DNA of 64,000 bases from a virus: positions 1-64,000 of the IMG/VR virus record IMGVR_UViG_3300014039_000003; one strand, 5' to 3'. The position numbers and the translations under genes are program-made. The notes below the pieces were generated by a model. The model did no database searches. It was given only the letters and a program-made list of their open reading frames with translations, and had not been told where the DNA came from. Positions 1-64,000 of the stretch are shown piece after piece. Every line of letters begins with the position of its first letter. Within the stretch, counting starts at the first letter, position 1.

Positions 1-135
1 AGTCGGCGGCAACGAACACAGGCTACCAGTCGGCGGCAACGAACACAGGCTACCAGTCGGCGGCAACGAACACAGGCGACCGTTCGGCGGCAACGAACAC
101 AGGCGACCGTTCGGCGGCAACGAACACAGGCTACC
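1..135 (+). repeat. 27-bp tandem repeat (5 near-identical copies plus a degenerate 6th), coding, in-frame
   Basis: agtcggcggcaacgaacacaggctacc repeated head-to-tail with 2 variant units (gcgacc/gtt). Confidence 0.9.
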
Positions 136-362
136 AGTCGGCGGCAGAGGTCGCAGACAATGGTTCTGTCGCGATAGTAACTGGTTATCGGTCAAAGGCA
201 AAAGCGGGGCTTGGTTCTGCCATTGTCGTCGCAGAACGCGGCGATTGGAACGGTGAAACATATCCGCTAATTAATATCAAGGCGGCAATAGTGGACGGAA
301 AGAAAATCAAGGCTGATACTTGGTACACACTTACAAACGGCGAGTTTGTTGAATGCGATTAA
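1..362 (+). CDS. Hypothetical protein, C-terminal fragment (gene starts upstream of window) containing tandem nonapeptide repeats SAATNTG(Y/D)(Q/R)
   Basis: Open frame from window edge to TAA at 360-362; 27-bp unit repeated ~5x in-frame. Confidence 0.5.
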   Translation, partial: SAATNTGYQSAATNTGYQSAATNTGDRSAATNTGDRSAATNTGYQSAAEVADNGSVAIVTGYRSKAKAGLGSAIVVAERGDWNGETYPLINIKAAIVDGKKIKADTWYTLTNGEFVECD

Positions 363-383
363 TGGAAAGGAATTGAATTTGAA

Positions 384-665
384 ATGAAATTCGATTTAGG
401 AAAACAGTTTATGACGCAAGGCGTGGCGAATATGCTCGACGACTGGAAAGTTTGTGATGAGTTGCTTGACGCCCTTAGACGATACACAAAGTGCGATTGG
501 GGTGATATCCCCGGAGAAGATATAGCTCTTAATGACAGGGCAGTTGAGACGGGCGAAGGAAGAATACTTGCCGCCTACGAGACAAGTAAAAGAAAAGTGT
601 GGATAATCACGGACTTCGGCGACGAGGGTAATGTGACGACCATGCTGTTGCCGGAGGAGTATTGA
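384..665 (+). CDS. Hypothetical protein (93 aa)
   Basis: ORF with tight spacing to next gene; no family recognised. Confidence 0.5.
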   Translation: MKFDLGKQFMTQGVANMLDDWKVCDELLDALRRYTKCDWGDIPGEDIALNDRAVETGEGRILAAYETSKRKVWIITDFGDEGNVTTMLLPEEY

Positions 666-666
666 A

Positions 667-1062
667 ATGAAAATAGAAAATGAATCTATGGTTTGTACGG
701 TAAATGAGCTGAGTAATTATCTTGGAGAAAAGGCGCGTGAATGTATTCGCGAGGGCAGTAAATTCCCGGATTGTGACTTTGCCATGATAGATCTCGGAAA
801 CGCAAACAAAAGCTTTGACGAGCTGCGCGATGATAATTACGGCTGGTATGGAATAAAGGCTGTAGATACGGGATTTGATTCAGCAGACCTAATACTGTTC
901 TCAGATTATTACGGCGGAGGGTGCGCGTCGTTTTGCTCGATATGGGAGGAGTTGTGGTGCTATCAAGACGCAGGTGAAGCTATTGAGAAAACGATATTAG
1001 ATACATTGAGGTGTTCTGATTTAGCTACGGGTGACAGTATGCTCATAGTAGATTTTATTTAA
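667..1062 (+). CDS. Hypothetical protein (131 aa)
   Basis: ORF in operon-like array. Confidence 0.5.
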   Translation: MKIENESMVCTVNELSNYLGEKARECIREGSKFPDCDFAMIDLGNANKSFDELRDDNYGWYGIKAVDTGFDSADLILFSDYYGGGCASFCSIWEELWCYQDAGEAIEKTILDTLRCSDLATGDSMLIVDFI

Positions 1063-1076
1063 GAAAGGAAAATAAA

Positions 1077-1325
1077 ATGGAGTATCTTGTGAAGTTCAAT
1101 TATTCGGGACGAGTTGCATACGAGATTGAAGCAGACGACGAAGAGACGGCGAAGAAAGAGGCTGCTAATAGGTGGGCGGTTTGGGTATCGGCAGACGCGG
1201 TGGGTCATAATCCCGAGCTTGCGTTCGCTGATATTAAATATGACACTATGACGGCTGAACGGCTAATAAACGGAGATATAGCGGAGGTAAATGAAAATGA
1301 ACGATATAGCAAGAAATTATATTAG
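1077..1325 (+). CDS. Hypothetical protein (82 aa)
   Basis: ORF preceded by AGGAAA-type RBS. Confidence 0.45.
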   Translation: MEYLVKFNYSGRVAYEIEADDEETAKKEAANRWAVWVSADAVGHNPELAFADIKYDTMTAERLINGDIAEVNENERYSKKLY

Positions 1326-1482
1326 GCTCATAGACGCGGTTGATTCTGTTGATAGGATTTCAGAGACTACAGAACACGCTGCGTGGGATGAGGGTATCAC
1401 CAATCAAGAGTATTGCGAGATAGTGAAGTACGCAGTTAATAAGTTTAGAAGTTGGGAGGCAAATGAAAATGGGAATATTTAA
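1291..1482 (+). CDS. Hypothetical protein (63 aa)
   Basis: Overlapping-start small ORF. Confidence 0.4.
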   Translation: MKMNDIARNYIRLIDAVDSVDRISETTEHAAWDEGITNQEYCEIVKYAVNKFRSWEANENGNI

Positions 1483-1864
1483 AGCTAAATTCAGAAAATA
1501 TTGGTGCGACCGCTATTCAGAGTACACAGAAATAAGGACAAGCAACATAGACGAGATATTGGAGTATGTCTACAAAACACATAAAGAGAGCGTCTATCCG
1601 CGAGCGAGTAACTTTTGGTGCAGAGGTAAAAGAAGTACGGGGTTCGCTTTTTTGGAAGCAGATAATTCTTTGATAGAGAAGTGCGGCTATAGAGGCTCTT
1701 TATGGCTTGAACAGATTACATATTTCAAGGGCGATGGCAGCGATGAGGTTATTATTTTTAGCAAGTGTGATGGATACATTTCGCCTAAAGCAAACGAAGC
1801 ATTTGATGCTTTTGAGAAAATCGCAAGGCACAGAGATGAAAATAAGAACTTCGGTGATTATTAA
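1463..1864 (+). CDS. Hypothetical protein (133 aa)
   Basis: ORF. Confidence 0.45.
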   Translation: MKMGIFKAKFRKYWCDRYSEYTEIRTSNIDEILEYVYKTHKESVYPRASNFWCRGKRSTGFAFLEADNSLIEKCGYRGSLWLEQITYFKGDGSDEVIIFSKCDGYISPKANEAFDAFEKIARHRDENKNFGDY

Positions 1865-1873
1865 AGGAGGTAA

Positions 1874-2212
1874 ATGAAAATGTATAAACTTGACTTTTAC
1901 ACAGCAATATCCAGTGAGAACGACCCTAAAGCTCTCAATCACTTCGAGCGGGTTAGCGGTTATGGACAGGTAGTAAGAACTCCGAAAGGAAGAGAAATTG
2001 AATTTGGTTTTGATAAGCGGAGTGACGGCTGGTATGTAACCGACATCGCCTCCGGCATGAGGATTCCTAAAAAATATGATACGCGGATGAAAGCCCTTGC
2101 AGGTCTTAATGCAGAGTTGCTCAGCAAGGTTGACAAGGCAGTAGAGAGTGATACATACAAGGCTGTAGCGAAAGCTCTTAATGAATTTAAAACAAAATCG
2201 GAGGTAGCATGA
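1874..2212 (+). CDS. Hypothetical protein (112 aa)
   Basis: ORF with GGAGG RBS. Confidence 0.5.
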   Translation: MKMYKLDFYTAISSENDPKALNHFERVSGYGQVVRTPKGREIEFGFDKRSDGWYVTDIASGMRIPKKYDTRMKALAGLNAELLSKVDKAVESDTYKAVAKALNEFKTKSEVA

Positions 2213-2242
2213 TATGACGGTATATGAAGCACTGAAAACATA

Positions 2243-2536
2243 TTGCAAAAACTGCGCACACAGCGACAAATGTTGGCGTCCGTGTGCGGCGGTAACATCG
2301 GCGGTGATGAGCGACGAAAAAGTGGCAACAAAAACGGTGGTGAGTTTATGATGCTGAACACAACATATTGCAGACGAGCTTTTACTGGCGTGTACTGTGA
2401 ACACATGGACGGAAATGTATGTGTGAAACGACCCGGCGAGTGTGAGTTTCAGTATGGAGCGGGTAGACGACGAGAAAATGAACCCCAAAAGGAATTGGAT
2501 TCTGATTCGAAAAACGAAAATGAAAGGGGAGATTGA
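2243..2536 (+). CDS. Hypothetical Cys-rich protein
   Basis: ORF; start uncertain. Confidence 0.3.
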   Translation: MQKLRTQRQMLASVCGGNIGGDERRKSGNKNGGEFMMLNTTYCRRAFTGVYCEHMDGNVCVKRPGECEFQYGAGRRRENEPQKELDSDSKNENERGD

Positions 2537-2697
2537 ATGGCTGAAGAAATATACTATTACATAATGGACAAGCATGGAGTAATCTACGGCAGGAGCACAA
2601 GTAAAACTCGACTTCAGGAGAAAATGAAAAACAATTTCACCGAGGCTGTTATACAGGAGTTAGGAATAGAAATCGTTGAGGTATATGATAGCATCTG
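2536..2697 (+). CDS. Small hypothetical protein (53 aa) immediately upstream of the MazF-like toxin; possible antitoxin candidate
   Basis: ATG-initiated small ORF not in track; position only. Confidence 0.25.
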
Positions 2698-2733
2698 AGC
2701 TATCGTGAGTAAAAAATAATATGGGAGAGGAAG

Positions 2734-3075
2734 ATTAAAATAATTAAGAGAGGAGAAATCTACTTGGTTTCGCTGGACGGAGTGGGGTCTGAACAACGGA
2801 ACACAAGACCTGCGATTATAGTGCAAAACGATGTGGGAAATGCCCATTCGCCGACGACGGTTATTGTACCTTTATCGACGAAAATAAAACCGTCTATGGC
2901 GACGACGCACGTCAAAATAACAAGTGCGCAGGGTGTAAGAGATGAGTCAGAAGCGTTATGTGAACAACTGAGAGTGGTAGACAAATCAAGATTAGGAAGG
3001 AGAGTGGGTAAAATCACCGACGAATCAGTTATGACGGATATAACAAAAAAAATAAATGTGGTATGCGGCTGTTAA
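2734..3075 (+). CDS. MazF/PemK-family endoribonuclease toxin (type II TA)
   Basis: N-terminal IKRGEIYLVSLDG...RPAIIVQND...TVIVPLST signature. No ATG/GTG/TTG precedes the conserved N-terminus in frame (first canonical start is TTG 2764, inside the domain), so start is uncertain. Confidence 0.7.
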   Translation: MKIIKRGEIYLVSLDGVGSEQRNTRPAIIVQNDVGNAHSPTTVIVPLSTKIKPSMATTHVKITSAQGVRDESEALCEQLRVVDKSRLGRRVGKITDESVMTDITKKINVVCGC

Positions 3076-3342
3076 TTGGAGGGAAAAATGGAACATCAAA
3101 CAGTAGTGGCAAAAACAAAAAATGGAGATGAGTTTGTAGCTTGTTCCGGTCTTGGAAGCGAGCTCTGCTCAATACATAGCTGCGAGTCGTGCCCTAAAAT
3201 GAAATCAATTCGGGACAGCGTAAGCAAGCTCGGATATACTGGAAATGGAAATGACTTTGCAGAGCTATTAAATTATCTATTCAATAAGGAGTGTGAGCAG
3301 TTTGGAAATTATGCTGTTATGGAGGTGTGTATGTCAGATTGA
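3076..3342 (+). CDS. Possible HicB-like antitoxin (88 aa)
   Basis: Weak resemblance to HicB N-terminal domain; 16-nt overlap with downstream HicA. Confidence 0.4.
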   Translation: MEGKMEHQTVVAKTKNGDEFVACSGLGSELCSIHSCESCPKMKSIRDSVSKLGYTGNGNDFAELLNYLFNKECEQFGNYAVMEVCMSD

Positions 3343-3524
3343 CTCAGTTCAAAGTAAAAGAGTTTAAGAGAATCCTACGGGATAACGGCTATGAGGAGGT
3401 GAGATGTTGCGGTAGTCATCAAACTTGGAGCAACGGCGCAAACAAAATCACTTTGCCGACAGTCAAGTTGAGTCCTGTTATAGCGGCTCGACTCATAAAG
3501 GAAAATGATTTGACTGTCCAATAA
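3327..3524 (+). CDS. hicA: HicA-family mRNA interferase toxin
   Basis: KEFKRILRDNGYEEVR..GSHQ...ITLP matches YcfA/HicA fold signature. Confidence 0.7.
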   Translation: MYVRLTQFKVKEFKRILRDNGYEEVRCCGSHQTWSNGANKITLPTVKLSPVIAARLIKENDLTVQ

Positions 3525-3537
3525 AAGTGACAACATA

Positions 3538-3586
3538 CAACAGGTAAAAATTTCCTGTTGACAAGAGAATTTTTTAGGACTATAAT
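3538..3586 (+). promoter_or_regulatory. Consensus sigma70-type promoter (TTGACA-17-TATAAT) with 7-bp-arm palindrome CAACAGG..CCTGTTG overlapping the -35
   Basis: TTGACA 3558-3563, TATAAT 3581-3586; palindrome 3538-3560. Confidence 0.6.
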
Positions 3587-3627
3587 AAAAATGTAAACGG
3601 AACAAATGTTCGATTGAAGTTCGATTA

Positions 3628-4023
3628 ATGAAAGGAGAATTTTGTAAAATGGGATTTTTGGGTTCATTTCTTGGTCTGCTTGGTGCTTCGGCAGTGTTTG
3701 TCGGAGCTGATGTTAAAGAGCGTTGGGACGAGATAGACCGTGAGCGGCAGCGTATTGCGGCAAACCCTGCACCGCCTCCGGAGATGAGAGGAAATTTAAG
3801 AAGAAAATATGAGTCCGAGTGGCACAGAGGTGACAATACCCACTTCCCGGATGAGTATCTTCCTGCTCTTGAGAGCGACCCCGAAGTGCTTTACTGGTGG
3901 ATTGAGCTTCTCGCTGAGCGCGAAATAAAGCGTCAGGGTTATCGCGGCTTCCATGTCAATATTCAGGGCAATTTTAATCGAGTATATAATGCTTGGAAGG
4001 AGCGTCAGAATTGGGTCAGATAA
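3628..4023 (+). CDS. Hypothetical protein with N-terminal hydrophobic segment
   Basis: ORF; first gene after the consensus promoter. Confidence 0.5.
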   Translation: MKGEFCKMGFLGSFLGLLGASAVFVGADVKERWDEIDRERQRIAANPAPPPEMRGNLRRKYESEWHRGDNTHFPDEYLPALESDPEVLYWWIELLAEREIKRQGYRGFHVNIQGNFNRVYNAWKERQNWVR

Positions 4024-4961
4024 CCAGTGTTGATGTTAATAAAGATGTACTTATTGACGGTCTGAAAGCTCAGAACGCAAGACTAAAAAAGCTCCTCCGC
4101 GAAACAGCAGAAGAGCGAGACAGATACAAATCCCTATGGGAAACAAATCGGATTCCAAATGAAATCTCGGAAGAGGAGCGAAAAGCAAATCGGCGATTAG
4201 AACAAGAGAAAAAGCAGGAGCGGTTGCTGTCCGGTGTAAAGTCGGACGGCGTTCCAATAGCTCATGCAGCGGATTCAATTCGTTCCTATGATGAAATGTG
4301 CGTCGTGTTGGATAAGCTCAAGAACACAGGGCGAATGGGAATACGAAATTGGGCTATGTTCCGCTGCGGTATTTGCTTCGGTCTCAGGGCGAGCGACCTC
4401 GTTAAATTAAAATGGGGTTGGATCATGGACGACGACGGCGAGTTCAGAGACCGTATACCCGTGGTCGAGAGCAAGACGTCTAAAATCAATCGGTGCTTCA
4501 TTTCAGACGCGATAAAGGAAACGCTTACAGAATATCGCAAGTGGCTCGGCGGACGAAACTGTTCTCCCGACGATTACATCTTCTCGAAGAATAACGGCGG
4601 AAGATTGCAGGAGCAAAGCTATTCACGATATCTCAAAAATGCAGGAAAGGAAGCGGGGCTTCCAATACACATCTCGTCTCATACCATGAGAAAATCGTTT
4701 GCAAATATAGTATTATGCTGTCACGACGGCGGCGCGAATGATTACGCTATGAGAGACTTGCAGGGTATGCTCGGGCATTCAGATGTAAGAATCACGATGA
4801 GTTACCTCAAGGACACAATCCTCAGATACGACGAGGCAAGAAAGGCGGTGTCGGATTTCGTTCTCGGTAAGACAGATATAAACGAGTTAGTTACTTCAAA
4901 ACAGGTTTCCAATAATGAAATTTACGAGCTTTGCAAAGAAATGTTTGGAAAAGTTGCGTAA
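3993..4961 (+). CDS. int: Tyrosine-type site-specific recombinase / phage integrase
   Basis: R...HTMRKSFA...LGHSDVRITMSYL (R-H-R-Y catalytic region); start may be downstream of 3993. Confidence 0.85.
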   Translation: MEGASELGQITSVDVNKDVLIDGLKAQNARLKKLLRETAEERDRYKSLWETNRIPNEISEEERKANRRLEQEKKQERLLSGVKSDGVPIAHAADSIRSYDEMCVVLDKLKNTGRMGIRNWAMFRCGICFGLRASDLVKLKWGWIMDDDGEFRDRIPVVESKTSKINRCFISDAIKETLTEYRKWLGGRNCSPDDYIFSKNNGGRLQEQSYSRYLKNAGKEAGLPIHISSHTMRKSFANIVLCCHDGGANDYAMRDLQGMLGHSDVRITMSYLKDTILRYDEARKAVSDFVLGKTDINELVTSKQVSNNEIYELCKEMFGKVA

Positions 4962-4977
4962 ATTATTTTCATAGTTT

Positions 4978-5247
4978 TTGGTAAATCAACAAAGTGAGGT
5001 GATATACTTGACTCGTAAGAACAAGAGAGCACTCGCGAGAGCTGCTCGATACATAAACGACAGGGTCGAATTTGCAAACGACATCTTAGATGACGAAGAG
5101 GATCGACTCGATGGTTGGGCGGAGAATCTGAAGGGTTCTCAAAAACATATGGACGCAGAAGACTTTGTTGAAGATGTCCGTGAACAGTTTGATATAATAA
5201 CTGACGCGGTAGAAGAAATACGGTCTTTGTGCGGAATAGAAGACTAA
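4978..5247 (+). CDS. Hypothetical acidic protein (alternative TTG start 5009 with GAGGTG RBS)
   Basis: ORF. Confidence 0.4.
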   Translation: MVNQQSEVIYLTRKNKRALARAARYINDRVEFANDILDDEEDRLDGWAENLKGSQKHMDAEDFVEDVREQFDIITDAVEEIRSLCGIED

Positions 5248-5431
5248 AAAAGAAGACTCCCCACGAAAGGGTAAAAGCGTTTGGCGACGGCTTCCCAATT
5301 CGATGAGGAGGAACGACATTCGTATGCTCTTATACTAAACACTGGCGTGTTTTTATAGGGACATAGTCCTGCCATTGTCATTATAACACAAGGGCGGTTG
5401 AATGTCAACGAGAAAATAGGAGGAATTTATT

Positions 5432-5704
5432 GTGCAAAAACCTAAAATTGTTTACATTGCCGTTGACGACGACGAGTATGAGCTTCCATTCGCTATGGGC
5501 GACACGATGCGAGAACTTGCCGAAGAGATTGGAGTCTCCACTTGGGACATATGGAATTGCGTCAAGAATCGGGGACGCAGTACAACGCCCTTCAATCATA
5601 CATATCGTGTCGAGAAAGTCAGACTTGCCTCTGATATGGAGGACATACTTGACTTTGGCACGGACAGAGACATTTACAATATAACAATTAATGTTTATGT
5701 ATAA
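5432..5704 (+). CDS. Hypothetical protein with HTH-like segment (GTG start)
   Basis: AGGAGG RBS 8 nt upstream of GTG. Confidence 0.5.
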   Translation: MQKPKIVYIAVDDDEYELPFAMGDTMRELAEEIGVSTWDIWNCVKNRGRSTTPFNHTYRVEKVRLASDMEDILDFGTDRDIYNITINVYV

Positions 5705-6314
5705 GTCAAATTCGAAAATAATAAAAGGACTTTCGCTTGCTCTGGCGCTGAGCATAGGAGCATTCCTCATGGTTGGTAACGCCCTGCCGGTAGAAGCTCC
5801 GAGCGCAGAGGTAACTGAAATCGAAACCGAAAACGAATCGGTTTTGGATTTGAAAACGGAAATGGAATCCGAAACAGAAACCGCCTCCGTCACAGAACAG
5901 CGAAAGCCTACCGATTCAAAAACGAAATACGACGAGATAATCGCCGAGATCGCCGAAAAGTACGGCGTCTCGGCGGCTCTTATCAAAGCGGTTATCAAAA
6001 CGGAAAGCAATTTCAACCCGACCTTGGTTAGTGCGACCAACGACTATGGTTTGATGCAAATCAACGCCTGTAATGTATCGTGGCTTGCAGACGAGCTGGG
6101 CGTCACAGATTTGTTTGATCCAGCGCAGAACATCGAAAGCGGTGTGTATATCCTCAGCGGATATTTGAAGCGCTATTCGCTTGCAGATGCGCTGATGGCT
6201 TACAACTGTGGCGAGGGTGGAGCGAAACGCCTATGGAAACAGGGTGTTCACTCTACTCACTATACGAAAAAGGTATTGAAAAACTTGGATGAATTTGGAG
6301 GATTTTATGAATAG
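5691..6314 (+). CDS. Secreted lytic transglycosylase (SLT/GH23 domain) with signal peptide
   Basis: ES..F.P and GLMQIN catalytic motifs; N-terminal signal-like segment. Confidence 0.75.
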   Translation: MFMYKSNSKIIKGLSLALALSIGAFLMVGNALPVEAPSAEVTEIETENESVLDLKTEMESETETASVTEQRKPTDSKTKYDEIIAEIAEKYGVSAALIKAVIKTESNFNPTLVSATNDYGLMQINACNVSWLADELGVTDLFDPAQNIESGVYILSGYLKRYSLADALMAYNCGEGGAKRLWKQGVHSTHYTKKVLKNLDEFGGFYE

Positions 6315-6543
6315 ACATAGATGTTTCGCGGACAGAGGAAGCTGCTGCGCTGTGCTTACAGAAAAGCTGTGCGAATACGGCGGTTGTCGGTTCTATAAAA
6401 CCGAACAGCAGCTCTACAACGAAAGACAGTTTGTAGACAGATACATACAGAATAAATACGGGGTTAGCCGTAGGGAATATGTGAGAAACAAATACGGCAG
6501 TGAGCTTTTGAACTACAGGAGGAGACGAAATGAGGAAGTCTAA
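6307..6543 (+). CDS. Hypothetical Cys-rich basic protein
   Basis: ORF. Confidence 0.35.
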   Translation: MNRHRCFADRGSCCAVLTEKLCEYGGCRFYKTEQQLYNERQFVDRYIQNKYGVSRREYVRNKYGSELLNYRRRRNEEV

Positions 6544-6748
6544 ACTTTTCACTCTGATAGCTCACGAGGTTGTGCCTCGGAAATGCGTAAACAACATGGA
6601 GTTTGTTGGCTATGTTGCCCGGTGCAGTCAGTGTGGCGAACCAATAGCAATCCACTATAAGCTCGACGACGAGTTGAGAGTTACGGTTCTACCGAGATTC
6701 AAAAGATTCACAGAGGAAATAGAAAAGAAAATTAAAGGAGGAATTTAA
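6530..6748 (+). CDS. Small zinc-ribbon-like protein
   Basis: C..C...C..C spacing. Confidence 0.4.
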   Translation: MRKSKLFTLIAHEVVPRKCVNNMEFVGYVARCSQCGEPIAIHYKLDDELRVTVLPRFKRFTEEIEKKIKGGI

Positions 6749-7527
6749 TGGAAGAGAATAAAATGACACTATTCACAAACGAAGAGCTTGGAAATGTCAG
6801 GGCATTGGAGATCGACGGTGAGCCGTATTTCGTTGGCAAGGATGTAGCCAACATCCTCGGGTACCAAAACGGTAGTCGAGATATTAACCGTCATGTAGAT
6901 GAAGAGGATAGGCACAAGGTTATGCTCTTTGATGGTAATCAGGATAAGGAAACCATCATTATCAACGAGTCTGGTCTTTACAGTCTTATACTTTCAAGCA
7001 AACTCCCAAAAGCAAAAGAGTTCAAGCATTGGATAACCGCTGAAGTCCTACCCGTTATCCGTAAGACGGGCGGCTATGTAAACGACACGAAGCAGTTCGT
7101 CGATTATTACTTCGCAGACTGCAATACATATGGGCGAGAAGCTATTACGCTTATGCTCAACGAAACAAAACGAATGGCAAATCAGCTGAAGGCTCAGGCT
7201 CCAAAGGTGCTGTTCGCTGAGGCTGTAGAAGGCTCGAAGACATCTATTCCAGTTGGCGACCTTGCAAAGCTCATAAAACAGAATGGCGTTGACATCGGGC
7301 AGAATCGTCTGTTCTCGTGGTTGAGAATGAATGATTATCTGATAAAGTCGGGCGATAGAAAGAATATGCCGACACAGAAGTCTATGGATTTAGGGCTGTT
7401 CGAGGTTAAGATATCGACTTTCTACAGACCTGACGGCACGGTGGATATTGCGAAGACACCGAAGGTTACAGGTAAAGGTCAGACTTATCTTATTAACAAA
7501 TTCTTGTCGAGTTTAAAAGGAGCGTGA
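6748..7527 (+). CDS. Bro-N / KilA-C (ANT) domain antirepressor
   Basis: N-terminal Bro-N-like (FxxxEL..VR....DGEPWFVGKDVA..LGY) plus C-terminal antirepressor region; AGGAGG RBS. Confidence 0.8.
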   Translation: MEENKMTLFTNEELGNVRALEIDGEPYFVGKDVANILGYQNGSRDINRHVDEEDRHKVMLFDGNQDKETIIINESGLYSLILSSKLPKAKEFKHWITAEVLPVIRKTGGYVNDTKQFVDYYFADCNTYGREAITLMLNETKRMANQLKAQAPKVLFAEAVEGSKTSIPVGDLAKLIKQNGVDIGQNRLFSWLRMNDYLIKSGDRKNMPTQKSMDLGLFEVKISTFYRPDGTVDIAKTPKVTGKGQTYLINKFLSSLKGA

Positions 7528-8805
7528 GTCAGTATAAAGAAAATCCTTATTGGCGGTAGTCCTTGTACAAAGTGGAGTATCGCTCAGAAAAACGGAAGAG
7601 AAGTTTTACCCGAAGGTGTCGGTTGGGAATTATTCGAGAACTATCGAATGGCAAAAGAAAAATTCCAACCTGACATCTTCTTATATGAGAACAACAAGTC
7701 GGCGGCTCAACCCATAAAAGATGCAATTTACTCTGCTCTTGGGGGGGGCAAGGATTCACTGGTTCGGCTCACTCATATAGACAGTGCATTGGTTTCAGCA
7801 CAACATCGTCAAAGGTTCTATGTTACGAATTTTGGTGATATAGAACAGCCGGAAGACAGAGGAATTTTACTTCGCGATGTGCTTGAAAGCGGAAGAGACT
7901 TGTCTTGCCGTGAAAAGGCATATACGCTCACAGCCAGTTATGGCGGAGCGGTAGCGTGGAACACACTGGAAAGAAATCAGCGAACGATGGTTATAGAGCC
8001 AGTATGCGTGGAATCTGTAGTTGGTGAGTCAATTCAAAAAATGATTCCTGCCGTTGTTGATAGACTGGGCTTTTTACCAGAGAAATTCAATGCTTATAAC
8101 TGTGCCGAAATAAAGGACAAATCGCCGTCGCTCACAACGGGAAGTATGGTTACGAGCAGTTGCGCTACTACAATTTTGGAGCCGGTACGCATCGGAACCA
8201 TAGAGAGCAATGTAAAGAATAAGTCGCACGATAGCAAACAATATCGTGTGTATAGTCCTAATGGAAAAGCAACTACGCTTTGTGGACAAGGTGGCGGCGT
8301 GGGCGCGAAGACGGGCTTATATGCAGTACCAATTAACGGTGTGCATAAGGAGTTTCCCGTCTATGAGGTTAAGGATGGGTTTATAACAATTAAGGACAAG
8401 CAATATCCGATTAAGCTCGCCGATGGATATTACCTTATACGAAAGCTTACACCGTTAGAGTGTGAGAGACTGCAAACTCTTCCGGATGGTTATACGAGCG
8501 GAGTTAGTGATACTCAACGATATCGTGCTATTGGCAATGGGTGGACGGCAGAGGTTATTATACATATTTTAAATCATGCTCTTAAAGATGTCCCGAGAGA
8601 CGAAGAGATTGTGGTTCTGTCCATGTATGACGGCATAGCGACCGGGCGGTATTGCTTGGATAAGATGGGTTTTACGAATGTCAGGTATTATGCCTACGAA
8701 ATAGACCCATATCCGATAAAGATAGCGATGTCAAACTATCCCGATATCATCCAGTGCGGTGATGCCTTTCAGATTAGGGGCGATAACTGGAAAATTCCAG
8801 CCTAA
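7528..8805 (+). CDS. Circularly permuted DNA (cytosine-5)-methyltransferase. Motif order IV(PC)-VI(ENN)-VIII(QxRxR)-TRD-X-I-II-III. No canonical start codon before the PC motif; first ATG is 7648
   Basis: GGSPCTKWSIA (IV), FLYENNKS (VI), QHRQRFYVTNF (VIII), YRAIGNGWTAEV (X), then LSMYDGIATG (I), AYEIDPYPIKIAMSNYPD (II), GDAF (III) at C-terminus. Confidence 0.65.
   Translation, partial: VSIKKILIGGSPCTKWSIAQKNGREVLPEGVGWELFENYRMAKEKFQPDIFLYENNKSAAQPIKDAIYSALGGGKDSLVRLTHIDSALVSAQHRQRFYVTNFGDIEQPEDRGILLRDVLESGRDLSCREKAYTLTASYGGAVAWNTLERNQRTMVIEPVCVESVVGESIQKMIPAVVDRLGFLPEKFNAYNCAEIKDKSPSLTTGSMVTSSCATTILEPVRIGTIESNVKNKSHDSKQYRVYSPNGKATTLCGQGGGVGAKTGLYAVPINGVHKEFPVYEVKDGFITIKDKQYPIKLADGYYLIRKLTPLECERLQTLPDGYTSGVSDTQRYRAIGNGWTAEVIIHILNHALKDVPRDEEIVVLSMYDGIATGRYCLDKMGFTNVRYYAYEIDPYPIKIAMSNYPDIIQCGDAFQIRGDNWKIPA
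7741..7748 (+). repeat. G8 homopolymeric tract inside C5-MTase ORF (encodes GGG)
   Basis: gggggggg; potential slipped-strand site. Confidence 0.9.
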
Positions 8806-8840
8806 AAGGAATTGGGTTTCGATTTGAAAATTGAAAATGA

Positions 8841-8849
8841 GGGGGGGGG
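8841..8849 (+). repeat. G9 homopolymeric tract forming the SD/spacer of the downstream amino-MTase
   Basis: ggggggggg 7 nt upstream of ATG 8857. Confidence 0.9.
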
Positions 8850-8856
8850 AAATGAA

Positions 8857-9460
8857 ATGGCTCAGGATTGGAGTGGTGATGCAAATTCCGTATATAAAAT
8901 CATTGGGGCGTCGAACCACTCAAATGAAAGTAGGGCAGATGATGATTATTACGCGACTGACCCGAAGGCGGTGGAGGAGCTGCTGAAACGAGAGAAATTT
9001 GCTCACTATGTGTGGGAACCTTGTTGTGGCGGCGGACACATATCAAAAGTGTTGGAAGCTCATGGCTACGACGTTCTGTCGAGTGACATTGTGGATAGAG
9101 GTTATCCTAATACATATGTGGCTGACTTCTTAAGTGTTGCCCCCCCCTGCTGAGTGTATATCACGCGATATTATCACGAACCCGCCGTACAAATACGCCA
9201 AGGAATTTATAGAGAAAGCCTTAGAAATATCTATGGATTCGGTCAAGATAGCAATGTTTCTTAAGGTTACATTTCTTGAAGGTAAGGCAAGACGGGAGTT
9301 GTTTGATAAAGCTCCACCGAAATATGTGTATGTGTTTTCAGGCAGAGTAAACTGTGCCAAGAACGGTGACTTCAGCAAAACTGAGTCGAGTGCTGTGGCG
9401 TATGCATGGTTCGTTTGGGAAAAGGGTTTCAAAGGCGAGCCGAAAATTAGATGGATTTAA
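8857..9460 (+). CDS. Small DNA amino-methyltransferase (motif I EPCCGGG then motif IV NPPY). Split into two ORFs (8857-9153, 9134-9460) by +1 frameshift at a C8 tract, likely phase-variable
   Basis: FxGxG-like VWEPCCGGGHIS, acidic D after beta2, IITNPPYKY. Deleting one C at 9140-9147 fuses the frames. Confidence 0.65.
9140..9147 (+). repeat. C8 homopolymeric tract at frameshift point of amino-MTase
   Basis: cccccccc. Confidence 0.9.
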
Positions 9461-9478
9461 AATCAAGGAGGAAATCGA

Positions 9479-10375
9479 ATGATATTTAGTATTGTAATGA
9501 TAGTTATAGCTGTGGTTTTCACGGCTGTAGGTGCGATTTTAGCTTACAGAAAGAGAGAGTATAGAGACAACATTCCGGCGGCGGCTCCTATAGTAAGCTT
9601 CGTGCTGGCGATATGTCTATTCGTACTCTCAGCTTCAGCGGCTATTGTGCCGACCGGATATACGGGAGTAAGAACGACGCTCGGTCAGATAAGCGACCAG
9701 CCCGTACATAGTGGCTTCAACTGGAAAGCGCCCATTGTTCAGAGCATAAAGCTCGTAAATAATAAACAGCAGGATGCACAGTTCGGCGGTGACAAAATCT
9801 GGTCGGAGACTGAAAGCAGAACAGCAGTTTATTATGCAGGTGTAACCGTTACTTATCAGATTAACCCCGACAGGTCGGCGTGGATCTACGCTAATGTTTC
9901 GGACTACAAGAACTCTCTGGTGTCTGAAAACATAGTTGCTTCGGCTATTAAGTCCAGCAGCAAAGTACTTAGCGATATCGACGCGACGAACCGCTCGATA
10001 GTTGAACCGCTGATAATGAAAAATCTTCAGGCTTCTATAGACGAGAAGTACGGCGAGGATGTTGTTGCGATACTCAAAGTAACGGTAAGTGATATCGACT
10101 TTGACGAGTCATATCAGGCGGCGATAGCATCAAAACAGCAGGCTCAGCTTGCGGCAGAACAGCAGGAAATCGAGAACAAAAAGGCTGTAGATAAGGCAAA
10201 GGCAGATGCAGAGGCAAAGCTCATAAAATCTAAGGCTGAGGCTGAAGCAAATGACACTCTTGAGAAGTCCCTGACGGATAAGATTCTTAAAGAAAAATAC
10301 ATAGAGAAGTGGGACGGAAAGCTCCCGAGTGTGATGACCGGCGACGACGGAAGTTCGATAATGATTCAGAAGTAA
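9479..10375 (+). CDS. SPFH/Band-7 (prohibitin/HflKC-like) membrane protein
   Basis: N-terminal TMs, SPFH core, C-terminal Ala/Lys/Glu coiled coil. Confidence 0.7.
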   Translation: MIFSIVMIVIAVVFTAVGAILAYRKREYRDNIPAAAPIVSFVLAICLFVLSASAAIVPTGYTGVRTTLGQISDQPVHSGFNWKAPIVQSIKLVNNKQQDAQFGGDKIWSETESRTAVYYAGVTVTYQINPDRSAWIYANVSDYKNSLVSENIVASAIKSSSKVLSDIDATNRSIVEPLIMKNLQASIDEKYGEDVVAILKVTVSDIDFDESYQAAIASKQQAQLAAEQQEIENKKAVDKAKADAEAKLIKSKAEAEANDTLEKSLTDKILKEKYIEKWDGKLPSVMTGDDGSSIMIQK

Positions 10376-10386
10376 GGAGGGAATGA

Positions 10387-12621
10387 ATGAGGGTATTACT
10401 GTTGTTGCGCGGTAGTGCTGGGTGCGGTAAGTCAACATGGATTGAAAAGAATGGACTTAAACCCTATACACTATCCGCCGACGAGATAAGGTTGATGTAC
10501 GCTTCGCCCACTTTAAATGTTTGTGGTGAAGAGTGTATAAGTCAGTCGAATGACACTAAGGTCTGGAAGACGCTTTTTCAGATTCTTGAGTCTCGAATGG
10601 AGCGAGGCGAATTTACCGTTATCGACGCGACGAACTCCAAAACTTCCGAGATGAAGCGCTATGCGGAGCTTTGTAATCGCTATCGCTATAGGATTTACTG
10701 CGTGGACCTTACTGACATTCCCATAGAGGAAACAAAAAGACGAAACAAAATGAGATCTGTAGTTAAGCAGGTTCCTGAAACGGTAATCGACAATATGTAT
10801 GCTCGTTTCGCTACTCAGAAAATTCCGTCGGGGATAACCGTTATAAAACCGGACGAGCTTTCAAAGGTGTGGTTCAAACCTATGGATGTTTCGGAATACG
10901 ATGCGCTTCATTTTATTGGAGATGTTCATGGTTGTTATACGGCACTCAAAGAAGCAATTGGAGATATAACCGAGAAGCCTAATGAGCTGTTTGTGTTCTG
11001 TGGAGACTATACTGACAGAGGAATTGAAAATGCAGAGGTAGTAGAGGAGCTCCTGCGTATCTATAAAGAGCCGAATGTATATCTCTTAGAAGGAAATCAC
11101 GAGAGACATATGTGGGTTTGGGCTAATGACGGAACTACTGGATCGAAAGAGTTCGAGATGCATACAAGAGCTCAGCTTGAAAGTGCTTCTTTTACTAAAA
11201 AGGATGTTCGCAAACTTTACAGAAGTTTCGGGCAGTGCGCCTATTATACATATCGTGGCAAGACTATATTGGCTACACACGGTGGTCTTAGTACGCTGCC
11301 TGATAATCTCACACTGGTATCTACCGACCAAATGATTAAGGGCTCCGGGAATTATAGCGACGCCGACGTTGTTGACCAGTCTTTTTGTGAAAATACTGAT
11401 GCTTATCAGGTACATGGACACAGAAACCTTAAAGGAAACCCCGTCCAGACTTACAGAGCTTTTAATCTTGAGGGGAATGTTGAGTTTGGAGGCTCGATAA
11501 GAACTGTCAGTTTTGTCGGTGATGAGATAAAGGTGAATGAGTTTAAAAACAATATATATTCACCGACTGAAGAGAGGGTTGATTACACTGCAAAGGTTAA
11601 AAAGAGTGAATCCGTTGCAGATGCTATTCTGGCTCTGAGAAGCAATAAACAGGTAGTTGAGAAGCAGTTCGGTGATATCTCGTCTTTTAACTTCTCAAAA
11701 CAGGCTTTCTTTGACAAGATATGGGACGAGCAGACGATTAGAGCACGAGGCTTGTATATCAACATTCCTAAAGGAAAAATAGTCGCGAGGGGTTATACAA
11801 AGTTCTTTAATATAAATGAGCGACCGGAGACAAAGTTTGATATGTTGCAGTGCAAGCTTAAGTTCCCCGTAACCGCATATGTCAAAGAAAATGGATTCCT
11901 TGGTTTAGTTTCGTATAACGAGATAAATGATTCTCTGTTTGTTACAACGAAATCCAACCCGGATGGTGATTATGCGTCGTGGCTTAAAGAGATGATAGAT
12001 AAGAAAATCTCTGTTGACACACAGCAGAAAATGAAAGAATTTTCAAAAGAGAACAATGTAACATTCGTGTTTGAGTGTGTTGATATGCAGAGAGATCCGC
12101 ACATAATTGATTACCCCGAAAATCATCTTTTCTTGCTTGATATTGTTTACAACGAATTGAAGTTCAAAAAGTTCGATTATGACGAGCTTATAAGTGTTGC
12201 TAACAAGTTCGGGCTTGAGCGCAAAGAGCAGGCTGTCGTAATTAATGATTGGCAGACATTCTTCGATTGGTATTACACAGTTACAGCACCTAATTATCTT
12301 TATGATAATAGGCATATAGAGGGTTTTGTTGTTGAAGACGCCGACGGTTACATGGTTAAGCTTAAACTCACTTATTATAATCTTTGGAAGTATCTTCGCG
12401 GCGTTTCCTATAAAGTTCTTAGACGTGGACATCTTGATGGTAAGGACACTTCGTCGCTCACAACGCCATTAATGAACCAATATTATGCATGGCTCAGACG
12501 AATTTATGCAGAGACGGAGGATAGAGAGTCAATACCGCGTGATATCTGCTCGCTTAGAAAACTATTCTACGCATCGGACGAAGGAAGAGATTTTGCAAAG
12601 GAGGGAAACGATAATGATTGA
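10387..12621 (+). CDS. Pnkp-like RNA repair enzyme: P-loop polynucleotide kinase + calcineurin-type phosphoesterase + RNA-ligase-like nucleotidyltransferase
   Basis: GSAGCGKST Walker A; GDVHG/GDYTDRG/GNHE/HGG/GH phosphoesterase motifs; ligase motifs KENGF (I), EGFVV (IV), MVKLK (V). Confidence 0.75.
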   Translation: MRVLLLLRGSAGCGKSTWIEKNGLKPYTLSADEIRLMYASPTLNVCGEECISQSNDTKVWKTLFQILESRMERGEFTVIDATNSKTSEMKRYAELCNRYRYRIYCVDLTDIPIEETKRRNKMRSVVKQVPETVIDNMYARFATQKIPSGITVIKPDELSKVWFKPMDVSEYDALHFIGDVHGCYTALKEAIGDITEKPNELFVFCGDYTDRGIENAEVVEELLRIYKEPNVYLLEGNHERHMWVWANDGTTGSKEFEMHTRAQLESASFTKKDVRKLYRSFGQCAYYTYRGKTILATHGGLSTLPDNLTLVSTDQMIKGSGNYSDADVVDQSFCENTDAYQVHGHRNLKGNPVQTYRAFNLEGNVEFGGSIRTVSFVGDEIKVNEFKNNIYSPTEERVDYTAKVKKSESVADAILALRSNKQVVEKQFGDISSFNFSKQAFFDKIWDEQTIRARGLYINIPKGKIVARGYTKFFNINERPETKFDMLQCKLKFPVTAYVKENGFLGLVSYNEINDSLFVTTKSNPDGDYASWLKEMIDKKISVDTQQKMKEFSKENNVTFVFECVDMQRDPHIIDYPENHLFLLDIVYNELKFKKFDYDELISVANKFGLERKEQAVVINDWQTFFDWYYTVTAPNYLYDNRHIEGFVVEDADGYMVKLKLTYYNLWKYLRGVSYKVLRRGHLDGKDTSSLTTPLMNQYYAWLRRIYAETEDRESIPRDICSLRKLFYASDEGRDFAKEGNDND

Positions 12622-12744
12622 CGCATTTCTTTTTAACATTCTTAATCTGATTGGTCTTTATGATAAAGCAATTCTTGTGTTCGTCGAGAAAATACTTGGA
12701 CTGTAAAATCCAAATAATAACAAAAACGAAAAGGAGTAAAACAA

Positions 12745-13686
12745 ATGGGATTTCAGAAAGCAAAAAGAGAACAGATTTGGCTTAAGGTGCTGCTCGCGGG
12801 TCCAAGCGGAAGCGGTAAGACTTTTTCGGCGCTGAGACTGGCGAAAGGCATAGCCGCCGCTGCGGGTGGTAGAGTTGCCGCAATCGACACGGAGAATGGT
12901 CGTATAAGATATTACGCAAATGAGTTTGACTTCGACGACCTTCAGCTTCAGGCTCCGTACACTCCCGAAAAGTATATTCAGGCTATCGAGGATGCAGTTG
13001 ACGGTGGATATAAGGCTCTTGTTATCGACAGCATAACTCATGAGTGGGACTACTGCGTTGATTATCACGATAAGATGCCGGGCAATTCTTATACCAACTG
13101 GGGTAAGGTAACTCCGAGACATGACGCTTTTATGGAAAAGGTTCTTCAGTCTCCCATACATATTATATCTACCGTTAGAGGTAAGGACACTTATGTTCTT
13201 GAGGATAGAAACGGAAAACAGGTTCCTAAGAAAGTTGGTATGGGCTACAAGCAGAGAGACAACACAGAGTACAACTACACTCTAACCTTTAACATTGCAC
13301 AGGACACCCACATAGCAGAAGCTCAGAAAGACAATACACATCTCTTTGAGGGCAGATACGATGTGTTGACCGAGCGCGACGGCAAGGCTCTGTTCGACTG
13401 GGCAAACACTGGCGACGCTCCCGCTCCGAAGCCGATCAGCAAACCCGCCGCAGAGGAAGAGCCTGTTGCAGACGTTCCTGTAGCCGAGAAATCGCAGATA
13501 GAAAAGGCTATAGACAGTATTAACAAACTTGCCAAAGAACTTGCCGACAGCGGCGTGGCGAAGAAAACGATTTCAGATACCATCAAATCAGTTTCGGGTA
13601 GTGCAAACTACAATAAGATAACTGACTTCGAGGTAGCGACAGATGTTTACAACGAGCTTGTAGCTCTTAAAAATGAGGAGGACTAA
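12745..13686 (+). CDS. Sak4-like/AAA_24 RecA-fold ATPase (phage recombination/replication)
   Basis: GPSGSGKTFSA Walker A, hhhhDS Walker B; adjacent to SSB. Confidence 0.65.
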   Translation: MGFQKAKREQIWLKVLLAGPSGSGKTFSALRLAKGIAAAAGGRVAAIDTENGRIRYYANEFDFDDLQLQAPYTPEKYIQAIEDAVDGGYKALVIDSITHEWDYCVDYHDKMPGNSYTNWGKVTPRHDAFMEKVLQSPIHIISTVRGKDTYVLEDRNGKQVPKKVGMGYKQRDNTEYNYTLTFNIAQDTHIAEAQKDNTHLFEGRYDVLTERDGKALFDWANTGDAPAPKPISKPAAEEEPVADVPVAEKSQIEKAIDSINKLAKELADSGVAKKTISDTIKSVSGSANYNKITDFEVATDVYNELVALKNEED

Positions 13687-13689
13687 TTT

Positions 13690-14106
13690 ATGGTAGAGAA
13701 TAATGTAACAATCATCGGCAGACTTACAGGCGACGTGGAGATAAGAACCGCCGGTAACACAGACAACAGAGTAGCGAATTTCACTGTAGCTGTTAATCGC
13801 CCCAAGAGAAGGGACGCAGAAGACGAGGCGGATTTCATTCGTGTTAGAGCGTGGAACTCGACCGCCGACTTTATCGAAAAGTATTTCGGCAAGGGTTCTA
13901 AGATAGGTGTCAGGGGCTCTATTCGTACAGACTCGTACAAGAACAAGGACGGCGAGAACAGAAGTGTGACATATGTCCTTGCTGATGAGGTTTGCTTTGT
14001 CGAGTCTAAGTCAACTTCCAACGGCGGCTCTGAACCGAAAGCAAAAGCGAGCACAAAGAAAACAAATGTTGATGTTGCCGCTGATGACGACGATCTGCCG
14101 TTCTGA
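13690..14106 (+). CDS. ssb: Single-stranded DNA-binding protein
   Basis: OB-fold SSB signature and acidic C-terminal tail DDDLPF. Confidence 0.85.
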   Translation: MVENNVTIIGRLTGDVEIRTAGNTDNRVANFTVAVNRPKRRDAEDEADFIRVRAWNSTADFIEKYFGKGSKIGVRGSIRTDSYKNKDGENRSVTYVLADEVCFVESKSTSNGGSEPKAKASTKKTNVDVAADDDDLPF

Positions 14107-14867
14107 TGAGACATATGGAAAAATACAGCTTTTCTAAGTTGTCTTCTTTCCATCAGTGTTCGCTGCAATATTGGTATACATATATAGCTCGTGAGCAGGG
14201 AGAAAATAATGCTTTCGCGCAGTACGGAAGTTTCGTTCACTCCCTGCTCGAACGCTGGGGCAAAGATGAACTTGCCGAGTATGAGTTGCTGGGTGAATAT
14301 GAAGATAAGTTCTTCGACCGTGTAACTCAGGATTTTCCACCCAACAAATACACTGACTTGAGTAAGAAATATTACGACGACGGCGTACAGTTTTTGTCAA
14401 ACTTCGAGGGCGTGGATGCAAAAGAAATACTCGGTGTAGAAGAACACTTTGAGGAACCAATTGCGGCAGCGGACGGAAGAGACAGCTTCATCATTCAGGG
14501 CTTTATAGACCTTATATACATAGACTCGGCGGGACGGCTGGTAGTCCACGACTGGAAATCAAAAGCAAAATTTAAAAACCCCGCTGAGCAAAAAAAGTAT
14601 GCAAGACAGTTATACATATATTCAATTTATGTCAAGCTGAGATATGGTAAGTTTCCTGATCTACTGAGATTCCATATGTTTCGTAACAGCAAAGATGTGG
14701 ATATCAAATTCAACATTGACGACTATTACGAAGCGATAAACTGGATGCAGGAGACGGTAAAGGAAATCCGGGATTGCAACGAGTTTGAGAGCAGACCGGA
14801 TGATTTTTATTGCCAATATCTGTGCGATATGAGACTAAAATGCTGCGGGGAGACGGCGACGAGGTAA
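14106..14867 (+). CDS. Cas4/RecB-family PD-(D/E)xK exonuclease with 4-Cys cluster
   Basis: N-terminal Cys + C-terminal C..C..C; IDLIY / DWK core. Confidence 0.7.
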   Translation: MRHMEKYSFSKLSSFHQCSLQYWYTYIAREQGENNAFAQYGSFVHSLLERWGKDELAEYELLGEYEDKFFDRVTQDFPPNKYTDLSKKYYDDGVQFLSNFEGVDAKEILGVEEHFEEPIAAADGRDSFIIQGFIDLIYIDSAGRLVVHDWKSKAKFKNPAEQKKYARQLYIYSIYVKLRYGKFPDLLRFHMFRNSKDVDIKFNIDDYYEAINWMQETVKEIRDCNEFESRPDDFYCQYLCDMRLKCCGETATR

Positions 14868-14949
14868 AGGAGGTTGATGATTTATACAGGTATTAAAAAG
14901 CGATATCCAAAGGGCGAAAGAGAAATTAGGGGATAGAAATGCCGAGATT

Positions 14950-16830
14950 ATGGTTGAGCTACTCGGCATTACGAACTGGAATCCCTCAAGAAGAGTCGGG
15001 TGCTGTCCAAATCCCGAGCACATAGACAAGAACCCGTCGTGTTCATACAACCCCAAGACTTATTCTTTTCATTGCTTTGCGTGTGGCTTTACCTGTGACA
15101 TCATAGATGCCTATATCACATCCAAGAATTGTACTTTTCTTGAAGCGTGTGAGATGCTTTTTGATGAGGCGGGTATACAGTATTCATTTGCAGAGCGCGG
15201 AACAAAAGACAGGGCATACAAATACCCTAAGCCCAAGTACGCCGACAATAAAGAAGAGGTGTACAAGTATTGGCGAAAGAGAAAAATATCACCTGAAACA
15301 ATAGACTATCTGAATATACAGCAGGACGAACAAGGAAATACTCTGTTCCAATATTTCGATCTGAACGACGTGCTCGTAATGTGTAAAGTGCGCAAATCAC
15401 GCGCAGTGCCTCACGGTGAACTTAAGATATGGTATCTCGAAAACAGCGATTGCTGTAATGTCCTTTACAATATCAACAAAATAAATACCACTCAGCCGTT
15501 GATAATATGTACCGGTGAAGGCGACTGTGCCGCACTCATTGAGTGCGGTTTTTACAACTCCGTAAGCATTAACGGCGGCGACCAGAATACGAAGTGGATT
15601 GAAGAGTGCTGGGATTTTCTGCAAGAGTTTGACGAAATTATCCTCGTCCACGACAATGATAGAAGCGGCGAGGAATACATAAAGAAAGTAGCTCCGAGGT
15701 TGGGCGAATATCGTGTCAAGGTTGCAGAAATCCCGTTGTCCCACACCAATGCAGACGGCGAGAAAGTTCGCATAAAAGACATAAACGAACTGTTGTTCTT
15801 CGAGGGAAAAGAAGCGGTCAGAGATGTAATCAATAACGCAAAAGAGTCTGAGATTCCCGCGATAGTCGATTACACCGAGGTAAAAAGATTTGATATGTCC
15901 GATGTCGAGGGTTTTACTACCGGATTCGAGGACTTAGATGCGGCTCTTGGCAAGAACTACATGGGCTCGACGACTCTCATAACAGGTATTGCGTCGGCGG
16001 GCAAGAGTTCGCTTATATCAACGCTCGTATGCCGCTCCATAGAACAGGGCTATCCGTGCTTTATTTACAGTGGAGAACTTTCAAATCCGTCTCTTAAGAA
16101 CTGGATTGACTTTGTTCACGCGGGACAGCGAGGGCTTGAAGAAGTGCAGGGCGAACACGGCAAGTATTACAGAATCAAGTCAGATGTGTATAGGAAAATC
16201 AATTCCTATTATCGCGGTCAGCTTTACTTCTACAAAGATTCATTCTCGCATAAGACTGAAGACCTCCTCGCGACGGCGGAGAGTGCGGTAAGAAGACTCG
16301 GAGTAAAAACGGTGTTTTTCGATAATCTCACATCTGTAGATCTGTCGTGCGACGATAATTCGAAGTGGACTAAGCAGGAAGATTTTATAAGACAAATCAT
16401 TGACTTTGCGAAACGATGGAACGTTGCTTGTTTCGTGGTTATTCATCCGAAGAAAATGGAGCAAGTGCGCAAGATGAGCATCTTCGACCTACAGGGTGTT
16501 GCCGCTGCCGCTAACCTTGCACAGCGTGTTATATCGCTGTACCGAGTGTCACCCAAAGATAAAAAGGGGGTTATTGGCAGAAACGGTAAATTTATTACGC
16601 CGCCCATGAAAGGCAGTGTTGTCCTCGAAGTTCTCAAAGACCGATATGGTAGTGCAAACAACAAAGAGTTTGCTCTGTACTACGACAATCCAAGTAAGAG
16701 ATTTTACACAACGCCGCAGAATCTCGCCCATGCTTACGGGTGGGAAGTCGCCGACGGTGTGACGAGTGCAGAGTTGCCTTATGGCACTCCTGCTTATGAC
16801 GAAGATATGGACGAGGAGGTGTTTGGTTGA
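14950..16830 (+). CDS. Bifunctional primase-helicase (zinc-ribbon + TOPRIM + DnaB-like)
   Basis: CCPNPEH..C...C zinc motif, TOPRIM E...DxD, Walker A GIASAGKSS, Walker B FFDNL. Confidence 0.85.
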   Translation: MVELLGITNWNPSRRVGCCPNPEHIDKNPSCSYNPKTYSFHCFACGFTCDIIDAYITSKNCTFLEACEMLFDEAGIQYSFAERGTKDRAYKYPKPKYADNKEEVYKYWRKRKISPETIDYLNIQQDEQGNTLFQYFDLNDVLVMCKVRKSRAVPHGELKIWYLENSDCCNVLYNINKINTTQPLIICTGEGDCAALIECGFYNSVSINGGDQNTKWIEECWDFLQEFDEIILVHDNDRSGEEYIKKVAPRLGEYRVKVAEIPLSHTNADGEKVRIKDINELLFFEGKEAVRDVINNAKESEIPAIVDYTEVKRFDMSDVEGFTTGFEDLDAALGKNYMGSTTLITGIASAGKSSLISTLVCRSIEQGYPCFIYSGELSNPSLKNWIDFVHAGQRGLEEVQGEHGKYYRIKSDVYRKINSYYRGQLYFYKDSFSHKTEDLLATAESAVRRLGVKTVFFDNLTSVDLSCDDNSKWTKQEDFIRQIIDFAKRWNVACFVVIHPKKMEQVRKMSIFDLQGVAAAANLAQRVISLYRVSPKDKKGVIGRNGKFITPPMKGSVVLEVLKDRYGSANNKEFALYYDNPSKRFYTTPQNLAHAYGWEVADGVTSAELPYGTPAYDEDMDEEVFG

Positions 16831-19800
16831 CAGATAACTTAGTTATTTATCATTTGCACAGCGATAACAGTCTGCTGGATAGTTGCACAGGCTATAAGCT
16901 GTATATTGACAGAGCTGCTGAACTTGGGCAACCGGCTATAGCGTTCAGCGAACACGGGAAGCCGCTCAACTGGGTCAAGAAAAAGATGTATTGTGACGAA
17001 AAAGGAATTAAATACATCCACGGCGTTGAGATATATCTCACTGAAAGCCTTAACGAAAAGGTCAGAGACAACTACCACACGGTGCTTATAGCCCGAAATG
17101 AACAGGGGGTGAAAGAACTCAATCTCGCAGTGTCAAAATCATGCGATAAAGACCACTTTTATTATGTAAATAGATTGAGTTTTGACGAGTTTCTGAAGCT
17201 GTCCAACAACATTATCACGACGAGCGCGTGTCTCGCAAGTCCTCTAAATAAGCTTCCCGTAGACCATCCGATGTACGAGAGTCTTGTTAAGCGATATGAC
17301 TTCCTTGAGATTCAGGCTCATGATTGTCAAGAGCAGAGAGACTTTAATGTGCATTTGGCGGAGCTTGCGAAGAAGTACGGTAAGCCGCTGATAGCAGGAA
17401 CCGATACTCACTCGCTTGACAAATATAAAGCCGAGTGTCGCAAGATATTGCTTAAATATAAAAACAAGTCCTACGGTGACGAAGATACATACGACCTTAC
17501 ATATAAGTCCCGTGAGGAATTAGATGCTGCGTTTGCAAGGCAGGGCGTTCTGCCTCCCGAACTGTACAGACAGGCTATGGATAATACGCTTGTAATGGCT
17601 GACATGGTAGAACCGTTCAAGCTTGATACATCTATTAAATACCCGATACTGTACGGGTCGGCTGAAGAGGATAGTCGAATAGAAGCTGAGCGTGTTGACC
17701 GAATGTTCAAAGAGAAGCTTGAGTCGGGAGTCATACCGCCCGAGCAGGAAGAAGCGTTCAGAACCGCACTGGCTGAAGAGAGAAAAATCTTCGAGAAGGT
17801 TGGCATGAATGGCTTTATGCTTTGCGAAAGTGAATTGATATGCTGGTGCAAGGAGCATGGCATTGCCATAGGTCCCGGACGAGGTTCGGTTAGTGGATCG
17901 AGAACTGCTTTTGTAACAGATATAACCGACTGCAACCCCGAACAGTGGCACACGGCGTTTGCGAGGTTCTGCCATGAAGACAGAGTTGAACCGGCTGATA
18001 TTGATACCGACTGCATAGATAAGGATAGACCCAAAATCTTCCAGTATATAATTGATAGATTTGGGGCGGAGAAGACGGCGCGAGTAGCTGCTTTTGGAAC
18101 ACTTCAGGCAAAGGCGACTATTAAAGGAATCGGAAATGCGCTGGCTAAGTATTGGGAAGAGAAGAAGAGCGGAGAACAGTTCAAGCCGTCCGACAAGTTT
18201 TCACCGGACAACCCGTATTCATTGAGAAACATTGACGGGGTTGTTGAAGAGTTTCTAATGGACGAAGACTTGGCGAAGAAGAATCATCCCGATATTTTCT
18301 TCTATTATGACGGGCTTCTGAACACAAAGATATCCCAGTCAATTCATCCTGCGGGTATAGTTATCAGTCCTATAACACTGACGGATAATTATGGTGTCTT
18401 TGATAAAGATGGAGAGCGTTGCGCTTTTATTGATATGGAAGAACTTCACGCCGTCGGAGCAGTTAAATTTGACTTCCTGATACTCAAAAATATAGGAATT
18501 ATAAACGATGCTTGCAAAATGGCTGGGATTCCATACCCCCATATGAGTGAGATGAACTTCGACGACCAAAAGGTTTGGAATGATATGTTGAGAAGCCCCA
18601 TAGCTCTGTTCCAGTTTGAAAGCAGCTTTGCTTATAGCCTAATGAAAAGATTTAAGCCTAAATCGATATTTGAACTCACGCTGGTTAATGCAGCTCTGCG
18701 TCCCGGCGGAGCTTCATACAGAGACAAGCTTGTTGAACGCATACCAAATAAAAACCCCAGTGAAGAAATAGATACTCTCCTTAAAAATAATCTTGGATAT
18801 CTGGTTTATCAAGAGGATGTCATGAACTTCTTGACTCAAATATGCGGTATGTCCGGAGGCGAGAGCGACCGAATAAGAAAGATGATAACCAAAAAGAAAG
18901 TTGATGAGATAGAAGCCATAACCCCGAAGATTTTAGACGGGTATTGCAATCACTCGGATAAGCCCAGAGAAGAAGCCGAAGAGGAAGCAATGGAGTTCAT
19001 GAAGGTTATTAAAGATGCAGGCTCTTATGCGTTCAATTTTAACCACTCTGTGAGTTATAGCTTGGTGTCGTATCTCTGTGCATATCTCCGTTGCTATTAT
19101 CCTTGTGAGTTTATCACGGCATATCTTAACAACGCCGCTAATGAAGATGATGTTATCAACGGCACTACGCTCGCCGCCGAATATGGATTTAAAGTAACAC
19201 CACCTCGCTTCGGTGCATCGAGAGATGTTTTCTATTTCAATAAAGAGAAAAAAGAAATAGCAAAGGGGTTGACGAGCGTCAAGTATATGTCCGCGGCTCT
19301 TGCGAATGAGCTGTATGACATATACGACGAAGTAAAAGGGAAGTCGTTTATGGAAGTTCTCAAGGCTCTATCGAAGACCTCTATTGATGCGCGTCAGCTC
19401 GATATTCTGATTAAAATTGGCTACTTTGAAGAGTTTGGGAATATGGGAGGGCTGCTGAAGCTTGTGCAGGTGTACTCGTTCTTCAAGAACGGAACTGCAA
19501 AATCTGTCAGCAAGTCCAAAGTGGCGGGTTTCCTTACGGATATCATTTCGGGTTACGCGACGGATAAGGGCGTCAAGGGAAACGAGCTTAAGTCTTACAC
19601 AATAACCGACATGGACGGGCTTTTAGCGGCTTGTGAAGAGCAAATTAGAAAATCAAATGTTCCTGACTTAACGCTTAAAGTCAAAATACAAAACAGCATT
19701 GACTATCTCGGATATGTTGGTATTCAGACCGGACGACCGGAAGATAGGAGAAGGCTTCTGATAACAGAAGTGTTTCCTATGCGTGGACAGAATGGTGTGC

Positions 19801-19976
19801 CGTGGGGATATAAAGTGAATACGCAGAGTCTGGGTACAGGTAAGCAGTCGTCGTTGACGATACCGGCGAGAATATATGCCGAAAATCAGGTGGCGAAGGG
19901 CGATATCGTGTACGCTGACAACTGCTACAAGAACACTAAAGGATATTGGTATCTTAATTCTTATAGAAAGATATGA
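16827..19976 (+). CDS. dnaE: DnaE-type DNA polymerase III alpha subunit (PHP domain + Pol III core)
   Basis: HLHSDNSLLD PHP motif; GPGRGSVSGS Pol III alpha signature. Confidence 0.85.
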   Translation: MTDNLVIYHLHSDNSLLDSCTGYKLYIDRAAELGQPAIAFSEHGKPLNWVKKKMYCDEKGIKYIHGVEIYLTESLNEKVRDNYHTVLIARNEQGVKELNLAVSKSCDKDHFYYVNRLSFDEFLKLSNNIITTSACLASPLNKLPVDHPMYESLVKRYDFLEIQAHDCQEQRDFNVHLAELAKKYGKPLIAGTDTHSLDKYKAECRKILLKYKNKSYGDEDTYDLTYKSREELDAAFARQGVLPPELYRQAMDNTLVMADMVEPFKLDTSIKYPILYGSAEEDSRIEAERVDRMFKEKLESGVIPPEQEEAFRTALAEERKIFEKVGMNGFMLCESELICWCKEHGIAIGPGRGSVSGSRTAFVTDITDCNPEQWHTAFARFCHEDRVEPADIDTDCIDKDRPKIFQYIIDRFGAEKTARVAAFGTLQAKATIKGIGNALAKYWEEKKSGEQFKPSDKFSPDNPYSLRNIDGVVEEFLMDEDLAKKNHPDIFFYYDGLLNTKISQSIHPAGIVISPITLTDNYGVFDKDGERCAFIDMEELHAVGAVKFDFLILKNIGIINDACKMAGIPYPHMSEMNFDDQKVWNDMLRSPIALFQFESSFAYSLMKRFKPKSIFELTLVNAALRPGGASYRDKLVERIPNKNPSEEIDTLLKNNLGYLVYQEDVMNFLTQICGMSGGESDRIRKMITKKKVDEIEAITPKILDGYCNHSDKPREEAEEEAMEFMKVIKDAGSYAFNFNHSVSYSLVSYLCAYLRCYYPCEFITAYLNNAANEDDVINGTTLAAEYGFKVTPPRFGASRDVFYFNKEKKEIAKGLTSVKYMSAALANELYDIYDEVKGKSFMEVLKALSKTSIDARQLDILIKIGYFEEFGNMGGLLKLVQVYSFFKNGTAKSVSKSKVAGFLTDIISGYATDKGVKGNELKSYTITDMDGLLAACEEQIRKSNVPDLTLKVKIQNSIDYLGYVGIQTGRPEDRRRLLITEVFPMRGQNGVPWGYKVNTQSLGTGKQSSLTIPARIYAENQVAKGDIVYADNCYKNTKGYWYLNSYRKI

Positions 19977-19987
19977 GGTGAAGAGGA

Positions 19988-20310
19988 TGAATGAAGATTA
20001 CACGAAGCTCAGGGACTTTGCACTGAAACGCCTTAACGACAGTTGCGACAACAACGGGCATGATATCAGATTTTGGATTGGTTATCTTGAAGGACTGAAC
20101 GCGCTGTATAAGAAACTATGCGCAACCGAAGAAGCTCTCGAAAAGCAGATACCAAAGAAGCCGATAAACGAAGAGCACTATTACATGTGCCCTTGCTGCC
20201 GAGGCGACTTGGGTGTTTCGGATGATGATATTTTCATTTATGAACTTCTGAAGCCTAAATATTGCAGCAATTGCGGATGTGCGCTTGACTGGTCGGAGGT
20301 GGATGAATGA
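19988..20310 (+). CDS. Hypothetical protein with C-terminal CxxC..CxxC
   Basis: ORF. Confidence 0.4.
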
Positions 20311-20489
20311 AGTGTGAAGATTGCTTGCACGAAAAAGTCTGTTATATGCGTGAGATTTGTGACGATGTTAAAGAGGAAATAAAAAGGTTCGGCTGTATGA
20401 ATTTTATTGCTTGTGCAGATGTGCGAGAAGTTAAAGACGGCTGGGAATGGAAAGCGAGCTGTAAAGGTGAAGGAGGCGTAACCGAATGA
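20307..20489 (+). CDS. Small Cys-rich protein
   Basis: ORF, overlapping starts. Confidence 0.35.
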   Translation: MKCEDCLHEKVCYMREICDDVKEEIKRFGCMNFIACADVREVKDGWEWKASCKGEGGVTE

Positions 20490-20815
20490 GTGATTATATT
20501 GACCGCGATGAGCTTTTAACAGAGATAGAGAACTTAAAAAAATCTCCGTGGTATAACGGTTGTAACGGAAACTACGAAAGAATTATTCGCGGTGATGCAA
20601 TCGGTGTTGTTGTAGACCTTTGCATAAGGCAAGCTCCTGCCGTAGATGTACAAGGGGTCAAGCACGGAAAATGGAAGCTGTGCTATGAAGATCGGCGAAA
20701 GCAAATCGCAGGCGATGAGTGCTCCGCTTGTGGCTTTCAGCATTACGGGACGTGTATATCACACTATCATTACTGTCCGAACTGCGGCGCAAAAATGGAC
20801 GGAGGTAAAGAATGA
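20486..20815 (+). CDS. Small zinc-ribbon protein
   Basis: CSACG...CPNCG. Confidence 0.4.
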   Translation: MSDYIDRDELLTEIENLKKSPWYNGCNGNYERIIRGDAIGVVVDLCIRQAPAVDVQGVKHGKWKLCYEDRRKQIAGDECSACGFQHYGTCISHYHYCPNCGAKMDGGKE

Positions 20816-21054
20816 CCGGAAGAGATTTAAGCAACTGCCTTAATTATAACGGAATGATAAAGGATGCAAGACAACTTGCGCTTAAAGACAAAATGGCAAC
20901 AGTAGAAGAACTCGCGCTTATGGGCGAGTTGGAGATATGCGATTTAATTGTCAAAAACTACGAAGCTGTTATGAGCGAAAACGAAAAAGTCCTTTTGATT
21001 CCAAAAGATAAAATGGACGAATTTAAGCAAATGGCTGTATATCTGTGCCGATAG
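20812..21054 (+). CDS. Hypothetical protein (80 aa)
   Basis: ORF. Confidence 0.4.
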   Translation: MTGRDLSNCLNYNGMIKDARQLALKDKMATVEELALMGELEICDLIVKNYEAVMSENEKVLLIPKDKMDEFKQMAVYLCR

Positions 21055-21061
21055 GGAGGTA

Positions 21062-21352
21062 ATGACAATGGCACTTGCTAAAAGATGTGATAGATGCGGG
21101 AAGTTTTACGAGTGGTATCGCGCGTCCAGTACCGAGAATGAGCATATTGAGAGTGAGTTTATCGAAGACAAATACGACGATAGTTTAGTGTGCGGCGGAG
21201 CTAACGCTATTGTGCTTTGCAAAAATAGCCATATTGGTAAAAGAATAAAGGACATAGCAACCTTAGACTTTTGTTCCGAATGCCTAAAAGCATTTGATGC
21301 GTTTATGAATCCATTAAAACAGGAGGTAAAGGGTAATGGCTGGTGCAGATAG
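21062..21352 (+). CDS. Small zinc-ribbon protein
   Basis: CDRCG...CSEC. Confidence 0.4.
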   Translation: MTMALAKRCDRCGKFYEWYRASSTENEHIESEFIEDKYDDSLVCGGANAIVLCKNSHIGKRIKDIATLDFCSECLKAFDAFMNPLKQEVKGNGWCR

Positions 21353-21659
21353 ATGCGTTTGTTGCGACGCAATAGTCCCCGAGGGGTGGCAGGTGTGTCC
21401 GTCGTGTGCGGCGGCATACATAATGGCGAGAGAGATGGGCGGTGGGAGAGACCCCGATAGAATAGACGGCTTTCTTGAAGTGCTCGGTAAAGCGTGGAAG
21501 AAAGTTCCTGATTGGAGGTTCTTTCAGCTGGTATGTAATCTTCAGAGGATGATAGGTTCTGACGGGTTCTATTGGGAAGATGATAAGGCTAAAGAGTTTA
21601 TTAGGTCTTGGACGGTGTCAATGACTACGACGGAGGAGAATAATGAAGAAAGAGTTTAA
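21336..21659 (+). CDS. Small zinc-ribbon protein
   Basis: CVCCD...CPSC. Confidence 0.4.
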   Translation: MAGADRCVCCDAIVPEGWQVCPSCAAAYIMAREMGGGRDPDRIDGFLEVLGKAWKKVPDWRFFQLVCNLQRMIGSDGFYWEDDKAKEFIRSWTVSMTTTEENNEERV

Positions 21660-21843
21660 TGAGTGCGTCGGATGTCCGCCTGAACTTGGGTGCATCGGCG
21701 ACTCGTGTCCACATAGGCGTGTTACCCGATACTTCTGCGACAAGTGCGGTGAAGAGGAGACGCTTTATTATGTGGATGGCGACGAGTTGTGTGCAGAGTG
21801 CGTGTTGGACGGGCTTGATGTCGTCGAGGGTTCAGATGAATAA
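21643..21843 (+). CDS. Small Cys-rich protein
   Basis: 8 Cys in 66 aa. Confidence 0.35.
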   Translation: MKKEFNECVGCPPELGCIGDSCPHRRVTRYFCDKCGEEETLYYVDGDELCAECVLDGLDVVEGSDE

Positions 21844-21857
21844 AAAGGAGAGATTAA

Positions 21858-22502
21858 ATGATAAAAATTGAAAATGAGTCTGTATCAAGTATATCCAGAG
21901 CCATATATTCAGCGCGAAATGCTATGAACTCATGGGATAAGTCGGATTCCGATTTAGAGAAAGATATCGTCGGTTCTAACGACCTCGCCCTCGCAAAACG
22001 TCTTTGTAGTGCTGGCACCGACCATCGTAAGTTTATGAGAATGATTACGGTGTATGTGGATATAACAGCTCCTTTGTATTTTTGGAAAGAATTTTCGACT
22101 TACAAAGTGGGCACGGTTGCCAATTCTTGTTCAACTATGCACAAGATTACGGCGAAGGAATTTACGCTTGATGATTTTTCGCACGAACATTTATTTAATA
22201 CTTCTTTGCTTGAAAAGATTATTAATGAACTTAATGCATATCGAAATGCTTATTATGCCTATGACAAGCTACCGGAAGATTATGAACCAGAGACTTCTAA
22301 GAAAGATATTTGGTGGCAGCTCATCCAGCTCCTTCCGTCTTCTTACAATCAGCGTCGGACGGTCATGTTGAATTACGAAGTGCTTACCAACATATACAAG
22401 TCCCGCCGCAACCATCGTCTCGATGAGTGGGTTGAGTTTTGCGCGTGGATAAAAACGCTCCCCTATCATGAACTAATTACTGGAGGTGATGAAAACGATT
22501 GA
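21858..22502 (+). CDS. Hypothetical protein (214 aa), unrecognised
   Basis: ORF with GGAGAG RBS. Confidence 0.45.
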   Translation: MIKIENESVSSISRAIYSARNAMNSWDKSDSDLEKDIVGSNDLALAKRLCSAGTDHRKFMRMITVYVDITAPLYFWKEFSTYKVGTVANSCSTMHKITAKEFTLDDFSHEHLFNTSLLEKIINELNAYRNAYYAYDKLPEDYEPETSKKDIWWQLIQLLPSSYNQRRTVMLNYEVLTNIYKSRRNHRLDEWVEFCAWIKTLPYHELITGGDEND

Positions 22503-23118
22503 CTATTCGATTATCGGAAAACGTTTTGGTCGGCTAACAGTGAAGGAACTCGACCATATAGGCAAGAACCGCGGTACGTGGTGGAAATGCGCATGTGATT
22601 GCGGAAATGAGACCGTTGTGTACCGAGGGTCATTAACTTCTGGTGATATCATTTCATGTGGGTGTTACCGAAAGGAGCATATTCACGAATATGGGAAAAC
22701 CCACGGTTTAACGTCCAGTCCATTATATTCTGTGTGGAGCGGGATGATCCAACGTTGTACCAATCCCAACGCAGACAATTTCGAGCGTTATGGCGGAAGA
22801 GGAATTACTGTATGTGATGACTGGAGAAACCATTATGAATCGTTCCATAATTGGGCTACAGAGTCTGGATATAAAAAAGGCTTAAGTTTAGACAGACGTG
22901 ATAATGAAAAAGGATATTTTCCAGAAAATTGTCAATGGGCAGATAGGTATTCTCAACAAAATAATACACGAAGAAACCACTATGTAACATGGAATGGAAT
23001 AACACACAGTATTGCTGAATGGTCTCGAATTCTTGGCGTAAACCATGAAACTTTGCGATACCGAATTAATCATGGAAATATGGTCGATTTTGAAAGGAGC
23101 AAAAATGAGGAGGTCTGA
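22486..23118 (+). CDS. Putative HNH/homing-endonuclease-like DNA-binding protein (zinc ribbon + LSLDRRDNEKGYFPENCQWA motif)
   Basis: CxCxC...CGC ribbon; YGGRGI.VC..W and DRxDNxxGYxPxNCxW segments recalled from phage HNH_3/AP2-type proteins. Confidence 0.4.
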   Translation: MMKTIDYSIIGKRFGRLTVKELDHIGKNRGTWWKCACDCGNETVVYRGSLTSGDIISCGCYRKEHIHEYGKTHGLTSSPLYSVWSGMIQRCTNPNADNFERYGGRGITVCDDWRNHYESFHNWATESGYKKGLSLDRRDNEKGYFPENCQWADRYSQQNNTRRNHYVTWNGITHSIAEWSRILGVNHETLRYRINHGNMVDFERSKNEEV

Positions 23119-23119
23119 T

Positions 23120-23575
23120 ATGGACGCAATAGATTACCTTAAAACAAGAGAGCGAATGTGCGAGAAGTCATGTGGTTGCTCCGTGTGCCCGCTCGCTATG
23201 AGCGAACCTTTTGGTTGTGAGACCGTTGAATCTCAGCGCCCCGAAGAGGCTGTAGAGATGGTTGAGAAGTGGGATGTGGAACATCCAGTAGAGACATACA
23301 TGAGCAACTTCCTCGAGAAGTTCCCAAACGCGATATTGGACAACAAAGGCTATCCGCCTAACTGTGTGAGATACCTTTATGGCAACGACCACACTCCAAC
23401 CAGCGGCTGTTGGTGTGATGATGTTTCTTGCTCAGATTGTTGGGATAGACCTATAAAGGAAGAGAAGTGTAGATATTATAGGGCTGAACACGGAGCCAAA
23501 GTGTGCATCGGTCAAAAGGGTGAGCCGTCGTGTAAGTGCGGCGGCGACATGAATCGTTGTGAAAGGAGAAGATAA
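23120..23575 (+). CDS. Cys-rich hypothetical protein
   Basis: AGGAGG RBS 6 nt upstream. Confidence 0.4.
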   Translation: MDAIDYLKTRERMCEKSCGCSVCPLAMSEPFGCETVESQRPEEAVEMVEKWDVEHPVETYMSNFLEKFPNAILDNKGYPPNCVRYLYGNDHTPTSGCWCDDVSCSDCWDRPIKEEKCRYYRAEHGAKVCIGQKGEPSCKCGGDMNRCERRR

Positions 23576-23923
23576 ATGAGCTATTACTTTAACAGAGAAG
23601 ATATTTTAAATGGTGCAAAAGACTGCGTTTGCAGGAGCAGAGAGGCGGACTACAGTTCGCCCGAGAACAGCTTTACCGCGATAGCAAATTTGTGGACGAG
23701 CTATCTTGACGCGGCTTTCCCGGGCGAGAAAGTTCTACTAACCTGCAAAGATGTCGCCGCCATGATGGTGCTTTTTAAAATGGCGAGAGTGGCGACCGGT
23801 AGGGGAAAGGCTGATAACTGGATAGATGCGGCGGGGTATGCAGCGTGTGGCGGTGAAATCGAGAAGATAATTCGACCCGACACAGAAGCTCCGAAGGACA
23901 TTGATTGTGGGATGGCTGTATGA
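23576..23923 (+). CDS. Hypothetical protein (115 aa)
   Basis: ORF. Confidence 0.4.
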   Translation: MSYYFNREDILNGAKDCVCRSREADYSSPENSFTAIANLWTSYLDAAFPGEKVLLTCKDVAAMMVLFKMARVATGRGKADNWIDAAGYAACGGEIEKIIRPDTEAPKDIDCGMAV

Positions 23924-24252
23924 GAAAGAAAGAGTTGAAACAGGAGCTAAGTTCTCTGCACACCGACCTCGAAACCGCTAAGAATAATGCTGGATTTTGG
24001 AAGAGATATGCGGAGTTCAGTCAAGAAAAATTAGAAGATAACAAACAACTCCGTGAAGAGAACTTAAGACTGAATAAGTTACTCGTAGAGGTGACAAGCG
24101 ACCTTAACGCACTTCGCCGAAGTAGTGGATTCGCTCATGCTTACTGCGCTTACGATGAGTGGTTAGACAAAGAATACTGTGACCGTTGCAGAGAGAACGG
24201 ATATAACGATTGGAAATGGAGAGGAGTTTTAAAAAATGAAGAGAATCATTGA
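23920..24252 (+). CDS. Coiled-coil hypothetical protein
   Basis: ORF. Confidence 0.35.
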   Translation: MRKKELKQELSSLHTDLETAKNNAGFWKRYAEFSQEKLEDNKQLREENLRLNKLLVEVTSDLNALRRSSGFAHAYCAYDEWLDKEYCDRCRENGYNDWKWRGVLKNEENH

Positions 24253-24664
24253 CGAGATATTTGACTGGATTACAGCGATAGATGAGGCGATAGAAATAAC
24301 TGCCAAAAATGAGGCTCATAGCGACCACAAGGGTGACGAGCCACAGATACATACGTGTCCCGCAGACTGCAAGGGAGTACCCAACGCCAACTGGCACTCA
24401 ATAGAAACCGTCGGCGACCTGCCTGAGTACAGCGGTAAGTTTATTGTGACGATTGAAGAGTTCTTTTATTCAATCAACTGTATACACTCGGGTCCTCGCA
24501 ACGAGAGAGCGACCGTTACAGCGTGGTACGACGCCGACTCGATGACTTGGGAGATTGACGGCGTGGATAAGCCCGTAGATGCAGTTGAGGGTGGAAGCGT
24601 TGACGGCGTACTCACTTTCGTGGTGGCATGGCAGACGCTCCCCGAGCCTTACGAGGAGGACTGA
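24236..24664 (+). CDS. Hypothetical protein (142 aa)
   Basis: ORF. Confidence 0.4.
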   Translation: MKRIIDEIFDWITAIDEAIEITAKNEAHSDHKGDEPQIHTCPADCKGVPNANWHSIETVGDLPEYSGKFIVTIEEFFYSINCIHSGPRNERATVTAWYDADSMTWEIDGVDKPVDAVEGGSVDGVLTFVVAWQTLPEPYEED

Positions 24665-24671
24665 TAGAGTG

Positions 24672-24881
24672 ATTAACATTCTTAGAAACGGAGCAAGTAA
24701 AAAACTTGAATTTAAGTGCCCGACCTGCGGGTGTGTTTTCGAGGCGGACATAGATAGCTATGTTCTGACAGGGGAAGAGATTGTTCGCGAATCATACGAC
24801 GGGGCGCACAGGGTTGTTGTGTACGCGCCTTACACAATGTCAAAATGCCCGTGCTGCGGACGAGTAGCACATGAGGCTTAA
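24672..24881 (+). CDS. Small zinc-ribbon protein (GTG start)
   Basis: CPTCG...CPCCG. Confidence 0.3.
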   Translation: MNILRNGASKKLEFKCPTCGCVFEADIDSYVLTGEEIVRESYDGAHRVVVYAPYTMSKCPCCGRVAHEA

Positions 24882-24907
24882 CTTATACATACGGAGGTTC
24901 ACAAAAC

Positions 24908-25111
24908 ATGAAAGTAACACTTTATACGACGCATTGCCCTAAATGCAATGTGCTGACGACCAAGCTAAAACAGAAGGGAGTGGATTACGAAGAAGTTACC
25001 GATGTGGACGTTATGAGAGATAAGGGCTTTATGTCGGCTCCTATGCTTGAGGTTGACGGAAAGATAATGACTTTCGTCGAAGCGATTAAATGGGTTAATG
25101 AGGTGATGTGA
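24908..25111 (+). CDS. nrdH: NrdH-like glutaredoxin
   Basis: CPKC active site, 67 aa, directly upstream of nrdD. Confidence 0.7.
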   Translation: MKVTLYTTHCPKCNVLTTKLKQKGVDYEEVTDVDVMRDKGFMSAPMLEVDGKIMTFVEAIKWVNEVM

Positions 25112-25114
25112 TAT

Positions 25115-27511
25115 ATGAAGTTCAATATAGATAGTCTCGATAGAAGTTTCGTAATTGAATATAATCGTCTGCAAAATGCTTACCCGGAGAGACTGAGTGA
25201 GCTCAATGGATTTGGAGATAAACAGCTCAACTATACCGATTTCATTGATAATTTTGTTGATAAGCAGACCATAGCAGACGCGAGTATAGACGGCAACGCG
25301 AATGTTGCACACAAGGATATTGTTTCGCTCATAAATGAAATGTCAAAGCCGCATTCAAAGCTTCTGGCGTTCAACAAGATATTTCATGAGCTAACTAAGA
25401 AGTACGGACACGAGGATGCCGCTGAATGGTTGAAGGGCGAGTGGGACGGACACTTTTATCTGCACGACGCTCATAGTTCGTCTTGGGTTCCGTATTGCTT
25501 TGCTTATGATATAGACGAACTGGTGAAGCGCGGACTTTATTTTATAGATAACTTCAATGCGGCTCCGCCTCAGCACCTCAATACATACACTGATTTTGTC
25601 AGTGAGTTTGTGTCGTGGACGTGCAATAGATCCTCGGGCGCGGTTGGACTCCCGAGCTTCCTCGTTTATTCGTATTACTTCTGGAAGAAAGATTGCGACG
25701 AGGGTTACTTTGTAAAGTCTCCCGAATATTACAGAGACCAGTCTTTTCAGGAGATAATCTATCGACTTAATCAGCCTTATCTGAGGGGCGGAATCCAGTC
25801 GGCTTTTACCAACTTCTCAATATTCGACAAGCCGTATCTTGAAGCGCTCTTTGGTGGCAAAGAGTTCCCCGACGGAACATTCATTATAGATTATATTGAC
25901 GAGATTAAGGAGTACCAGAAAGCGTTTATGAAAGTGCTTTCTGATACAAGAAGAGAGAACCTTATGACATTTCCGGTCGTTTCGTTCGCTCTTCTTAGAC
26001 AGAACGGCAAGTTCGTAGACGAGGACTTTGCAAAGTGGTGCTGCCGTCATAACATGAAGTGGGCGGATAGTAACATTTTCGTATCAGAGGATGTTACAAG
26101 CTTGAGTAACTGCTGCTTTGCTGGGTCGCAGGAGGTCGTCGTAAAGTTTGGCGACGGCGAGGCGACAACCCTCTCGTTTAAAGAGCTGTGCGAAGAAAAA
26201 TACGCGGAGGCTCGAAAGAAATTATTTGTACGCTACAAGGGGCATTGGTGTCAATGTAAAGCTGTTAAACTCCCCGCAAGACCATTCTATAAGGTTATTA
26301 CTAATAATCACGACGAGATGATAGTTACTGATAATCATATAGTGCCGGTAATCGGCGGCGACCTTAGAACAACCGATCTTGCCGTGGGTTATGGTATTCT
26401 GTATGATTTAGATTGCTGCGCTCAAAAAGGAGGTATCGAGATTGATAGCGGCGGACGTCTTTATTCTACGATAAAGTCAATAGAACCAGTGGATATTGAT
26501 GAGAAGTTCTGCTATTGTCTTGAGATGTACGACAAAGATGATCCCTATTTTACTCTAGCGAACGGCATTATCACACATAACTGCCGTCTTAAGAGCAACA
26601 TAAAGGAACTTGGCTACTTCAACAGCATCGGCGGGTCGGCACTTGAGGTCGGATCCATCAAGGTAAACACAATAAACCTTGCCCGTCTTGCCTACGAGAC
26701 GACATCTGAAGAAGAGTATCTCGAAGCCCTTAAGGGTCGAGTAATTACCTGCGCAAAAACTCTTGATGTTATTAGAGATATTATGAAGCGAAACACAGAA
26801 AAGGGACTGCTTCCTAACTATGCGCTCGGTATTATCAACATGAAGTCACAGTACAACACCGTTGGTATTATTGGTGTGTACGAGGCATTACAGAAGTTTG
26901 GCTACACCTACCGCGACGAGTTCGGCAATACATATTATAAAGACGAGGGCGTGGAGTTCGCCAAGAAGATACTCGCGACAATCACCGAGACCAAAGACGA
27001 GTTTGTTAAGGACAAGGATTATATGATGAATATCGAACAGGTTCCCGGAGAGAGAGCTGCGGCTGTTCTTATGGAGAAAGACAAGCTGTTCTTCCCCGAT
27101 GAGAAATATGACCTTCCTCTGTACGGTAATCAGTGGATTCCACTCGGCATAAAGACGACCATAGCGGAAAAGGTTAGAGTGAGTGCTATTCTTGACAAAG
27201 CTTGCTCGGGCGGCAGTATAGTCCATTTGGGATTAGCTGCTCCGTTTAGTGATTTCGATGAAGCTTGGTATATGATGAACTATGTGGCAGACGCGGGTGT
27301 TAACTACTTTGCCTTTAATCTTCGTATATCAGCTTGTGACAATAACCACGGATTCTTCGGAGATACTTGCCCTGAGTGCGGACACCCCGTTGAGACAACC
27401 TATCAACGTATAGTTGGATTCCTTACACCCACCAAGACCTACTCTGAGGCGCGTAAGAAAGAGTTTGCTATGCGCGACTGGTTCGACCTTAATAATATAG
27501 GAGAACTTTAA
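25115..27511 (+). CDS. nrdD: Anaerobic ribonucleoside-triphosphate reductase (class III, NrdD) containing a mini-intein
   Basis: T4-NrdD-like sequence throughout; C-terminal C..C..C..C zinc site and RIVGF glycyl-radical motif. Confidence 0.9.
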   Translation: MKFNIDSLDRSFVIEYNRLQNAYPERLSELNGFGDKQLNYTDFIDNFVDKQTIADASIDGNANVAHKDIVSLINEMSKPHSKLLAFNKIFHELTKKYGHEDAAEWLKGEWDGHFYLHDAHSSSWVPYCFAYDIDELVKRGLYFIDNFNAAPPQHLNTYTDFVSEFVSWTCNRSSGAVGLPSFLVYSYYFWKKDCDEGYFVKSPEYYRDQSFQEIIYRLNQPYLRGGIQSAFTNFSIFDKPYLEALFGGKEFPDGTFIIDYIDEIKEYQKAFMKVLSDTRRENLMTFPVVSFALLRQNGKFVDEDFAKWCCRHNMKWADSNIFVSEDVTSLSNCCFAGSQEVVVKFGDGEATTLSFKELCEEKYAEARKKLFVRYKGHWCQCKAVKLPARPFYKVITNNHDEMIVTDNHIVPVIGGDLRTTDLAVGYGILYDLDCCAQKGGIEIDSGGRLYSTIKSIEPVDIDEKFCYCLEMYDKDDPYFTLANGIITHNCRLKSNIKELGYFNSIGGSALEVGSIKVNTINLARLAYETTSEEEYLEALKGRVITCAKTLDVIRDIMKRNTEKGLLPNYALGIINMKSQYNTVGIIGVYEALQKFGYTYRDEFGNTYYKDEGVEFAKKILATITETKDEFVKDKDYMMNIEQVPGERAAAVLMEKDKLFFPDEKYDLPLYGNQWIPLGIKTTIAEKVRVSAILDKACSGGSIVHLGLAAPFSDFDEAWYMMNYVADAGVNYFAFNLRISACDNNHGFFGDTCPECGHPVETTYQRIVGFLTPTKTYSEARKKEFAMRDWFDLNNIGEL
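26114..26581 (+). mobile_element. Mini-intein (156 aa, no homing-endonuclease domain) within nrdD
   Basis: Block A CFAGSQEVVV, block B TDNH, C-terminal ANGIITHN followed by +1 Cys. Confidence 0.7.
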
Positions 27512-27984
27512 TGCGAGTAAAAGCAATCGAAGTAGAGGCATTTGGGGACTACAAATATCCTGCGATGCTTATAGGTGCTAACGGTTGCGACTGGAAATGC
27601 GAGAGAGATTGCGGGGAGAAGCTGTGCCAAAACTCTTCCCTCGCAACTTCTCCCACCATCGAGGTTGCTCCGTATAGACTGTTTGAACTCTATCAGTCGA
27701 GCACTGTGACGAGAGCAGTTGTATTTGGCGGGCTGGAGCCTATGCTTCAGATAGAAGAGATTCTTGAGGTCATTGATTATTTTCGTCAGCGCACAGACGA
27801 CCCTATCATAATTTATACGGGGTATACTCCTGATGAAATTGAGCCTGAACTAACCGAGCTTAGGCGACACAAAAACATTATCGTAAAGTTTGGACGGTTT
27901 GTCCCCAACCAACAGCCCCACAGAGACGATGTTCTCGGGGTGATGTTGGCGAGCAATAACCAGTATGCGGAGAAGATAAGTTAA
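27511..27984 (+). CDS. nrdG: Anaerobic RNR activating protein (NrdG-like radical SAM)
   Basis: N-terminal Cys cluster GCDWKCERDC; position after nrdD (ATGA overlap). Confidence 0.6.
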   Translation: MRVKAIEVEAFGDYKYPAMLIGANGCDWKCERDCGEKLCQNSSLATSPTIEVAPYRLFELYQSSTVTRAVVFGGLEPMLQIEEILEVIDYFRQRTDDPIIIYTGYTPDEIEPELTELRRHKNIIVKFGRFVPNQQPHRDDVLGVMLASNNQYAEKIS

Positions 27985-27993
27985 GGAGGCAAT

Positions 27994-28272
27994 ATGGAAG
28001 ATAAACTTACAATTAAATTTGAATTAAAGGACGAGTACGGCTTCACCCACACGTCGTCGTCAGAGTTTCAGGTGTATAGCGATTTTGGTGACACGACCGT
28101 TGACCTGATAGGGCAGTACCTTAACACTTTCCTTGTGCAGTGTGGCTATGCGAGGCGAGACAATATTTTTATGGAGTCTCTAACAGACGATGAGCTTGAA
28201 GCAGTAGCCTATTTTCTTGAGGATTATAGACTGGACAAAAAGAATAAGGAGAAGAATAATGAAGAAGATTAA
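27994..28272 (+). CDS. Hypothetical acidic protein
   Basis: ORF. Confidence 0.4.
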
Positions 28273-28690
28273 AATAAAGTATCACGACGCGGACATGGAG
28301 CGTCTTCAGAAAATATCACAGGGCGACTGGATAGACCTCAGAGCTGCCGAAACTGTAGAGCTTAAGAGGGGAGAGTTTAAGCTTATATCTCTTGGCGTGT
28401 CTATGAAGCTCCCCGACGGTTACGAGGCTCATGTTGTGCCGAGAAGCAGCACATACAAGAACTTCAAGGTCATACAGGCTAACAGCATGGGAATTATAGA
28501 TAACAGCTACAGCGGTGACGACGATGTGTGGATGTTCCCCGCGATAGCTCTTGAAGATACAAAAATTGAAAAGGGCGATAGAATATGCCAGTTCCGCATA
28601 GTAAAATCTATGCCTAAAGTGCAACTCGACGAAGTGGAACACCTTGACGACCAGTCCAGAGGCGGGTTTGGCTCTACAGGAGTAAAATGA
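28259..28690 (+). CDS. dut: dUTP diphosphatase
   Basis: [10 protein letters not shown] (motif III) and RGGFGSTG (motif V). Confidence 0.85.
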
Positions 28691-29121
28691 TGAAGAATAA
28701 CAAGCTTTTATTTTATGTCTTGTCGTTCACTTGGGGCTTACCTATGACGCTTATAGGTGTGGTCGCCGCCGCAGTTATGCTGTTACTCTTCAGAAAGCCG
28801 GAGCTGTGTGGCTATTGTATAAGATTCAGAATTGGCAACGGCTGGGGTGGCGTATCGCTTGGACTGACGATAATTACGGACAACCAGTCAGAGAGCGAGA
28901 TTACATACCATGAACACGGTCACGCAATTCAGAACACACTCTACGGCTTCTTTATGCCGTTCCTCGTGTGTATTCCCTCAATGATACGGTATTGGTATAG
29001 AGAATATCTCGTGCGGATAAAGGGGTATAGATACAGTTCTCTGCCCGCCTACGACGACGCATGGTATGAGGGACAGGCGACCAGATGGGGTACGGAACTT
29101 ATGGCAAATCTCGGACGGTAA
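28687..29121 (+). CDS. Membrane protein with HEHGH (HExxH zincin-like) motif
   Basis: 2 N-terminal TM segments, [10 protein letters not shown]. Confidence 0.5.
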
Positions 29122-29211
29122 TTTTAGCCTACAAGTTAACTCATGAGATGTTTAGGCTTCAAGTTTGCAATCTAAATACAGCAAAAAATAGGGTAAAATA
29201 AAGAATAATGG

Positions 29212-29239
29212 TTGACTTTCTTTTCTAATGTGTTATAAT
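29212..29239 (+). promoter_or_regulatory. Consensus promoter P1: TTGACT-16-TGnTATAAT
   Basis: TTGACT 29212-17, TATAAT 29234-39 with TGT extension. Confidence 0.6.
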
Positions 29240-29276
29240 TCCAATTAAGAACCTCTTGGTTCCTATACACCTATTT

Positions 29277-29308
29277 AAGAGCGGCTTTGCTTGTGCAAAG
29301 CCGCTCTT
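29277..29308 (+). promoter_or_regulatory. Perfect 32-bp palindrome (14-bp arms, 4-nt centre) between tandem promoters; operator or RNA hairpin
   Basis: AAGAGCGGCTTTGC ttgt GCAAAGCCGCTCTT; no U-tract follows. Confidence 0.5.
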
Positions 29309-29323
29309 GTCCTATAAAGGGTA

Positions 29324-29351
29324 TTGACAATATATTTCTATAAGTTATAAT
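29324..29351 (+). promoter_or_regulatory. Consensus promoter P2: TTGACA-16-TATAAT
   Basis: TTGACA 29324-29, TATAAT 29346-51. Confidence 0.6.
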
Positions 29352-29388
29352 TAGCTTGTGGATAAAACAAATAGCAAGGAGGAGCCTT

Positions 29389-29634
29389 ATGACTTTAGAG
29401 AAGTATTTTGAGAAGACTGGTAAAATTTATGGCGTTTCAAGTAAGTTCGATTTCGGCGAGTGGCATCACCGATTAGCCGAGTTTGACAGCTTGGAAGAAG
29501 CCTACAAGTGGCTTAACACTGAAGAAGGTGACTTCCGCACAAGAGAGATTGGGTCGAAGACTCACATCGCTAAGATTGCTGGTATAACCCCGCAAAAGTT
29601 AGACGAGGAACTGAAGCCTTATTTTATGAGGTGA
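29389..29634 (+). CDS. Hypothetical protein (81 aa) driven by tandem consensus promoters; last gene of plus-strand arm
   Basis: AGGAGG RBS 6 nt upstream of ATG. Confidence 0.5.
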   Translation: MTLEKYFEKTGKIYGVSSKFDFGEWHHRLAEFDSLEEAYKWLNTEEGDFRTREIGSKTHIAKIAGITPQKLDEELKPYFMR

Positions 29635-29642
29635 TTTAGGTT

Positions 29643-29686
29643 AAAAACGCGGGTAGGGATTTCTCCCTACCCGCGTTTTTTATTTC
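29643..29686. terminator. Bidirectional rho-independent terminator at convergence of early (+) and late (-) arms
   Basis: AAAAACGCGGGTAGGGA tttc TCCCTACCCGCGTTTTTT. Confidence 0.85.
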
Positions 29687-29688
29687 AC

Positions 29689-30012
29689 TTAGCCTTCTTC
29701 GTTCTCGTTTGCGTCTTCGTCGGGCTCTACTTCACTCTGCTCTTTAGCATTGCCCTGAGCGTGAAGAAACTCGTCCGCTGCCTGAGCTGCCGCAGTAAAG
29801 CTATTGTTCTTCCAATAGCTGACGACGCCAGTTACAATGGCGAGCACGACGCTGACTATTGCGTACAGCTGATTCTCATCAAAGCTGATACCCGCAACGC
29901 CAAATGCACCGAGTGTAAGGTTGACAAGAGAGCCTACCATAAGGATAAGGCGAACCCAAGTGCCGACCGACACATTGCTAAGATTCTCAACGATGTCTTT
30001 AAATTTCTGCAT
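29689..30012 (-). CDS. Holin (2 TM, charged C-terminus)
   Basis: Hydrophobic segments + acidic tail; adjacent to endolysin. Confidence 0.6.
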   Translation of the reverse strand: MQKFKDIVENLSNVSVGTWVRLILMVGSLVNLTLGAFGVAGISFDENQLYAIVSVVLAIVTGVVSYWKNNSFTAAAQAADEFLHAQGNAKEQSEVEPDEDANENEEG

Positions 30013-30016
30013 AATC

Positions 30017-30301
30017 TTACCTCCCGAGTATAAATGCGATAAAGGCTGTCACAGCAGCACCGATAAGGGCAGACACAATGGTCTCCCAACGCTTACTGGG
30101 ACGGTCTTTTAAATCGTCTATTGCTTGCTGAAGCTTTCCGAGGGTCTCAATAACCGTATTAAGCTTAGAGGTTACAACGCTCTGAGTTTTATCAATTGCG
30201 TTGACCTCGCTGCTAAGAGTGGTATATTCTTTTTCAAGCACCTCGACGCGCCTCTTAAGGCTCTTTATCTCTGCTTCCAAGGCGTCCATACTGATTGCCA
30301 T
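30017..30301 (-). CDS. XhlA-like coiled-coil protein with C-terminal TM (lysis accessory)
   Basis: Coiled coil then single TM at C-terminus. Confidence 0.5.
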   Translation of the reverse strand: MAISMDALEAEIKSLKRRVEVLEKEYTTLSSEVNAIDKTQSVVTSKLNTVIETLGKLQQAIDDLKDRPSKRWETIVSALIGAAVTAFIAFILGR

Positions 30302-31314
30302 TATGATACCTCCTCAAGATATTTAATAGCAACCCACGACATGATATCTGAAAGCAGAGCCTCCTTTACGCCGCCGTTTGTTTGAATTTTTGAGACCTTA
30401 TGTTTTGTGGGCGCGAGCTGAGCTTTAGGAACAGCCTTACCCCTTGTGTTGGAGAGTCCACCGTAAACCGCACCCGACTTAATTGTTACTGTGGAGCCCA
30501 CGCCTATTTCTCTTGATACACCCTTAACCACCGAAAGGTCTGCCGCGTATACCCATGAGTTAATCTCCTTAAGCAAAACTTTGTTACCATTCACAGACTT
30601 AACTGTGTGTTTACGGAGCTTAACCCATACAGGAATACTCTGACCCGTAGCGTACTTCTTACCCGTAATCTTAACGACATCTCCCGCTTTTATAGCAGAA
30701 GTGGACGAGGTAGGGGTGGAAGGCGTTGTTGGCGCAACAGATGGGGTGCTCGTCGCCGACTTTTTAAGTCCATATACAGAAGCAACCGCATCGGCTATTG
30801 CAATACCGCATTGTTTCTGCCCAGACGCGTTCTCAACGTGTTTACGGTCAGAGGCTGTGTCAATAAAAACGGTCTCGACGAGGAGGCTCTGACATTTAAC
30901 CTCTCTGACGAAACCAAAGTAGTTTGTGTTATTTTGCACCTTAACTTTTGCTCCACGGTTCGGGATGCCGAACTTAGTAGCAATGCTCTTACTGATTGCA
31001 CCGGCTATTGCTTTACCGGCGTTGTTGCCTACTTTATAGTAGACTTCAGATCCGGTGCCGTGGGCGGCGTTAAGATGTATCTCCATAGCAAGGTCGTACT
31101 TGCCAGCGTTTATAGTCTTAATGCGACTATAAAGGCTCTTGTCTGCGTCGTAATTTATCAGCGTTACATTACAGCCATACTCACGAAGAGCTGCCGCTGC
31201 ATACTTGCCGATCTCACGACCGATTTTAAATTCTTGAAAATTGCCACTACACGCACCGCTGTCGTAGCCGCCTTTTTCGTTTTTACCGTGTCCGATAGAC
31301 ATAGCTATGTTCAT
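30301..31314 (-). CDS. Endolysin: N-acetylmuramoyl-L-alanine amidase (Amidase_3-like) with C-terminal cell-wall-binding region
   Basis: N-terminal amidase core (SIGHG...E..H..N...G.E.H pattern), Pro/Thr/Ser linker, SH3-like tail. Confidence 0.75.
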   Translation of the reverse strand: MNIAMSIGHGKNEKGGYDSGACSGNFQEFKIGREIGKYAAAALREYGCNVTLINYDADKSLYSRIKTINAGKYDLAMEIHLNAAHGTGSEVYYKVGNNAGKAIAGAISKSIATKFGIPNRGAKVKVQNNTNYFGFVREVKCQSLLVETVFIDTASDRKHVENASGQKQCGIAIADAVASVYGLKKSATSTPSVAPTTPSTPTSSTSAIKAGDVVKITGKKYATGQSIPVWVKLRKHTVKSVNGNKVLLKEINSWVYAADLSVVKGVSREIGVGSTVTIKSGAVYGGLSNTRGKAVPKAQLAPTKHKVSKIQTNGGVKEALLSDIMSWVAIKYLEEVS

Positions 31315-31343
31315 ATTTAATCCTCTCTTTCTATGCTATCTTT

Positions 31344-31958
31344 TTATTCGCCGCTTTGGCAGCGACACATAACAATCTTATAGTCACCGGCTCCCAAAAT
31401 ACGAGTAGCCGTTGCATAAACCATTAGTTTGCCATTCTCGTAATACATAGTACCATTATAACTGGCTGAGCTTAGTTTGTTTGTTTTTCCCGCCACATAT
31501 ATGTTTGTGCCTCCACCCGAGCGCACGGAGAGCCCATACATAAATCCGCCAATTGCGATGTTTCCGCTCATATTGAGTAGAATATAATTGTTGGTTTGTT
31601 GTGTTGTTGTTGGGAATAACATAACAACAAAGTCATCATCGGCGTGGTGTTCTGTTAAGAACTCGTCGTTCTGAAGCACCGTCGTTACTGTGGTTGCATC
31701 GGATGACAAGGTAAAGTCCACAGTTTTTATTTGAGTCGCTCCTTGCGCCACAGCGACAACAACTGACGCAAAATCGGTTACGTCATATGTTCCGTTAGCT
31801 GTTATCTGCTTTGTGCCGCTCGGACCCGCCCCGCCATCCTGAGTGTTCTTTACGACAATATCTCCCTCGCAATACTTACCGGCAGTTTTAAGTGTCTTTG
31901 TTGAATCTGTTGAGATATTTGCAATAACACTATTCTTATATGTGATTTCGACAGACAT
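31344..31958 (-). CDS. Tail fibre-associated protein
   Basis: Position downstream of tailspike; Gly/Thr-rich. Confidence 0.45.
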   Translation of the reverse strand: MSVEITYKNSVIANISTDSTKTLKTAGKYCEGDIVVKNTQDGGAGPSGTKQITANGTYDVTDFASVVVAVAQGATQIKTVDFTLSSDATTVTTVLQNDEFLTEHHADDDFVVMLFPTTTQQTNNYILLNMSGNIAIGGFMYGLSVRSGGGTNIYVAGKTNKLSSASYNGTMYYENGKLMVYATATRILGAGDYKIVMCRCQSGE

Positions 31959-33772
31959 TAGCTCGTACCTCCGTCATATTTGGGTAATGTGGCGAGTGTG
32001 AGATATCCTTGATTTTTTACCCATGTTTGTGTTACCTCCTGCGACGGAACATTAACTATTTGTTTATAATCTACCTTAATACCACTTGCTAATGTGCCTA
32101 CTTGCTCATATGTTAGATCCTCGTTAACTGTTATAATGGGAGCACCATCGCTGGTAACGGAGTAAACATTAAGCTTGAAATATGCCGCCGCATCGTTCGC
32201 AATCGTAAACTGACATCCGTTCTCGCCCGCTACATAATCCTTAACAAAGTAATATGATTTATTGTCAATAAGATTTCCGCGATTAACAAGCGTTAATTTC
32301 GAGTAATCGTTCTTATACAGAATTACCCGGCAATTATCATCGCCGGGATCAAAAGAAATACCCTTTAATCTAATAATCGCTCCTACGCTACAAGGAATAA
32401 ATCCTGTACAAAGAAGACCGCTTGCGGTGGAAAGCGTTGTACCATCCGTTCCCCACATTTTCCCAATTTGATAACCAGCTTCACCAAATACACTTCCATC
32501 AGTTGCAGTTGCAGTGGGCAACCTGTTTGTGAACTGCGGGACAAGTGTTGTTTGAAAAGTAGCATCATACGCTTCTTTCAAAAGTAGCTCCTTGTTTTCT
32601 GAACCTGTGAAGAACATAGGCGTATCGCCGATAGGCTTAAACCAACGAGTAAATGGCTCTTGCAAAATGGTTATTTTTTCAAGATTGCTATCTGTATCGG
32701 TGTAAATCAACCTCCGAATGTCATAAGAAGGCATTTCATAATAAAAGAAATCATTAAGAATTGTCCCACTACAATTTCCAGTCATTGCTATATGCTGATA
32801 TATACATCCCGTAGAGGTGTCGCCACTCCAAAGTGTATTATTCGAGTTCCAATCCCACACTCTACTACCGCTGAGATCTGTGTTTCGAGACCGAATAAGT
32901 TGAATTCCATATTTAGCGTAAGAGACATTTGTGCCAGCTGTTGTAAGTGCTGGACGCGGCTGTATGGTGGCAGATATATACGCATTATTGCAATCCTCTA
33001 AGCATACGCCAATTTCGCAGGCGTCAATTACAGCCTCGATACGAGCCTCGTGGCACCAACCAGACCCAACCATCTTGGCGTGTATTCCAAAGGCAAAAGC
33101 CCCCGCAATTCGTATACCCGAGAAATTTAACCCCCAAATAAAGGTGGAAGTTGCCGAACTATCTGCTTCTATGTAAACAGCTGTACCGCTACAAGTTCCA
33201 TCTACAGAATAATGAAACCCCCTACTGTCTGTCTTGGTGATACAGACATCTGTAATATAGCGCCCGGTTTTCCACTGAGGATCCCACTTGTTATACGGCG
33301 GTACGTCGGTTACGCTATTATCAAGCGAGGAAGCAACATAGATGACACTTTTGCTAAATTCGTAAGGAACTCTTATCACTGCGTGGTTTCCTTTAAGATA
33401 AGCTGACATTTTCATAGCTATGCAATTTTCTGACGTCTGCGTAAAATCAAGCACAGTATCGGTATTCAATTCTAACCTACACGCGTCGCGAATTGTCAAC
33501 ACATCAGAAAGTTTGTATGTTCCCGCAGGAACATATACACACCTGTATTGAAGTAGTGCCGTTTGGAAAGCCGCCGTATCATCCGTTACCCCATCTCCTT
33601 TCGCGCCGAGGGTTCGGACATTGACCCCCCCCATAAGTTTTACCCCGCTTAATTGTGTAGCCATAATATCGACCTTGGCTTCCTCTGTAACAAGAACATC
33701 ATTCTCAGTTAAATAAGTTTTTAAGGTACTTTTTGCATTTTTTATGCGCTCAATTTCTGAGTTTATACTCAT
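31958..33772 (-). CDS. Tailspike/depolymerase with pectate-lyase-fold (right-handed beta-helix)
   Basis: VRTLGAKGDGVTDDTAAFQTAL signature of Pectate_lyase_3/GH28-like tailspikes. Confidence 0.75.
   Translation of the reverse strand: MSINSEIERIKNAKSTLKTYLTENDVLVTEEAKVDIMATQLSGVKLMGGVNVRTLGAKGDGVTDDTAAFQTALLQYRCVYVPAGTYKLSDVLTIRDACRLELNTDTVLDFTQTSENCIAMKMSAYLKGNHAVIRVPYEFSKSVIYVASSLDNSVTDVPPYNKWDPQWKTGRYITDVCITKTDSRGFHYSVDGTCSGTAVYIEADSSATSTFIWGLNFSGIRIAGAFAFGIHAKMVGSGWCHEARIEAVIDACEIGVCLEDCNNAYISATIQPRPALTTAGTNVSYAKYGIQLIRSRNTDLSGSRVWDWNSNNTLWSGDTSTGCIYQHIAMTGNCSGTILNDFFYYEMPSYDIRRLIYTDTDSNLEKITILQEPFTRWFKPIGDTPMFFTGSENKELLLKEAYDATFQTTLVPQFTNRLPTATATDGSVFGEAGYQIGKMWGTDGTTLSTASGLLCTGFIPCSVGAIIRLKGISFDPGDDNCRVILYKNDYSKLTLVNRGNLIDNKSYYFVKDYVAGENGCQFTIANDAAAYFKLNVYSVTSDGAPIITVNEDLTYEQVGTLASGIKVDYKQIVNVPSQEVTQTWVKNQGYLTLATLPKYDGGTS
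33615..33621 (-). repeat. G7 tract (coding strand) inside tailspike ORF
   Basis: ccccccc on plus strand. Confidence 0.8.
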
Positions 33773-33786
33773 ACGCCAACGCCTCC

Positions 33787-34668
33787 TTAAATTGCTGCGA
33801 GAGCTGTCTCAATATCATTGGTAAGAGTAACTGTACCACCAGAGGTTTTACCCGCAGGAATAGTGTAACTGGTCGTCATCAAGCCGTCTATCGTCCCTGT
33901 CAGAGTACCGTTGTCCGCCATAATACCCTCAATGACCGAGCCATCGGCGGCGACTATTTTCTTGCCGTCCACGACATCTCCGGCAGCAGCGGTAACGCCG
34001 CTAACATCCTGATATTTGTCGGGTATAGCCCCAACCGTGACCTTGCTAAGCACCTTACCCGCCGTCGGCGTGATATCCTGCGCCGCTTTAGTAGGTGTGG
34101 CGGTCTTGGTTTCGAGCACTATATTAACTGCGCCTTCGCCGTTGTGTATTCCCGCAGGTACGGCGTAAGACTGGTTGTCCTTAGTAGCGTCTAATATCTT
34201 TGTGACCGCGCCGTTATCGGTAAGCGTACCCGTAGCGGTTGTGCCGTCCGATTTAACAAACACCTTGTTAGCACGAACATCGCCCTCTTCGGTGGTCGTC
34301 GCGCTAACATCTTGATAATTTTCGGGGATTGCGCCGACGGTGACTGCGGATAAGCCATAGTAGCCTTGGTCGGGCGATATAGACTGCTGTTCTTTGGTCG
34401 GAGTTACGGATTTTGTCTGCAAGTTGTAGTTGCCGCCGCCAGAGACGCCTTTAACAGTACCACTACCGTTGTGATATCCAGCAGGGATAGTATAGCTCTC
34501 GCCTTCCTTAACGCTTGCGTCAACCGCGCCCTGATTCTTAATAGCGGCGGCTTTGGTCGCCAGCTCATCAAGCTTGTCCGTACTCGTGGCAAGACCCAAC
34601 CCGACAAGCCATGTTCTTATCTTATTTCTCGCGTTTTGCAGTCTGGTAATTTCTATCTGTGTGCTCAT
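33787..34668 (-). CDS. Tail fibre protein with three ~60-aa internal repeats (..VTVGAIP(E/D)(N/K)YQDVS..)
   Basis: Internal repeat structure, coiled N-terminus. Confidence 0.6.
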   Translation of the reverse strand: MSTQIEITRLQNARNKIRTWLVGLGLATSTDKLDELATKAAAIKNQGAVDASVKEGESYTIPAGYHNGSGTVKGVSGGGNYNLQTKSVTPTKEQQSISPDQGYYGLSAVTVGAIPENYQDVSATTTEEGDVRANKVFVKSDGTTATGTLTDNGAVTKILDATKDNQSYAVPAGIHNGEGAVNIVLETKTATPTKAAQDITPTAGKVLSKVTVGAIPDKYQDVSGVTAAAGDVVDGKKIVAADGSVIEGIMADNGTLTGTIDGLMTTSYTIPAGKTSGGTVTLTNDIETALAAI

Positions 34669-34679
34669 GATTAACCCCC

Positions 34680-35267
34680 TTAGATTGTTGCTAAAAGCGC
34701 GTTGATATTTCCGACCTCTGTATATACCGCAGCAGAGGTTATGGGTTTTGTATTGTCTTGTTCAACGGCAGTTGCAGCATCAACGGAGAGTTTGCCGTTT
34801 TTAACCACAAGACCATCACCTATGGCATAACCGCCAGCTCCACTCACAGGATTGTTGTTAAAAGTTAATTCGCCCTTGTCGTTTTCCCCAAGCTTATCAA
34901 GAACTTTCTGGTTTGAATGAGAACAAGAACTCGGCGGGGCACAACTATTATCTTCTATTTTGTTAACACGCCCATATACAATCGGCGATTTAATAATTGT
35001 GTCATCTATGCCAGCCCAGACCTGTATGGCTATATCACCCTCCGCTTTTATTAAGTCGGCAGAAATGACATAAGGCAACGCCCCGTCTTGCGGTTCAACC
35101 CCTTCAACTCTTTTTACTTTGCCGTCGATAAAAAACTCTATAACATAAAAGTCTGCGCCTTGTAAATCTGTTGTGAGTTGAAATATGAGCTTGGTTGCCT
35201 CATCCTCTCCGACATAGCCCATATTAAAACGAGAGCTTCTCCATAAATCGACCATTATCTCGCGCAT
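34680..35267 (-). CDS. Tail fibre/baseplate module protein (paralogue of 36575-37294 and 37513-38094)
   Basis: Shared IIKSPIV and KVLDKLGE..G..T segments; ATGA overlap with upstream gene. Confidence 0.5.
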   Translation of the reverse strand: MREIMVDLWRSSRFNMGYVGEDEATKLIFQLTTDLQGADFYVIEFFIDGKVKRVEGVEPQDGALPYVISADLIKAEGDIAIQVWAGIDDTIIKSPIVYGRVNKIEDNSCAPPSSCSHSNQKVLDKLGENDKGELTFNNNPVSGAGGYAIGDGLVVKNGKLSVDAATAVEQDNTKPITSAAVYTEVGNINALLATI

Positions 35268-35692
35268 CAATCCACTTCCTCGAAGTAGATGCCCACAAGC
35301 TGCGACGGCAGGTAGTGCATGACCGTGCCCTCGCCGCCGCTGTCGTCTCTTGTGCATCTGTAAATTTTTCCGCCGTCGAGATAGTACTTGTCTTTAAAAT
35401 ATCTCATACCCTCGGCGGCGGTTATCGGGTTGTCTATCGTGCCGTCCTCATCTGCCGTCACACGCTCCCAATGTGCGGGGGTCGCGCTCGGTAGCCATGT
35501 GGGATTGGCGGATATCGCGTTGTAGCAGCGATAGAGTTTCCCGCCGTCGCGCACCCTGTCGCCGATAGAATAATCTTTTTCTCCGCTCCACGGTTCAAAT
35601 AGGCTGATGCTCGTCAGAGCTTCGGCGTTCGTCAGCTTCGCGGCGGCTTTTGTTATCATCTCGCGAAAGCGTTTTGCCTGCGTCCTCGTCAT
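35267..35692 (-). CDS. Putative carbohydrate-binding (CBM5/12-like, duplicated YxxGDxV..GKxYRC motif) tail protein
   Basis: Two copies of chitin-binding-type motif. Confidence 0.45.
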   Translation of the reverse strand: MTRTQAKRFREMITKAAAKLTNAEALTSISLFEPWSGEKDYSIGDRVRDGGKLYRCYNAISANPTWLPSATPAHWERVTADEDGTIDNPITAAEGMRYFKDKYYLDGGKIYRCTRDDSGGEGTVMHYLPSQLVGIYFEEVD

Positions 35693-36042
35693 ATATCCGC
35701 ACCCCCTGTGATGATATCCAGTGCCTCGTCCGCCGATATGTCCTCGGGCGGCTCGGCGGCTGTCCAGATTTGCTTTATCTCGGATTCCGTTTCCGTCCAC
35801 GACTCGGTGTAATATCCGCCATCAGACGGATAATCCGCCGTAATTATCGGCTTGTATCCATACTGTAAAAGCAAATTGGGGTCAGTAGTAAAAACATCGC
35901 CGTTTTCTGTTCTTATCGGTCTCGGCGCGCCGTGCAGAGCACCGCCGACCAGTTTTCCGTATATCATATTTTTTACCCCCATGTGAAGCTGCCGCTGCCT
36001 GCATTGACGAACTTCCGCCTGCGTATCACATCGTACATGCAC
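35689..36042 (-). CDS. Hypothetical tail-associated protein
   Basis: ORF, start uncertain. Confidence 0.35.
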   Translation of the reverse strand: MHVRCDTQAEVRQCRQRQLHMGVKNMIYGKLVGGALHGAPRPIRTENGDVFTTDPNLLLQYGYKPIITADYPSDGGYYTESWTETESEIKQIWTAAEPPEDISADEALDIITGGADI

Positions 36043-36551
36043 GGATTTCCCGCAGAATCAAGGCACGGGCGGATGTCGGCGGCAGGCTCGCCGCCCTCAA
36101 AGAATTTGCAGCCGTATATTTTGGTTGTACCGGAAGCGATTTTGGGACCGGCAGTCACGTGACGTGCAAACAGATATATAGTCAGGTCGGGACCGACAAA
36201 CCCGCTGTCGTCAACAGTGGCGCTTCGCGTTTTGCCCGCAGAATCCGTGACAGTAAACACGCCCTCGTTGTTGACGATTTTTATGGGGTGAGTAAGCCCT
36301 ATCTTGCTCATCCACCCTGTATTCTTGCGCGCCATATACAGAGCGTCAGAGAACACGGCAACGAATATGCCTTTTGAGTCCTGCGCGCCGATAACAGTGC
36401 CGTCCGAGGACGAGCCGTCAATGGTGAGTTCGAGTCCGCTTTGCGCCCCATATTTATAACCCGTATCTATCCACTGCCCTCCGGAAGACTGCAAATAATT
36501 CACGGCGGTGTAATTCGACGGCAGTTCCTCAGAGTGTTCCTCCTTCTGCAT
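35973..36551 (-). CDS. Hypothetical tail-associated protein (lectin-like?)
   Basis: ORF. Confidence 0.4.
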   Translation of the reverse strand: MQKEEHSEELPSNYTAVNYLQSSGGQWIDTGYKYGAQSGLELTIDGSSSDGTVIGAQDSKGIFVAVFSDALYMARKNTGWMSKIGLTHPIKIVNNEGVFTVTDSAGKTRSATVDDSGFVGPDLTIYLFARHVTAGPKIASGTTKIYGCKFFEGGEPAADIRPCLDSAGNPCMYDVIRRRKFVNAGSGSFTWG

Positions 36552-36574
36552 GGCAGAAAGTGCCTTTCGCCTGA

Positions 36575-37294
36575 TCAAGTGCCGTCACCGACCTTCTGCG
36601 CGATAACCACGCCGTCTTTGATCGACATTTCCCATGTCTCGCCATTTGCAAAGCTCGGCGCGTTGCCAATATACTTAGTGCCAGTCGGCAGAGTGACGGT
36701 GACTGACCCGCTCTCGGCAAAGGTCAATTTGAGCCAACACTCAAAATTACCCGTCGGATATGTCAAAGTTAAGGTTGCGACATTCTCAAGGCGATATTCC
36801 GTGTTGTCAGCAAGGGTGATATTTGTGCCGGTTGTAATGTTGGACGGAATCTGGACAAACTGAGCATCAAGCCCATCAATCGAATCGCCGAGAGTGAGAA
36901 TATCTTCTTCATGTTGCTGCTGTGTCTCAACGATTGTATCGAGCGCCGTTTTTACGTTTTGTGCACCCTCCAAGGATTCATTTGTATAACTGACTTCAGA
37001 CGCTGTAGATGCTCCGCCTCCGCCACTTCCGCCACCTATAGCTGTTCCGTTATAAGTAGGTTTACCGTCACTATCCTCAGCAAACTTGTCCAAGACAGCC
37101 TTATTGCTGTGAGTGTGTTTAGCCGCCATCAACTGTTCAACTTTTGTCGAGATGTCTGTAGGTGTGTCAGAAGCTACTTCAGTCGAGTCTTGTAAGCTGC
37201 TTCCAATATAAGCCTCTACTATCGGAGATTTGATAATGTTCTCACCGTTGTTACCTATAATTTGAATACCCATAACAGATTCTATTATAGGCAT
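36575..37294 (-). CDS. Tail fibre/baseplate module protein (paralogue)
   Basis: Shares N- and internal segments with 34680-35267; Gly-rich linker GGGSGGGG. Confidence 0.5.
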   Translation of the reverse strand: MPIIESVMGIQIIGNNGENIIKSPIVEAYIGSSLQDSTEVASDTPTDISTKVEQLMAAKHTHSNKAVLDKFAEDSDGKPTYNGTAIGGGSGGGGASTASEVSYTNESLEGAQNVKTALDTIVETQQQHEEDILTLGDSIDGLDAQFVQIPSNITTGTNITLADNTEYRLENVATLTLTYPTGNFECWLKLTFAESGSVTVTLPTGTKYIGNAPSFANGETWEMSIKDGVVIAQKVGDGT

Positions 37295-37512
37295 TAGTGT
37301 AATGTCTTGCGGGACAGCGTAGTTGATTACGCCGTTACTCGCAGTTACCGTGTTCGACGCGATTACCTTCCCGCAGGTACTAAACTCTATCTTATAAGAG
37401 GTTGCGTCTTTAAGCTCGGGTGATAATGCGATTATAAGCTTGGTAGCTTTATGCTCGCCAATATACCCTATGCTTACTTTAACAGGACGCTGTAAATCTA
37501 TATATACTTCTC

Positions 37513-38094
37513 TCAGATTAAGTCACCATCCTTACTTTTAATTGTCAAGGTCAAAATTGGCGTCTTGACTACTTGTTCGTTTGAAACAGAGATAACACTG
37601 TCAGTCGCAACCCAGTTGGCTCCGTATTTTGCTTGTACGGGATATGCTCCATCATCAAGCTTTATCTTCAACCTCCATATATCATAACCGTCAAACTCTG
37701 TTATAGATGTAATTCTTGAATCGCCTTTGCTTATAGTGAGAGCCGTAGATTGTCCAGACATGAGCCTAATTTTTTCGGCTAATTTAGGCATTTTAGCTTT
37801 GTATGTAGTCGCAACAGCCGTCTTAGGGCTAACTCCGACGACCTGTACTTTCAGCCGCCCACCAACAGCCAAGTCTTTAGTAAGCGAGACAGAACACACG
37901 CCGTCGGTTGCTGTTGCACTAACAGACGATTCCTTGTTAAAGGCATCTTTGAAATGAACCGTATAGTTGAATTTCTCCCCGACCATAAGGTCGGGGAGTT
38001 TTATATTTAGGTTTGCACTATTGTTTTCGCCGTCATAGCCCCACACCACTTCTTGCGTGTTGGGGTGTTCGGCGTTTATGTAGATTTCACGCAA
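37513..38094 (-). CDS. Tail fibre/baseplate module protein (paralogue, MREI.. N-terminus)
   Basis: N-terminus resembles 34680-35267. Confidence 0.5.
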   Translation of the reverse strand: MREIYINAEHPNTQEVVWGYDGENNSANLNIKLPDLMVGEKFNYTVHFKDAFNKESSVSATATDGVCSVSLTKDLAVGGRLKVQVVGVSPKTAVATTYKAKMPKLAEKIRLMSGQSTALTISKGDSRITSITEFDGYDIWRLKIKLDDGAYPVQAKYGANWVATDSVISVSNEQVVKTPILTLTIKSKDGDLI

Positions 38095-38100
38095 ATAGCA

Positions 38101-38475
38101 TCAATCCTCTTCAATAAAGTCATAGATCGCGGCTATGTCGTCAGGGGAGAGTTCAACTCCATCCAACTCCGACAAATAAATCTTTATGTCGGGTATAGTA
38201 GCCTCTATCCCGCTAAGCTCTTTAATAGCAGCGGTACACTCGTCCGTCTTATCCTTTTGGATTTTGTAACCACTACCGCTTATGACGGGTTCGCCATTTT
38301 CATCTTTCTCTCCGTACTGCTCAATTATCTGAGAGAGACGCTCTGTGTAAAAATTCGCGTCGTCCTTCAGAGCACTGCACAGCTTTGAGATTTTGTATGC
38401 CGTTTTAGCGGGCATAGCACTACAACTTATTTTATTAAGAGCCGCACGGGCTCTGTGAGCATTTTCTATTGTCAT
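38101..38475 (-). CDS. Hypothetical protein (124 aa)
   Basis: ORF. Confidence 0.4.
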   Translation of the reverse strand: MTIENAHRARAALNKISCSAMPAKTAYKISKLCSALKDDANFYTERLSQIIEQYGEKDENGEPVISGSGYKIQKDKTDECTAAIKELSGIEATIPDIKIYLSELDGVELSPDDIAAIYDFIEED

Positions 38476-38503
38476 TTATATAAACTCCTTTTATTCATAT
38501 TGG

Positions 38504-41500
38504 TTAAAACCATGTAGCCTGACCGTTATATACCAATGTAAACTCAATTCCTGAGTTGGCAGCAAGAGCTATATGGGGGCGAACATATACCTTACCAGCA
38601 TCATTACCAGCCTGTGTTCCGTACATAAACACAGTACATCCGCCCGAAGCTCCCGCAGTGCCATTTCTCACAATGCCCGCCGTAGCAATTGTCCTTAATG
38701 TATTAGTTCTGTACGAGTTGGTCTTGCCTTCGGCAGTAAAACCGCCCATAGCTGGTGTCCATAAGGCGATTCGATAATCTGTATTAGCGGACAAAGCGAC
38801 AGTTGTAACAAACCTCGCAAAAATTATAACCGTATCGCCAAAGCGCGAAGCGTAAGCTCTCTCTTTCTTTACATAATCTGAGTTGGCTACGAGATGAAGA
38901 CTGTTGAAATTAAGAGTCCCGGTTATCTCTTTGCATTTGACGCCATTTGTGCCATTAAGCTCTATATAATTGCCAGCAGTCACAGATATAATGCCAGTAG
39001 GCGTGTTCATGGTAATACCATTAACCGCCTCAATACCAACATAATCGGTTGCGCCAAGTGCTAATTTTGCCCCGGCTATTCCGATACAGGTACTTCCAGA
39101 ACTGTCTTCGTAAAGAATAACCCTGCCGTTAGTGCCCGAACCATCAGTCTTGGTCAAATAGAGACCAGCCTCGGTTTCTCCGTCCTCTGTTTCACTTTTC
39201 AGCCACACGTCGTAGTTAGTGCCTTTGACCCTAACTGTACCCGTGAGCTGCGCGTCGCCGGTATCAAGGTTAATATAAGTCTCGCCGTCCTTTGATTTAA
39301 GCAGACCCGCAGTTATTTCACCCGCAGAAGCTCTGCGAACTTCGAGGTTGTTAACCGCATACCAACCCGCAGTAACATTAGTTTTAGTGGAAGTGTCTTT
39401 GACGAATGTGGCTATAGCGATAGAGAAGCTGACCGGAGTAAGCGCAGTGCTTTCGAGGCTTTTAGTGTCAATAGTGACTGTGCTGTTGAGCGTAGTATAA
39501 CCGCCGTTTGAAAGCGGTACTTTGTCGGAATATATGTTTTTCTTGCTCTCTACACCTTGGGCGTTACGCACAGTAACAACAAGAGCTATCTTAACATCCA
39601 ACGAATAATTGTGGAACGCTCGGCTGTACACATTGCCTGTAATTCTAAACGAGTCGCCAATTTTACACGGGTATGATTTGCTGACGTAAGCAAAATATGG
39701 TGAAGCAGTAGGGTAGGAGATAGGGGTAAGCCAACGCTCATTTATATACGGTTTGTGGGCTGTTTCGGCGGCATACTCAGCGGCTGACTTAAATCCGTAC
39801 ACATCAGCAGTCTCTTCACTAAGGTTGACATAGTTTGTGTAGTCGCCGACTGCAATGGAGTCTATAGACAAACTGCCCGTAGCTACAATACTGCCGTCCA
39901 AATACATCTGTCCGTCTTCGACGCCGAACACCTTCTTGCCGCTCGGGTCTTTTATAAGAATATCGCCGTTGTTAATCGTAAGTCCTTTATCATCTATAGT
40001 TACGCTGTAGTCTCCGTTTTCTTCAGAGCCACCAGCTATAATGAGGTTGTTACCGGCTATAATCTTGCCTATAATGACATCTCCGGCTACACCGTACTTA
40101 TAAATATCATTACCGCTTTTGTCTTTGCCGAGATACAGTTTGCCAACAGCCGTTTTCGCCGTCTCCCACCCGTCGTCTGTAAAGACTATGCAGTTGTTGA
40201 CAATGCGGAGCTGCTCGCCGTCATATATAGGATTACCCTGCGAATCCGCAAGAAAGATAGGGTTGCCGTCGACGTCGAGAGCATCCATGCCCTGTGCGTC
40301 CTTTTGTGTCTGACGCAGACGACCGAGATAGCCGCCGTCGTCTATGACTACCTCTTGGTTTTTAGCTGAGAGTGCTTTATCTTTTGTGAGAATAAGAGCC
40401 TCGTCAATCCACTTAGAAGCATCACTGACCTGCTTAGACATATCATCAACAATACCTGTGACATACTGCAAGGTAGCTTTTGACTTTGACACCTCGCCAA
40501 ACACATCATCAAATAGCGACCTCGGGTCATACTGATTGTATTTATTACCAAAGGTCAGAGATATGGTTTTGGACTCAAAATCTATGTCTATAGTGAGCAA
40601 ATGCAGTTGTTCAAACTTGTCGTCGTCTACTTCTGCGGTCACTATGCAACCACTCTCAAGCTGTGAAGTAAATGAAGAAAATTGCTGTGAAAAGATAAAC
40701 GAACGAGTTGTAACTTCAAACTTCCTGTTGGGCGTTGAAATTTTAGAAAGCTGAGTCTTGGCTCGTTTCATAAGCTCGACACACCAGTCGAATATTTCAT
40801 CCTGAGACATAATATCTGTCTTGGTAATATTATCGTCGGTGTAGTCGGCTTGCTTTATATAAGCAGAGAGTTCGCGAAGAAGCTCATCTGTAAATATGGC
40901 TTTACCGTTGACGTCTCTTGCAGTTGTAGACAAACTGCACGCCGCCTGAATAGCGTCTATCTGAGCCTTAGTTGCGTCTGCTTGTGCTTTTTGGGAATTA
41001 TATAGCGTCTGCTTCTGCGCCTTAGCTATAGATAGTTCTGCGATTTTAGCATTAACCGTTGCAAGGGCGACGGGTACAGCATCCGTAGTCGCGTCGTCGC
41101 CGACAGCACCGCTCTTTTTGAGCTGGCTAAGCAGCGATGTCTTCTTCGAGCTTATTGTGCCGGAGAGAATACAATCACGACAGGTGTAATAGATGTCAAT
41201 CTGAGTATTCAGCTTGTCTATATCCATCTGCGTTTCGCTCATAGTGAGATACTGGTTATAATACTCTCTGTTGAGAGCTACATAGCTTTCCTCTACAGAG
41301 GCAATCTTGGCTTCCCAGCGCGTAACCGCGTCTTGTAGTTCGGGGGACATCCAGTGCTTATGGTATGTAAAGTCATAGATAACAGTTGTACCAATGGGGT
41401 TAACTCGACGAATACTCATATTCTCGTCGCCTGTAACACTCAGCGCCGTATAGAGGTCGTCGTAATCTTGTGAAATATCAAGTCCCTCGATAATATTGTT

Positions 41501-42166
41501 TCTTGCAAGATGAATACTTGTAAGGTGTTGGTCGGCATAAGCAGCTCGGTCGTACACAGATATCTTGCGGTTGATTATGTCGTAACAGAACACACAATCG
41601 AACTTATCCTGCAAATCATTCATAAAGAACTCATATATGCTCGTAGACTCTGCAATCTCAAAATATCTACTGCGAGCCTTAACCTTGTCGTCTATATAGT
41701 CGAGAGACCACGACGGACATTTAGCCATAGCAAGGGTCAACACGCCGTCTTTAGTATCATTAGATATCAGCGGATAGACACCCGCCTTATAGAACGGTGC
41801 TTCAAGCTCCTCAAGCTCACGTTCGACGGACACACAGGATATTTCTTTTACTCGCCCCTCTTGGGAGAACGAGTCTTCAACACTGTCTATTATGAAATAT
41901 CCAATATCCGAGGCGTATATATATCTTCCCGTTTCGAGATCGCTGTAGGTGTCACGCACCTTTTCGTCGATAAGCGGAAGAGTGAAGGCTAACTCAGAGA
42001 GGGAGCCAAAATTGAGGGTAGCATCTATATCCTTGGCATACGGCAACGCGCACACCGAATTGGTGAGTAGATTATCTGAAGTCACATAACTGCCGGGGTT
42101 GCACACTGTGAGCAGAGGAGTCTCGAAGCGTTTGAATTTATCAAACCTTGCTATCATGTCATCCAC
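38504..42166 (-). CDS. Tail tip protein Tal (phage minor structural/prophage tail endopeptidase family) with long C-terminal extension
   Basis: N-terminal Tal-like region; 1220 aa; follows Dit. Confidence 0.7.
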   Translation of the reverse strand: MDDMIARFDKFKRFETPLLTVCNPGSYVTSDNLLTNSVCALPYAKDIDATLNFGSLSELAFTLPLIDEKVRDTYSDLETGRYIYASDIGYFIIDSVEDSFSQEGRVKEISCVSVERELEELEAPFYKAGVYPLISNDTKDGVLTLAMAKCPSWSLDYIDDKVKARSRYFEIAESTSIYEFFMNDLQDKFDCVFCYDIINRKISVYDRAAYADQHLTSIHLARNNIIEGLDISQDYDDLYTALSVTGDENMSIRRVNPIGTTVIYDFTYHKHWMSPELQDAVTRWEAKIASVEESYVALNREYYNQYLTMSETQMDIDKLNTQIDIYYTCRDCILSGTISSKKTSLLSQLKKSGAVGDDATTDAVPVALATVNAKIAELSIAKAQKQTLYNSQKAQADATKAQIDAIQAACSLSTTARDVNGKAIFTDELLRELSAYIKQADYTDDNITKTDIMSQDEIFDWCVELMKRAKTQLSKISTPNRKFEVTTRSFIFSQQFSSFTSQLESGCIVTAEVDDDKFEQLHLLTIDIDFESKTISLTFGNKYNQYDPRSLFDDVFGEVSKSKATLQYVTGIVDDMSKQVSDASKWIDEALILTKDKALSAKNQEVVIDDGGYLGRLRQTQKDAQGMDALDVDGNPIFLADSQGNPIYDGEQLRIVNNCIVFTDDGWETAKTAVGKLYLGKDKSGNDIYKYGVAGDVIIGKIIAGNNLIIAGGSEENGDYSVTIDDKGLTINNGDILIKDPSGKKVFGVEDGQMYLDGSIVATGSLSIDSIAVGDYTNYVNLSEETADVYGFKSAAEYAAETAHKPYINERWLTPISYPTASPYFAYVSKSYPCKIGDSFRITGNVYSRAFHNYSLDVKIALVVTVRNAQGVESKKNIYSDKVPLSNGGYTTLNSTVTIDTKSLESTALTPVSFSIAIATFVKDTSTKTNVTAGWYAVNNLEVRRASAGEITAGLLKSKDGETYINLDTGDAQLTGTVRVKGTNYDVWLKSETEDGETEAGLYLTKTDGSGTNGRVILYEDSSGSTCIGIAGAKLALGATDYVGIEAVNGITMNTPTGIISVTAGNYIELNGTNGVKCKEITGTLNFNSLHLVANSDYVKKERAYASRFGDTVIIFARFVTTVALSANTDYRIALWTPAMGGFTAEGKTNSYRTNTLRTIATAGIVRNGTAGASGGCTVFMYGTQAGNDAGKVYVRPHIALAANSGIEFTLVYNGQATWF

Positions 42167-42855
42167 CTCGCATTATTCCAAGTAAACTTTATCGACGACA
42201 CGCCGCCCGTAACAGAGATGATATTCTCTCCCGGAACAAGCCTTAAGAAACGCTGATTCACAAGCTTGTTATAATATTCTGTATTGGTGTTGTTTACAAT
42301 CGTTCCTATAGCGCAGTCGGCGTAAAGCACAGCGTTTGCCGTCGCATCTTTAATCTGCATAGCGCGGTTGTTATCGCTTTTATTCGTTATAGTCACATCG
42401 GCTTTTGTGTTGCCGCAGGTGATAACGAGGTACGGGTAGACATAATCCTGTATATCCGTATCGACATTAAGCGTTATATCTGAGCCAAAAGAGTTGGCTG
42501 TGACCTCCACTTTTTCCTGTATAGCCATTGTGGATGAGCACATACAAGTACAACGCCAGCCGACAGTACCCTCGGCGTATTCGATCTTCTCGGGATTACA
42601 GAACACACACTCAAGATATTGTCTTTTTATTGTGCCGTTCACATATTCAGCTTCTTTGTCATCCTCGGGGTCTATATAAAACTCTTTGAAGGTAGGGGAG
42701 TTGAAGAGCCAATTCTTTATAGCTCGCTCATGTACAGAGCAATACCCCTCTTCACCGATTATTTCAACCTCGAACTCAAGCGGAGCGCTCTCGCGGGAGA
42801 CCCCTGTAATATATCTTTTATTCTGTGCGGGAAAGAACGACGACGAGTATTCCAC
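42154..42855 (-). CDS. Distal tail protein (Dit)
   Basis: Size/position between TMP and Tal; GTG start with GGAGGG RBS. Confidence 0.55.
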   Translation of the reverse strand: MEYSSSFFPAQNKRYITGVSRESAPLEFEVEIIGEEGYCSVHERAIKNWLFNSPTFKEFYIDPEDDKEAEYVNGTIKRQYLECVFCNPEKIEYAEGTVGWRCTCMCSSTMAIQEKVEVTANSFGSDITLNVDTDIQDYVYPYLVITCGNTKADVTITNKSDNNRAMQIKDATANAVLYADCAIGTIVNNTNTEYYNKLVNQRFLRLVPGENIISVTGGVSSIKFTWNNARWMT

Positions 42856-42990
42856 AGAACCCTCCGCCGAAGTAAGCCCGTCTGTATCGATTCGCAGAAT
42901 TGAAAGATTATAACGCGACGAGTTAATTCCGTCATAAATGAACCTATTTCCTAACAGATAAATATTGACTCGCCCCTTTCTTAAAATAAT

Positions 42991-43032
42991 AAAATCCGCG
43001 TACAGTTTTGATTATTTGTACGCAGATTTTTG
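42991..43032. terminator. Bidirectional terminator-like hairpin flanked by A and T runs
   Basis: AAAATCCGCGTACA...TGTACGCAGATTTTT. Confidence 0.5.
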
Positions 43033-43034
43033 TA

Positions 43035-43062
43035 TTGAAAAATATATTTGTTGTGGTATAAT
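43035..43062 (+). promoter_or_regulatory. Promoter TTGAAA-16-TGgTATAAT for plus-strand moron 43095-43340
   Basis: Consensus spacing, extended -10. Confidence 0.55.
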
Positions 43063-43094
43063 TGCTTATGAAAAATAAAGTTGGAGGAATAGTT

Positions 43095-43340
43095 ATGGCT
43101 AAAATATGCGGAGAACATACTTGCTCTCGATGCGGAACGGTGATTGCTTGGGAGTACCATATTCCGAATAAATTGTCAAGCGGACAATGTGAGGTAGAAG
43201 ATTTTATTTCTTCTAAGCACCACCCGGTTAGAGTCAACAGTGTCTCGTCAAGCACAATTGCCCTACGAATTACCTGCTCGAATTGCGGTCAACCTGACGA
43301 ATTTATTTGCAACTCTTGCAGTTCTCGCAATGCGGAATAA
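43095..43340 (+). CDS. Small Cys-rich (two zinc-ribbon) moron protein
   Basis: GGAGG RBS 7 nt upstream; CxxC x2. Confidence 0.45.
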   Translation: MAKICGEHTCSRCGTVIAWEYHIPNKLSSGQCEVEDFISSKHHPVRVNSVSSSTIALRITCSNCGQPDEFICNSCSSRNAE

Positions 43341-43521
43341 GTGATTTTAAACATATCCAATCGAGCTTCTTAAGATGCTTACAGTAAAGATCACCCGCGT
43401 ATATTTTTATTGACAACATACGGCGGGGACAGACATACGAGAAGCAATCCTCCTCCGCAATATATTTTCTATTGCACAAAAACTCTTTCTGACATTTAGT
43501 CAGCTTCTGTTTGCGTTTGTT
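43303..43521 (-). CDS. Small Cys-rich basic moron protein; 3' end overlaps convergent 43095-43340 by ~38 bp
   Basis: Preceded by duplicated GAATGAAAGGAAT leader. Confidence 0.4.
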   Translation of the reverse strand, partial: NKRKQKLTKCQKEFLCNRKYIAEEDCFSYVCPRRMLSIKIYAGDLYCKHLKKLDWICLKSLIPHCENCKSCK

Positions 43522-43541
43522 CATTCCTTTCATTCCTTTCG
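43522..43541 (-). promoter_or_regulatory. Conserved leader/RBS motif GAATGAAAGGAAT (tandem x2)
   Basis: Same 13-mer upstream of 4 minus-strand small genes. Confidence 0.5.
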
Positions 43542-43644
43542 TTCGTATCACACCACGTAATAAACGGGGAAATATTTATGAAAATATCTCCCCGCCATAT
43601 GCTTGACATTGTTTTACGATGTGATATAATCAGCCTATAGAAAA

Positions 43645-52034: not shown

Positions 52035-53726
52035 TCAAGCAGCAATGCGCTTCTTACACGCACCAGTATCAGTCGTTTTTCTTAACACTCTCTTACCGTC
52101 GTCAAGCGACGGCTCGTTCAGCGTCACCGCCAGAGCGTTTCGTGGGTATATTCCTCCGATATTTGATAAGCCCACGTTTTTGATGGATGTAACAACGCCG
52201 ACTATTGCAGGAAGCAACAGCTTACACTTGGCGAGTGCATCCGCGAATTGAAGTGCGCCGTTTGCTAACTTTACAAAAGTAACAACAGCGTCACTGTTAA
52301 GAATATTTGTAGACAAAGACTCAAAAGAAGCTCTCGCCCTTGCCATATTTGCTTCAATACCCTGCGAGTAAGCATCGTACTTTTCCATAGCCGTTCCGGC
52401 GGAATCAGCACTTATACCCGCATATTCCATAGCCTTACCATAGTTTTCCATAAGGGTAAGGACGTTTTCTTTTTGTCTTGTAGCGCCAAGCGCAGTCGCA
52501 ATGGCACTCTGCTCAACTTCAGTCAGCGACGACCACTTAGCCTGTACGTCGTCAAGAACATCTGTGAAGTCTCTGAACTCGCCCAAGTTGTCACGAAGTC
52601 GTATGCCAACTCTTGTCAACACACGCTCGTAATCGTTTAGTGACTCGCCGTCGTCATCAACAAGCTTATTAAGCTTAACATTTGAATAACGAGCGAACAT
52701 AGTCTTGAACGCATTACCAATGGACGCCATGTCCTGCTGAGTAACTTCGCCAACAGCGGCAAGATAACCAAGGAGCGTGTCCATTTCGACACCGGCAAGA
52801 CGCGCTGAGTTTGCAGTCTTACTCATACCTTCAGCAAGACCACTAACGCTGACAGCGGCAGCCATATCGACAGCGGACAGCTTATCCGCCACAGACATCG
52901 CGTCGTCGATCTCAACCTTGTAGCCCTTAATCGCCGAGGTAAGATACTGGGTTGCCTCGGCAGAATCAAGCAGACCTATCTTAGAAAGAACGGTACTGGT
53001 CTTTATTAGCTCGTTTGTATCTTCAAGAGAATAACCCTGTCTGAGCCAATCGTCGGCGGCAGCAGCTACTTCGGAGGTAACAGCACCAAGCTCCTGAGCC
53101 ATTTCAGAATAGCTTGCCACAAGCTCCTTTGTGCGGTCACGGTTATAACCCGTAACCATTGAAAGGTTGACAACAGCCGAGTCAAGCTTAACAACATTAT
53201 CATAAACCTCTTTAAGCTGTTGCACAGAAAAACCAGCTATAGCTGTTACTGCCTTTTGCTTAATATTTGTCTTTAACGCACTATTAAGCTTATCGAAAAC
53301 ATTTGTTGTTTCGACGCCAGCCTTAATGGCATCGAGCTTTAAATCGTTGAATGTCTCCTGAAACTGTTTTGCGGTTATATTTCCGCTGTCCAAGGCGCTT
53401 TGGAGCCCCTTGAAACCGCCCATAAGACCGGCTTTTTCAAGCTTATCGCCATATTTATCCATATACTTATAGAGCTGGCTATAAGCTCGTAAAAACTTGC
53501 CGGAGTCTTGGGTTATTGATTTGGTGATTTTCTTGTTAGTGGACTGAACCTCTTTCTCTATACTATCTGTGTCAAGAGAGAACTTAAGTTTCGTTACTCC
53601 ACTTTTATTAATTTTTTCAGCTATCTCTTGAATATCTTTTAGTATCTGCTGTCCAGAGCCACTGCTTATTTCGCCGCCGCCAAGTACACCAAATTTTAAT
53701 TCAATCACGTTTTTGTTGTCGGACAT
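52035..53726 (-). CDS. Tape measure protein, N-terminal part with TP901-family core region
   Basis: ..NLSMVTGYNRDR..SAEATQYLTSAIKGYKVE..SVSGLAEGMSKTANSARLAGV..NAFKTMFAR.. core signature. Confidence 0.8.
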   Translation of the reverse strand: MSDNKNVIELKFGVLGGGEISSGSGQQILKDIQEIAEKINKSGVTKLKFSLDTDSIEKEVQSTNKKITKSITQDSGKFLRAYSQLYKYMDKYGDKLEKAGLMGGFKGLQSALDSGNITAKQFQETFNDLKLDAIKAGVETTNVFDKLNSALKTNIKQKAVTAIAGFSVQQLKEVYDNVVKLDSAVVNLSMVTGYNRDRTKELVASYSEMAQELGAVTSEVAAAADDWLRQGYSLEDTNELIKTSTVLSKIGLLDSAEATQYLTSAIKGYKVEIDDAMSVADKLSAVDMAAAVSVSGLAEGMSKTANSARLAGVEMDTLLGYLAAVGEVTQQDMASIGNAFKTMFARYSNVKLNKLVDDDGESLNDYERVLTRVGIRLRDNLGEFRDFTDVLDDVQAKWSSLTEVEQSAIATALGATRQKENVLTLMENYGKAMEYAGISADSAGTAMEKYDAYSQGIEANMARARASFESLSTNILNSDAVVTFVKLANGALQFADALAKCKLLLPAIVGVVTSIKNVGLSNIGGIYPRNALAVTLNEPSLDDGKRVLRKTTDTGACKKRIAA

Positions 53727-53774
53727 AAATGCCTCCCTATATAAATAGCCGCACCCAAACGAGTGCGGCTACCT

Positions 53775-54317
53775 TTACAATATTCCGCTATCCATACCGC
53801 CCCACAAGCGGGGATAGTCCACTTTTACGCCCGGATGTTGCATCTCAAAGTCGTTAATTGTATCGGAAATAAACGAGTTGGGAGAACGAACTCTTTTGTT
53901 GCTGATAGGCAATCCGTTATTTCGACCCTCCCACACACCGAATGTAGAGCGAATTTTCGGATAGCCCTGAGTTATTAACCCGAATATATCATATACTCCG
54001 CTTCCCGTAGGGACACCACCGGCTCCGGTCAGCGAATCTCGCCTTAGTAAATCTCCAGGAAACACAACATCAACAACCCATTCGCCCGAATGTTTGTCAA
54101 TTTTTGATATGCCAACGTGAATTTTACCAACACCCATTTTACGGGCATTTACCGAAGTGGACTGATTATACGCATCAACAATCTTGTTGCGCAGCTCTTT
54201 GGCGAGCTCGGTCAGTTGATTCTTGTAGTCGGGGTATTTTTCTTTAACTATCTTTTCTCCGCTTTTGCTTGAGATGAACTGTTGAAGTTTTTGTATAATA
54301 TATTCTTCGGAAATCAT
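53775..54317 (-). CDS. Hypothetical protein upstream of TMP (tail assembly chaperone-region gene)
   Basis: Position. Confidence 0.45.
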   Translation of the reverse strand: MISEEYIIQKLQQFISSKSGEKIVKEKYPDYKNQLTELAKELRNKIVDAYNQSTSVNARKMGVGKIHVGISKIDKHSGEWVVDVVFPGDLLRRDSLTGAGGVPTGSGVYDIFGLITQGYPKIRSTFGVWEGRNNGLPISNKRVRSPNSFISDTINDFEMQHPGVKVDYPRLWGGMDSGIL

Positions 54318-54423
54318 TTGGCATCACCGCGAATAATGCACACAGGTTCCGCCCCGGTTCGTATCACTACCACAGGCTCATTGATAACTCTGACATAAAC
54401 TACATCAAACATTTCAGCCTCCG

Positions 54424-54750
54424 TTATTCGCACTTATCTGCGGAATTGAACAATGTCGGAGAAACGCGAAGCTCAACTATGGGCGTCGCGGGAATTTTTT
54501 CGTCAGCCATAACAACCCGTGTGTCCATAAAAATAATACCCTCGGGCAGACGACCGGACTCTTCTGCCGTCAACTCAATCGTATATAAATCAGACTCTTC
54601 GTCATAACCGACGTTATCCGGGTACTTTCGCGTGAAGAGAGTCTGACTATTCATGTCTTTATCAAGCTTAAACAAAAAGTCTATATGCTCGATATCAGAG
54701 TGGCTTATATTAAACTTAATGGGTATAGTGGGAGTAGTGAACCTCTTCAC
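54424..54750 (-). CDS. Hypothetical protein (tail assembly region)
   Basis: Position. Confidence 0.4.
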   Translation of the reverse strand: MKRFTTPTIPIKFNISHSDIEHIDFLFKLDKDMNSQTLFTRKYPDNVGYDEESDLYTIELTAEESGRLPEGIIFMDTRVVMADEKIPATPIVELRVSPTLFNSADKCE

Positions 54751-54769
54751 ACAACCAACTCCTTACTTG

Positions 54770-55299
54770 TTATTTCTTCTTCTCGTGGAAGTCGAGAATC
54801 CCGTCAACTATCTTGCCCTCATCTTTATTAGCGATAACCTCGCTCAGCTGCATAAGTTTTTCGAGATCAACCTTAGACAGTGAAGACTGATTGGCGTTTA
54901 TGGTGTTGAGAAGTTCAGCGAGTGACTTTGCCGCAGAAGACCACGGGTCACACGCCACCCTAAGCTTCTCGTTATATGCAGCGAAGAAAGCCTTCTTCAT
55001 TGCGCTGTAGTTGACATATCTAACGCTCTTAACAATAAATTCTATAATGTCATTTTCGTTGATAAGCTTCCACATCGACTCAACACTGTTGCTAAGACCA
55101 AGTTCTTTGGCGTTTGAAACCTGTAAGACAAGAAAGGTCTCAAGCACGAACTCAGCAAAGTGAGCGATAAGACCACCGTTGTCGTCATAGCAGAACTCAA
55201 GAGCTGTACCGATTATTGTCTCAACATCAGAGTAGGTCAGCTCGTCACGAATCTCCATTTCTATCTCTTTGTTATCAACTTCAGCTTTATATTTCAGCA
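54770..55299 (-). CDS. Putative tail assembly chaperone
   Basis: Acidic ~175-aa protein between major tail protein and TMP. Confidence 0.45.
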
Positions 55300-55797
55300 T
55301 TATTTCTTTTTCTCCTTTATTTCCTCGATAACGCCGCTGTCGCGCAGATAGGCGAGACCTATACAAATAGCTTCGGCAACATCATCTTTAGCAGTTATTC
55401 CATAGCATTTTGAAACATAATCTATTGCTTGTATCTTAAGGGCTTCTCGGTTAACCTTGTTACCCTGATTAAAGCCCAACACCTTACGCCATTGTGTCGG
55501 AGCGTAGATTTTGAACGCTGTATTATGCCAATATGACATATCCATAATAGCGCCCTGAAGTCTGCTTAATGTGATTAGCGTCTTAATAGACGTCCTCAGT
55601 GAGACATCTTCAAAAATAATTATATCAGCCTTAGACTTCAAAAAGAGGAGATGTATCTTTCGACACATCTCCTCAAATCTATCCTCTGGCGAAACGGACT
55701 TGTCAGCCGTGAGTTTGCCGAAGCTGATGAGATCGCCGTCGTCGAATATGGCGTAGCCGGTAATAATACTGGCTTGGTCTAACGCCAAAATTCTCAT
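55300..55797 (-). CDS. ruvC: RuvC-family Holliday junction resolvase
   Basis: ILALDQASIITGYAIF..(D-x-G..Y) N-terminus, acidic catalytic residues. Confidence 0.7.
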   Translation of the reverse strand: MRILALDQASIITGYAIFDDGDLISFGKLTADKSVSPEDRFEEMCRKIHLLFLKSKADIIIFEDVSLRTSIKTLITLSRLQGAIMDMSYWHNTAFKIYAPTQWRKVLGFNQGNKVNREALKIQAIDYVSKCYGITAKDDVAEAICIGLAYLRDSGVIEEIKEKKK

Positions 55798-56000
55798 ACG
55801 GTCACATACCCGCTTCCATCATACTCAATGGCGTTCGTCTGAACGAGTTCGCCCTTAGCATCAATATAGACTATGATTCCGCTATATTTGTTGTAAGAGA
55901 CAACCCGACATTTTCTCTTGCGGGGCTGAGCCTTTGACTTGCGCTTCGGAGTTTCCTTGTCGGCGACTTCTACAACCTCTACAACGTTTTCATTATCCAT
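55794..56000 (-). CDS. Small hypothetical protein
   Basis: ORF. Confidence 0.35.
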   Translation of the reverse strand: MDNENVVEVVEVADKETPKRKSKAQPRKRKCRVVSYNKYSGIIVYIDAKGELVQTNAIEYDGSGYVTV

Positions 56001-56005
56001 ATTGA

Positions 56006-56746
56006 TTATTCCTCCTCATCCTGCCAAATAAGGTCAAGAATGTTGTTATCACTGTCTGCCATAAGGTCGCAGGTGATGGTGATAGTAGCGGGGTCGCCGC
56101 TGTTAGCACACGACAGAGAGAAGTTGGTCTGAGGAGAGCACTTGTACGCAACCATTCTGTACGGAACAATCTCGTCGTTCTCGGTCTTCTCGTAAGTATC
56201 GCCGTAGACGGTGAACGCTCTCGGAAAGGTTGTAGACTTAATGTTTATCTTGCGCACCTTCTCAGAAAGCTCAGTCATGTAATAGACAATATAGCTGTCG
56301 TTAGCCGTTGCCCCGGTGACAGTGATTTCCTTAGAGCTTGCGGTTGCCGTAGCGGTAAGCTCGGTGCCGCAGTCATCATCTGCCTTGAAGACATTGACAG
56401 AACCGACGACGGGAGTGCCGGAAACGGTCAGCTTGCCCTCGGTAGCACATTTAACAACCTCACGCTTGAGGAACTTAGCGGTTGTCTCAATATCTGCACC
56501 GGTAATCAGAGAATAGAGCTTAGCTGTCTTCATCTGAGTCTCGAACGCAATTGTGCCGCCACGCTCGCCGTGGAAGGTAACTCTCTTCGGGTGTCCCTTA
56601 CCACCGTAAGCATAAACAGCCTCACCGCTCATCTCGGTCGTTGTCGTATTAGCAAAGTCGAGATTGAGGAAAGGCTTCTTGCTCTTATATTCAACGAATA
56701 TAAGGTCACATACTTCTCTGTTAGCAAAAGTAGTATTGTTGTTCAT
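56006..56746 (-). CDS. Major tail (tube) protein
   Basis: Size, Thr/Ser-rich beta-type composition, position upstream of chaperones. Confidence 0.6.
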   Translation of the reverse strand: MNNNTTFANREVCDLIFVEYKSKKPFLNLDFANTTTTEMSGEAVYAYGGKGHPKRVTFHGERGGTIAFETQMKTAKLYSLITGADIETTAKFLKREVVKCATEGKLTVSGTPVVGSVNVFKADDDCGTELTATATASSKEITVTGATANDSYIVYYMTELSEKVRKINIKSTTFPRAFTVYGDTYEKTENDEIVPYRMVAYKCSPQTNFSLSCANSGDPATITITCDLMADSDNNILDLIWQDEEE

Positions 56747-56758
56747 ATTAAACCTCTC

Positions 56759-57484
56759 TTATTTATTTGTTAAATCCTTAAACCACGCCGAAAGCTCTAT
56801 GGAGTCCTTGCCCCATGCAGCCCAGCGCAGTCCTTCGACCGATTCATAAGTAATGACGTTGAGACGCCTGAACTGGTCGTAAAGTTGCAATATAGTTAAA
56901 TCCCAGATATTAAGTAGGTTTAAAGAGGGATGCTTTGCGCACACGGCGGATATAATGTTCGGAAGCGTGTAGTCGTTAGACGGCTGTTCTTTTTTCTTAG
57001 CCTTATCAAACTCTTTCTTCCGCGCCTTACATCTTTCGTAAATGGCTTTAGCTTTTTTGTTTGAGAACTTTAATTCGCTCTTACTCTCTTTTTCCACACC
57101 AATTATCTGAGCAATTAAACTTTGTATATCTCCGAAATTTCCGTTGTTGATTTCGCCGACCACTTGCTTATCCTTATAAACCTTGAAACACAAGCTCTTA
57201 TCATCAAAGACAACCTTTTCTTCAATAAAAAAAGAGAGCGCCTCAAAAAAGGTCTCTCTTAACATCGGGTAGGTTATTAAGATGTAAAAGGTTGAAAGGT
57301 CGGGTATGAGCATAGGCATTTGCCCGTCAAGCTCGTTCGGATCGAACATGATTACGCTCACATAGCCGAAGAACTTATCGTAGCCAAGCTGACGAACCTC
57401 CGACAATCGTGGCTGTCGTACATGACACACATTACCGACAGCGATAGAACTGCCGGTAATCGAGTCCCACGGGGTCAGCTTCAT
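56759..57484 (-). CDS. Hypothetical protein (head-tail region)
   Basis: ORF. Confidence 0.4.
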   Translation of the reverse strand: MKLTPWDSITGSSIAVGNVCHVRQPRLSEVRQLGYDKFFGYVSVIMFDPNELDGQMPMLIPDLSTFYILITYPMLRETFFEALSFFIEEKVVFDDKSLCFKVYKDKQVVGEINNGNFGDIQSLIAQIIGVEKESKSELKFSNKKAKAIYERCKARKKEFDKAKKKEQPSNDYTLPNIISAVCAKHPSLNLLNIWDLTILQLYDQFRRLNVITYESVEGLRWAAWGKDSIELSAWFKDLTNK

Positions 57485-57990
57485 TTAGCCACCCTCGTTC
57501 TGTCTCGCGCATAGTCAGGCACGGTATATGTCAGCAGACGAGCGGTAAAGCCTTCGGGTGCAGCCGCGAGCGTCGCCGAACTAAGTTGTAACCTGCCTAT
57601 ACCGAACTCCGAACTGCCGTTTATCAGTAAGTCTATCTGACGGCATATGTTGTCGCGCCTGTTCCCCTTAACACCCGGAAAGCTATTGCTGTCGAGCTTC
57701 ATAAAAGATTTGTTGCAGACAACTTCAACGAGAAGCGTCATTCTCTTAACGCTTCCGCTCGGAGCCTTAGTGACCTCTGTGTCAACGAGCACATAAGCAC
57801 CAGCCTCTTGAACGCTCTCGTCTATCCAGCCGTGGTCGTTAATGTGTTTTTCCCACTTCTCAGCATCGTCATCATCAGGGGCGTATCTGCCGTTCGAGAC
57901 GAGCTTCATAACCTCTGATGACTCCAAAATTTTGCTGATAACGAGATTGTTATAGTCTATAATTTCATCGAGGTGTGTATATCCTGCCAT
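57481..57990 (-). CDS. Hypothetical head-tail joining protein
   Basis: ORF. Confidence 0.4.
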   Translation of the reverse strand: MAGYTHLDEIIDYNNLVISKILESSEVMKLVSNGRYAPDDDDAEKWEKHINDHGWIDESVQEAGAYVLVDTEVTKAPSGSVKRMTLLVEVVCNKSFMKLDSNSFPGVKGNRRDNICRQIDLLINGSSEFGIGRLQLSSATLAAAPEGFTARLLTYTVPDYARDRTRVAK

Positions 57991-58991
57991 TAGCCAGTCA
58001 CCTCGACTTTCTTATAAGCGGAGCGTTCTCCGCCGTCGTTTAGTTCAATAGTCAGCTTTGTGCCAATGAGTGTATCATTAGCATCAACGGAAATAATTAA
58101 TGCGCCATCCTTAACGGAATACTGTACGCCGTATGCAGCCCCACTTACAGACCACGACGGAACAGCTTCTTCATCAATCTTGCCGGTGTCTTTGAAGAAC
58201 TGCGCAAGATATGTTCTCTGCGCCCCGATTCTGAGAGTATCACGCCCGGTAATCTTGCAAAGAGTACCGGCAGTAGACGGCTCGCTTGGAGCGATGTAGT
58301 CGCATATGCGCTCTTTGGCATTGTCTCTCGAAGCGTCGTACTCAACACTTTCGACATTCATAATAAGAAGATGTCCATTTTTGCCGTAACTTCGGCTTAT
58401 CGGGTCTTCTCCCGTATAAATGTAGCAAGTAAGAATCTCGTCACCGTTAGCGTTGTAATTGACGCCACCGGCTATACGCTTGTCGATATAGAGCTTAGCC
58501 GTATCTTCGTCATACGGCAGGTACACCTTGAACTGCTTATGCAACGACTGGACTAAGTTGTTGCCCTTAAGGGTTGTCGAATAAACGCCTGAGTCCAAAA
58601 CTCCCCAACGCTCGATAATATCCGAAGTGCCGTTCTGAAATCTGAACAGGTGGTTACACAGCCATGCCATTCCTGTTATGTGGATCTCATTCACCACTCT
58701 CGTTTCAATAACAATAAAGTGTTCACCCATAATTTCAAGGGTATCTCCAACGTAAAGTTTTTCGTCAGGAAAGGCGATGACCTTTATTTTGTAAGCAACC
58801 TCAGTTCGGTCAACCAAGAAACGCTGCGGGGTTCCGTTACGAGTTGCATTAGGCTGATATCCGGGATTACTCAGAACCTTAGATTGGAAGTTGTCTTTAG
58901 CCTTTTGAATAATCCTGTCTCGCTCAGATGTACCATTTACGCCGAGACGCGCATTGTAATGAGACCAATCAAGCACGGCGTCCACCGCCAA
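57990..58991 (-). CDS. Structural protein with C-terminal Ig-like region
   Basis: ORF. Confidence 0.45.
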   Translation of the reverse strand: MAVDAVLDWSHYNARLGVNGTSERDRIIQKAKDNFQSKVLSNPGYQPNATRNGTPQRFLVDRTEVAYKIKVIAFPDEKLYVGDTLEIMGEHFIVIETRVVNEIHITGMAWLCNHLFRFQNGTSDIIERWGVLDSGVYSTTLKGNNLVQSLHKQFKVYLPYDEDTAKLYIDKRIAGGVNYNANGDEILTCYIYTGEDPISRSYGKNGHLLIMNVESVEYDASRDNAKERICDYIAPSEPSTAGTLCKITGRDTLRIGAQRTYLAQFFKDTGKIDEEAVPSWSVSGAAYGVQYSVKDGALIISVDANDTLIGTKLTIELNDGGERSAYKKVEVTG

Positions 58992-59283
58992 TCCTGTTAA
59001 GAAGATTCAAAGCCTTGAACACCTCGCGCTTACAGACTTCTTCCGAGACCTCATTCTCGTTGAGATAATTTAAAATATTCACAACGGTGACAAAGTCCAT
59101 ATTATCTGCAAGCTTGTCAAAGGTCGTCAAAGCTCCTTTTGCTTCTATGACGACACTATCTATGTACTCCGATAAATGTATGCCATCTTCCGCGTCGATT
59201 GTTTCATATTCTTTTAAAGGAATAATCTTATAAACGTGACCCGTAAAACGATTGATAAATGTTTTAAGCTTTATAATAATCAC
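58969..59283 (-). CDS. Hypothetical head-tail connector protein
   Basis: ORF. Confidence 0.4.
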   Translation of the reverse strand: MIIIKLKTFINRFTGHVYKIIPLKEYETIDAEDGIHLSEYIDSVVIEAKGALTTFDKLADNMDFVTVVNILNYLNENEVSEEVCKREVFKALNLLNRIGGGRRA

Positions 59284-59718
59284 CTACGCTTTCAGTGAGG
59301 CGATATTACCGGCATAATAGGTGTACTCAGTCATTTTGCGGCGATATTCCTTATAAAGGGAGTTTCTAAATTCCGTCATCTCTCTTAAGAGATTAGCGGG
59401 GGAGAAGAACGAATAATCCTTGACGGACAAGGAGTTACTTAAGTTTGTGCTATCCAAAACCTTAGAGCTAACCCAGTAGTACGCGATACCGAGAGCGAGA
59501 ATTTCGATTACTTCGTTATCCAAGTCAACCTTATATTCTTTGTAATCGGTATCTATCTGAGAAAGGTCTATACGGCACATCTTTTCGAAGTCCGCTTGAG
59601 CGCTCATAAGATATTTTTCAAGTATATACTCACGCTCGGATTCCGATAGCTTCAAGAAATCATAATCAGAGAACTTCAGAACAGCTCGTTCGTAAATCTC
59701 CGAAAACGGTGTTGCCAT
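59284..59718 (-). CDS. Hypothetical head-tail connector protein
   Basis: ORF. Confidence 0.4.
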   Translation of the reverse strand: MATPFSEIYERAVLKFSDYDFLKLSESEREYILEKYLMSAQADFEKMCRIDLSQIDTDYKEYKVDLDNEVIEILALGIAYYWVSSKVLDSTNLSNSLSVKDYSFFSPANLLREMTEFRNSLYKEYRRKMTEYTYYAGNIASLKA

Positions 59719-59722
59719 TAAA

Positions 59723-60325
59723 TCACCCCTCGGACTTCATCAGATTACAACCGAGAGCCTCCTCAAAAGCTCTAATCTTCTTGAGAGAATCGAGGGTTCC
59801 ATCCTCAATAAATGTGTTAAGAGCAACAACAAGATTTTCTCTTGCTGTGGTGGTAAGAAGCGGAACCTTTGTTTCGATATCCTTCACGCTCCAACCGCAG
59901 ACCTTCTGGAAATCATCGGGGTCGATAATGTCCTTGTAATATCTGCCGACTGCAAGAGCGTTGTACACATCTTCGGGTGTATGCTCACCGTCTTCAACCG
60001 AATCAACGAGTATCTTATTCTCTGTAAAGAACACCGCTGCCGACGCCTTTATCGAGCGAAGCAGACTCATTGAGACGGGCTGTATGTCTCCACAAAACTC
60101 CCAATCGATGGTCTCGCCACTTCTCTTATCTACGAAAGTAAGACCACCGAAAGTATTCGATTTTACATATATGAGGGTAGAATCATCTATTCTTGAGGGT
60201 CTCTTGGGCGCAGCGGGAGTAGCCTTAATCGTCTCATTTTCTTTTGTCTGATTTTCCGCATTAGTTGTTTTAGTCTTAGTGGCTCCCTTTTTAGCGCCGG
60301 TAGTTGTTTTATTCTGCTGTGCCAT
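59723..60325 (-). CDS. Hypothetical structural protein with basic Thr/Lys-rich N-terminus
   Basis: ORF. Confidence 0.4.
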   Translation of the reverse strand: MAQQNKTTTGAKKGATKTKTTNAENQTKENETIKATPAAPKRPSRIDDSTLIYVKSNTFGGLTFVDKRSGETIDWEFCGDIQPVSMSLLRSIKASAAVFFTENKILVDSVEDGEHTPEDVYNALAVGRYYKDIIDPDDFQKVCGWSVKDIETKVPLLTTTARENLVVALNTFIEDGTLDSLKKIRAFEEALGCNLMKSEG

Positions 60326-60399
60326 TATTATCTTTTACACTCCTTTTATTCTTAGAAAGGGGAGAGCCGCGCGGACTCTCCCCAAAAGTTTAATTTTGA

Positions 60400-61395
60400 T
60401 TAAGCGTTGATGTCATAAACACCAATCTTGCTGTTAAGAACAAGACCAACGCCGACGGGCTGGATGTACACATACTCCTGAGTAAGGTCTGCGTTATCAG
60501 TAGCCTCTTTGACATTCATAATGCCAGTGCCCTCGTTGACAATCTTAATCGGCTTGTCGTCGCCAGCTATAACAAACACCTTAGTGTTCGACAGGGCAAA
60601 GACATCAGTACCGGGCTTGTGAGCCTGCTTCATGCGAAGCATCGGAGTACCCGAATACTTGCCATAATAACCGAAGTTGTAGATGTCGTTCTTAGCGTCG
60701 TCAGAGACAACAGCGTCGGCAACCTTCTTGAGAGCGCCTCTTGTGCCGCAAATCTTTGCAGATGTGCCCGAAGCCGCCTCGACATGGTCGATAATCTCGT
60801 CCATGTTAGCAGTGGTAAACGAGCCACTCTTAACATACTTATCGCTCAGACCAGCGGTCGAAGCAGAGATATTGTTGAGGCAAGCCAGTGCGTCGAGAGC
60901 TATCTGGTTTGTGAAAGCCTTGCCGACCATATCAACAAACTCATTGAAATCAACGCGACCCGAGAGGAGCCTATTCAGATCCTCATAAACGCGAACAGCC
61001 TTAGCTGTAGTCTTAATAGTAACAGCCTCACCCTCGGGGATTCTCTGACGACGAACTCCCTGAATACCAGCTGCTGCATCAGCAACGATAAGGTCGTTTT
61101 CGCCGTGAGTGGTAAACTTAGCCTCGTCGCCGTCTGCGGTGTTGCGATACTCGCACAGGCTCATAAGAACCGGGTCGTTCGCGATGCCCTCATTGATTAT
61201 TGCGGGAAGAAGAATCTCAACAAGGTCAAACACGGGCTTACCGGGTCTGAAGTCGCGAGCATTAAGTTTAGTAGAGCCACCGTTAAGCTCGATAAGAGCG
61301 TTGCGGATAGTATCGGATGTCTCTGCGGCGGAATACTGTGCGTACTGCTTGCCCTTGATAGCGTCAAGTGCAACCTTAACTATATTGTTATCCAT
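60400..61395 (-). CDS. Major capsid protein (HK97-fold-type)
   Basis: Size and composition; position after scaffold/decoration genes. Confidence 0.6.
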   Translation of the reverse strand: MDNNIVKVALDAIKGKQYAQYSAAETSDTIRNALIELNGGSTKLNARDFRPGKPVFDLVEILLPAIINEGIANDPVLMSLCEYRNTADGDEAKFTTHGENDLIVADAAAGIQGVRRQRIPEGEAVTIKTTAKAVRVYEDLNRLLSGRVDFNEFVDMVGKAFTNQIALDALACLNNISASTAGLSDKYVKSGSFTTANMDEIIDHVEAASGTSAKICGTRGALKKVADAVVSDDAKNDIYNFGYYGKYSGTPMLRMKQAHKPGTDVFALSNTKVFVIAGDDKPIKIVNEGTGIMNVKEATDNADLTQEYVYIQPVGVGLVLNSKIGVYDINA

Positions 61396-61430
61396 TATAT
61401 TTTCACCTCTGTGTAATCTTTAATTTTTGG

Positions 61431-61919
61431 TTAAGCTATCTTGATGACGATCCAGTCGCCCTCAATAGCCTCAACAGTGCCGACCTTAGTGGAGCTCTGA
61501 GTAAGAGTCTTGACAACCTTACCTTTAGTGCCAGCCTGAAGCTCAACGATATCACCGACCGCTATAGCCTCAGCAGCGTCAAGAGCCTCGGCAGTAACGG
61601 AGAAGTAACCTCTGATAAGCTTGTAACCACGAAGAATGTCACCAGCTCTGTTCTTGAACTCACCAAGAGTATTGCTGGAAACAGTCTTATCAACCTCGGG
61701 AGAGGCGATAAGAACGATGTCGGACAGAGCGGTATTTGCGGCGGGAGTGCTACCGGTGTGAACTTCACGCTCGCCGGAAATAAGCGCGCCAACCTTAACG
61801 AAGTTGCCGTTCTCAATTGCAGTATCTGTGCTGCTGGGCTGATACTTGACGGAAACAAGGTCGCCGCCAAACACAGTGCCAGTCAGATTATCAGTTCTAA
61901 CTTTTGCGTATGCCATTGT
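61431..61919 (-). CDS. Head decoration/scaffold-associated protein
   Basis: Position. Confidence 0.4.
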   Translation of the reverse strand, partial: TMAYAKVRTDNLTGTVFGGDLVSVKYQPSSTDTAIENGNFVKVGALISGEREVHTGSTPAANTALSDIVLIASPEVDKTVSSNTLGEFKNRAGDILRGYKLIRGYFSVTAEALDAAEAIAVGDIVELQAGTKGKVVKTLTQSSTKVGTVEAIEGDWIVIKIA

Positions 61920-61975
61920 ATTAACCTCTTTCTTTTTACAAAAATAAAGCCCACCTTGCGCGGTGGGCAAATAAA

Positions 61976-64000: not shown

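Follow-up and report, generated by a model that had tools for sequence, protein, structure and literature searches.

Length-variable G/C tracts in a circularly permuted C5-cytosine and a split amino methyltransferase gene of a temperate gut phage point to independent switching of two DNA-modification genes

The window, viz. the whole 64-kb stretch of DNA that was analysed, derives from a temperate phage of gut Clostridia, and the region considered here is its DNA-modification module, which carries two orphan methyltransferase (MTase) genes. The temperate nature of the phage is indicated by an integrase gene at 3993-4961. The phage is known from metagenomes alone, and a near-identity search of GenBank phages gave no match. 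The features described below are on the plus strand unless stated otherwise. Positions 6748-7527, with which a preliminary description of this DNA had opened its methyltransferase interval, encode a Bro-N plus KilAC (ANT) antirepressor (Pfam PF02498, E = 2e-27; PF03374, E = 2e-33) and not an MTase. In the same frame, and separated from the antirepressor by one TGA (7525-7527), follows a circularly permuted C5-cytosine DNA MTase (7534-8805), and downstream of it lies an amino-MTase that is divided between two ORFs.

The C5-MTase scores 69.7 bits against PF00145 (cut-off 22), which assigns it to the C5 enzymes, and 66 bits against TIGR00675, under the cut-off of 100.65 for that model. The motifs of this protein depart from the canonical I-to-X order: motif IV (GGSPC, Cys codon at 7564-7566), motif VI (ENN, 7687-7695) and motif VIII (QHRQR, 7801-7815) are followed by the TRD, motif IX (8449-8496), motif X (GNG, 8533-8541), motif I (LSMYDGIATG, 8617-8646) and then motifs II-III, so that the order is IV-VIII, TRD, IX-X, I-III. 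The circular permutation noticed earlier is borne out by the alignment with DNMT3A, which falls into three permuted blocks (DNMT3A residues 13-70 with query residues 355-411, 86-207 with 4-122, and 244-285 with 307-346). Judged from this arrangement, the permutation has opened the chain between motifs III and IV, and therefore the protein would begin at the catalytic GGSPC strand. The enzyme is one of a large family from phages and prophages in Clostridia, whose members match the query end to end. In most of about 120 family loci an ATG is found 5-7 codons before GGSPC, and in about 100 members 5-7 residues precede motif IV; the non-permuted relatives L135 and L136 served as the outgroup. An AlphaFold model of the C5-MTase (mean pLDDT 47.7) was too low in confidence for a fold search.

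The same ten motifs and the same fold with relocated termini are also found in M.BssHII, M.Alw26I, M2.Eco31I, M.Esp3I and M2.BsaI (Type H) and in the plant enzyme DRM2. In addition, motif X is joined to motif I in a DRM-like manner, query residues 302-381 being contiguous with residues 174-253 of 4onq. However, in the M.BssHII group the break is in the variable region after motif VIII, and that of DRM2 separates motif V from motif VI, whereas in the window C5-MTase it is the III/IV boundary that has been opened. In a REBASE survey of 2018, the natural C5 permutants were all of the variable-region kind, and III/IV permutants were represented only by engineered forms of M.HaeIII, M.MpeI and M.SssI, which were active (PMC5944983).

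In the clade to which the window belongs, none of the canonical start codons (ATG, GTG or TTG) is available to the C5 gene upstream of the catalytic cysteine codon, a feature that the preliminary description had overlooked. The last codons of the antirepressor contain a Shine-Dalgarno sequence, AAGGAG (7517-7522), which was read directly from the sequence and is located 11 nt upstream of an ATA at 7534. The C5-MTase probably initiates at this ATA, which is a weak start, and in that case is 423 aa long. This layout is kept in the relatives that lack a canonical start, and a second sub-clade has GAGAGGAG-N10-ATA. Due to the lack of a canonical start codon, the expression level of the C5-MTase is uncertain. 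Four other explanations of this arrangement were considered and rejected. The ATG at 7648, which is the choice of gene callers, would lose the catalytic cysteine, and the 38 codons upstream of it are under purifying selection (6-13 synonymous versus 0-3 non-synonymous changes). A fusion of the antirepressor and the MTase by read-through of the TGA is not indicated, as L019, L020, L024, L034 and L069 share the SD-TGA-ATA arrangement and the upstream ORF in the same frame is merely 9-27 aa long in them. Reassignment of TGA is contradicted by its use as the terminator of 8 of 28 long ORFs and by the intactness of the ORFs under the standard code. Lastly, the GTG at 7524, which overlaps the TGA, begins an ORF of 11 codons that lies in another frame, and no plausible frameshift site was seen there.

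The second MTase gene is represented by an N-terminal fragment of 98 aa (8857-9153), with motif I (EPCCGGG) at 9016-9036, and by a C-terminal part in the +1 frame (9149-9460, within the ORF 9134-9460), with motif IV (NPPY) at 9179-9190. The N-terminal fragment ends at the TGA at 9151-9153 because of a frameshift, and the two ORFs overlap at a tract of eight C residues (9140-9147). Both parts match the same family, phrog_799, the first over residues 186-279 (E = 1.6e-28) and the second over residues 286-379 (E = 4e-35). When one C is removed, the two ORFs join into a protein of 200 aa, the full length of which is matched by phrog_799 ('DNA methyltransferase'; E = 5e-68), and the earlier proposal of a single gene split by this tract and placed out of frame is thus upheld. 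The exact 98-aa product is present on three contigs. In the repaired protein EPCCGGG occupies residues 54-60 and NPPY residues 108-111, and this order, with motif I ahead of motif IV, is that of the gamma-class N6-adenine enzymes. A homologue with 91% identity was represented by its AlphaFold model (pLDDT 73) in a Foldseek search, and the best PDB matches, headed by chains of M.TaqI, were M.TaqI, M.BseCI and CamA (E = 9e-8, probability 1.0, TM 0.56), in all of which motif I similarly precedes NPPY. In contrast to M.TaqI, the amino-MTase has no C-terminal target-recognition domain; it ends about 90 residues past NPPY and covers about 0.3 of the length of M.TaqI (TMt 0.32). The protein is thus best described as a predicted minimal, M.TaqI-like enzyme of the gamma-class N6-adenine type. 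Searches with its sequence gave no hit in Pfam or NCBIfam and nothing significant in the PDB.

A scan for homopolymer runs, combined with direct reading of the sequence, located four G/C runs of at least 6 in the 64-kb window. The first of these, a G8 tract at 7741-7748, encodes Gly70-Gly72 (ALGGGK) of the C5-MTase between motifs VI and VIII, and it is in frame here, i.e. the gene is in its ON configuration. The second, a G9 tract at 8841-8849, forms the ribosome-binding site of the amino-MTase, from whose ATG at 8857 it is separated by a spacer of 7 nt (AAATGAA). The third is the C8 tract inside the amino-MTase, which in the window haplotype is followed by TGCTGAG. The fourth, at 33625-33632, is in the tailspike gene, a 604-aa ORF on the minus strand (31958-33772); it is a G8 tract on the coding strand (C8 on the plus strand) that takes up codons 47-49 and is in frame. 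For the first three tracts, the coordinates given in the preliminary description, the in-frame position of G8 and the role of G9 as a Shine-Dalgarno sequence 7 nt before the ATG are all confirmed; the tailspike tract is indeed the sole comparable run elsewhere, but its length is C8 and not C7. In simulations under Markov models of order 1 and order 3, only 0.2-0.3 G/C runs of 8 or more were expected, against the four observed, whereas about 6 runs of length 6-7 were expected and none was found. Further, the probability that three of four randomly placed positions would fall within 1.4 kb is 0.006. The placement of the repeats in the C5-MTase ORF (G8), the amino-MTase ORF (C8) and a ribosome-binding site (G9) is that of contingency loci.

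Across near-identical contigs from many assemblies, the lengths of the two tracts inside the MTase genes range from G5 to G11 and from C6 to C9, so that the invariance among related phages that would have spoken against phase variation is clearly not found. In haplotype B, 14 near-identical contigs were compared over 7528-9460; they stem from 11 ENA assemblies that belong to three accession series. Several of these assemblies may share a single cohort, and some runs may underlie both Logan and ENA contigs. Over this region of about 1.9 kb, the contigs differ by one SNP and one 1-nt deletion, and otherwise at the tracts only, where G5, G6, G7, G8, G9 and G11 as well as C7 and C8 are seen. The combinations (G5,C8), (G5,C7), (G6,C8) and (G6,C7) are all present, and thus the two tracts vary independently of each other. 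In haplotype B the C tract is followed by GTTGAG, C8 keeping the frame and C7 breaking it; in haplotype C it is followed by TGTTGAG, and C6 (two studies) and C8 (two runs) are both out of frame. The window haplotype has been seen with G8 and with G5 at the C5 tract, and in it C7 or C10 is needed at the second tract for the reading frame of the amino-MTase; as the tract is C8, this gene is predicted to be OFF in the window. Product variants that match the various tract lengths are found in 90% protein clusters, on 2-5 contigs each. A collection of about 15 billion proteins contained neither the G5 nor the G11 version of the window C5 ORF, and a scan of JGI metagenomes for the G-tract pattern yielded no additional contig. 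A 210-bp insert present in relatives gave no hit in Rfam.

The polymorphism is thus far above background at G8 and C8, in contrast to the G9 and tailspike tracts. The suggestion that three tracts undergo slipped-strand phase variation can be retained for G8 and C8; G9, however, has a single length in every window-haplotype contig, and no length switching was found at this site. As the same site reads AGGGGG in haplotype B and AAGGGGA in L006, the G9 tract should be regarded as an expansion. A search for other alleles of the tailspike tract found none, the protein cluster having one member and neighbour look-ups returning the same contig group; this tract is a candidate third switch.

Both MTase genes are under strong purifying selection, with dN/dS values of 0.05-0.24 for the C5-MTase and 0.01-0.06 for the amino-MTase. 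Past the frameshift in the amino-MTase, the window and haplotype B differ by 30 synonymous changes and 1 non-synonymous change. Because near-identical contigs differ almost only at the tracts, and because both genes are under such selection, slipped-strand ON/OFF switching of the two tracts is well supported, and G8 can be regarded as the putative hypermutable switch of the C5-MTase. We place the probability that the two MTase genes of this module are each switched by slipped-strand changes in an internal G/C tract at roughly 70%. As tract length, which differs between otherwise identical phages, sets the reading frame, the phage population probably varies the methylation of its DNA.

The polymorphism could also result from neutral decay, if these MTases are dispensable in many hosts and the homopolymers are the first sites at which function is lost, without any adaptive role. 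Several observations are of the kind that this would produce. In about 9 of the 14 contigs of haplotype B the C5-MTase is out of frame, which is near the 2/3 expected without selection on the frame; most relatives encode the same Gly-Gly-Gly with merely a G5 run; and for the amino-MTase haplotype of the window, the in-frame versions (C7, C10) were absent from the same collection of proteins. Outright decay is indicated in places, since L153 and L154 have extra lesions in the C5 gene, together with IS605 TnpB insertions, members of the amino-MTase cluster are truncated at sites other than the tract as well, and L147 has a 1-nt deletion. However, the low dN/dS values and the excess of synonymous changes beyond the frameshift speak against it, the in-frame lengths 5, 8 and 11 recur, and the tracts remain uninterrupted while runs of 6-7 have been purged genome-wide. 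Further, MTase genes from unrelated lineages and of different classes carry similar tracts, viz. G7-G9 runs at other places in the permuted C5 genes of other lineages and a G8/G9/G10 tract in an unrelated beta-class MTase of another clade. Decay as the general explanation is therefore considered unlikely.

Phase variation of MTases is well studied in bacteria, where the phasevarions of Haemophilus, Neisseria, Helicobacter, Streptococcus suis and others are defined by phase-variable Type III mod or Type I hsd genes (PMC5909438, PMC7383803). As is proposed here, a repeat tract in the frame of an MTase gene gives ON and OFF methylation states, and the locus had for this reason been described as being of the phasevarion type. 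In its strict form this would mean that the main function of the switching is to alter the methylation of the lysogen's host, and hence a regulon, rather than to protect phage DNA. The phage is temperate, and prophage MTases, e.g. PamA, can reprogram their hosts (reviewed in PMC13076061). However, whereas the MTases of phasevarions are Type III or Type I enzymes that are encoded on the chromosome and defined by their control of a host regulon, those of the window are phage-borne, orphan and Type II-like (PF00145-type and M.TaqI-like); no res or hsd partner gene is present, and the neighbours are a Band_7 protein gene and early and counter-defence genes (the antirepressor and a PNK/RNA-ligase). 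The class of these genes is thus not that of phasevarions, and control of a host regulon as the principal function is considered improbable.

C-rich runs of proline codons are prone to +1 slippage, and homopolymers permit slippage of RNA polymerase. Due to this, the C8 allele could in principle still give a full-length amino-MTase by programmed recoding, either at CCC-CCC-U or during transcription, and three contigs of the unrelated beta-class MTase are all one base out of frame. We regard this explanation as very improbable, as the out-of-frame layout is not conserved, most relatives being in frame with 200-209-aa products (on 16 and 36 contigs), and both C6 and C8 are found around an in-frame C7. 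Sequencing or assembly error at the homopolymers can practically be discounted: although coverage is low in L008 (1.9x), L009 (4.6x), L141 and L145 (about 5x), the contigs with G5, G6, G7, G8, G9 and G11 have 15-70x coverage, the lengths range from 5 to 11 and recur across assemblies and pipelines (ENA, Logan, JGI), and the A6 run at 8036-8041, like the rest of the 1.9 kb, has no indels.

Returning to slipped-strand switching of the two genes, the closest parallels are contingency loci of phages, which have been described only recently. These are the poly-A repeats of agt and rIIA in T2/T4, where, for the agt locus of T2, which encodes a glucosyltransferase, a trade-off between TgvAB and McrBC restriction has been described (Gomez, Barrick and Waters, bioRxiv 2025, PMC12633550), and the polyG tracts in receptor-binding genes of Campylobacter Fletchervirus, as reported by Sorensen et al. 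(Cell Rep 2021;35:109214) according to its citation in PMC10877375. In all of these, a mononucleotide repeat in a phage gene gives reversible frameshifts, the reversibility being inferred in our case, and in T2, as here, the switched gene encodes a DNA-modification enzyme, with a proposed benefit of bet-hedging between restriction of modified and of unmodified DNA. However, the genes in the window encode DNA MTases of the C5 and N6A types and have tracts of G/C in place of A, two modification genes switch independently in a temperate phage from gut Clostridia, and the evidence consists of population polymorphism.

Mechanistically, slipped-strand mispairing during replication would add or remove bases of the tracts, presumably in a fast and reversible manner within a lineage. 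The C5 gene would thereby shift between the in-frame lengths G5, G8 and G11 and the out-of-frame lengths G6, G7 and G9, and the amino-MTase gene would shift likewise, with C7 and C10 in frame for the window haplotype; the window would represent the state with the first gene in frame and the second out of frame. As the tracts change independently, a population may hold up to four methylation states. If the in-frame alleles methylate DNA, as we infer, methylated genomes would escape classical restriction-modification but would face methylation-dependent (Type IV) restriction or a cost, unmethylated genomes would have the opposite restriction profile, and effects on gene expression in the lysogen are possible. 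The benefit of switching may accordingly be sought in bet-hedging, and bet-hedging of the phage's own DNA modification is likelier than control of a host regulon. The most far-reaching form of this proposal, to which we give somewhat less than an even chance, is that independent homopolymer switches in two unrelated MTase genes, and possibly a third in the tailspike gene, continually yield progeny with different methylation and perhaps receptor specificity, as an evolved bet-hedging against methylation-blocked or methylation-dependent restriction, and that the C5 enzyme, started at ATA, is a previously undescribed natural III/IV permutation.

The III/IV topology was previously reached by protein engineering only and was absent among the natural enzymes surveyed in 2018 (PMC5944983), and this family offers a case from nature on which the origin of new protein topologies by duplication and truncation can be examined. 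Further, the comparison of tracts across samples is evidence from nature that an uncultured gut phage varies DNA-methylation genes of its own in the manner of the phage contingency loci, two of them independently, by which epigenetic bet-hedging of phages against restriction becomes testable in the human or animal gut with public reads.

The account with the most support for this locus, judging from the sequences compared, is that slipped-strand changes in the length of intragenic G/C tracts would switch two orphan phage methyltransferases (MTases), each independently of the other. The locus has three such tracts, G8 (7741-7748), G9 (8841-8849) and C8 (9140-9147), whose positions in the preliminary description agree with an all-homopolymer scan and with direct reading of the window. 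The 64-kb window has a single further G/C run of six or more nucleotides, at 33625-33632; the claim that only the tailspike gene carries a comparable tract thus holds, except that this run is a C8 on the plus strand and not a C7. Runs of four nucleotides number 146 and those of five 15; lengths 6-7 are missing altogether, although Markov order-1 and order-3 simulations predict about 6 such runs, whereas lengths 8-9 occur four times against 0.2-0.3 expected for runs of at least 8. Three out of four random positions would fall inside 1.4 kb with P = 0.006. Taken together, the tracts are real, in excess of chance and clustered.

The interval 6748-9460 had been regarded in its entirety as an MTase pair, but its initial 780 bases (6748-7527) encode a Bro-N + KilAC antirepressor. 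The reading frame of the C5-cytosine MTase extends from the TGA of this gene (7525-7527, same frame) through 8805. Aligned to the DNMT3A catalytic domain, residues 4-122 of the C5-MTase correspond to DNMT3A 86-207 (motifs IV-VIII), 307-346 to 244-285 (motifs IX-X) and 355-411 to 13-70 (motifs I-III), and these three rearranged blocks bear out the circular permutation proposed earlier and give the motif order IV-VIII, TRD, IX-X, I-III. The permutation is no local accident, because a protein search gave at least 8000 significant matches, the best 120 of which are 311-435 aa long with query coverage of 94-100% in most, and because family loci are present in IMG/VR (n=79) and in bacterial genomes (n=42), almost all Clostridia (Ruminococcus, Oscillospiraceae, Butyricicoccus, Criibacterium and others). 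Two distant loci, L135 and L136, used as outgroup, have the canonical order. In a 2018 REBASE survey, natural permuted C5-MTases were broken solely in the variable region (M.BssHII type), a break between motifs III and IV being previously known solely from active engineered enzymes (PMC5944983). The phage family, in contrast, is broken between motifs III and IV, and no description of a natural C5-MTase family with this break was found in the literature searched.

In the majority of this family an ATG lies 5-7 codons 5' of GGSPC (e.g. MIKLLIGGSPC, MKKILIGGSPC). In the window clade, the first of the usual start codons (ATG, GTG, TTG) after the TGA is ATG 7648, which is 3' of the catalytic cysteine codon. 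Among start-less relatives, the 38 codons ahead of ATG 7648 show 6-13 synonymous versus 0-3 non-synonymous differences and hence are translated. ATA 7534, 11 nt after AAGGAG, occupies the exact position of the ATG in the related loci L038 and L118, and the start-less relatives (L019, L020, L023, L024, L029, L034, L069, L072 and L096) have a conserved Shine-Dalgarno followed 10-11 nt later by ATA. As two start-less sub-clades (the second reading GAGAGGAG-N10-ATA) differ in upstream sequence yet both keep these elements, initiation at ATA, presumably weak, is probable. Read-through of the TGA is unlikely, as relatives with the same sequence lack a long upstream ORF in frame, and TGA is an ordinary stop codon in the window genome. 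Several relatives (L011:3787-3998; also L012, L016-L020, L024, L027, L032, L036 and L063) carry, 3' of the antirepressor stop and 5' of the C5-MTase ribosome-binding site, a MITE-like insert of ~210 bp, whose 34-nt terminal inverted repeats are 91% complementary and for which an Rfam search gave no match; a 19-mer resembling its end, AAAAGGAATTGGGYTTYGA, is found 3' of the C5 stop codon, also in the window (8806-8826).

The second MTase is split, as the preliminary description had it, by the C8 tract into overlapping ORFs (8857-9153 and 9134-9460), and removal of one C gives a 200-aa protein matching phrog_799 continuously. The repaired protein is similar to thousands of proteins of 200-210 aa, with no match by sequence in Pfam, NCBIfam or PDB. 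The AlphaFold model (pLDDT 73) of a homologue with 91% identity most resembles the M.TaqI, M.BseCI and CamA catalytic domains, which makes the protein a minimal MTase of the gamma class, probably N6-adenine, that lacks a recognition domain of its own.

If the tracts are subject to slippage, then their lengths should differ among near-identical phages. By exact-protein look-ups the same locus was recovered from many independent assemblies, and its sister haplotype, haplotype B, is represented by 14 contigs, drawn from 11 ENA assemblies (three accession series) as well as from Logan and JGI versions, with coverage of 15-70x for most. Over 7528-9460, apart from the tracts, a single SNP and a single-base deletion are all that separates them. 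The C5 tract is G5 in ERZ26859193 (amino-MTase tract C7) and ERZ26858494 (C8); G6 in ERZ26858510, ERZ26858441, ERZ27300233 (all C8) and ERZ26858449 (C7); G7 in ERZ808292 (C8) and ERZ808295 (amino-MTase tract not covered); and G8, G9 and G11 in ERZ26858500, ERZ26858129 and ERZ26858454, respectively (all C8). G5, G8 and G11 keep the C5 frame, and C8 is in frame in haplotype B; the two tracts assort independently. SNP blocks at 6155-7230, upstream of the tracts, separate these contigs, which indicates several sub-lineages and not repeat assemblies of one sequence. The C5 ORF likewise falls in a 90% protein cluster that includes products with ALGGK, ALGGGK, ALGGGGK, MQFTLLLGGK and MQFTLLLGGGK, besides 308/338-aa 3' fragments, on 1-5 contigs apiece. 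The window haplotype has G8, and G5 in one low-coverage contig, while a third haplotype, for which the in-frame length would be C7, carries C6 in two studies unrelated to each other and C8 in two runs. Because lengths of 5-11 recur across pipelines, they cannot be sequencing error, and the invariance among related phages that had been named beforehand as speaking against phase variation is clearly not seen. G9, at the ribosome-binding site, has a single length in all contigs of the window haplotype; as relatives carry AGGGGG or AAGGGGA there, it is an expansion. The original observation is thus confirmed with minor corrections, and its interpretation as slipped-strand phase variation is largely right for two of the three tracts, G8 and C8. 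The term phasevarion, however, does not fit these genes by class, as they are neither Type III nor Type I modification genes.

That the polymorphism reflects purely neutral mutational hot spots carries some weight: about 2/3 of haplotype-B contigs have the C5 gene out of frame, near the neutral expectation, some lineages have additional lesions, and an in-frame version of the window amino-MTase haplotype was not found in the protein collection. However, both genes are under purifying selection (dN/dS versus relatives 0.05-0.24 for C5 and 0.01-0.06 for the amino-MTase), runs of 6-7 are absent genome-wide alongside four long ones, and tracts recur in MTase genes of other lineages. Moreover, 3' of the frameshift the window differs from haplotype B (L004, L005, L007) at 31 sites in 310 nt, and because 30 changes are synonymous and 1 non-synonymous, the frameshift is recent or reversible and not old decay. 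The two haplotypes are identical from ~8460 up to the C tract and diverge directly after it, a pattern pointing to recombination with its junction at the homopolymer. In a sister amino-MTase lineage, products of 150-172 aa, on up to 7 contigs each, are repeatedly truncated near 'REFF' and 'YVYVF' (proteins P0133, P0243-P0245, P0247, P0248, P0252 and P0253); these sites are probably T runs and may be additional hot spots of frameshifting.

The permuted C5-MTase genes of other lineages contain G7-G9 runs at positions that differ from those in the window (L101:4012, inside the GGSPC motif; L113:4211, L121:4607, L132:634, L137:4983 and L024:3211). Of 22 G/C runs of at least 7 in 846 kb of related loci, 19 have their Gs on the coding strand of the MTase. 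Another phage clade with the same C5 family has, ~1.5 kb downstream, an unrelated beta-class amino-MTase (DPPY then FAGSGST) with a G tract in its reading frame (L049:5168, G9; L053:5430, G10; L057:5886, G8), and it is one base out of frame in 3/3 contigs. The run at 33625-33632 is G8 on the coding strand of a pectate-lyase-type tailspike (ORF 31958-33772, minus strand), at codons 47-49 just past an in-frame ATG; this classic switch position makes it a candidate switch for receptor binding, and neighbour look-ups and the protein cluster gave no length variants.

The nearest precedent comes from phage T2, at whose agt contingency locus repeat slippage, of poly-A rather than of G/C tracts, turns glucosylation of the DNA off and on, so that TgvAB sensitivity is traded against McrA/BC sensitivity (PMC12633550). 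PolyG tracts in receptor-binding genes of Campylobacter phages (Sorensen 2021, cited in PMC10877375) provide a second, and a recent review covering phage-encoded MTases that reprogramme hosts has no phase-variable phage MTase among them (PMC13076061). The permuted family and the probable ATA start add to the interest of the finding. In some relatives an IS605-type TnpB (OrfB/Cas12f-like) gene is inserted between the amino-MTase and the Band_7 gene (L012:3241-4335, L153:2942-4036, L154:2681-3775), and the C5-MTase of L153 and L154 is broken at several sites. Two genes 3' of the MTases, at 10387-12621, a 744-aa protein combines AAA_33 kinase, metallophosphatase and T4 RNA-ligase-1 domains; as this is a predicted counter-defence gene of the tRNA-repair type, the region has the appearance of a block of anti-defence genes. 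The antirepressor and the 744-aa protein, as early or counter-defence neighbours, fit a role of the MTases in protecting phage DNA, and it is possible that their switching also affects the lysogen.

Follow-up and report, generated by a model that had tools for sequence, protein, structure and literature searches.

How, and whether, a cytosine methyltransferase (MTase) is made at positions 7528-8805 of the window, the 64,000-nucleotide stretch of viral DNA analysed as a whole, is the question raised by this locus. The motifs that bind AdoMet lie at the C-terminal end of the encoded chain, the catalytic motif lies at its beginning, and no usual start codon precedes the latter in frame. The original prediction proposed a circularly permuted C5-MTase and offered three ways of accounting for its 5' end: readthrough of the TGA that separates it from an upstream Bro/KilAC gene, a non-canonical ATT or ATA start, or an inactive remnant truncated to ATG 7648.

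A C5-cytosine methyltransferase with relocated AdoMet motifs

The product is matched by Pfam PF00145 with 69.5 bits (cutoff 22, E = 4.4e-19), and all catalytic motifs of the C5-MTases (IV, VI and VIII), the AdoMet motifs I-III and motif X are present. Read in frame from 7528, the peptide is VSIKKILIGGSPCTKWSIA...YENNK...SAQHRQRFY...AIGNGWTAEV...VVLSMYDGIATG...YAYEIDPYPIKIAMSNYPD...GDAF, with a TAA stop at 8803-8805. The motifs follow each other as IV-VI-VIII-TRD-X-I-II-III, which is not the canonical linear order from I to X. The features of the locus are collected in the table. An AlphaFold2 model built with a 45-sequence alignment reached a pLDDT of 77.9 and a pTM of 0.78, with a core above 90, whereas the single-sequence model (pLDDT 32.5) was unusable. 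The top Foldseek matches in the PDB are all C5-MTases, namely M.HhaI, NtDRM/DRM2, DNMT3A/B and M.MpeI, with E-values down to 9e-11. The identity of 7534-8805 as a DNA C5-cytosine methyltransferase (PF00145, EC 2.1.1.37) is confirmed at the sequence level, and its activity is predicted. Close homologues differ in the cassette and length of the target-recognition region, whole proteins ranging from 338 to 435 amino acids.

Features of the methyltransferase locus, in window coordinates
Feature	Position	Strand	Remarks
Bro-N/KilAC (anti-repressor-like) gene	6748..7527	+	Pfam PF02498 2e-27, PF03374 2e-33; PHROG 130 anti-repressor Ant 7e-83
Shine-Dalgarno sequence AAAGGAG, extendable to AAAGGAG-C-GTGA through 7527	7516..7522	+	11 nt upstream of ATA 7534; read from sequence
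Bro/KilAC stop TGA	7525..7527	+	same frame as the MTase; in-frame stop not conserved among sister lineages
Circularly permuted DNA C5-cytosine methyltransferase CDS	7534..8805	+	423 codons and TAA; PF00145
ATA, putative non-canonical initiation codon of the MTase	7534..7536	+	aligns with the start Met of homologues, M[IK][KR][IL]L[IL]GGSPC
Motif IV GGSPC, catalytic Cys11	7552..7566	+	G7, G8, S9, P10 and C11 invariant (45-sequence alignment); aligns to DNMT3A GGSPC
ATG (Met39), the first in frame; internal, not conserved as a start	7648..7650	+	Ile in most homologues (YRIAKEKF)
Motif VI ENN (Glu52)	7687..7695	+	E52 and N53 invariant (45-sequence alignment)
Poly-G tract G8, encoding Gly-Gly-Gly	7741..7748	+	hypermutable run
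Motif VIII QHRQR	7801..7815	+	R92 and R94 invariant (45-sequence alignment)
Variable target-recognition region, ~residues 110-300	7861..8433	+	low pLDDT at residues 120-212; cassettes vary
Motif X GNGW	8533..8544	+	G334, N335, G336 and W337 nearly invariant; aligns to the C-terminal motifs of M.HhaI and DNMT3A
Motif I VLSMYDGIATG (AdoMet binding), C-terminal to motif X through the permutation	8614..8646	+	aligns to DNMT3A VLSLFDGIATG, residues 13-70; in relatives of canonical order, to residues 3-68
Motif II YAYEID (Glu389)	8686..8706	+	E389 invariant (45-sequence alignment)
Motif III GDAF	8758..8769	+	G409 invariant; D410, A411 and F412 nearly invariant; protein ends 11 residues later

The circular permutation, with its breakpoint between motifs III and IV, is borne out by alignments to DNMT3A and to canonical-order relatives. 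On DNMT3A (PDB 2qrv), query residues 355-411 fall on residues 13-70, which carry motifs I-III, while residues 4-122 fall on 86-207 and residues 307-346 on 244-285. BLASTP against the canonical-order relatives places query 4-352 on subject 66-461 and query 361-421 on subject 3-68; the arrangement [1-65][66-end] of these relatives maps to [66-end][1-65] in the window MTase. A profile scan for C5-MTase motifs fits the permutation as well: PF00145 scores above its cutoff, and the NCBIfam dcm profile aligns residues 4-347 of the protein with its positions 63-327 only, at 65.9 bits and below the cutoff of 100.65 bits. The C-terminal location of motifs I-III accounts for this low dcm score, and likewise for a best PHROG whose annotation is "unknown function".

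A family that shares the permutation

In Clostridia and their phages, hundreds of homologous proteins start with M-x-K-x-L-x-GGSPC and end ~60 amino acids past motif I. In the 150 top-ranking representatives of clusters built at 50% identity, a permuted order is clear in at least 67, and almost all of these have a Met six residues before GGSPC and a C-terminus ~60 amino acids after motif I; another 24 have the canonical order. Relatives occur in 42 species genomes, mostly of Clostridia, and nearly all those with a recovered motif IV region are permuted. The MTases of Vibrio phage 1.242.O and ICP1, the two that were translated among the Vibrio, ICP1 and Pelagibacter phage matches, display the canonical order and were rejected as members of the permuted family.

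Homologues starting at motif IV thus do exist, and a canonical start codon (ATG or GTG) precedes their motif IV. It had been anticipated that such canonical-start homologues would mark the copy in the window as a rearranged pseudogene. They show instead that the permutation is a normal architecture of the family, a trait its members share and no local rearrangement. The wider family starts with a Met at the position of the ATA and has no Bro. Within the literature searched, no published description of an order cut between motifs III and IV was found for natural C5 methyltransferases.

Relation to canonical, permuted and amino-methyltransferases

Canonical C5-MTases of the M.HhaI type, the nearest being P0181, P0248 and that of Vibrio phage ICP1, possess the same fold and the same motifs (the PC Cys, the ENx Glu, QxRxR, GNxW and DG-x-x-x-G), and in the large block the window MTase is 36-46% identical to relatives of canonical order. 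They differ in having motifs I-III at residues 1-65, a segment that is C-terminal in the window MTase. The best sequence match in the PDB is DNMT3A, whose motif I (DGIATG) is nearly identical but whose motif order is canonical. The alignment with NtDRM/DRM2 runs contiguously across the junction from motif X to motif I (query 302-390 on NtDRM 174-253), and this junction is all that the two have in common. In the DRM enzymes, motifs VI-X reportedly precede motifs I-V, so that their PC motif is not N-terminal; it lies in the C-terminal half of the chain, whereas the PC of the window MTase is found at residues 10-11, which sets the latter apart from the DRM type.

In textbooks and in recent classifications, 5mC MTases are held to share one order of motifs, the sole rare exception being cut in the variable region. 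The zeta or "Type H" enzymes (M.BssHII, M.Alw26I, M2.Eco31I, M.Esp3I and M2.BsaI) are also permuted, with motif X directly followed by motif I, but they are cut in the variable region and ordered IX-X-I...VIII (PMC5944983). The cut of the window MTase lies between motifs III and IV, its N-terminus is 6 residues before motif IV, and its motifs VI and VIII follow motif IV and precede the TRD, an arrangement distinct from Type H. The variable-region type was the only permutation found in a 2018 REBASE survey (PMC5944983); it is listed as the sole alternative order in a 2020 review (PMC7544214) and again in a 2025 classification (bioRxiv 10.1101/2023.12.13.571470).

The same or an adjacent breakpoint has been produced in the laboratory. 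Permutants of M.HaeIII (cpM.HaeIII) starting between motifs II and III, within III or between III and IV, together with cp62 M.MpeI and cp58 M.SssI ("Type B/C"), are enzymatically active (PMC5944983), so the topology is viable. These proteins were engineered, whereas the window MTase belongs to a natural and abundant family. The linear order of the window MTase is also that of the beta-class N6A/N4C amino-MTases (M.PvuII, M.RsrI, CcrM), in which the motif IV block comes first and is followed by the TRD, motif X and motifs I-III (PMC7544214). Beta-class enzymes possess a DPPY or SPPY catalytic motif and perform another chemistry, in contrast to the GGSPC motif with its Cys nucleophile, and no sequence relationship between the window MTase and the beta amino-MTases is detectable beyond the common fold. 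Judging from its motifs, the protein should work like a C5 enzyme, and it is placed outside the beta amino-MTases. The existence of an abundant family with a breakpoint between motifs III and IV would show that nature also uses a topology found viable by directed evolution and engineering, and would provide the C5 enzymes with a counterpart to the beta class of amino-methyltransferases.

The junction with the Bro/KilAC gene

In related contigs, as in the window, the MTase is preceded by a Bro-N/KilAC gene. The reading of the PC-motif segment as lying in frame with this gene across one TGA (7525-7527) is correct, and this TGA is the sole stop between the two ORFs. The stretch 7528-7647 had been described as devoid of ATG, GTG and TTG. 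This holds in frame, where the ORF listing puts the start at ATG 7648, but not literally, out-of-frame TTG and GTG codons being present (TTG 7550, for example). The Shine-Dalgarno sequence of the MTase sits inside the last codons of the Bro/KilAC gene, whose stop comes 6 nt before ATA 7534.

This junction takes several forms among sister lineages. An in-frame TGA is found in the window and in loci L003, L021, L022, L027, L043, L088, L090 and L094; an in-frame TAA serves as the Bro stop in L017-20; and in L012-16, L024, L030, L031, L042 and L093 the frames of Bro and the MTase differ, and the Bro TAA overlaps the ATA (ATAA). In L001, L023, L037 and others, an insert of 223-350 nt separates Bro from the MTase and harbors a TTG ORF, which is continuous in some cases and a mini-ORF of 7 codons (TTG...TGA) in others; L001-type loci carry CGA where the window has TGA. 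A sequencing artefact is ruled out because the same junction recurs in independent samples (L003, L094 and L043).

Folding of 7490-7590 gave no significant RNA structure around the start (z = -1.29). A promoter and terminator scan of 5000-10500 yielded no enrichment over shuffled sequences and, on the + strand, no terminator between Bro and the MTase. An Rfam scan of L001 and L007 assigned no family to the structured insert upstream of the MTase, the only match being a HEARO RNA located elsewhere. A megablast search with 6700-9500 as query found no match among 50,697 phage records, and hence no close cultured relative.

Probable initiation at an ATA codon

Members of the permuted family point to the codon at which the window MTase would begin. 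The N-terminus of P0140, for example, is MKKILIGGSPC, and, among the loci collected, the codon at the homologous Met position is ATG in 28 and GTG in 3 of the sequences from diverse Clostridia genomes. At the same position, the Bro-adjacent phage clade (39 loci) has ATA in 35 loci and ATT in 4, and these codons span at least 12 distinct upstream haplotypes. A purine block resembling a Shine-Dalgarno sequence is present 6-11 nt upstream of the ATA or ATT in every junction haplotype, and also upstream of the ATG or GTG in distant homologues. Among the three scenarios initially put forward, the non-canonical ATA/ATT start is the only one supported: ATA 7534 aligns with the ATG or GTG of the homologues and the Shine-Dalgarno sequence is conserved. 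On this comparative evidence, translation of the MTase most likely starts at this conserved weak codon. ATA is a weak initiator, and the 11 nt between it and GGAG are near the upper limit of the usual spacings. Gene callers begin at ATG 7648 or at other internal codons (P0008, P0020, P0075), and the PC motif is therefore dropped from the predicted proteins.

In insert-bearing relatives of the L001 kind, an alternative start could be provided by a TTG that lies in frame 33 nt upstream. A TTG upstream of the Shine-Dalgarno sequence, as called in P0001, was rejected as a general start, since the window lacks it and a TGA cuts it off in L023, L037, L038, L092 and L095.

Initiation at AUA has been documented in a Firmicute. 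In S. aureus, the AUA starts of infC, ccpN and citZ were mapped by Ribo-Ret; they provide ~10-30% of the output of AUG and need extended Shine-Dalgarno sequences (PMC13009471). In E. coli, AUA initiation amounts to ~1-2% of that at AUG (bioRxiv 10.1101/063800). The window MTase resembles these S. aureus genes, and infC and pcnB of E. coli, in having a conserved near-cognate Ile start codon after a strong or extended Shine-Dalgarno sequence, and a lowered output would be the expected effect in common. It differs from them in being a phage gene whose start, as deduced from sequence, lies within 0-6 nt of the preceding gene's stop codon.

Selection and competing readings of expression

The ORF read from the ATA is under strong purifying selection. 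For the 38 codons that precede ATG 7648, pN/pS is 0.04-0.19, with 7 synonymous and 1 nonsynonymous changes relative to L021 and 14 and 5, respectively, relative to L012. For the full-length MTase, dN/dS among clade members is 0.05-0.17 at pS 0.4-0.57, with intact ORFs of 358-424 codons. When read from the ATA or ATT, 14/14 analysed clade ORFs are intact, as are 6/8 further loci, and the ATA is fixed across lineages diverged to pS ~0.5. In principle, a single dead 5' junction could have been carried onto live genes by recent phage mosaicism, and the purifying selection would then look stronger than it is.

These values weigh against the idea of a remnant that starts at ATG 7648, truncated at its N-terminus and without catalytic activity, or of a pseudogene recently inactivated by the loss of its ATG. 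The choice of ATG 7648 by gene callers would suit such a remnant. The neighbouring N6A-MTase gene is frameshifted and broken in the window and L094 is frameshifted within its poly-G run, so that the methylase module may have decayed to some extent in this lineage. A dead 5' segment is hard to reconcile, however, with the strong constraint on the codons before 7648 in a clade that has no canonical start, with the ORFs that stay intact from the ATA or ATT, or with the persistence of the ATA over such divergence, and ATG 7648 is replaced by an Ile codon in most relatives. A remnant is very unlikely. Programmed readthrough of the TGA, which would make a Bro/KilAC-MTase fusion the active form, draws on the in-frame position of this sole intervening stop and on the recurrence of the in-frame TGA junction in L003, L021/22, L027, L043, L088, L090 and L094. 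Its difficulty is that frame, stop type and spacing to Bro vary in the sister lineages: Bro lies in a different frame in the loci with an ATAA overlap, L017-20 have TAA instead of TGA, and the inserts of the L001-type and L023-type loci contain stops. Moreover, the wider family has its Met at the same position without any Bro, the folding of 7490-7590 makes no recoding structure evident, and code 11 gives normal readings of the long ORFs in the rest of the window. A readthrough fusion is extremely improbable, and with this variation of the junction and the purifying selection on the ORF neither it nor the truncated remnant is supported. An alternative genetic code with a recoded TGA was likewise rejected because long ORFs are intact under code 11 throughout the window.

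A third possibility is that synthesis begins within 7528-7551 in another way, for example by start-codon-independent reinitiation at the Bro stop or at ATC 7543 or ATT 7549, rather than by initiation at an ATA directed by the Shine-Dalgarno sequence. In its favor, the Bro stop in Bro-adjacent lineages is always 0-6 nt from the ATA or ATT, two independent ATAA overlaps included, and the TTG...TGA mini-ORF of some insert-bearing lineages ends at the same place. Yet L001-type loci, in which CGA replaces TGA and no ORF terminates just upstream, have kept both the Shine-Dalgarno sequence and the ATA. The ATC and ATT codons lie 20-26 nt from the Shine-Dalgarno sequence, and the homologous Met position designates the ATA codon. 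Such a start is unlikely, and initiation at ATA 7534 is retained as the preferred reading.

Proposed mode of expression

In the family to which the window MTase belongs, a ~65-residue AdoMet-binding segment holding motifs I-III has been transferred from the front of the chain to its end, so that the strand just before the PC motif (IV) now comes first. In the mechanism proposed here, the Bro-adjacent phage clade would have replaced the ancestral ATG of the family by ATA (7534-7536). Low-efficiency initiation at this codon is most likely directed by the AAAGGAG lying within the end of the Bro/KilAC gene, and ribosomes that terminate at the Bro stop 6 nt upstream probably help initiation, a form of translational coupling. 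The in-frame position of TGA 7525-7527 would be incidental, and the poly-G run at 7741-7748 may add a slippage-prone on/off switch.

As a whole, the locus probably encodes a functional orphan permuted C5-MTase of a temperate phage of gut Clostridia, expressed from a low-efficiency ATA start, coupled to Bro and switched by the poly-G run. Expression would be low, and the predicted methylation may have an anti-restriction role. A broader account is put forward more tentatively, its components together falling slightly short of an even chance. It holds that a large natural class of C5 enzymes has a "beta-like" permutation (IV-VIII, TRD, X, I-III) for which no description was found, a natural counterpart of the laboratory "Type B/C" permutants thought absent from nature. 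One gut-phage clade of this class would have fixed an AUA start at or next to the stop of an anti-repressor-like gene, with a low output tied to Bro translation and gated by poly-G slippage. Since collinear profiles under-score such proteins and gene callers mis-start ATA genes, surveys of gut-phage methylomes and restriction-modification would miss or mis-annotate these MTases. With its conserved ATA start beside an upstream stop, the gene would also be a well-defined natural example on which to examine near-cognate initiation, and the coupling of translation between genes, in phages of Firmicutes.

The poly-G tract

The G8 tract was predicted to lie 94 nt into the ATG-initiated ORF, and its position is confirmed. 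With identical flanks, the tract is G8 in the window and G11 in L003, both in frame, and G7 in L094, where the frameshift leads to a stop after 81 codons. This change in length between near-identical contigs looks like phase variation, and the differences could also be assembly errors. More distant relatives have an interrupted run (GGT GGG GGC), except for L037 and L095, which possess a G8 run. Besides the tract at 7741-7748, the window contains a poly-G run at 8841-8849 and poly-C runs at 9140-9147 and 33625-33632. In the whole 64 kb, only four runs of G or C reach a length of at least 6.

A permuted C5-cytosine methyltransferase

The frame of the Bro-N/KilAC anti-repressor-like gene (Bro) carries on past its TGA stop as VSIKKILIGGSPCTKWSIA... 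up to TAA 8803-8805, encoding a predicted C5-cytosine methyltransferase (MTase). Translation of this frame reproduces residue for residue the motif list of the original prediction, in the order IV-VI-VIII-target-recognition region (TRD)-X-I-II-III. The frame shared with Bro, the lack of an in-frame ATG, GTG or TTG ahead of ATG 7648 and the position of the G8 run are likewise confirmed on the sequence.

The circular permutation proposed there is borne out by three independent alignments placing the segments in permuted order. Pfam PF00145 matches the protein read from 7534 with 69.5 bits (cutoff 22). Residues 86-207 and 244-285 of DNMT3A (PDB 2qrv) align with query residues 4-122 and 307-346, numbered from ATA 7534, while residues 13-70, harboring motifs I-III, align with 355-411 (‘VLSMYDGIATG’ in the query vs ‘VLSLFDGIATG’). 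In BLASTP, subject residues 66-461 of four canonical-order relatives correspond to query 4-352, and subject 3-68 to query 361-421. The NCBIfam dcm profile scores 65.9 bits, below its cutoff of 100.65, because only profile positions 63-327 align. The AlphaFold2 model, built on a 45-sequence alignment, has a pLDDT of 77.9 (above 90 in the catalytic core) and a pTM of 0.78, and its top Foldseek PDB matches are all C5-MTases (M.HhaI, NtDRM/DRM2, DNMT3A/B, M.MpeI). The rearranged order is genuine and is shared by a whole family.

When 1.84 billion cluster representatives were searched exhaustively, 10,619 matched at E <= 1e-3, of which 1,043 reached E <= 1e-30. Among the best 150 representatives at least 67 are clearly permuted and another 24 have the canonical order. 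Nearly all of these 67 start at motif IV, opening with ‘M[IK][KR][IL]L[IL]GGSPC’, and terminate ~60 residues past motif I. Genomes of 42 species, most of them Clostridia, encode relatives; Butyricicoccus pullicaecorum DSM 23266 and Criibacterium bergeronii are isolates among these. The permuted order is found at nearly all genome loci where the motif IV region was recovered, the canonical order at L082 and L083. A few deposited phages also carry the family, e.g. Phage nd4, where it is annotated as a ‘hypothetical protein’. As the permutation is common to a large family, the window copy is neither a rearrangement peculiar to this locus nor part of a pseudogene.

In their 2018 survey of REBASE, Albert et al. 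counted 27 natural permuted C5-MTases, M.BssHII, M.Alw26I and M2.Eco31I among them; all are cut in the variable region, giving IX-X-I...VIII (PMC5944983). In directed evolution, active cpM.HaeIII variants began between motif II and motif III, within III, or between III and IV (PMC5944983). A 2020 review mentions ‘one alternative permutation’ (PMC7544214), and a December 2025 classification recognizes two m5C topologies only (bioRxiv 10.1101/2023.12.13.571470). In the literature searched, REBASE itself lying outside the search, the IV...X, I-III order was not found described for C5-MTases. β-class amino-MTases share the linear order of the window MTase but differ in chemistry, which is C5 here (PC cysteine); DRM enzymes have only the X-to-I junction in common with it. 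This is an abundant and apparently so far undescribed C5-MTase topology, which one phage clade combines with a conserved ATA as likely start, adjoining the upstream stop, and with a likely phase-variable poly-G tract. For the window MTase, activity, an N-terminus at ATA and switching are predicted.

Some permuted members (P0129, P0136), but not the window copy, carry an intein-like insertion of ~370-400 amino acids exactly at the catalytic cysteine (GGSP-CFVAGT...VVHN-CT[HY]WS). The TRDs of homologues P0012, P0024, P0048 and P0118 (overall protein lengths 338-435 aa) and of the window are quite different cassettes, even in proteins ~90% identical in their conserved blocks, which suggests that TRDs are often swapped and that specificities differ.

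Features of the window
Feature	Position	Strand	Remark
Integrase	3993-4961
Sigma-70 promoter	5380-5408	-	perfect consensus, TTGACA-17-TATAAT with TG; leftward
Bro-N/KilAC ORF	6748-7527	+	Pfam 2e-27 and 2e-33; PHROG 130
Bro TGA stop	7525-7527	+	in frame with MTase
MTase	7534-8805	+	423 codons
ATA codon	7534-7536	+	predicted start
G8	7741-7748		inside MTase gene
TRD	7861-8433		inside MTase gene
Insert terminal motif	8806-8819		just past MTase stop
G9	8841-8849		Shine-Dalgarno of N6A-MTase
N6A-MTase	8857-9460		NPPY motif; ORFs 8812/8857-9153 and 9134-9460
C8	9140-9147		inside N6A-MTase gene
Pectate-lyase-like gene	31958-33772	-	604 aa; PF12708
C8	33625-33632		G8 on coding strand of pectate-lyase-like gene

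Probable translation from a conserved ATA codon

The original prediction left three routes to expression: readthrough of the TGA into a Bro-MTase fusion, a non-canonical ATT/ATA start, or an N-truncated, inactive remnant beginning at ATG 7648. The remnant is at odds with the conservation of the codons upstream of this ATG, which itself is Ile in most relatives. Over the 38 codons preceding it, comparison with locus L021 gives 7 synonymous and 1 nonsynonymous differences and with L012 14 and 5 (pN/pS 0.04-0.19 over all pairs), indicating that this region is translated. ORFs read from ATA/ATT are intact in 14/14 members of the Bro-adjacent phage clade (358-424 codons), with dN/dS of 0.05-0.17 against the window at pS 0.4-0.57. 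All of them share ATA/ATT, so they diverged to this extent after losing the canonical start, which speaks against a dead gene as well as against an N-truncated product.

As to the readthrough fusion, the in-frame TGA lies 6 nt upstream in the window, L003, L021/22, L027, L043, L088, L090 and L094. In L012-16, L030, L031 and L042, a 1-nt indel puts Bro in another frame, and the start and the Bro TAA overlap, forming ATAA, an overlap arisen independently in L024 and L093; L017-20 have an in-frame TAA 3 nt ahead of ATT. Elsewhere a 223-350 nt insert lies between the two genes. In the L001 type it is followed by an ORF opening with TTG that runs through CGA into the MTase, in L023, L037, L038, L092 and L095 by a mini-ORF of 7 codons, TTG...TGA. 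This variation of frame, stop and spacing between lineages excludes readthrough as a general mechanism; it is the Shine-Dalgarno (SD) and the ATA that are conserved, rather than the in-frame stop.

The non-canonical start is supported. The permuted family has its methionine exactly six residues ahead of GGSPC, where the window has its ATA (MKKILIGGSPC in P0140 vs [ATA]KKILIGGSPC). In diverse Clostridia genomes this codon is ATG (n=28) or GTG (n=3), each preceded by an SD; at all loci collected from the phage clade it is ATA (n=35) or ATT (n=4), never ATG. AAAGGAG or a similar SD, 6-11 nt 5' of the start, is kept in at least 12 distinct upstream haplotypes. In E. coli, AUA initiates at ~1-2% of AUG, range 0.02-3% (bioRxiv 10.1101/063800). 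In the Firmicute S. aureus, the AUA starts of infC, ccpN and citZ, mapped by Ribo-Ret, yield ~10-30% of AUG output and need extended SD motifs (PMC13009471). The window genes and the organism names of relatives point to Clostridia with strong SD usage as hosts. Low-level initiation would take place at ATA 7534, probably with the help of ribosomes that finish Bro at its stop 0-6 nt away. Such coupling of MTase to Bro translation is probable, the recurrent ATAA overlap resembling the classic ATGA arrangement.

Because genes of this clade have no ATG, GTG or TTG at the start position, automated calls (P0008, P0020, P0075, many ‘other’ representatives) begin internally and drop the PC motif, so many database entries of the permuted family are N-terminally truncated.

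Homopolymer runs and the second methylase

Only four G/C runs of at least 6 occur in the 64 kb. With identical flanks, the run in the MTase is G8 in the window (in frame), G11 in L003 (in frame, one extra Gly) and G7 in L094, where the frameshift leads to a stop after 81 codons. More distant relatives have it interrupted as GGT GGG GGC, except L037 and L095, with a G8 run after GGT. Length differences of this kind mark a slippage-prone contingency tract, likely phase-variable, with assembly error as the standing alternative.

The following gene encodes an N6-adenine MTase (N6A-MTase), split in the window by a +1 difference just past its C8 run (‘C8 TGC TGAG’ vs ‘C8 GT TGAG’ in L003, which has a single 200-aa ORF); both halves match PHROG 799 consecutively. 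At the place of its G9 SD, relatives have GAAGGGGAG or AGGGGG (G4-G5), so the run expanded in the window lineage and may tune translation of this second methylase. The fourth run, ~140 nt into a gene that probably encodes a tail fibre or a depolymerase, marks a second candidate for a contingency locus.

Genomic context

The window represents the genome of a temperate phage, with genes for a primase-helicase, Pol III alpha, NrdD and tail proteins besides the integrase. Bro and the methylases belong to a plus-strand gene run from ~5691 to beyond 12621, within which no terminator is predicted between genes; the sigma-70 promoter is divergent from it. In L003, a contig 99% identical to the window, Bro-N and KilAC are called as two ORFs (3101-3880; 129 and 124 aa); the upstream gene is thus itself disrupted in the sister genome.

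A HEARO (IscB-associated) RNA (L001 2144-2366, 106 bits) and IS605-family TnpB genes beside the methylase module (L002 3241-4335; L021 4788-5882) mark the region in related contigs as a hotspot for small mobile elements. The insert between Bro and MTase (L001 3778-4000) is also present in L002, L007-L011, L023, L029, L035, L037, L038, L089, L091, L092 and L095. It has no match found in Rfam and contains an internal promoter-like TTGATA-17-TAATAT; its terminal inverted repeats of ~35 nt give a very stable fold (-94.7 kcal/mol, z = -7.9). It could represent a MITE-like element or else serve as a regulatory leader. A single copy of the motif at its ends, AAGGAATTGGG, is present in the window.
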